A stretch of 64,000 nt of DNA from Diadema antillarum (lineage: Eukaryota). The DNA lies in NCBI RefSeq assembly GCF_040938485.1, contig NW_027271052.1:744001-808000 (forward strand). The letters are read 5' to 3'. This document shows, in pieces, positions 1 to 64,000 of the stretch (its first letter is position 1; each line of letters begins with the position of its first letter). The notes beneath the pieces are model-generated. The model saw nothing but the letters and a program-made list of their open reading frames with translations. It ran no database searches and was not told where the DNA came from. A program made the translations under genes and the position numbers.

Positions 1-25419: not shown

Positions 25420-25636
25420 CTGCATCTTATCATCCATTTATGTATTTGTTGTACAAAGTAATAGTTAACGCATTTACTTGAATGAGACGGGAATAAATCT
25501 AACAATAATGAACAAGGTCAAATTAAAGTAATATTCAAAAATAGTTTTATGGTGTCATGGAATGACACGAATATAAATTGTGTTTGTAATGCCCATTTTA
25601 CAACAACTTTATAGATTTATTGGCGTTTCTTTGGCA

Positions 25637-25798
25637 CAGTGTATTTACTCCCGTTATAACGAAGTCCTCGGGCCAGCAGTTTTCTTTCGAACAGAATGGT
25701 GTATAAAGATATGAGATGATAATTTTAGGACATTTTATCTTGATTTCCTTGCAAGGAGAATTTCGTTAAAACGTGTTTGTTATAACGGGAGTGCATTG
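25637..25798. mobile_element. pogo/Tigger-like MITE remnant
   Basis: CAGTG...CTCCGTTATAACGAA and inverse TTATAACGGGAGTGCATTG|TA. Confidence 0.45.
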
Positions 25799-26718
25799 TA
25801 CGCCACAATCGAAGTTATATTGGTTCTCCGCTCGGCAAACACATTAAACTTGGCAAATACACTACCCATATTGATTTACTAATCTACTCAAAGGCTCTCT
25901 GGCTCAACACATCTTAAGAAAAATGTATAATTTCGGTAAGATGCCAACTTACTAGAGTAACGTAAATCAACGAGGTTCTTCCCTGTGAATGTAGAACAAC
26001 GAGCTCTTCAATTCCACTGGAGATCTACTGATAACTTGGCTACACATTGGAGATAGAGTAGTTTTGGTACATAATAATTTTACTAATGCCAAGCTATATA
26101 GGGCCTATGTCTTTCCAACAGCGGTGTTCAAACACAAATCTGTTTTGTCTATGTTATATAATCTTCACAATGCTAGGAAGAAAACATAACATACACTACT
26201 TTACTATGAAGTAAATTTGCCAGCATTTCTTGTTACAATGTTTACCAATTATTCCTTGTTACTATGACATCAGCTCTGCTACCTCCAATCAACCTTGAGC
26301 ATTGTTCTGCTTGTATACAAATGATGCACTGGATAGAGTGCGTTAGTGGAGATGTAGCGCACTCGAGGGTATTTACAATTGTGAAACATGCACGAGGCGA
26401 AGCCGAGTGCATGTTGCACTACATTGTAAATACCCGAGAAATAATCCTGTGCATCATTTGTTTTATAAAATGGGTCGAAAACTAACAACATTTTTCACGT
26501 ACCTTTGTGGCCCCAAACATACGCACGTCGCACTCGCAAATCCCGCACATATAAGTACTGTACGTATAAGAGTATACGTACGCCACACATGTTATGCACA
26601 CGAGAAAGGCCGGCCAGCAGCCCAAACTAGAAGTTGTTTGCAGGATTGACAGCGCGTATAGTAGCGCGCGACGCACTTGTAACAACTGATTGAGTGCGCA
26701 CTGCTAGTGTAAACATTG

Positions 26719-26803
26719 TGACGTCAGGCCGTGTATGTTAGTGAGAAATTAGTATACGCACACGTGACTCATTTCAGCGCTTCCAATTGGCTACATTCTT
26801 GAA
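26719..26803 (+). promoter_or_regulatory. Promoter motif cluster: CRE TGACGTCA (26719-26726), E-box CACGTG (26761-26766), palindromic CCAATTGG (26783-26790), CHR variant CTTGAA (26798-26803)
   Basis: Motifs read directly, clustered within about 130 nt upstream of the predicted ATG at 26845 and downstream of a CpG-containing stretch. Confidence 0.5.
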
Positions 26804-26844
26804 CCCATTTTATAATTTGTTTTAATGGAAACTTGAAAATTAGA

Positions 26845-26860
26845 ATGACTGCAAATTTCG
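26845..26860 (+). CDS. Acidic orphan gene exon 1 (MTANF)
   Basis: ATG ACT GCA AAT TTC G|gtatga; phase-1 donor fits exon 2 across a 112-nt intron. Confidence 0.55.
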
Positions 26861-26972
26861 GTATGACGTTGTTACCATGCCAACAATTCCTATTACTCTC
26901 TCTTGTCCGAGATACTTTGTCAAAGTTTGTCAGATTTGTCCTTAATTACTCTGCGACCTATCTCCATTTTAG

Positions 26973-27136
26973 CGAAGATCAACAACAGCCCACTTCGACC
27001 GGCTTCAACATCACCGCAAAAGAGAAAGCGGGACGACCGCGATGCGTCCGATGTCGAATTCGACGACGAGAACGAAGTTGCCAAGTTGCTCGAGGAAGAT
27101 GCTGACTACGATTCGCAGCAAGATGACGATTTCAAG
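26973..27136 (+). CDS. Acidic orphan gene exon 2 (AKINNSPLRPASTSPQKRKR...DDDFK)
   Basis: Acceptor ccattttag|CG, donor AAG|gtaagg; GC-rich coding-like composition. Confidence 0.8.
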
Positions 27137-27184
27137 GTAAGGTATTCAAAGAAGTGAATGGAAAGGAAGACAAGAGAAAGTTAA

Positions 27185-27550
27185 AAGTACTGTTTACCAT
27201 TGGGAGCAGTGATTTTAAAAAAAATCAAGATATCACATTTGATGCATGTGTGTAGGTCAGGTGTATCACAAGACATCCTACAATATAAGAATTCCCCAAT
27301 AAAGCCTAAAATATGAGGAGACATCACTAACTTTCATTTTCTAATCAAACCATAACTGTAGACGGTTTAGTCTAGTAACATTTTTTATTACAACCATTAT
27401 TCTAATTTTGTAGTATTTGAAATACTTAACATTGATTATACTGATTTAAATTTTTACATTGGTTGTTTCTATTCCTGACTCACATTTTAGAACTATTTTG
27501 AAGCACTAAAGCTGAGTTTTTGTTTCATCTGCAAATGCTAAATCATGACT
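27185..27550. mobile_element. TTAA-flanked (Kolobok-like) MITE, family 1, copy 2
   Basis: TTAA at 27181-27184 and 27551-27554; the segment TTTGTTTCATCTGCAAATG is the reverse complement of CATTTGCAGATGAAACAAA in the copy at 14359. Confidence 0.7.
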
Positions 27551-28162
27551 TTAACACTAAATCTTCCAAGCTGTAGAAGAATAGACCAGCAATACAGACT
27601 CAGAGGACTCCGAGCTACAGCACACTATACTAGCTGATATGATAGCTACGGACACTCAGAAACTAAAGCATGCTTCTTGCTTACCAACATTGTGACTGCG
27701 TTTCTGGCAACTTATTATTGTAAACCCTTCATGAAGCAGGTGCAAAATCTCAAACCAGCTTACATCTGATGGACTATTGATATGCCAAAGTAATCGACTT
27801 TAAAAAGAAAGAAAGAAAGAAAGAAAAGACGTGGTGTTACTTTTTCAATAGAATTGAAAAAGACCCTCATAAACACATTATAGCTCTAGACCAGACCAAG
27901 CTTTTTCTTTCCTTTTAAGAGTAGACTAGCTTCTTGTTTTATCTGATCTGACTACATAAAGTGAATAGTAGTGTGTGCTTTTGATCAGGTCGCTTTGTAG
28001 CGATGTATAATCTATCTCATGACAGTGCGGCTTTATGTGTGATGGCAACCAAACGCTTGCGACATTAACAGTGTAAGCTTTGGTTCGATTCATCTTTGCT
28101 CTTTCTCAACCTCCTTTGCCCTCGACCCATATCGCGTATCGTGGTCAATGACCACCGAGTAG

Positions 28163-28333
28163 CCTGGGGAAGAGAGTTCGTGCAGCGATGAGTACGCCGA
28201 GGGCGACACCGAGGGCGAGCTGTCCAAACTGAGCATCGAAGACGTGTCCGAGCCTCGCCCCTCCTCGCTCCGGAATCTCACCGTTGTCGATGACGGTGAG
28301 AAGAAGGATAAGGGTTCGAAGAAAGCCGACAAG
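28163..28333 (+). CDS. Acidic orphan gene exon 3 (PGEESSCSDEY...KKADK)
   Basis: Acceptor gagtag|CCT (exact 5' boundary less certain), donor AAG|gtaagg; 57 codons, phase 0 to 0; strong C/G3 codon bias. Confidence 0.75.
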
Positions 28334-28357
28334 GTAAGGAGAGGGTGACAATAATTA

Positions 28358-28624
28358 CGTTCAGACGGTGATCCTTAACCTCGAGGATAAGCTAACTTCG
28401 AGGATAAGCTCTATGAGGCGCCAAGTGTCGCACGATCGATTTCGTTAGGAAATCAGTCATTTGTAATTCGTCAACGAAATTATCATTTATGTCGACGAAA
28501 TGACTGATTTCTTGACGAAATTGCCATTTCGTCGTCGAAATGACTAATTTCATAACTAAATCGACCATGCGACACTTGGCGTCCCATAGTACCCACCCTA
28601 AGGTTAAGGATCACCGTCTAAACG
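28358..28624. mobile_element. Foldback MITE with TA target site
   Basis: TA|CGTTCAGACGGTGATCCTTAACCT...AGGTTAAGGATCACCGTCTAAACG|TA (24-bp TIR, one mismatch), plus inner inverted arms at about 28411-28462 and 28536-28589. Confidence 0.8.
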
Positions 28625-28960
28625 TAACTACTACAATTCTTTCATAGCTTTACAAATCGAAGCACGTTAGCAATGTTTTCATTATACTTTCTCTGTGGCG
28701 CTTTGCTTTGTTTTTTTTTCCCCTAGACATGGAAAACATGTCACATGTTCTTAATGGTCCGGATTTTAACCTTTCTTGACCATCGACCAACATTTCCATT
28801 GTTGTAATGGCCAAAACCATTACTTCTGAGGATGTTTTGTTTCCAATTAACACTCCAGTCAGTCTTTATACCACCAACACACATATTGTACGGTTGACAC
28901 AATGATAGAATCCCTCCCCCCATACATGGTATTGACGTGTGTGATATGTATCAATAATTA

Positions 28961-29625
28961 TTGTATACCCCAGTGTTACGCAGCCGCAGCCACTGCGTCA
29001 CGTAATAGTGTGACTTAACCTCGTTTCTTGACAGATTTTATTCAAATTTGGAATGTAGGCATAGATAAATGTGAATAACGATCAAGCCGCTAATGGCCTG
29101 TGGTGGGAGCGCCATCACTTGTTCCGTCTTTACACACAAAACGATCGATTGGTTCAAGGGTCTGCCCAGTTGTTTGCGCTCAACTAGCCACAATTCTTGA
29201 TGGATTTAGTTCAAATTTGGTACGGATGTTTAACATACCGGTAGTCAAATATGAATCTCATTATTTAAAGTGACCCTAATTATTACGCTTTCAAAGGGTC
29301 AAAGATTGTCACCATGTTATACTTCTTGCTATCCTCATTTCTTTGTGGGTTTCCCTTAAGATTTGTATGGAGGTGAATCATGGTGAAAATGAGGTCCCTT
29401 TTACTTAATTTATGGGTTTTGTAATGCTGTCCCACTGTTGCGCTATATATAAGGTCAAAGGTCATATTTTGGTTGATGTCTTGTGTGTGGCCTATGAGCT
29501 GTAGTTTCTTTTTCTTTTCTTTTCTTTTTCTTTCGGACGGATAATGGCATATTGTACTCGGGTGTGTAATGCAGGTCGTCATGGTATACTTTTAAAACCT
29601 ATATTCTAACGACCCAGGGGAGGTA
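28961..29625 (+). mobile_element. Possible Helentron-associated (HINE/pearl-like) non-autonomous element
   Basis: Starts TTGTATACCCC; contains TTCAAATTTGG twice and GGTCAAAGGTCA; ends near GGTATAC / GGGGAGGTATTC. The family assignment is inference. Confidence 0.35.
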
Positions 29626-30026
29626 TTCACTTCCGCTGCGTGGCAACGGAAAGCAAATACCGTTCGTCGACGGTCATACAACAATGACATGTGCCTTTGT
29701 CTTATGATATTCATAATATTATGTAAAACAGTTTGAGTCTCATTAAAATGGAAAAAAAGTCTCTTTGTTTCCTGCGGAAGCTACCTACATTGCACTATAT
29801 TGTCACCATTCAACCTAATCACCACATCATGACATACAAAATGTTCCGCTCCATTCTACGTAGATCGCACCTAAACTATCACAACAATGCGCTGAGAGGT
29901 CTGATAGCGATAACTTGCTGCGTACCACTTTATTCGCGTTAGTTTTGTTCTAGGCGCATCACCCTATTACGTTCGCTAATGTTAAGCCTAACCTTTTGTA
30001 CATAATTATTATGCCACTCCTCGTAG

Positions 30027-30140
30027 GCCGACATCGAAGAGAAGACTGTGATTACCCCAGCCGTGGTCGTCCCGAAGTGCATCGACGAGCCGATCTCCAA
30101 GCCGGAGATCACACCTGCCACTGTGGGTGTCATGGGCTAG
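30027..30140 (+). CDS. Acidic orphan gene terminal exon 4 (ADIEEKTVITP...VGVMG*)
   Basis: Acceptor ctcctcgtag|GCC in phase 0; TAG at 30138-30140; AATAAA at 30421 and 31109. Total protein 154 aa. Confidence 0.75.
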   Translation, partial: ADIEEKTVITPAVVVPKCIDEPISKPEITPATVGVMG

Positions 30141-31419
30141 ATCACGTCCGGTGAAATAGCGCCCTCTACGTTGGCGATCAAGGCAGACTTGAGTCGGCGA
30201 TGCGGCTGCGATCCACTTCAAGAGAAACTTGTTCAACCACACGATGTAGAGTGAAATACAACTTCGGGCTACTGGGTTAACATCATGCACTTTGGATCTA
30301 ATGTGTAGGATACACTGTGGGAAACAAATCTCACTGACTGTTGATCATACGTAGCAGTTTTTGAGTATTCAGTGATAGTAGAGGTATGTCATTAGTCAGT
30401 TTTGTTGCTACATACGTAATAATAAATAACCCTTTGAAGTAAATTTAGAGTATCAAATTGAAGTTAATGATGTTTCACTATCATGCAAACATGATTTCCC
30501 GTTTTGCATGTTCGTTCTGTAAAACCTAATCTGTGCTGTGATTATCAACGAGAATAATCTCGCATGCCACGCTTTCCGTACATTCAGTGACGATAGCTAC
30601 AATAATGCGTAATTTTGCAGATCTGGAGGATGAAATAATTATGTAATGGCTCGGTTATGTTATACGAGAAAGCTTTGGTCTGCTCAAAAACTTAACATGC
30701 CGGCATAATTAGAGACTTCTTCGAGAGCGAAACTGTTTGATTTAGATACTATAATTGTTAATTGATTGTAATAACGAAAAGACAGTAATGGAAATTACAT
30801 GAATATGTGTTTTAACCGTTGTACCAAATTATGTTTGACCTGAAAGAAATCTTCGTTCTATTTTGTTATCAGTGTTTGTGCGTAACCATGTGGATGTTTA
30901 AATTCTATTTCGTCGATTGTTTATAAGTGGCTTTTTGTTGCTCTGGATCTGATCTATTAATGGAAACACAAGAATATGATTTATTTAGTAAAAAGTGTTA
31001 TTTATAGCTTTTGTTTATAGATCTGAATTTATCAAATTTATTGTAAATTTTGTGTGATTGATTACAGTAATGTTGGTTGTGCTTTAAGAATGTTTTGATT
31101 GATGCTGGAATAAAGAACAAGGACATTATTTTTTTTCACATTGTTTATTCGTTTTCATGTAAGACACTTTGCTACCAGGCTCACGTTATCAACAGATTAC
31201 ATATGTATTATAATCATATAAAAAGAGCATTGATAAATTTCAGAAACATAAATCTCGTAATATACAAAATAAGGTATTGCATGAATAACATTAAGGCTGC
31301 CTGTCAAACAACACATTGACAATTGATTACACGGCAGAATGCTATCACATTTTACAACAGTTTGATATTCAAGAGGGAAGAAGAGGTTAATATTTTGTTT
31401 TGCTTTCTATGTGTATGCC

Positions 31420-31440
31420 TCTGTGTGTGTGTGTGTGTGT

Positions 31441-31471
<31 letters not shown>

Positions 31472-31610
31472 AGTGAGTGAGTGAGAATGTGTGGGTGTGG
31501 TGGTGTATAATATAAAATATAAGAGTATGTGGGGGTGGTGTGTGTGTGAGAGAGAGTGTGTGTATGAGAGTGTGGGTGGTGTGTGTGTGTGTGTGTGTGT
31601 GGGAGTGTGT
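31420..31610. repeat. Compound (GT)n/(GA)n microsatellite
   Basis: Read directly. Other (CA/GT)n runs lie near 8345, 12685, 32088, 48525, 49460, 61175, 62095 and 63605. Confidence 0.9.
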
Positions 31611-32084
31611 CTGTCTCGGGTAACGAGGTGGATGTGGTGTAGAGGGTGGGGAGGTGGTTTAGAGATGAGAGGGACGGTTTCTTTTTTTTTGGGGGGGTGA
31701 AGTAATGAGTAGTTGAGGGTTGGGTATGGTGGAAAGGTGGGAATGAAGGTGGTTTTTGTTGTTATTATTATTTTTTGATATAATAGAAATGTCATTTCCT
31801 GTTTTTCTAGTGTTTGGCTAAATTGCCTACAATTGCATATGAATTTTTCTTGTTTGTTTTGTAGTTAAAAAGGAATGATCGGATAATTCATTATATTTTC
31901 CTTCTTCTGTTTGATTTCTGCCTTAAAATGAATTGAATGATTATTCTTGTTTTATGGATTATATGTCTCATAATTGTAGGAACATTTATGACAGATGTTA
32001 TATAGAATTTGCGGGTTTTTTTTTGGAATTGTTATATTTTCAAAGGAAATGGAATTAATAAAAAGATCACTGAAAACAAAAAAA

Positions 32085-32141
<57 letters not shown>

Positions 32142-33410
32142 GGCGTGGCTAGTTCACATTTCGGATGTTAGCTTTAAGAGAGAAGAAAAAGTAGAATACT
32201 ACATGACAGTACGACTAAAACGAGGAAAACGTTGGAGAGGATATGTGAATATGCGGAAAAAAAAGCGAAGTACCTTTTCGAAGTAAACAAATGAAGTTAT
32301 AGATGAAGAGAAAAATCGATCTTTTTAACCCTAGACTCCTATAGACGGATCAATTCATAAAAAATCTAAAATATGACACACCAGATTTCTGTAAGCAATG
32401 AGATGGTTTTCTTTACCCATCAGAGTCACAAAGTCAACACGTTTTTCAAGTAGCGCATCATACAAAAATATATCTGTTCATCAGGAGACATGATTTATAA
32501 ACATGACAAACTGCAATCATTGCAAGGAAAAACGGTTGTTTTGATGATTCTGAAGAACGTACACGCCGACATAATGTTTAACCATTAATCTGCATTCTAA
32601 TATGATTAACTTCAAAACATTAATTACAGCTTTCAACTATTAAGTTCATCAGATTTTACCATTCCACTAACGCTCTATTCTCTTTCGCAAACACCCAATT
32701 CCGCACAGTAATTTACTGTTCTGTAGAATGATGATAATTAAACAAGAATGAACGATTACGTCAATTTACGAGGTTATGAAGCTTTTCTTGCGAAAAGTTT
32801 AAAGACAAAACCCCAATGTAATTGCCTCTGCATAACATCTCACATTATCTCCTAGTTTTGCCTCTGTATTTACAGTCGAATGATATAAATGCCCCTCACC
32901 ACCCCCCCCCCCCAAAAAAAAATGGAGAGGCACACCTAACATCATCACAACAGTTGGTAGTTTGCTAATGGCGGTAAAAACCTGTAATATTATTTGTTTT
33001 TTTAATTATCATACACTGAACTGATTGTAAAGAGCTAGTAACGGGAAGTCGACTTAGTNNNNNNNNNNNNNNNNNNNNNNNNNNNNNNNNNNNNNNNNNN
33101 NNNNNNNNNNNNNNNNNNNNNNNNNNNNNNNNNNNNNNNNNNNNNNNNNNNNNNNNNNNNNNNNNNNNNNNNNNNNNNNNNNNNNNNNNNNNNNNNTGCA
33201 GGTTGTGATAGTAAGTTACAGTAATGATATGGAAGTGGTTGTTCTAGTAGATAACACTTGGAACACAAAGATCATTTCATGTCACTCTCGCAGTGATATC
33301 AGAAGTATAGTATCAGTAAAACAGTATCCGTCCGGTTGCAGTGTAGTAGCTCCTATAGGTAACCATAGATATTGACAAAGTCAAAGTATTCATTGTTTTA
33401 GCCAGAATTA

Positions 33411-33749
33411 TGGGAGTAGTAGCAGAAGTAGTGATAGCAGTAGTGGTGGTGGTGGTGGTAGTAGTTGTAGTAGTATAAGAAGTAACAGTAGAAGTAGTAG
33501 TAGTGGAAGTATAAGTGGAAGTAGTAGTAGAAGTAGTAATAGTGGTAGAAACAGTATAGTAATTAGTAGTAGCTCGTAGTAGCAGTAGTAATACAGTAGT
33601 AGTAGTATTAGTTGTTGTAGTTGTAGTAGCAATGGTAGTCGAAGTAGTAGTAGTAGTAGGTAAGTAGTAATAATAATAATAGCAGTTGTAGTAGTAGCAG
33701 TAGTAGTAGTAGTAGTAGTAATAGTAGTAACAGTAGTAGAAGTAGCAGT

Positions 33750-33784
<35 letters not shown>

Positions 33785-33790
33785 TAGTCA
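33411..33790. repeat. Degenerate (AGT)/(AGC) trinucleotide array, about 380 bp
   Basis: Read directly; it explains the poly-Y/T/L pseudo-ORFs. Confidence 0.9.
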
Positions 33791-36301
33791 TAGTTTACTT
33801 TCACAAAGTGATACGTTGATAACAAAAGTTGCTAGCAGTAATTCATAATGAACTGAAAGTGGTTGTTGTCGTTTTTTCTGCAAATACGCTATAATCTTCT
33901 TCCGCGGTCATCTGGCGGTTGTCTATAATCGTCAACTGGTACGCAATGCATTGCACGTGTTACACAACTCGAAATTTACGCATTAATTGTGAATGGATTA
34001 TCAAAATTGTCTACCGTCTTCAAGGAAAAAACGACAACAACAACACGCACAATGACATGGATTCTGTATTCGCCTTTTGTGCTATTCATCCTGCAAGTAT
34101 TAGATCAATATATATTGTGTGAAGAGTTTCACACGAGTTATATGCAAGAAGCTCTGTGGTGTTTGAAGCTTCTTGGTATATGCCGCCTTTGTCGGAAAAC
34201 AGAACTTGTCTTTGGTATCGCCATACACCCACTAAATCTCCATAAGAAGTATAGAGATCTGTGATCACCATCCACCTGGTTGAACAAGCGCCCTCTGTCG
34301 CCTTTATGCGTACATTTCTACGCTTGCCTCCTACCGATACTGCTATAGTAATACATCAAATCCTATGACTACCTCTATAGGAGAAAAGTTTTTCCTGAAG
34401 ATCAAAAAGGTTGCTCTATAGGCATGCCGGTCGTACTGGGAAAGAAGACGTTTTAATAATCGGCCAGCCTATTGTCTTCCCTTTAGACTATTATTATAAC
34501 AGTGTTTACCCGCCTGTTCCCAGTTAATACATGGAGCGCAGTTTGCGTACGTCAGGCATTTTCGGGGGAAGATGCTTTGAATAGGAACCTCTTATGTCAT
34601 GGTTTTCGTACATTTTGAATTTTTATGAATACCTTATCACCATCACTGCCACTCTATAATATGTTCAACCATGTTTGAAAAAAGAAGTAGAAGAAGTAAT
34701 GTCCATGAAGTGGTAAAATACCTAAGCAATATGCAAGTCACCATCATGCAGTTATAATTTTGTGTTTAACAAAAGTGACGGTGGACCCCTCAGTGTGGAC
34801 CCCTGTGAAAACCAGCCTTTGGCTGACGAGGGTGTTCCACCTCATGAGTNNNNNNNNNNNNNNNNNNNNNNNNNNNNNNNNNNNNNNNNNNNNNNNNNNN
34901 NNNNNNNNNNNNNNNNNNNNNNNNNNNNNNNNNNNNNNNNNNNNNNNNNNNNNNNNNNNNNNNNNNNNNNNNNNNNNNNNNNNNNNNNNNNNNNNNNNNN
35001 NNNNNNNNNNNNNNNNNNNNNNNNNNNNNNNNNNNNNNNNNNNNNNNNNNNNNNNNNNNNNNNNNNNNGAATTGAATTGAGTTGAATTGAGTTGAATTGA
35101 GTTGAATTGGGTTGAATTGAATTGAATTGAATTGATTGAATTGACTATAATTAAACAAAGTGTATCTTCAAGGTTAGTACTTGCGTGGTGTCTGTGGGGA
35201 TCTACGTGTTACGTGGAACCTCAGATACCACGATAAATAGTTTTGTTGTTAGCTTCGATCATCCTTCGTTGATTCGTTTTTGTGTTGTTGTTTTGTTCTG
35301 TTGTGGGTTTATTTTTTTGTGCTAACAAAACACTTTTAGTACGTTGCATTACGTTGCTAACGTGTATTACGATCAACGAATTGCATTAATTTCCATATTG
35401 AGAACCGGTTCCGTGTTCCCTAGAGTATAATGTCATTCAAAGTGCAATTATCATCTTGCTTGTGTGTATGTTTTTTTTTTTTGTTTTTTTTTTTGAGGGG
35501 GTACTTTTGTTTTGCTTGTTTTATAACATTCACAAAAGCCTTGAATTGAGGCGACTTTGTTTGGTGTTCTAATTGTTGTTCAAACAAATTAAACAATAAA
35601 AGTATCATACTCCGTGTTGATTCTATTAAGAATTACAGTTTCTGGATTGCTAGAGTAGCATTATGATAGAAACTAAAATCTTGTAGGTAACTTCTACTGT
35701 CTACTTTACGGGAGCTTTTAAGATTCCTGTTGACACCAAGACTAAGAATAATGATTAATTTCGTTTTCATCAGATAACCTCACTCCTAATTTTTCGATGA
35801 CTTGCATGCCGAAGTCAGCATGTTTCATCTGCAAATGAGAATTTGATTTTAAAAAAGAACATAAGAGAATAATACAAGCTTCGACGAAGAGATCACATGA
35901 CTATCAATGAACTCACATTGTAGAGTCTAACAGTTTACCCAAGCCAAACCAAGGATTACAAACGAACAGAAGTCTATTGTCAGTAGGCGTACTTGGGTAT
36001 GCATAATATAGAAACTCTTACATGAATACAATACATAAACATACGGAAATATTGTTGTTGTAATTTTGGTCTTGATTTCGGACTTGACTTGCATCGAGTT
36101 GTTACGACGTGTCACAACGTAACAACGTGTCACGCTGGAGACAAGCTGCTGCGGATTAAAAAGTGTTTGTGGGGGATGCAGTTGACTTCCACAGGTTTGG
36201 TGAATTTCGCGTACGAGGGCGTACACTCGGACCAGTCTCTTTCTACCAACTGGGCGTGTCCGTGTGGTGATATTGCATAACGAAGGCGATGGTGGATGGT
36301 C

Positions 36302-36391
36302 TCATTGGACCTTGTTCGACGTTTCTATGACAACAGATTCCATAGTATCCGACATCCCCCTCTCTCGCGTCTCCAGCCTTGAAGCGTCAAG
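36302..36391 (-). CDS. Amt: Probable Amt terminal exon (LDASRLETRERGMSDTMESVVIETSNKVQ*)
   Basis: Strong pyrimidine tract with ctaac branch-like motif and acceptor gtctacag|CTT; phase 0 matches the upstream exon; TGA at 36304-36302. Confidence 0.6.
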   Translation of the reverse strand, partial: LDASRLETRERGMSDTMESVVIETSNKVQ

Positions 36392-37021
36392 CTGTAGACA
36401 AATGTTAGAAGAGAGAAAGAGTGACAACAATGACAAAGAGAACAAGAGGGAGCCATAGATTGATAGATACAATGAACAGAAATCAACACACGCAATACAA
36501 AAAGAACAGTTAAAAGAAAAAGCAAAGCAAGCAAAACAAATAAAAATGGCTAATAGCATTTCTGATTGATGCCCTCTGCGCAATTAACAAATTGGCCGAT
36601 TGAGAGTCATTTATATTGTATAATGTCGATGCGGCCATAGCACTTTATCACTCTTCTGTCGAAACTCACAGTAGTCGACCAGCAATTTGGTGAGATGGAT
36701 TCGAGATGGGTCTGTCACGTGACCAACCGACAGCCAAGTTGACAGACTAGATGTGAGAAATTAAGTGCTATAATATCCAAATAAATTTTCCCCTATCATT
36801 CACCTGCAGAACGGACTTATCAGCTATCATCTCCCGTCAGACACGGAAAAGGTCAAGAGCGTATATGAATGATTTAGTATTTGGAGCTGGCAAGAGAGGC
36901 TCGGACAATCGATAAATCTGGCGAACATTTTACCCTTTCGCCAGCGTCATGGATAGAAATAAATTGAGAAATTTATGGTCGGGTGGTCAAGATCAATAAA
37001 CTTTATGAAAGTGGAAATAAA

Positions 37022-37587
37022 AGGAAACCATAACCCAAAGAGAAATGTGGATTGACTTAAAGCAGCAAAATTAGTAGAACACATCAGTGAAAGTTTGAGG
37101 AAAATCGGACAATCGTAGCAAAAGTTATTAATTCTGAAAGTTATGTGTTGTAATGACGGGATAAGGAGACTACTAGAGATCATGACGTCATGTGTTTACA
37201 ACAATATAGAGAAAATATAAAGATAATTCCACAAAAATTCATTTTTCAAGAAAATTGCACATTCCATTAACTTGATAGTGACATAATGTTAAGGGTAGTA
37301 ATTATTCCCCCTGCTTTCTGAAAATGGTAAGTAAAGCGCTTTTTATTACGGTAGAAAAGTGAAAGCATAGTGAATTTTCTTTATATTTCATATTATTGTC
37401 AGATTGTTATCCACACACGATGTGATAACCTCAAGTAGTCTCCTTATCAAGTGGTTCAAACACCAAAACTTTTAAAATACATAACTTTCGCATCGATTGT
37501 CCGATTTTCCCCAAACTTTCACTGATGTGCACTACTAATGTTGCTGCTTTCACTCAGTCCACATTTCTCTTTGGGTTTTGGTTTCCT
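37022..37587. mobile_element. Kolobok-like MITE, family 2, copy 2
   Basis: AGGAAACCA...TGGTTTCCT termini; shares GTTAAGGGTA..ATTATTCCCCCTGC and CCGATTTTCC.CAAACT.TCACTGATGTG with the copy at 22546. Confidence 0.7.
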
Positions 37588-39730
37588 TTGACACATAAAT
37601 GCAACGGGGGCAAACAAACACCTACAACTGGCACTCTTTGCTCCCATCTGGTGGAGGGGGGAATATCTGTTATACATGAAGGAAGGGATATCGGTTGGTA
37701 AGAGAAAAATAATCTGTGTTTGTTGGACAAGATTGAGTTACAATAAGCAAACCATTTTTTAACACTTCTTCACCCTCTTCTACCGTCGCATAAACTGCAT
37801 GGGAACTTAATGTAGGTGTCATGCTTTTTCTGTTTTCCAAAAACATTGTGAAATTATGTCACTGGTATAATTATGGTGCTAAGAAGAAACTTGTCAATGC
37901 ATATTTTCATAACACATACAGGTAGTGATAAGATATTGAAGTATAAAGAAAAACCTTGAAATCGAAACAAATGTTTGATAACCTTTGATTAATGATACAC
38001 ATCCTACTAATGCTAATTTTGATGCTTGTGTACTTTCTATCACTATCTAAAAATGAAATTTGAAAAAAAAAGAGATGATGCAATGAGCGATTGAGTTTTT
38101 CCTGTCTTCTGTTTGACTTACCATTTCAATGCACTTTTCTCTTTATCAATAACAACTAGTGTTTCTCATTCATTAGTTCACCGTTTCAGATAATGTTCTT
38201 GTCCCAATCGCCTTCCACTTTCCAACTGTCGTTAATCATGAATAAACGCGAAACCTAAGTAATTAGATTGGCTTAACGAGCAAAATTTTAACCAAAAAAA
38301 AAAAAAAATCGAAAGAGATTGAGTGAGAGGGGGAAGGAGAAGGGAAGTATTTCTATAGGAAATTTGCGATAGAACATTAGTGAATTGCAACGCAAATGTA
38401 ATCAAACGTCGAGAAACTTAATTAGTCTCCAGTAGTCGTTTTCTTTGTTATTTTCTTTGACATGTACTTCTCGCGGGCCAATTGACCCCGAGATCAACTA
38501 TTATACAATGTAAGTGTCACGTCTATGATGAACTTTTGTTTTCAAGCTTATGAGGGATACAGACCGTTTTCAACATTTCTCAACCCTCAGAATGTCTAGA
38601 AATTTATGACATTTGATGGTCAACAGAATTAAGGAACAAAACAAAACACACACACACACACATACGCTTGTTTGCTGAATTGTTAATTCATATGTTCATG
38701 GCTCTAAATTGTATGGCTGTAAATGCACACATAAGGACATGTTGAACGTGAAAAAAAAACAACCAAAAAAGAAAACAACAACAACAGTAAACCAGTTACT
38801 GATTTCACTCCTTGTACATGTCAGTTTCCAATTTCCCTTCTAAACCTCGCTTGTCAAGAATAGTAGTCTGCTTAAAACATTGCGCTATGCAGCAGTGAGT
38901 GACATTGGCTACTATGCCTAGACCTGTATCAATCACTCCGATCCAAGCAAGTATGCGAATCAAGGTCAAGGACAGAATCATATCGCGATACCTTTTATCT
39001 CATTCAATTAATGCGTATTTCTATCAAGGTGGTATTTCTGTCCACGTCCACCCACCTATTCATTTTTTTTTCCACTTTACCCAATCATCAGCGTTTACAA
39101 CCTTAACTTCCCTCGTATTGTCCATCAGTGCTTTGCGCGTAGCGACATCAATACCAATTAATACGAAACGAAAATTTGTTCATTTAGTGCTTTCAAACCG
39201 AAGACAGGTACTTGATTTCTTCTTCTGTTGTTTGATGTTTGTTTCCAGTTTTTCTTCTTCTTCTTCTTCCTTTTTTTTTTGGGGGGGGGGGTAGATAGTT
39301 GAATGAATCAATATTGCTACTCAGGCTTTCTAGTGTTTCATGCACAATGAATTCGTCCGTGATCGTGACCGGAAGTGGCGTAATTATTAAACGGAAACGC
39401 TGCCGTGTGGACAAAAAATTGTTATTTGGCAGGGAACCTCGCATGTGACAAAAAGAAATTCTTTCAAACTAAGGTCATCAGATCTATAACGATTAAAATT
39501 GCTTGCCTGCTATTCTAGACCCAAACTGTTTTTTCCAAGTGTCCTCGACAATCCATTTTGGATGATCACACCCAGTGAAAGCCAGATTGATCGTGTTGAT
39601 TCACAACATTTTTTTTTTTTGGACTAGATTACTCAGAAGTTTGCTGAACTACTAGTAGTTACTTGTTTTAAAGTTTTCTGGAATAATACTAAGTAGGCCT
39701 ACATCTACTGGTATCGCATTATGCGTAGCT

Positions 39731-40650
39731 TTGAATTGAATTGAATTTGAATTGAATTCATTTATTTAACCACGGTAAAAAGCCTGCTATCAGCTATAAG
39801 CTGTTTTTCAGCAAGGCCGTGAAATGATATCAAAACATAGAAATCATACAATGAAGAGAATGCCCATAAAAAACACAAAATAATCATTACAAACGAACGC
39901 CAGAAAAGAAATGAAAAAAAAGTCACAGAATATACATTGTGTAAGTACAGACCAAAAAACAAAAAACAAAAAAAATGAAAAAATGAAAATGAAACATGTG
40001 ATAAGTTATTGGGAGATAGCAATTACATAAGCATTGTGTACTTTAATAAATTTAATATAATCAGGTAGAATAATTAGCAAATGAGATGTGCGAAATTGCT
40101 CTTGAGAATGCAGTGATTGAAGTTAGGATCTTGTTTCTGTTGGTAATGTATTGAATAATCTCGATGCCGAATATAGAGTGCTATTTTTAAGAATAGTTGA
40201 TTTGGGCTTAGAGAGGTTAAGAACATTTTCATGATTACGTAAATTGTAGTGGCTTACTCTTTTCTCGAGACGTTCACATAAACTTTCTGGTAGAAAATTA
40301 TTCAGCAGTTTGAAGATGAAAATCAATGCTTGCTTTTTCCAACGATCGATTAAACAGTCAACTTTAAGTGTACTATATAATGTTTGGCGGTTAAAACGAT
40401 TATCAACTTGCAACACGATTCTCAGCGCCCTGTTTTGTATTATCTGCAATCGCCTTAAGTGCACTGAATTACCATTCATCCACAGAGTACAACAGTAGTC
40501 AAAGTGACTTTGGATTAAAGTGTGGTACAGCGTAAGAGCTGTTGCTTTGTCAATAAAACCCCTTGCCCTTCTGAGTAAATAAAGATTGCGTATGGCCTTA
40601 ACTCTTACACTTTCAATTTGCTGAGACCAAGTTAGATTACAATCAAATTA
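39731..40650 (-). mobile_element. 5'-truncated CR1/L2-group LINE (ORF2 C-terminus, 3'UTR and (AATTC)n tail)
   Basis: Reads FDCNLTWSQQIESVRVKAIRNLYLLRRARGFIDKATALTLYHTLIQSHFDYCCTLW...LQIIQNRALRI...SRLFNTLP; 3' end GGCCTTGCTGAAAAACAG...AAATAAATGAATTCAATTC. Confidence 0.9.
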
Positions 40651-40918
40651 TATGCGTATTCTGCCTTTCTCTATTTACATTTACATTTGTTTTGATATTC
40701 TGAATTTGTATTTCATATTATATTTTACGAGTGTCATATTGATAACCTTGATCTTACTTCTTCATACGGAAGGAAAAGAGGAATTGACAGAGGAAGGCAT
40801 AATTGCCAGCGGGATCTTATTCAGTCAAGAAGACGAGATCTATAAATGGTTACATGTGCGTAAGTTTCACATTTATCAGAACTTTCAAAATGAGGACAAG
40901 GATAAAAACGGCCCTTAC

Positions 40919-41114
40919 CTCCCGGGGCCTCTGCGCCTCTCCATTTCTGGCAAAGTACCCGTTCGGTTTCCTCTTTGTGAACGGGTTAAACTTCTTTTTG
41001 GCTCGATATCGTTTGACTCCTCTTCGCGCTGAGCCGCCGTTTACTCTGCTTGAAGCGCCATTCGTTGAGGGCGTAGTTCGACTCATTTCAAGGAGATCCA
41101 CAGAAGTTGTCTGC
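40919..41114 (-). CDS. Amt: Probable Amt tail exon (RQTTSVDLLEMSRTTP...KKKFNPFTKRKP...QRPRE)
   Basis: GC-rich island; acceptor attaattag|G gives phase 2, matching the 42036 donor; strong donor GAG|gtaagg; 65 open codons. Confidence 0.65.
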
Positions 41115-41184
41115 CTAATTAATGTTTGAATTTAAATGGAGAAACAAACATAAATACATTTACATTGTAGACAGAGTTCATGCA

Positions 41185-41206
41185 TAGATAGATGGATAGA
41201 TGGATG

Positions 41207-41241
<35 letters not shown>

Positions 41242-41265
41242 GGATAGATAGATAGATAGATAGAT
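41185..41265. repeat. (GATA)n microsatellite
   Basis: Read directly. Confidence 0.9.
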
Positions 41266-42035
41266 AACACATTACTGGTATAGGAAAACAAAGAGAGATT
41301 AATTTCAGCCACATTCTCAAGAAGAAGTTTGAATATTAATATAATCATTGTTATGTCAATAATTGAGAGTGAACGGAGAAAGTGTAAAGTTGTTTGCATA
41401 AAACATTTTAGGCGGAATGTCTTCTGTTATAGAAAGATAAATACAATAACATGAATAGTGTATGCCATTGACTGACAACATCATAGAGTATGAGATGTAA
41501 AGGTGTCTTTCAAAACGCCATCTTCCTGCCATGCCGCAAGTTTTTACATATTCTCAATCCTTCTGTTATTAAGTCGTCAATTATAACTGTCAAAAATACA
41601 ACCAGTTTATTGCCTGGCCTTATTTAGTCTCAGGGAATCAGACCCCTGTTTCAGCAACACGGGAACATATCAAGCCAAACAATAAACCCAATTTGGGTAA
41701 TATCTATAGTTTGAAGGGCATAGATACATCAAATGTAGATTTTATTGAACATGGCAAAAAGGTTGGGGCACGATATCTTTCCTATGGATCAGTTAAACAC
41801 TTCATTACTTCTAAGTACTGATTGATCCTAAAATTGTCTCTAAGATTAGTTGGAATTATCATATTTAGCGCTCAGTGATACATTATGATTACCTACTCCC
41901 AATGACTCCCGGTTGCCCGGTGCTTTCAGGATCTGACATACTTATGAAATTCTTTGATGACACATAAAAATGAAATCGAAATGAAATTGATATCAATGAT
42001 CCAGTTCCTCTTTCTCTGAGAATCATACTATATAC

Positions 42036-42314
42036 CTCGGGTAAACGACGTCGTTATCGTTCTGTAACCCAGCTGACAGGTTGTATATTATATTAGTCCT
42101 TCCCTCGACGTCGCGTACATCACACGCCGATGGGGAGGCTAGGGACCGGGCGCTACCCCGCCAGCCCTGCCCACTGTGCTGCAATAAGAAGTCCGGCGCC
42201 TCGTGGCCGAGAGCTCTGAGCTCGTAAATGATGCGGACACGGTCCTCGGGGCTTAGCTGGTCAATGCCGTGCTCAACGATGTCGGCGCCTAGAATTTCGT
42301 CGACCTCGGAGCAA
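42036..42314 (-). CDS. Amt: Amt C-terminal exon (RCSEVDEILGADIVEHGI...DVVYP); reading through the donor ends at the stop at 42023
   Basis: Acceptor actgcag|T; conserved E..G.D..EHG; internal donor AG|gtatat at 42035, otherwise YIV* at 42025-42023. Confidence 0.85.
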
Positions 42315-42562
42315 CTGCAGTTTGACAAGTTGATTTGACGAGGGAATAAATCCTGTCCCATATGGCACACATTCCACATACACATATACACATACATAAA
42401 CACTTTACACTAATTTACATTGATTATCATTCTCTACACTACAACTGAGCCTACTGAAATTCTAAGCATAAAAAGCATATGTATCGTGATGTTTTTCAGT
42501 TACAGTATCTATTTCCCTGTCTGACAGACTGATGTGGATCAAGGAAAATGATGTTCACTCAC

Positions 42563-42689
42563 CGTAGGCCCATTGTGATATTGATGGTATATAGCAGGAT
42601 GAACGATACCACCAGCGTCCAGATTGTCATGGCAACCAGCATGAGGGCCTGGATGCCCAGCAGCTCCCAGCCTCCTCCATACAGCAGGC
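42563..42689 (-). CDS. Amt: Amt exon (GLLYGGGWELLGIQAL...NITMGL; TM11)
   Basis: Acceptor tgccag|GC, donor CG|gtgagt; phase 1 to 2. Confidence 0.94.
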
Positions 42690-42834
42690 CTGGCAGCACA
42701 CAGTGAGAATGAAAAGAGCAAAACAAAACAAACACAAAGTCAAAAGCCAGAACTTCCAAAATACCTTACTTCCTTAAGCAATGCTTGATATATGCGTAAG
42801 TTCATGTTTGTAACCATGAGGCCAGAGGAGGATA

Positions 42835-42970
42835 TGAGGAGGACGAGGAGGAGGAGGAGAAGAGGGAAAGGGGGAGGAGGAGATGGAGAAGAAGGAGGAG
42901 GAGGATGAGGAGGGGGAAGAGGAGGAAGAGGAAGTAGGGGAGGAGGAGGAGGAGGAGAAAGAGGGGGAGA
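42835..42970. repeat. (GGA)-rich purine tract in an Amt intron
   Basis: Read directly. Confidence 0.85.
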
Positions 42971-43005
42971 GGAACATAAATGGTGAGGGAAGAAACTAAA
43001 CTTAC

Positions 43006-43218
43006 CTGGTCGGTTGTTTAGATTCTCAATGTTGTCGGGCTGCGCGAAGATACCAACAGACAGGATGGCCCATGCGGCGGCCAAGGCGTGTACCCCAATC
43101 ACCCCTACCGGGTCGTCGATCTTCATCTTCTCCAGCAAGTGGGGTGTGAACACCGCTATAACTCCACCAATGGCTCCTATGAGTAACCCTTCCCAGGGAC
43201 GGGCAAGGGCGCAAAGTG
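43006..43218 (-). CDS. Amt: Amt exon (ALCALARPWEGLLIG...KIDDPVGVIGVHALAAAW...NNRP; TM9-TM10)
   Basis: Acceptor cgtcgcag|CA, donor G|gtaagt; second pore His in DDP.GV..VH. Confidence 0.96.
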
Positions 43219-43360
43219 CTGCGACGAAAAAGGAAGTTCTTTATGTATGGGATGATTTAAATCGCCTCGTCTCTAGAAATTTGAAATGAATCTTAACATA
43301 CATGTAGGGAAACTGGACAGAAATTATATGAATGAAAATCAGAAAAGGAAATGGGATTCT

Positions 43361-43428
43361 ACTGTGATTCGAACCGGAGACTGGCCCGATTGTTAGTTAG
43401 GCTGGTGCTTTAACCGACTGGGCTGTGG
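43361..43428 (-). pseudogene. Degenerate tRNA-like sequence (tRNA pseudogene or SINE head)
   Basis: AGCCCAGTCGGTTAAAGC (A box/D arm) and GGTTCGAATC (B box); the acceptor stem does not pair. Confidence 0.4.
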
Positions 43429-43840
43429 GAAACCTTATCGTTCAGGTTTGTTTGTTGTTGTTGGGTTTTTGTTTTTTTTTTTGTTTTTGTCTCTGAAACG
43501 CCTCATTTTCATTGCTCGAGTCAACAGAAGCTGTTACAAGCCTGGCATGGATCCGAAGGATAGAAATCAACTTGCGGACAAATGCGAAGGGTTATCTGAG
43601 TGATGCAGCTTTTTGTATACTTATATACAATATAATATGATGATGCAAAAACTGTATACATAGTGATGCGAAACTATAGATGCGAAAACTATATACCTAA
43701 AGCAGATCGGGGAGGGGGATACACTAGTAAATCCTTTTATGACTTTAAGCTAACGATCTAAAATAATTTGAAAAGTAGACAGAAGTCGGATCATTGGATT
43801 ACCGTAGTGATAGTTTGTTCTACGTCCTTCATGTTGTCAT

Positions 43841-44008
43841 TAGCGAGCTGTAGATCTGCGACTCGAACGCTAAGACGACGCTAATTAGGCAAAAAATGGC
43901 GTTCTGCACATGCACCACGCAGCTGTTTCCATTGTCCATCCCTGAGATCCCGGGAGGCTGCATCGTCTTAGCGTTCGCGTCGCATGCAGGTCTAACTAAA
44001 GCTCGCTA
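43841..44008. mobile_element. MITE with TAGCGAGCT termini
   Basis: TAGCGAGCT...CGAACGCTAAGACGA and inverse TCGTCTTAGCGTTCG...AGCTCGCTA. Confidence 0.7.
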
Positions 44009-45450
44009 CTGTCTGACTGTGTTTGATGATGCGTAAACTCCGTTCCTTTTTGACCCTCCATTCCAATCCATTTACTTTTTTCTTCTGTTTTTATGAGTTA
44101 AGATGAGAATAGATATCCTTGTCTGCAAATATGTCTAATAACGAGGAAGGCTATTACTCTCTCAGCTCAAAGCGCATACACAATGTCGAAACAACAATGC
44201 CCTTATGATTCATAACAGAAAAACATCCACTCGTGCACAATGACTTTGCATTCATTATCAGTTCAATGATAATGACATTCTCCCTATCATCTCTCTAACC
44301 AAATGTTCATTATCTACCAATGACAAATTGGGAGGAATACAACGCACTTTATCCGTTGTATGAATGACATCTCTATCCGCCTCGATATAATCCACGAGCA
44401 AACAATGGTTGGAGGAAAACCAATATTTATATGTATAATTATGTTTCTGTTTCGCAAAAAAGAAGAGGATGATAATGTCAGAGACTCGCAGCGATAGAAC
44501 AAAATGATAATAGGCCTTGAATTTAAATTTTCCATTCATATACGAAGGGTTAAAAGCATGATAATCAAGAAGGAAAAAATGAAGCTTGGCCTTGGGCGTT
44601 CTTAACTGATTCAAAGCCTGGAGGGTTACAAAGTAGCACGGGAAGGTACAGTCAAAAGATCATTTTTTTTTTACTCAATTAACATAGATTATGTAAAAAC
44701 GGAATACATCAGATTTTTCTTCGAGGATTTCTTTCGTGATCTGAATCTTGAGGGGAATTATCTGCGATGATATCGACTGTCTCCTTGATTTTCGTAAGGT
44801 TTGGGCATTGTTTGTATGGGGATTATGGTGATACACGATAAGCACTTAAATTCGTTACTATGTTTTCAAAAAAAAAAGAGCAACAGATATATACTCTTTT
44901 AAGACAAATTATACGTCCAAACAAAGGACAGGAATGAATGTTTGTGCAAAAATAGAGTTTATCGGCATGCTGAGTTCTATTTCTAGGTAGTGAAGAAACA
45001 AATTCATAAGAATAACGGAACTATTTTTCTATTCTGTTAGTCTTCCATGCAGTAATGTAAAAGTTCTGCATTGATCGCAGTACTGAAGAACATCCATGCG
45101 TCACTCAATATGTGTTAGCGAGCCATATGACAACATAATTTATGAATAGCATCAAAGGGCACGAAATTGGATGCATATTCGAGGCTGTTTATTGATGGAT
45201 ATCATACGTGATTACTTAATGTGTACTAAAAATGCAAAACATGAAACACAGAATAATACGGAAGACAACGGCAAAAAGAAGGAATAAAATGTACAAATCA
45301 AAAGTGGATAGATACATACACGTCGGGATTAGTGCCAAATATTTCAAAACATGAAATACTCTTTTGGCCTTATAGGAAACATTTTCTCGGCAAAGAAGGA
45401 GCATGCAATGCTAGACGAGTTCTATTACAAGGGCAAGGCTGATAAATCAC

Positions 45451-45587
45451 CTGTCCCAGCGACAAGCCCGCCAAGAACACCGTTGATAAGATCTGAAATA
45501 TCAAACTGACGTTTTTTTGTCAGCCAGCTTCCGAACAGCCCGACAGATCCACCCCCCACAGAGGACATGATGGTATTCCCCGCAGAC
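45451..45587 (-). CDS. Amt: Amt mutually exclusive exon B (RSAGNTIMSSVGGGSVGLFGSWLTKKRQFDISDLINGVLGGLVAGT)
   Basis: Long pyrimidine tract with acceptor cacatcag|G, donor G|gtgatt; 137 nt, phase 2 to 1; open frame homologous to exon A along its whole length. Confidence 0.88.
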
Positions 45588-45688
45588 CTGATGTGAAATC
45601 AACAATAGAAAAACGTGGAGAAACGGTACGAGGATGCGTCACTATGGAAACATGTAAATTGCGTGCAATGAACGGGTTATCCATGTAC

Positions 45689-45831
45689 CTGTGGCGCCCA
45701 CGAGACCCCCTAGCACGCCATTCATGAGATAGCCCAGTTCGAATTTGCATCCATTCGGTCTCAAGAAGAAGCTGATGGTCATACCGACTATACCGCCCCC
45801 TACGGATGACAACAGCGTAATGATGGCTGAC
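45689..45831 (-). CDS. Amt: Amt mutually exclusive exon A (RSAIITLLSSVGGGIVGMTISFFLRPNGCKFELGYLMNGVLGGLVGAT)
   Basis: Acceptor tgaacag|G, donor G|gtacat; 143 nt, phase 2 to 1; TM7-TM8. Confidence 0.9.
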
Positions 45832-46569
45832 CTGTTCAGATAAGAATGAACGTTACATACAAAAACAGCTTTGCGTCAGTTACTTACTTCCCTAGAATTG
45901 TAACCAGGGCTGGTGGATAGGCAATATTAGACCTGTTTTACACGATCTAGACGTTATCTCAGAAATCTATGATCATTATTCAAATCTATGATCATTATAA
46001 CTAAGAACTCGCTAGACATTAAACACGTATTATCATAGTACTAGGAGACAGAAAAAACATCAATGCGTAACATCAGCGCCCCAATTCTCGAAGTTTTGAT
46101 CGTAAACCCTCAACAAAATTAACGTAACGAGTCATTGTTTTTTTCTCCCTAATGCTTTTATTTTGTATAGTAATAATGCCATTACATTTAACACTTTCCA
46201 GGACGCCCGATATTTCTCCAAGATCCTTTATCGATTCGTCACGTTTAGTGCAGGTTGTTGGTCTCAGAGCAATTTGATTTGTACACAAGAACGATAAAAA
46301 AACAACAACAACAACCTGCAGATTACTTTGCACTAAAATGCACTCAGAACTCTATCTAATTACATCACCTTTGAACAACAGTTTTGTTTCCCTGATGTTC
46401 GAGTACCTGCTGATAGCAATTTTAATAATGAGCTATACCACCGTCATCATGAACATCTCACTATTTCGCAGCTAAATCCCTTTCCCCATTACACTCTCCC
46501 TCTCTTGCCCCCCCCCCCTCTTCTCTGCTCTACCCCCCCCCCCGTTTACATTCACCACATGCAACCAAC

Positions 46570-46780
46570 CGTGTTGCCAGTTTCCACTTCCCGCCTGAAA
46601 TGCCGAACGTGCTGCCGCAGTTGAATCCAAGCCACCCCCACCAGAGCATGAACATGCCCAGCAGAGCGTTGGTCGGGTTGCTCATCTCGCAAGGACGTCC
46701 GTTCTCGAAGCGACCACGGCGCGGCTTCAGCATCAAGGTAGCGGTGAGTCCCGTTAGACCCCCGACGAGATGGACGGCGC
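46570..46780 (-). CDS. Amt: Amt exon (GAVHLVGG...LWWGWLGFNCGSTFGISGGKWKLAT; TM5-TM6)
   Basis: Acceptor atcccag|GC, donor CG|gttggt; phase 1 to 2; first pore His. Confidence 0.95.
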
Positions 46781-47000
46781 CTGGGATGGGGCAGTCAGAG
46801 ACACAATGTCACTCACTTGATACCCTTCCACAGAATATGCACAGAGAAATCATGCAGGAAGCCAGTTCGTAGTTCCACTTTGCGCATATGAGCAGAAAAG
46901 GGGAGTTTTTTATGATATCCAACTTAGATATTGAGCATCTGTGATGTAATGATTTAGCCTAATCCTTATGAAATAGTATTGCTTGCCAAAAGCCGAATAG

Positions 47001-47018
47001 ATAATAATAATAATAATG

Positions 47019-47073
<55 letters not shown>

Positions 47074-47085
47074 TAACAAAAATAA
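47001..47085. repeat. (AAT)n microsatellite
   Basis: Read directly. Confidence 0.9.
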
Positions 47086-47211
47086 TAACATATCCACCTG
47101 AAATAGTTAATTAAAGCTTATATTTGTCAATAATGATAATAGATAATACGTGTTTATGCATTCAATGCAATACAATGGAATGGACTCTTCCCGAAATGTT
47201 AATTGACGAGC

Positions 47212-47290
47212 CATTCTGATCACCTGTTCATTCTTTGTCTGACAACAATGGAGCATTCTGATCACCTGTTCATTCTTTGTTTGACAACAA
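47212..47290. repeat. Tandem duplication, 42-bp period
   Basis: CATTCTGATCACCTGTTCATTCTTTGT(C/T)TGACAACAA x2. Confidence 0.9.
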
Positions 47291-47356
47291 CAAATTCCAT
47301 GCACTGTTACGTCGGGCCAATCGATATATCGATTTGAAAACGAGTAAAGTGCCTAA

Positions 47357-48130
47357 GGGCAATTCCGCGGTTAGTAACGTTACATTTAAAGAAATTTAGA
47401 TATTTATTTTTACTACTAAATCACCATTTATTCATTTCTAGACAAAATCATGTTAAAACATGTTCATCCTTCCCAGGTCTATGATATAGAAAAGAATGAG
47501 TGCAATCCAATAAATATTAGAATTGCTATGGCAACTAAAAGGGCTGGTTAGTAACGTTACGAAAAAAGGACATGACAAAAAAATCAGTGTCTTGTAACAA
47601 AAAGTGTGCAAAATTTCAAGTTACTTCAAACAAAGTGTTGCATTAATTTCAATTATTGCATCATGACAAATGTTCACGCAAATATTTTTAGCAGTTCGAC
47701 CGATAATTCATTAGCTAGAACCCCAAATGCATGGTTAGTAACGTTACGGTTAGTAACGTTACATTTGTCCGGAGTAATTAAGCAGGTCATTTCACCCTTT
47801 TGTAATTGACAAAATGTCACATGACTTCTGGAGTATTTAAATGTATTCATCTTTTACCTTTTAGCAAAAATTTGAAGAAAAAATTTCAAAGCAACCTACT
47901 GTAATTGGCATTTAAGTGAATTTCAGCATCCCCAGTCCCACATGTACATTTTAAATGATGGTTTTAGATCTCGCAAAATCAATAAATACGAAAAATAAAA
48001 TTTACTGAATTTGAAAGACCTTAGTGATTGGTGAACATCCATGGCATTAGTTGATACCTAAATTAAAGAGTAAGATAAAGAGGCACATTTCTTTTATCCA
48101 TGTCATGTCCACCTAACTGCGGAATTGCCC
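47357..48130. mobile_element. Non-autonomous PIF/Harbinger element, TAA target-site duplication
   Basis: TAA|GGGCAATTCCGCGGTTAG...CTAACTGCGGAATTGCCC|TAA; four internal GGTTAGTAACGTTAC motifs. Confidence 0.85.
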
Positions 48131-48525
48131 CTAACCAATTGAGGACAAGAAAATAAAGGTCGTTTACGCAAATGGGCACATGGCTTATATAGATGCAAAG
48201 TAATACAAATGTAAACATAGTCAAAGTCTGACACCATTGGCTAGAACACAGGTTGCAAAATGCATGATAAAATCTATGCGATTAGATTACAATGCACGTG
48301 CCAGCAAAACGTGAATGTATTCCGCAGTGATTTTTTAAATGGTATTCTTTATTTGAATTTCATTCAATGTTGCCATCAGTTTAACAATGAAACGGGTATG
48401 AACAAAATAAGCAGCAGTATTCTTTTCACTTGTGCTGCTGAATCAAATTTTTAAACATAATGTTGTGCAAACCATATCAGTATACAAAAGTGATATAAAT
48501 TCTGCATAAGCCTATGACACCACAG

Positions 48526-48559
<34 letters not shown>

Positions 48560-49458
48560 ATTCCTTTCAACTCAAATAAACTCCTCAACATAAGTTCTGC
48601 AATTGAAGTTTGATAGATCATATTTCTCTTATACCCACAATATCTTCATTAGATATGGCATCATTAGAAAGCCTGATTAATTATCTTTAAAATGACACCT
48701 CACTTGATACGATTGGGTGTTCTTGGAATGTGCAAAACAGCCGAGTATGGGTACAGATCAAAAGTGAAAAGTCGCAACAATTCTGCTATTGATAATTTAC
48801 ACTTTTGATGAAAAAAGGCCGCCGGAATGAGCAATGCTGAAATGAGAGCACTTTCAAAAACTCCTATTTCCTAGACATTAGATGACTGTTTAGTCAACCT
48901 TTATGTTTAGTTTTAATCTGCAGATACTCCTGCAGTTTTTGATTCATGGATGAAGTCTGGAATCTAATGATAATCTCACAATGCATTCTTTTCAAGCACA
49001 TTCCTTCCCTGAAACGGCAAAGCAAATGGGAATTATATTGCTTGACATAACACGTTTGCTCTTATTTTGCAACATTTCACATTTGACCTTTCCTCATACT
49101 CAGTCATACTGTGCATTCCAGGAATGCATAATGTAAACAAGTGAGTTGTCATTGTAAAAGAAAAACCAATAATCAGGCTTTCTTATGATGTCACATTTGA
49201 ATATGATGTAGTTTGAAGAGAATACGATACATCAAATTGGAATTGCAGGACTCTTTTGAGGAGTTTAAAACAAGGACAACATTGTAAACTGGAAGTGCTG
49301 TATCAAAGCAAACGTAATTTGGGCACGAATAATGAGAGAGTATCTTTCCTACGTACACATTGTTTTCTATTAGAACCTGACAATATAAACTTGATTGCAA
49401 TTTGTCCCATTAGTGACGAAAAAAAAATAAGCAGAATAGAATGGAAACGTGTATAAAA

Positions 49459-49513
<55 letters not shown>

Positions 49514-50154
49514 TTTGTAACTCGCCTTTGTTTGTGAGCTGATGGGGAGAAAAGAAATAAACTCTTTGACGCCGTATTTTGATATGCAATGGAGGTCCGT
49601 TCGTTCGCATTAGTAATCTCCAAATACCATACAGGATGAAATAAAACAAGAGATACCAAAGGCCATACTCGCAAGATGTTTCTTGGAAGCCGTACGAGGG
49701 CGATCCAATATGATTGTGCCAATTAGTTTACCAATTTGATTAGAAACGATAAAAAGGCCATTTCTGATACAGCAATGCATTTAGTAAATTCAATATGACA
49801 AACTGTCACTACCATGCCATGGAAATAGTTGCTTTCCACGAAATCTAATACGCATCTAATTCGTAAATACACATCATGCTGTGGTCGTTTTGGAATTAAA
49901 TTTAATGATTCAAAACCTCGTATCAGTCATCTAAGCGCTTCATTATAAATTTCACGACAATTCCAACAAAACTGAATGTCTTATATAGGCAACTGGCATG
50001 GTTTCCACAGGGTACTTTTAAATGGCCACATAAATCACGTGATGTTGACGTCACTTGTTTCGAAGTTCCTCTTTGGCTTTGTCCAAGGGGAGATCGAAAT
50101 CGGATTTGCTCTTATCAGCGACGCGTTAAAATTCCACACCACCCCGTTGATCTG

Positions 50155-50460
50155 GGGAGTGTTTCATCAATTTAGTCAGCGCTGACAAGTTGTCAGTTTC
50201 CGACAATTCCAGTGAAATCCTTGGTTTTGATTGGCTGAGATGCTCTGGTCACTGACTGTTATCATGGTGATTGTCAGAGACTGACAACTTGTCAGCGCTG
50301 ACAACTTTCATGAAACGGTACCCTGGGGGTGTTTCATGAAGCAACTTGTCAGTGATTTTCACCGACAAATTTGCTATCAGCCAATCAGACGCAAGGATTT
50401 CAGTAGCTTTTAACAGTTGTCAGTGTAAATCACTGACAAAAAGTTTCATGAAACGGTCCC
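50155..50460. mobile_element. Two adjacent related Harbinger-like MITEs (50155-50322 and 50326-50460)
   Basis: Termini GGG.GTGTTTCAT.AA / TTCATGAAACGGT.CC; separated and flanked by CTG, CTG and CAG. Confidence 0.7.
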
Positions 50461-51764
50461 CAGATCTCGGGAAAAGTCAAGACAAAATATGGGTAGGGGA
50501 TTATTAGAGTGAAGACCCAGTCACGTGACCCAGTCAGTACGGCTTCGTCTTTTTGCTGCATGACTGACATTCACGTGTTCATGAATTTCTGCATATCTGT
50601 CCGCAGCGCAGTTCCATAAATGGTTTGAGTCAAATACTCAGTCAATGCATTAGTTGAAATACATCCCATCACCATTAGCCTACTTGTCTCGTTTTGATAT
50701 CTTTTCAGTTGTTGATATTGTTATTTATTTCCATCAGAAGAGTTCATTTCATTTCATCAGTTGTGACTAACGAGGTGGTCAAGCTATCTGTCTACAAATT
50801 GCCAGCCATTCTGGCTAATTTCCACGAACTAATATCATTAAATTTTTATCGTAGCAATAATAGTCATTCCAATCAATTTGTTTCTAATCATAATTCGAGG
50901 CCGATACTTTGGTGTACAGGTGTTCGGACGTCGATATAAACGGCTCTGACATTAACTGGTCTCGTATTCTCGCCACTGATGTCAGCAGTGACTGGCAGAA
51001 TTCAATATGTGAAGAACATCGTGGAGGAAAGATTTAAAAAAATAAAGGGAAAGTCCCAGTATGGATACAGCTGTGAGAGAGGATATGATATGCTAAATAG
51101 GCTTAATGTTATAATGACACAGATGTCATTAACATGTCAACGAAACTTAATTGTTTTTGAAGGAATGAATGTAATTATCATTTACTGTATTTGAATTCTT
51201 ATATGGTTTAACTTCTGTATTAGTTTTTCTCTTGGTATACGTGAAATGCACACAAGCAGTATGCAAACATTACACTAAGATCATTGTTACAACCTTTGCC
51301 ACTTTACAAAATAAACCAGTAAAGAAATTGCAGACAAAAAAAAACTAATTCGGGCATAGAAGGCGTTACTACCAATAATAAGAGCTAACAGCAATGTATA
51401 TTATTATAAACAATGATTAAAACAGATACAATGATTCGTAATTCTATACCACACAAGCACACATCAACCTTCATCATTCCAGTCTTCATTTCCTCCTCTT
51501 TTTTCCCCTCCTTCAACATCATCTTGTGTCCTCCTCTTGCACTTCGCCATTTCTTATTACCATTGTTACTGACGTATCTTTTCCTTTTACTATCAACATT
51601 AAAAGTCACGATCATGAAGAGCGATTTTGGATAATCTTCATCATAGCCGCAACCATTGCAGTCAGTGCCATTTCTTATTTTTCATTCTTAGCATCACTGC
51701 CATCCGTTTTATTAATCATATCACCAACATAATCATACCATTACTTCATCATCATTGCACTCAC

Positions 51765-51908
51765 CTGCTCCTGCTATGTCAACGGCACCCATCTCACGGA
51801 ACAGTCCCGTTTCTGCCCACACCCAGTGCGCTGGGAAGCAGTAGACTAGGGTATTCACCATGGAGAACACGCAGTAAGCCTCGAGCTTTGTCCTTTCCGC
51901 CATGGCAC
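51765..51908 (-). CDS. Amt: Amt exon (GAMAERTKLEAYCVFSMVNTLVYCFPAHWVWAETGLFREMGAVDIAGA)
   Basis: Acceptor ttggcag|GT, donor G|gtgagt; phase 1 to 1. Confidence 0.96.
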
Positions 51909-54340
51909 CTGCCAAAAATGACGCCACATGGAAAGAAAATGAGGAAAAAATAAATTCATAGGCATTGACTACCCTTGACCGCTGGAAGAAAGTGACAAGG
52001 GGATATTTTCCACCTGTCCTGCCTGTTAGTTACTGCACTATAGGTAACCATGGCTACTCTATTGATGATCTTTTCATTACCGCATTACTGCTAAACTGCC
52101 CAATTATAATCATGGCGCGTCGATGAAAAATATCGATCGGCATTGATTCTTCAACAATTGCCACTTCCCGATTTACAAGTGAACACCGTTGACACGGGTA
52201 AAATAATAATGACAAAGACATAAAACAATGAAACCCAGACACAAGCATGATCGGCTAGTTTTTTTAACTCTTTAATGATAGCAACTTGAATTCATAAACA
52301 TAAAAAAGCTGATGGGTTGCCGTTGTCGATGTAGGTTCCATTTTGAATTTCATCGTAATTTTATCCGGTAACGATACGTAAGAAGTAAGAGCTTACAGGT
52401 AAATAGAGTTACCCTTCGACAGCGGAGTAAAACGAATCATCCTAATTTTTCCTACTATATACCAATGCAATTCAAGATTTCAGTTTTTACAACTAACTGA
52501 TGATGCTACTCCATCCGATTGTTCGACTGCTCATCACATGACATTTCCTAAGAAGAACAGCTGCAAGTTTAATATTGCACGATGACATCACCAACCATGT
52601 ATATTACTCGATAGGCTGTTTATCAGTTTCGTAGTTTATCATTCGCCCTGCCTCGAGGAAACAGTTATTTGCTTACTAAGGTCATTGTCTTGACCACGAC
52701 TGTAAATATCGGTGGTGTTGAATATTCAAACAAATAGTTGAGGGCGTTCGTTCGTTCGTGCCATGGAACAAGATTTCCAATTCGGTGAAAGATCTTTTAC
52801 CATATTTTGCCAGTCACTATTAAAAGCCTACTTGTTCATACTCGTTCATACTCGCGCTGTGACTGAGCGGGTGAGCATTTTTGCATGTAGATTAAAATAA
52901 TATTCAATTTGTTGACGAGCCAGAGCATCAAGCAGGTCATGTATTCCGGAGAGACATTCCAGCACTCTCTCGGTATTCTGCATGAAGCTCGAAAGAGAAA
53001 AATGCTGCAGCCATTTTGTGCAGCCTATAGCTAAGCAGAGGTAACTCTACATGGAAGCAAGAACAAAACACTCTTCATATAATAATGATGTCGTTCTTCT
53101 CACTCTCACTGGGATATCGGAAAGATAATTGCTTGCATCCCTGTCAAAAGACCAATTATCGGGAATATTTCCTTTATTATTCATTTTAAATAGATTTTCA
53201 TTAATATGACGACGGTATACAATTGATAAAATTGTTTCATTAATTTTGTCAAGGCTGAAAGTGAATAAATGTTAGCATTTGAATGTAATGCATGCCCACG
53301 AGGTTACAACAATCATGCGTTATTTGCTTGTATTCCTTCATTGTTGTCAAAACATTTCGGTACTGGCATATCGAAAACATTGTAACCTTGAATGCAATTT
53401 TTGTATCTAACCACTATTGGTAACAGCAGTCAATATTAAAATGATAAAGATACGTGACACAGCGAGAGGGGAAAAGGATGTCAGTATCGTTGATTGTATA
53501 TACAAATATATATATATATGAATATGCCTAGAGTTCTGTGCGCAAGTGTATGTATGTGCGTACATGTTTTCTCTTCAGGAATTCGGGTATTGTTGTTTCG
53601 ATATTTTGTGTATGTGCCTTTGCGTTGAGAGGATACTGCCAGTACTAGCTTTCTTCGTGATTAGACAGACAAGGATATTGTCACTTAGAGGTAATGTATA
53701 ATAGTGGAAAAGAAAAGAAAATGGATTGAAATGGAGGGTCAAAAAAGGAACGTAGTTTCTGCATCATCAAACACAATGACAAGACGAAGGACATATGACT
53801 GACTATCACTATACAATAATCGAATGCCTCGACTTCCAACGCTATCAATTTCATCTCGAACAGCGCATAGCTCATAGTATAGTGTTACTACAATTTGCGA
53901 CATAGGTCTGCATGATATAAACAGACAGAGCAATCGTTGTGTTCGAAAGAGACAACAACATCATCATCAACAACAACAACAACAACAAGATGTTTTTAAA
54001 AAGATGCGCTCTCACACAGAGCAAGTAAGTAAATCAAATTGAGGAAACATGGAATGATAAAATCATTTGGCTTATCAAAAGTTTGCCCTGATAAACATGG
54101 TATACTTGGAATCTGTGTGTAAACATACGTGCTGTATATGGATGTGCAATCCATAGTTTTCGACTGTAAACAGTATTTCAATGCCAGCAAGCATATACAG
54201 CATGCTCCCGACTGTTTTGTTGTTGCTGTTTTCGTATTTTGCCTCAGGAACCCATGATGTATAAACCTATAAAGCTTGTGCTCGAAGAACGAGATACTTC
54301 GAAATGAATTTGTGAGAAGGCCAGAAATTATACACGTAGC

Positions 54341-54667
54341 CAGAGACTCCAACTTTCCCGCTTTCGACGGGAGATCTCCCGCCGAAAGCCCATTTTTGCA
54401 AAATCTCCCGTTCTCCAGCTTAGGATTTGATTTCTCCGGCCCTGGCTCTGTGTCTCCCGTTGGAAAGGATATCTTACTTATTGCCATATCGTATGTTGAA
54501 AAATAGTCCTTAGATAGCACGAGAGAGCATCTAGAACCCTAGACTGGACCCCGGCCGCAAGGAATTTCGCGCTTCCTTCGCGCTCATCAACTTGGAGTCT
54601 CCCGTTTGCTAGGGGTTTCAGGCGGGAGAATCTCCAGATCAGAAGGTGCTGGGGGTTGGAGTCTCTG
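54341..54667. mobile_element. MITE with 13-bp TIR CAGAGACTCCAAC and 6-bp direct repeat CGTAGC
   Basis: CGTAGC|CAGAGACTCCAAC...GTTGGAGTCTCTG|CGTAGC; internal GGGAGA/TCTCCC motifs. Confidence 0.75.
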
Positions 54668-57600
54668 CGTAGCTTCAAAAAGAGGCGGTCAAGCCATCGC
54701 TAGCCCTCATACTCATACATCATTTGATGAACACTGCCTTACAGGACTTGGACTAACACATTCCCTTTTCAGTTGTCTTAATAAGTGCTTACTGACTACG
54801 AACTATGTACATGTACTTGGAAGCATACCTATATGCTGCGCCTAGCTCGCCAGGCACTGTAAAGATGATCAACGTATTTCCCTACCACTGCGAAAAATGG
54901 ATTAAAAGTTGGTAAAGAGAATCAAAATCATCTAAATCTTCTCGATATAGAGCGGGAGTGTACAACGTTATCAATGATACTACTAGCACGATTCTCTTGG
55001 AGGTGCTTAATATACTATTATCTCTCACTTTAAGGTACCAATATTTCCCATGCCAAAATAATGGTTCATTATCAGTAAGCAGGATTTGAATGTAAAACCT
55101 ATTGTTTAAAGTTCCAAAGCTCTTTTCAGCACTCTCATTTAAACTTTGCTGCTCGAGTTATAATCAATTTTGATGCATGATAACACCTCCCAACCTTTTA
55201 GCAGTCTATTTTTCCCACTACTGGGTGACGTTCATGACAACATTCGAACGGGTTCAATGATGCGTCAACTGCCATTTCCAGTACAACAGCATGGGTTATT
55301 GGTGCAAACTAAACTGTTTACGTACATGCTTACGTACTTGTGAGACAAAATTCTGGTGTCGAATTTGATTTTCTTACAATAATGGAGAAAAGGAATTGAA
55401 AGTATATCAAATCACCACATCAGATCTTCAGGAGCTCCGCCTTGTTCTTGTCACTCTAACAAGATGTTTGCTCGGGTATTATAGTTGATGGAACATCGAT
55501 TTGGCTTGGAATGTTTTTCATTATTTGTATCTTTTAGTCTGATTTTGAAAACAAAAGAACAAAGCTGGAATAGGTGCAAAAGACATCATAAAGAATTTGA
55601 TGCCCTCTGCCGAATTCGTCGGACAAACCAATCTTTTAACCAACTATATTTAGGACTAATCCTTGAAAGAAAGACATCGTAATAATGAAGATGATGTTAA
55701 ACTTGATAATATCAATAGGAATTGTAATACATGTAATGTAATGATAAAACAATAATAGAATGATATCGATAAAACATCCGTAATTGTAGTCGCATAACAA
55801 TAAAAATGATAAACATGATGATAAAAGAAATAAGCACTGAAATTGTTCTTGAATCCAACAAACAACTTAAAGAAGAGGTGAAACACCAGTCATTGTTGTT
55901 GTTCTCTTGATGTGATTATCCAAAAAAAATACGAAAATGCCATAGCTTGTGTCAACAATATCGCAGCCTTCAAATAACTGTCACCACAGGATAAGAAAAA
56001 CAAATAAGCAGCTGCACAGACAAATGGTTTTAAGTCTGGTATGTATAATAATACACAGAAGTGTGTGTCAGATTTATCCTTCAGCCAGAAGCCTTGAAGG
56101 ACTGCGTAGATACCTGGTAGCCTCATGGTCACCTACCTATAACGTGTGATGCCCAGCCATACGAATGAAAAAAGAAAATGTTCATACATTTGTATGAAGA
56201 ACCTCCGCAGCGCAAATTTGATTTCCCCAAGAGTGGTGAAAATTGTGACAGAAATGTGATTTCCAGAGCATCGCCATACTTTTGTTATACTAACTGGATG
56301 TGTATTTGGGATGTTAACAATATCTGACGGAAAATGTGCATGTCACAGTCAATTTCTTTAAGGATTACGTTGACAGCTTTTGACATTTCTATTTTACTTT
56401 TTTATACGATGTATTTTTGTAATTATCTGGGATTGTGTAAGAACAACAGGAAATAGGCAGATTGCACTTCGCGCTTTAATCATGCAAGATATATTTTAAG
56501 GGATGATAAGCAGGCAGACCCCTTGGTGTATTGTATGAACTCCCCAACTGATGAAAGTTTTCTATCGACATCAATGTATAGGACGTTTATCATACTTTCT
56601 CATTTTGTCAGTTCTACCCGCCAAGTGAATGAATATCAAGCATGATGGCAGTCTTTTTCCCAGATGTAACAAAGAAACAACAACTATCAAACATATCCTT
56701 CCTATAACTCCACCCTAATCTTGCAAACTAGTATCACTGGATACTGACAGATGGAACATTGTCGAAGGGGTAGTAAATCACCGAGGGAGGAGATGGATCA
56801 TTCTCTTTTCTCCATACAGAAATGAATATTAAACCCACATTCGGGGATGAGTGAAGTGTCATATATCAACTTGATGCAGTGTTTTCCTGATGATCAATCC
56901 CCGAAGCAGGCAGAATCTGACAGGGAACATCCGCTGAGTGGTGATTTGGAATCGACAAGTTGGATTGACGTCCTTGACTTTCAAGGTATTATTCATGAAG
57001 GCCATTGCAGCAGTATCATTTAAGCTCCATTAAGTTCACCTCTAATCTCCATAATAACATGAGTGGGGTATTCGCTCCATGATTCCAACACAAGTCCAGT
57101 TAAACAAATATGTTCTAGGGTAATAACTCGCTCGATCAATACCGATCCTACCTGGTTATAGTCAAGGAAATTTTTAAGTTTGACCAGAGTATATGTACAG
57201 TGCCATTTGATACTCATCATATTTCATCATAATATGGATGGAAATGTATTTTGGGTCGGAGGAAATATAACTGTCTTCAGAAATGAACGAGGTATTGGGA
57301 AACCCTGTTTCAAACATGCCGCCAGAATATTAGACATTTCAAGACTTATATTCACACATTGACGAAGTAAAATCTCTGAATGCTTTCGAAGCGCCCAATG
57401 GTCCATATAGCATTGTGGTAGACATGCTGGGAAGCACAATCTTTGGGCGACGGTGCAGATGCAAATTTAGCAAAGAGTATAAAGAAATGCGGTGCTGAAG
57501 CGTAGAACATGGCATTTGTTTCTCTACCATTTCAAGTGTGAGAAATCTTGGATGTCTACGTTGTCATGACAACCACGGGGAACCTCAGAGGGAAAGCAGT

Positions 57601-58291
57601 GAGATGTTCCAAAGAATTGCTCATTTCCTTTAAACGGTACATGATGTCATTTTAGGAGCCATAGGATTTATATAGTGGAATTAATATCTTTAGGTGCAGC
57701 CTGTCTCGGTAGACTTCCACCGTTTTTGCGTCATTTGAAGGTGTTTAAATTCAACGTTTATCTACTCTTCATTCAATAAGTTTTCCAATGTCGTTTTCTG
57801 TGTCACTCTCGTTTCTATAGAAGTGTCAGCGATAGTTTGTATGTACAGGGTAGAATGATTTGCCTATGCTATCACAACCTGGGTAGGATGGAATCGTCAT
57901 TGTCAGGGTGAAGCCTAGCTATGGCAGGAGAAGGGTTAATGATAGGGACGATGCTGTTGTATGTATAGAAAGTTGATTCAGTCTTGAATGTCACATTATT
58001 TGAAATGAAAATTAAATGACAAAGGATTGACTCCACTGAGGTATCAGGTAACATAGATTTGGTACTGCAGCACCCTGTGTTGTATGCTTCAGACACTTTT
58101 GACTCTGTCTTCATTGTAGACTGATACAACATAGAAAATAAGTAAACCCATACCATCGAATAAATCAAAAGGCTGGAAAATGAGATTGAGATGGGTTGGG
58201 TGGGGGAGAGATGCTGAAAGAGAAGCGGTAAGAGAGATGGTTAAAGAGACGTGATTAGAGAGGGAGATGTACTATTATGAAATGGAGGATG

Positions 58292-58494
58292 GCACGATAT
58301 TTGCTCCTGCGACAATTGTTTCATTCTTTTTTTCCTTTAAGGACTTAGGATTAGGGGTGTGAAAGTGTTTCAGGTTTAGCTTGTTGTCAGGATTAGGATT
58401 AGGGTAAGTGTTATGTTTTGGTGCAGATACTATGTCTGGCTTAGTGTGCAGATATTTAATGGCAGCAATTGTCGCAGGAGCAAATGTGTCGTGG
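58292..58494. mobile_element. MITE with internal TTAGG(G/A)-like repeats
   Basis: Perfect 20-bp inverted pair ATTTGCTCCTGCGACAATTG (58299-58318) and CAATTGTCGCAGGAGCAAAT (58466-58485). Confidence 0.7.
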
Positions 58495-61054
58495 AACAGA
58501 AATGGAGGAAGCGAGGCGGGGAGAAAGAGAAAGAGGGAGAGGTGTAGAAAGAATATTGAGATTATCAAAAAGATGGCTGTAGATTGAAAATAATCAAGGG
58601 GGAGATGGCGGGAGAAGGAAAGAGAGTGTGAAATGTTTTGTCGCCTTGAAGAGGAAAGGTTCGATGGCACTGCTGTATTTAAGATGACGTCATAGCAATC
58701 TCTCTGAGTTTGACGTTGATAGAATGAGCTGGCCTACAGAAGACATCATCCTGCTGTATAGTCAGATAGTAGGTCAAATCACCAGCAATCAACACTTGCA
58801 GTGGTGCAAATCTGAATTAATAGAATACGATTCGCATTGATTTCAGGTTTGTCTTTTTTTTTTCTTTTTTCTTTTACTTTTTTTACCTGACACATATTAG
58901 TGCATGTGTCTGCCACAACACTTACAGTGTGATATATTGTTAGCAACATGCTTAGAATGTCATACATTTATGAAAGAGAATATCCATCACAGCACTAGCT
59001 TAAAGATAAGGTTTTAGGGTATACTCACTGTTAGGTTTCAGACATCAGGACCACACTTAAATTCACGAAAAAAAAAAATACATAGTGTACGGTGAAAGTG
59101 TCTACCTCGAAATATTCTAATACCATGGAGACCATGGAGACCAAACACTACATCACTAAGTAAGTCACGTGATCCCCTTTCGAAAAGAAAGGACCGATCA
59201 CCCTTGATCAAGAATAACGTACTCACAATGATTATAAAACATCTACACCTACTTCCAGTGCTCTCATAACAACGGCTATATTCATGATGACGTCATCGAT
59301 GATGATACCTTGATGGTGACGATGAAGATGATAAAGATGNNNNNNNNNNNNNNNNNNNNNNNNNNNNNNNNNNNNNNNNNNNNNNNNNNNNNNNNNNNNN
59401 NNNNNNNNNNNNNNNNNNNNNNNNNNNNNNNNNNNNNNNNNNNNNNNNNNNNNNNNNNNNNNNNNNNNNNNNNNNNNNNNNNNNNNNNNNNNNNNNNNNN
59501 NATTTTGTTTCTTTTTTATGAAACCTCACCAATGCAAGCGCAGACAAAATTCTTTCTAACTACTTGTAGTTAATAACTTCTCGCACAATATATCTCTGCT
59601 CTTCTTTTTCCCTTTTATTCAGTAGCCTCTAAAGATATCCCGTTTTTATTTGAATAAATTGTTATATATAATGCTATTCATATTTTGTTCATGCTATTCA
59701 TCAACACAACTTGGTGCTAAATGAAAGCGTGAGCGGTGAGGTAAAATCAAAGACACCGATTTTGATAGTAATGGGGGAAAAAGAAATGAAATAGCGGAAA
59801 TTTCCTTGTTTCGACAGCCTGGCTAAAAATATAGGTCAATGACAATAATTTATTTAAGCAATTACGTCCCCCACCCACTATCTATTAGCTTGACAAATAA
59901 CAAGTGTATGAAATGGGTAGCCTATCAAATAGATATGGCATTCCGAAAAGGCTGAACGAAATAAAATTGACCTCCAAGGCAGCTGTGATGCATCTAACAA
60001 AATTCTATAATCATAATCAGAGTGATGAGGGTTGCCAAGCAATGTGGATAAACGGGAAATTAATATTTTGTGGAGGCGATGAATGGGTATTAGGACATGA
60101 TCACAGAATGCATGTCTTTCTTTGTGTGAAGAAGATGTAAAAAATAAACAAGATTTGTAGGATGAGCATCATTCTTTGGCTCTATTCCTGTTGTGGGAAG
60201 CATGAGAAGATTATGATTATCATGTAGCTACTCGATCGCTCCGTGATTCTATCAAGAGTGTAGTGACAGCGGCGACGATTTGGTTAAAAAACAGCTACAC
60301 CGTATAGCCCATCATTGATGACAACATTCTGCATCAGACAAATTGTCAAATAGGCAATGACAGCACCTTTCACTCACAAGTCATAACCTTTTCAACGCGA
60401 GTATGTGAACAGGTGATGAGTGTGCGTGCATCTATGTCGTGTATGTGTGCGTGAGCGTGGTTTTTGGCCTTGATATTATTGTCCAAACAGACTTCAAACA
60501 CTTTTTTCCACTTTGCGAAATAAATGGTTGGAAGTCTTAATTTATAAAATAAAATGTCGACAATGATAGCATTCATTTATATATAATTATGTAAACCTGC
60601 AGCTATTCGTGCGATGTCAAACACATGCCCCAGTCTGATAGCTTATCCTGGGCGGCTTTAACAGTCATCAATCATCAGACATAATTCATCTGAACATGCT
60701 GACGGTTGTTTCCTAATCTATCATGGCATTAGATTTGTTTGCAGGCAAGCAGTACTCATTGACATATAAAGCGTAATCCACAAATTCTCTATAGCTCGAG
60801 GTCCTTTTCACTATAGACTGGTGCATGTTATCAGAGAGAAAAGAATTGACCACAAAAATACAAAATGAAAACGTAAAATAAGAGAAGCCTTTTTGATTAT
60901 TTCAAATCTTGCTTAAATCTAACTGTCAAATCGAAATTCAGCAAAGACGAACCGTATTTTGCAGTGTGGGATACAACGTGCATGAAGTTTTGCAAAAACA
61001 ATAATAAGATATTTCCACCATCTCCTTGGTAACACTTATATACATATATGTATG

Positions 61055-61085
<31 letters not shown>

Positions 61086-61179
61086 AGCCTTATAATATTA
61101 TACAAGAATAAGATTTATAGGCTGTAATGATGAAAAAGTATATACGTATATACATATATATACATAGGCATGTGTGTGA

Positions 61180-61213
<34 letters not shown>

Positions 61214-63601
61214 GTGTATGGAATTGTAAATCGTTTCATAAAATCTTTCGATCACAGATAACACTTTAATCAAAGTTACTTGATAATAACTTATTGCTAT
61301 TGAACTCAAACATGTGAAACGCTTTTTATCAAACAAACCTGATGTAAGAAAGAAAATAAGTCTATTCATTATTGTAATTCACATATCTTCATTCCAGCAG
61401 TTCAATATTGCTGATGGGCAGGAATCGCTTCAGAGCTAGACGATGCACTTGTTGGAATGATAAAAGGGGCTATGTAGGTCATTTAGCTCCTTTCCGAGAG
61501 CACAATATCAAAGGAAGGAGGGTAAGGCGCCACCTACGAAGGTAACACCGCTGACTCAAAGCCGTGATTGGGTCTGTCTTCCGAATCAATCCGAGCTATG
61601 ACCTCGGTGATATTATCAAAGTGTGATTTCATCAAATTTACTAAATGCCAAGGACGATGTAAACGATAAATAGCTGTTGTCTTCACACGTCAATTTGAAA
61701 TTAACTCAGATGCTCATTAAAAACGCATATGGGCAAAAAGGAAAAATGAATTAAAACTTTATAATTTAAGTGCTGGTGGTGAAGGGGATTGTATAACACG
61801 ACCATGGAATCTTTTAAGCATTTTATACTACGTTCTTTTTGTTTTTGTTTTGTTTGGGACTTTTTTGAGTGAGAGATATGCGTAGTGTATGTAACATAGG
61901 TATGAATGTTTGCAAACATATTCCCTAAGTTCTATTTGTAAGATGTAATTACTACTAATAATAAGGGGTACATTTTTTGGATATGTTATGAGAGAGCCGA
62001 GGGGAGTAGGCGTGTACGTGTACAATAAAGCAGTAACAAAAATAATAAAGATAGAATAACTGAGCGAATACTTGAATATTTAAGGCAGTATATAAACACA
62101 CACACACACACACACACACCCACACACACAACGACGACGTCCTTATTATCCATGTTATCAGGGCAGCGATTTGGCGATTTGCTCTTCTACAACCAACACA
62201 AACTGCCTCAGAATGTTCAACTATTCATAATCATAAGGTCCCATGACGCTACAGATCGTATCTAGAAAGGGCCAAAATTGTTTAATTAGGCCGTAACTTT
62301 CCTGCCGCAAAATTGTCAAAAGACCAAGGTTCTTCTATAGACAACCCAAAACAATAGAAGCTCCAACTTGTACAGATTGCTATTCATTGGAAACAAAGGA
62401 ATATAACGTAGCTGCGACTGTCATTCGAAAGTTAACAAGCAAAGCGTTCGATAAACGCAACCTTAGCCAGAGCGCTGTGTCAGAGACACAAATAAATTAA
62501 TCTGTTTGCTAGTTGGAGGAACGCATTAACCTTTCAAATCAAATTTCCTCCGTATCTAGCGGCAATGACGCCAGAGGTTTGTCATTGTATTTGATTACAT
62601 GGTGAGAATAAGATTCATAGGCTGTACATGACACTAATGGGGAAATTGATGTGTATCAAATTAAACAATGCCAAATGTACCATTATATGAAACCTTCAAC
62701 GAACAAAGGTTTTCTCGTGCACCAGGGTTTTAGGCATTGCCTAAAAGTTAACATTATAGCAAAGTTTCTATCACACATACGGATAAACTGTGTCAACTGC
62801 CCTACTACTACCCGAAAGAGTCAGACATGTGCACTTAATTTCAAGGGTATACAGAAATATATCGTATAAACTGTGTAAAAAAAAATAGGATAGCAAATGT
62901 TGCTTTTTGTATATACCCTGAATAACAACGTAAGCTACATGCAATGTTTCTATTCATTAAAGAGTAGTATAGCAACTTGAATTGCTTGCCCAGTCTTAAC
63001 GTTCAAAAGCGACCGTCAGACCGTATTGAATAGGTATACAGTGAAAATGGTGTTACTGATGCGAATATCGACTTCGCCCTGGTAACATGGGTAACGTGAC
63101 TCGTATTTCTTTTAAGATGAAGTATTTGCAATACAATCAGCTCAGTTTCCGGCGAATAAAAAGCATAGCCGTATATGTTTCTCAACGCACTAATGCCTAT
63201 AGACCTTAGTCTTTTTTTTTTCTTTCTCAAATAACCATTTTGTTTTCTTGTTGTTGTTGGGTTGTTTTATTCATTAAAGTCAAGTGGACTTAACGTCTGA
63301 ACGAGGTCGCGACTATCCAAGCGTTCAATACAAGCTCAAGGAAGGCTGTGGCGAAAAAAAAAAAAAAACACAACCTCAATGCATCAAAAATATCGCATGT
63401 ACTGCGTAATACTATATTGCTGTTATTCTGTGTTTTTACCGTTTAATTTACCTGTCGCTATAAAGGTCGCATCATGATAGGAGTATTTATTGTTTGATGA
63501 GAAATTGCTTTTTATGAGGATTAAAAATGAAGGACAATTGCGCAAGCAGACATAAAAAGGTAACAAAATACTAAAAAGGTAAATTGAACAACTGCTGTAC
63601 C

Positions 63602-63638
<37 letters not shown>

Positions 63639-64000
63639 GGGGGGGGGAGCGATCAGTCTTAAGAAATACACGTTTTTACTGATATTCTCTTTTCTTTCAC
63701 CTTCTGTGACCTTTGTCCCTTGCTATTTTACCTTTCATAGTTATATATTTTTGTCAATAGTACTTTGCGTCCTATCTCTATTGCAAAACAAATTTACATT
63801 ATTATTTTTTTTTCCTGGAACCCGTGGTTACAAGCTCTGCTTTTGTGGTTCCGCTTTATATCATAATGTTAGCTATCCTTTTTTTTTTTCCTATTTTTGT
63901 CCTTAGAATATGTATAGACAGATAGACGTCAAGTGAAATATGAAAATAAACGTGCTGAACTGTTCCCTGTGTCTTGAGTGTAAGATCAGTGCAGTTTCAG

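What the first reader, a model, noticed from the sequence alone, without database searches (positions are those of the whole stretch)
45451..45831. Tandem mutually exclusive exons that swap TM7-loop-TM8 of an ammonium transporter
Seen: two exons 101 nt apart, both with canonical splice sites, both phase 2 to 1, both open. They encode homologous but diverged peptides. A: RSAIITLLSSVGGGIVGMTISFFLRPNGCKFELGYLMNGVLGGLVGAT. B: RSAGNTIMSSVGGGSVGLFGSWLTKKRQFDISDLINGVLGGLVAGT. Either one joins the upstream exon (donor 46570) to the downstream exon (acceptor 43218) in frame. Including both adds 137 nt and frameshifts; skipping both also breaks phase. Exon B is absent from the supplied ORF track. Established: in Amt/Mep structures (E. 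coli AmtB) this segment is TM7, the cytoplasmic TM7-8 loop and TM8, which lie at the cytoplasmic pore exit and near the regulatory C-terminal tail. Inference: one gene makes two transporter isoforms (or mixed trimers) with different gating, regulation or targeting. The structural glycines and NGVLGGLV are kept despite heavy nucleotide divergence, which suggests both exons are under selection. I do not know of a described mutually exclusive exon pair in an animal Amt, but I could not search the literature.
Basis: partly seen in the sequence, partly recalled or inferred. Interest (0 to 1): 0.85.

Follow-up and report, generated by a model that had tools for sequence, protein, structure and literature searches.

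The report
Ancient alternative exon pair in echinoderm Amt
A sea-urchin ammonium transporter gene carries two neighbouring, interchangeable copies of the exon for membrane helices 7 and 8; both copies have been kept intact in sea urchins and starfish for hundreds of millions of years, so the gene almost certainly makes two transporter versions, one of which is missing from current gene annotations.

Summary
On the minus strand, exon A (45831-45689, 143 nt) and exon B (45587-45451, 137 nt) lie 101 nt apart. Both have AG/GT boundaries and the same phase, are 49% identical as peptides, and match the same Pfam Ammonium_transp positions (224-266). Either one joins the flanking exons (donor 46570, acceptor 43218) in frame; including both or neither gives a premature stop.

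The window is from a Diadema-like sea urchin. RefSeq models of D. antillarum, D. setosum, S. purpuratus and Lytechinus use only exon A.

The same A(143)/B(137) pair, in the same order and with intact splice sites, is present in 7 genomes: 4 echinoid and 3 asteroid. Starfish RefSeq models use B, not A. The unannotated exon is under strong purifying selection in each class: urchin B has dN/dS 0.10 at dS 0.83, and starfish A has 0.08-0.11 against Asterias. A-type exons form one clade, so the duplication predates the urchin/starfish split. A sea cucumber keeps only A; a crinoid and two hemichordates have one copy.

Between two Diadema species the cassette, including the A-B intron, is 99-100% identical, against about 72% in distal intron.

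No transcript data could be consulted, so use of B in Diadema is inferred. The literature searches here found no described Amt case.

The parts
46570..46780 (-). Upstream constitutive Amt exon. It encodes the pore histidine of TM5 (AVHLVGG), TM6 (LWWGWLGFNCGS) and the first residues of TM7 (KWKLAT). The donor follows 46570; the 5' boundary is approximate.
   Evidence: PF00909 positions 153-221, E = 1.4e-20; tblastn with P0067; splice-site context.
45689..45831 (-). Exon A, 143 nt (47 whole codons plus split codons at both ends). It encodes TM7, an 8-residue cytoplasmic loop RPNGCKFE, and TM8. This is the exon used in the RefSeq models of Diadema, Strongylocentrotus and Lytechinus.
45588..45688 (-). 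The 101-nt intron between exons A and B. It is 100/101 identical between the window and D. setosum, although distal intron is only about 72% identical.
45451..45587 (-). Exon B, 137 nt (45 whole codons plus split codons). It encodes alternative versions of TM7 and TM8 and a loop two residues shorter and more basic (TKKRQFD). It is not used in any echinoid RefSeq model seen here. It is 91% identical in peptide to its S. purpuratus counterpart, with dN/dS 0.10.
   Evidence: (24.9 bits, above the Pfam cutoff).
43006..43218 (-). Downstream constitutive exon (TM9 and TM10, including the second pore histidine in IGVHAL). Its acceptor serves either exon A or exon B.
   Evidence: PF00909 positions 269-329, E = 1.1e-15.

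Best explanation
This is a genuine pair of mutually exclusive exons in an echinoderm Amt-type ammonium transporter gene. A tandem duplication of the exon for TM7, the cytoplasmic TM7-TM8 loop and TM8 occurred before sea urchins and starfish diverged, and after the crinoid lineage split off or with later loss there. Both copies have been kept as coding sequence ever since. An mRNA takes either A or B. Taking both or neither shifts the frame into a premature stop, so only single-exon mRNAs give a full transporter; removal of the others by nonsense-mediated decay is inferred. The two isoforms share the pore-side motifs (GGG in TM7, NGVLGGLV in TM8). The consistent, lineage-wide differences lie at the cytoplasmic end of TM7, in the loop (A: [RKT]-P-x-G-x-K-F-[DE], two residues longer; B: T-[KL]-x-R-x-F-[DN]) and at single positions in TM8. 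The likely result is two transporters with the same conduction core but a different cytoplasmic face, and hence different regulation, partner binding or trafficking. Shown here: the anatomy, the frame logic, deep conservation, purifying selection, and an ultra-conserved cassette. Inferred: actual use of B in Diadema, any tissue or stage regulation, and the functional difference.
For: Anatomy and homology. Frame logic.

Presence in orthologues: the same A(143 nt) then B(137 nt) pair with AG/GT sites is found in the window, D. setosum (L005), S. purpuratus (L002), a Logan contig from a close relative of S. purpuratus (L001), Asterias amurensis (L004), Acanthaster planci (L009) and Patiria miniata (L010).

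Annotated proteins use A in echinoids and holothurians and B in asteroids.

Selection (Nei-Gojobori): B, Diadema vs S. purpuratus, dN/dS 0.10 (dS 0.83, Fisher p = 4e-7); A, same pair, 0.29 (p = 7e-4). Starfish A, which is unannotated there, 0.11 (Asterias vs Acanthaster), 0.08 (Asterias vs Patiria) and 0.18 (Acanthaster vs Patiria; p = 1e-7 and 2e-10 for the two Asterias pairs, the third not tested). Starfish B 0.22 and 0.30 against Asterias and 0.14 (Acanthaster vs Patiria).

Phylogeny: A-type exons of three classes form one clade (support 88/91, present in 92% of bootstrap trees) and share a two-codon insertion.

Cassette conservation, window vs D. setosum: exon A 143/143, A-B intron 100/101, exon B 137/137, next 100 nt 94%, distal intron 72-74%. 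Conserved flanking intron is a usual mark of regulated alternative exons.

Structure: the segment maps to TM7, loop and TM8 in an AF2 model that has the Amt fold (TM-score 0.93 normalised to A. fulgidus Amt-1).
Against: No transcript was seen that joins exon B to its neighbours in any sea urchin, or exon A in any starfish. The protein collections hold no such isoform: clusters, fragment search. RefSeq gives a single isoform per species, even for S. purpuratus, which to my knowledge has deep RNA-seq. So the minor exon must be rare, restricted in time or tissue, or overlooked by the pipeline.

One holothurian has lost B completely, so the pair is dispensable in at least one lineage.

No RNA structure or other cis mechanism enforcing exclusivity was found.
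Confidence: 0.85

Rival explanations
1. Exon B is an unused, decaying duplicate (pseudo-exon) in sea urchins; only exon A is ever spliced.
For: All echinoid RefSeq models use A only. No B-containing protein fragment is in the collections.
Against: B is 42/46 identical in peptide between Diadema and S. purpuratus at dS 0.83 and dN/dS 0.10, which is better conserved than A. Its length, phase and both splice sites are intact in all 7 genomes. It shows 0 changes in 137 nt between two Diadema species whose distal introns differ by more than 25%. A holothurian shows what real loss looks like: no trace left.
Confidence: 0.03
2. Lineage-specific fixation: urchins use only A and starfish only B, and the other copy serves a non-coding role such as a splicing enhancer or a poison exon that triggers decay when co-included.
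For: Annotation uses A in urchins and B in starfish. Co-inclusion of A and B gives a stop inside B, as a poison exon would.
Against: The constraint falls on the amino-acid sequence in the Amt frame: synonymous sites are about half changed while replacement sites are about 8% changed. A poison exon read in the +1 frame, or an RNA element, would not produce that pattern. Amt motifs (GGG, NGVLGGLV) and a Pfam score above threshold are retained.
Confidence: 0.05
3. Both exons are coding and used, but the choice is unregulated noise with no functional difference between the isoforms.
For: No regulatory element or expression pattern was identified here. The pore-side motifs are the same in A and B.
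Against: Two redundant copies would not both be kept for the time since urchins and starfish split. Class-specific differences (P-x-G insertion, T293, I306) are themselves conserved across classes. The A-B intron and the adjacent intron are nearly invariant between Diadema species, which suggests regulation.
Confidence: 0.07

Closest known systems
Mutually exclusive exon pairs made by tandem exon duplication in channel and carrier genes (from my own knowledge: SCN exon 5a/5b, CACNA1C exons 8/8a, SLC25A3 exons 3A/3B; for SCN see PMC12772994, title and abstract seen)
   Same: Adjacent homologous exons of nearly equal length and the same phase, swapping a transmembrane segment plus a loop. The pair is ancient and conserved, and copies are often missing from annotation in non-model species. 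Co-inclusion or skipping breaks the frame.
   Different: The host family is Amt/Mep, for which the literature searches here found no described case. The taxon is echinoderms. The annotated default exon differs between classes (A in urchins, B in starfish).
Other alternative splicing in animal Amt/Rh genes: AgRh50a/b in Anopheles (PMC4216128); RefSeq isoforms of Mytilus and Argiope Amt
   Same: Animal ammonium transporters do produce isoforms. The Mytilus X1/X2 isoforms differ by a 14-residue insertion in the same TM7-TM8 loop, and the Argiope X1/X2 isoforms by 5 residues right after TM8, so this cytoplasmic region is repeatedly varied.
   Different: Those are a cassette or alternative splice-site insertion, or a C-terminal exon change. 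None is a homologous exon swap replacing two helices.
E. coli AmtB, A. fulgidus Amt-1 and fungal Mep2 (solved Amt structures)
   Same: Same fold (Foldseek TM-score normalised to target 0.86-0.93 for AmtB and Amt-1, 0.76-0.83 for Mep2), 11 TM helices, and the twin histidines (H203 and H361 are invariant in the alignment).
   Different: Those are single-isoform microbial proteins regulated by GlnK or by phosphorylation of the C-terminal tail (my knowledge). Here the variation is built into TM7, the loop and TM8 by splicing.

Membership tests
Mutually exclusive spliced exon pair (tandem exon duplication) | Two neighbouring exons of one gene on the same strand, with no other exon between them | tested here: met
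   Exons at 45831-45689 and 45587-45451, 101 nt apart. The gene model from tblastn with P0067 shows no other coding hit between 46570 and 43218.
Mutually exclusive spliced exon pair (tandem exon duplication) | The two exons are homologous and encode the same part of the protein | tested here: met
   49% identity, E = 6e-11. Both align to PF00909 profile positions 224/225-266.
Mutually exclusive spliced exon pair (tandem exon duplication) | Similar length (difference a multiple of 3), identical phase, canonical splice sites | tested here: met
   143 vs 137 nt. Both start with the third base of a split codon and end with the first base of the next. AG and GT are present at all four sites, in the window and in 6 other genomes.
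Mutually exclusive spliced exon pair (tandem exon duplication) | Either exon alone keeps the frame; both or none disrupt it | tested here: met
   In-silico splicing.
Mutually exclusive spliced exon pair (tandem exon duplication) | Both copies maintained by purifying selection in orthologues | tested here: met
   7 genomes carry both copies. dN/dS is 0.08-0.30, with Fisher p from 5e-3 to 2e-10.
Mutually exclusive spliced exon pair (tandem exon duplication) | Transcripts of one species contain exactly one of the two exons, with both kinds observed | not testable with these tools
   No RNA-seq access. The protein collections hold only A-type models for urchins and B-type models for starfish, and no spliced fragments.
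Amt/Mep ammonium transporter (Pfam PF00909) | Significant match to the Ammonium_transp profile | tested here: met
   Four constitutive window exons match PF00909 at E 1.9e-5 to 1.4e-20. Exon B scores 24.9 bits (cutoff 23.2) and exon A 19.7 bits.
Amt/Mep ammonium transporter (Pfam PF00909) | 11-helix Amt fold and twin-histidine pore | tested here: met
   AF2 model of P0067 (identical to the window in exon A; tblastn hits 94-100% in the neighbouring exons and about 80% in two others): 11 long helices and pLDDT mostly above 85 through the membrane domain (10-residue block means). Foldseek TM-score normalised to target 0.86-0.93 to Amt-1 and AmtB. H203 and H361 are invariant in 76 homologues and are encoded in the window exons as AVHLVGG and IGVHAL.
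Amt/Mep ammonium transporter (Pfam PF00909) | Ammonium or methylammonium transport activity | not testable with these tools
   Needs expression in mep-null yeast or oocytes.

The most novel reading that the evidence does not exclude
The pair is a roughly half-billion-year-old isoform switch that retunes the cytoplasmic face of an animal ammonium transporter (loop length and charge, the inner end of TM7). The default exon has flipped between classes (A in urchins and sea cucumbers, B in starfish), with complete loss of B in sea cucumbers. The two isoforms differ in regulation, partner binding or localisation, and may co-assemble into mixed trimers. This would be the first case of helix-swapping alternative splicing in the Amt/Mep/Rh superfamily.
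Probability: 0.35. Interest if true: 0.65.

Novelty: new member of a known kind. Interest (0 to 1): 0.55.

Why it matters
Three reasons.

1. Annotation. One coding exon of this Amt gene is missing from the RefSeq models of every echinoid seen here (exon B) and of every asteroid seen here (exon A). Half of the gene's protein output is therefore invisible in current databases.

2. Transporter biology. Nature offers here a matched pair of Amt proteins that differ only in TM7, the cytoplasmic TM7-TM8 loop and TM8. That makes the role of this poorly studied cytoplasmic region directly testable in oocytes or yeast.

3. Evolution of splicing. The pair is datable (present in urchins and starfish, absent in a crinoid and two hemichordates, lost in a sea cucumber). 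It shows how the annotated default exon can differ between lineages.

It is not a new kind of mechanism.

Tried and rejected
1. Transcript evidence through protein collections. A search of 1.84 billion representatives with exon B found only genomic ORF fragments and distant Amts. A word-index search with P0001 found nothing spliced. Cluster listings hold no A/B isoform pair. These are blanks, not evidence of absence.

2. RNA structure enforcing exclusivity. The cassette folds no better than shuffles (z = 0.46). The best inverted repeat (8-bp core, 45874-45890 with 45495-45511) is not conserved in D. setosum. Rejected as chance.

3. Steric hindrance from a short intron. The A-B intron is 73-101 nt in urchins but 290-618 nt in starfish, so this cannot be the general mechanism. 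I did not locate branch points reliably.

4. Exon peptide alone against the PDB: no Amt hit because the query is too short. Replaced by the full-length homologue.

5. Other annotated Amt isoforms (Lineus, Apostichopus, Amphibalanus, Acanthaster paralogue): they differ at the N-terminus, not in this exon.

6. Apostichopus genomic locus (L003): only 4 kb was returned, so it was not usable. The contig of P0002, a B-like exon of unknown species, had no DNA available.

7. Earlier notes of this scan: none for this place or topic.

Full report
**1. What is in the window**

Read on the minus strand, exon A is 45831-45689 (143 nt) and exon B is 45587-45451 (137 nt).
- Each is preceded by a pyrimidine-rich tract ending in cAG and followed by GT (A: GTACAT; B: GTGATT).
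- The intron between them is 101 nt.
- The two peptides are 49% identical with one two-residue gap (BLASTP E = 6e-11).
- Both align to the same stretch of Pfam Ammonium_transp (PF00909 positions 224/225-266). The exon upstream ends at profile position 221 and the exon downstream starts at 269.
- Exon B scores higher (24.9 bits, above the curated cutoff of 23.2) than exon A (19.7 bits).

**2. The gene**

The first ~134 codons are not in the window. By comparison with D. setosum, where exon A lies 38 kb into the gene, they should lie beyond 64000.

The closest proteins are 'putative ammonium transporter 2' of Diadema antillarum (P0067, XP_071488692) and D. setosum (P0129). The exon A peptide is identical in both; the tblastn hits are 94-100% in the neighbouring exons and about 80% in two others, and these hits run past exon ends. 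The window is therefore from a Diadema-like urchin. It is not the D. setosum assembly, because the introns differ.

**3. Frame logic**

Spliced in silico:
- upstream + A + downstream is open, and so is upstream + B + downstream;
- A + B together run into a stop inside exon B;
- skipping both shifts the frame to a stop about 60 codons on.

**4. Where the segment sits**

An AlphaFold2 model of P0067, built on 76 homologues, has block-mean pLDDT mostly above 85 through the membrane domain and 11 long helices. It superposes on A. fulgidus Amt-1 and E. coli AmtB (TM-score normalised to target 0.86-0.93).

Exon A encodes residues 270-317. That covers TM7 (264-293, all but its first six residues), the loop 294-301 (RPNGCKFE) and TM8 (302-315).

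With an N-glycosylation-rich, presumably extracellular N-terminus and 11 helices, the TM7-TM8 loop is cytoplasmic. This orientation is inferred from topology, as in AmtB, which I cite from memory.

**5. Annotation**

- Every echinoid RefSeq model seen (D. antillarum, D. setosum, S. purpuratus P0147, L. pictus, L. variegatus) uses the A-type exon.
- No cluster contains a B isoform.
- Holothurian models (Apostichopus, Holothuria) are A-type.
- Starfish models (Asterias amurensis and A. rubens, Acanthaster, Patiria) are B-type.

**6. Comparative genomics, the key test**

A search with exon B found a 142-aa ORF (P0001) on a Logan contig (L001). That ORF reads through an A-type exon, a 73-nt intron and a B-type exon.

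Genomic loci of the orthologues were then fetched and searched.

Seven genomes carry A (143 nt) followed by B (137 nt), all with AG/GT and open frames. The A-B intron lengths are:

| Genome | A-B intron (nt) |
|---|---|
| window | 101 |
| D. setosum | 101 |
| S. purpuratus | 349 |
| L001 | 73 |
| Asterias amurensis | 290 |
| Acanthaster planci | 550 |
| Patiria miniata | 618 |

Other taxa:
- Holothuria leucospilota has only the A-type exon. There is no remnant of B in the gap-free 2.7 kb before the next exon.
- The crinoid Antedon has a single 137-nt exon.
- In the hemichordates Ptychodera and Saccoglossus the homologous region is single-copy and split by an extra intron.

**7. Selection**

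Nei-Gojobori estimates:

| Exon and comparison | dN | dS | dN/dS | Fisher p |
|---|---|---|---|---|
| B, Diadema vs S. purpuratus | 0.085 | 0.83 | 0.10 | 4e-7 |
| A, Diadema vs S. purpuratus | 0.25 | 0.87 | 0.29 | 7e-4 |
| A (unannotated), Asterias vs Acanthaster | 0.123 | 1.08 | 0.11 | 1e-7 |
| A (unannotated), Asterias vs Patiria | 0.105 | 1.41 | 0.08 | 2e-10 |
| A (unannotated), Acanthaster vs Patiria | 0.073 | 0.42 | 0.18 | not tested |
| B (annotated), Asterias vs Acanthaster | 0.142 | 0.65 | 0.22 | 4e-4 |
| B (annotated), Asterias vs Patiria | 0.155 | 0.51 | 0.30 | 5e-3 |
| B (annotated), Acanthaster vs Patiria | 0.031 | 0.23 | 0.14 | not tested |

In comparisons against Asterias, and between the two urchins, the exon that annotation omits is the better conserved one. 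It is constrained at the amino-acid level in the Amt reading frame. That excludes a decaying relic, and it excludes a purely RNA-level or poison-exon role.

**8. Age of the duplication**

In a tree of the exon peptides, the A-type exons of echinoids, asteroids and holothurians are one side of a branch (support 88/91; present in 92% of bootstrap trees). They share a two-codon insertion, P-x-G. With only 47 columns the rest of the tree is unresolved.

The duplication therefore predates the split of urchins and sea cucumbers from starfish. By my knowledge that is of the order of 480-500 million years; no dating was done here.

**9. Signs of regulation**

Between the window and D. setosum:

| Segment | Identity |
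|---|---|
| Distal intron | 72-74% |
| 100 nt before exon A | 84% |
| Exon A | 143/143 |
| A-B intron | 100/101 |
| Exon B | 137/137 |
| Next 100 nt | 94% |
| Following 200 nt | 88% |

This island of near-invariance around and between the exons is typical of regulated alternative exons. Both donors lack the consensus G at position +5.

No enforcing RNA structure was found. Intron length cannot be the general mechanism.

**10. What differs between the isoforms**

Across all species, these are shared by A and B: A272, T275, G281-G283, S290, F300, L305, N307, G308, L310, G311, L313, V314 and T317.

Positions that separate every A from every B:
- 273 and 276, in outer TM7;
- 293, 295 and the two inserted residues 296-297, at the cytoplasmic end of TM7 and in the loop;
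- 306, at the start of TM8;
- 316, at the end of TM8.

The stable difference is therefore mainly the cytoplasmic loop and its helix ends. The inference is a shared conduction core with an altered cytoplasmic face (regulation, partners, trafficking). Nothing here tests that.

**11. Novelty**

Full-text searches for mutually exclusive exons together with ammonium transporter returned only unrelated plant transcriptome papers. Searches on sea-urchin mutually exclusive exons returned no Amt case. Insect Amt/Rh papers describe other kinds of splicing.

The kind of feature is well known: a tandem exon duplication giving mutually exclusive exons in a membrane transporter. This member appears undescribed and is unannotated.

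**12. Verdict**

The probability that both exons are used as alternative coding exons is about 0.85. The remaining doubt is the lack of direct transcript evidence. Functional consequences are unknown.

Noticed in passing
L002:29609-29870 (S. purpuratus, intron between exons A and B): The 349-nt A-B intron of S. purpuratus consists of the ~73-nt intron seen in the related contig L001 plus an inserted inverted repeat with 116-nt arms, 97% complementary, and a 30-nt loop. This looks like a MITE-type insertion. As RNA it would fold back and keep the two exon ends close together.
   Followed up: partly
P0188 vs P0189 (Mytilus trossulus Amt isoforms X1/X2); P0103 vs P0181 (Argiope bruennichi X2/X1): The annotated Mytilus isoforms differ by a 14-residue insertion in the same TM7-TM8 loop. 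The Argiope isoforms differ by 5 residues directly after TM8 (LGALVAVT). This cytoplasmic region seems to be a recurrent site of splice variation in animal Amts.
   Followed up: partly
window 37625-37669 and 36305-36394, minus strand: Two D. antillarum RefSeq proteins of this gene (P0128, 603 aa; P0067, 618 aa) end in different last exons, and both exons are present in the window. This may be an alternative C-terminal tail, or an annotation difference between duplicate contigs.
   Followed up: no
L008:14452-17275 (Holothuria leucospilota): The sea cucumber orthologue keeps only the A-type exon. No trace of a B-type exon is found in the gap-free intron that follows, so B was lost cleanly in this lineage.
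   Followed up: yes
L007:8389-8460 and 13415-13492 (Ptychodera flava); L011:3090-3146 and 3439-3516 (Saccoglossus kowalevskii): In both hemichordates the region homologous to exon A/B is split by an extra intron, after the GGG motif of TM7, and is single-copy. The exon structure therefore differs from that of echinoderms.
   Followed up: partly
window 40126-40647, minus strand: A 174-aa open frame lies inside an intron of the Amt gene. From memory, its sequence resembles the C-terminal part of non-LTR retrotransposon ORF2 proteins, but it has no Pfam match.
   Followed up: partly
window >52000 (minus-strand upstream of the gene part seen): The first ~134 codons of the Amt gene (N-terminus, TM1, TM2) give no tblastn hit in the window. 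By comparison with D. setosum they should lie beyond position 64000. The RefSeq accession adjacent to this gene's D. setosum orthologue (XP_072167496) is a second Amt, XP_072167497, on the same contig, which suggests a neighbouring paralogue. It is not in the window.
   Followed up: no
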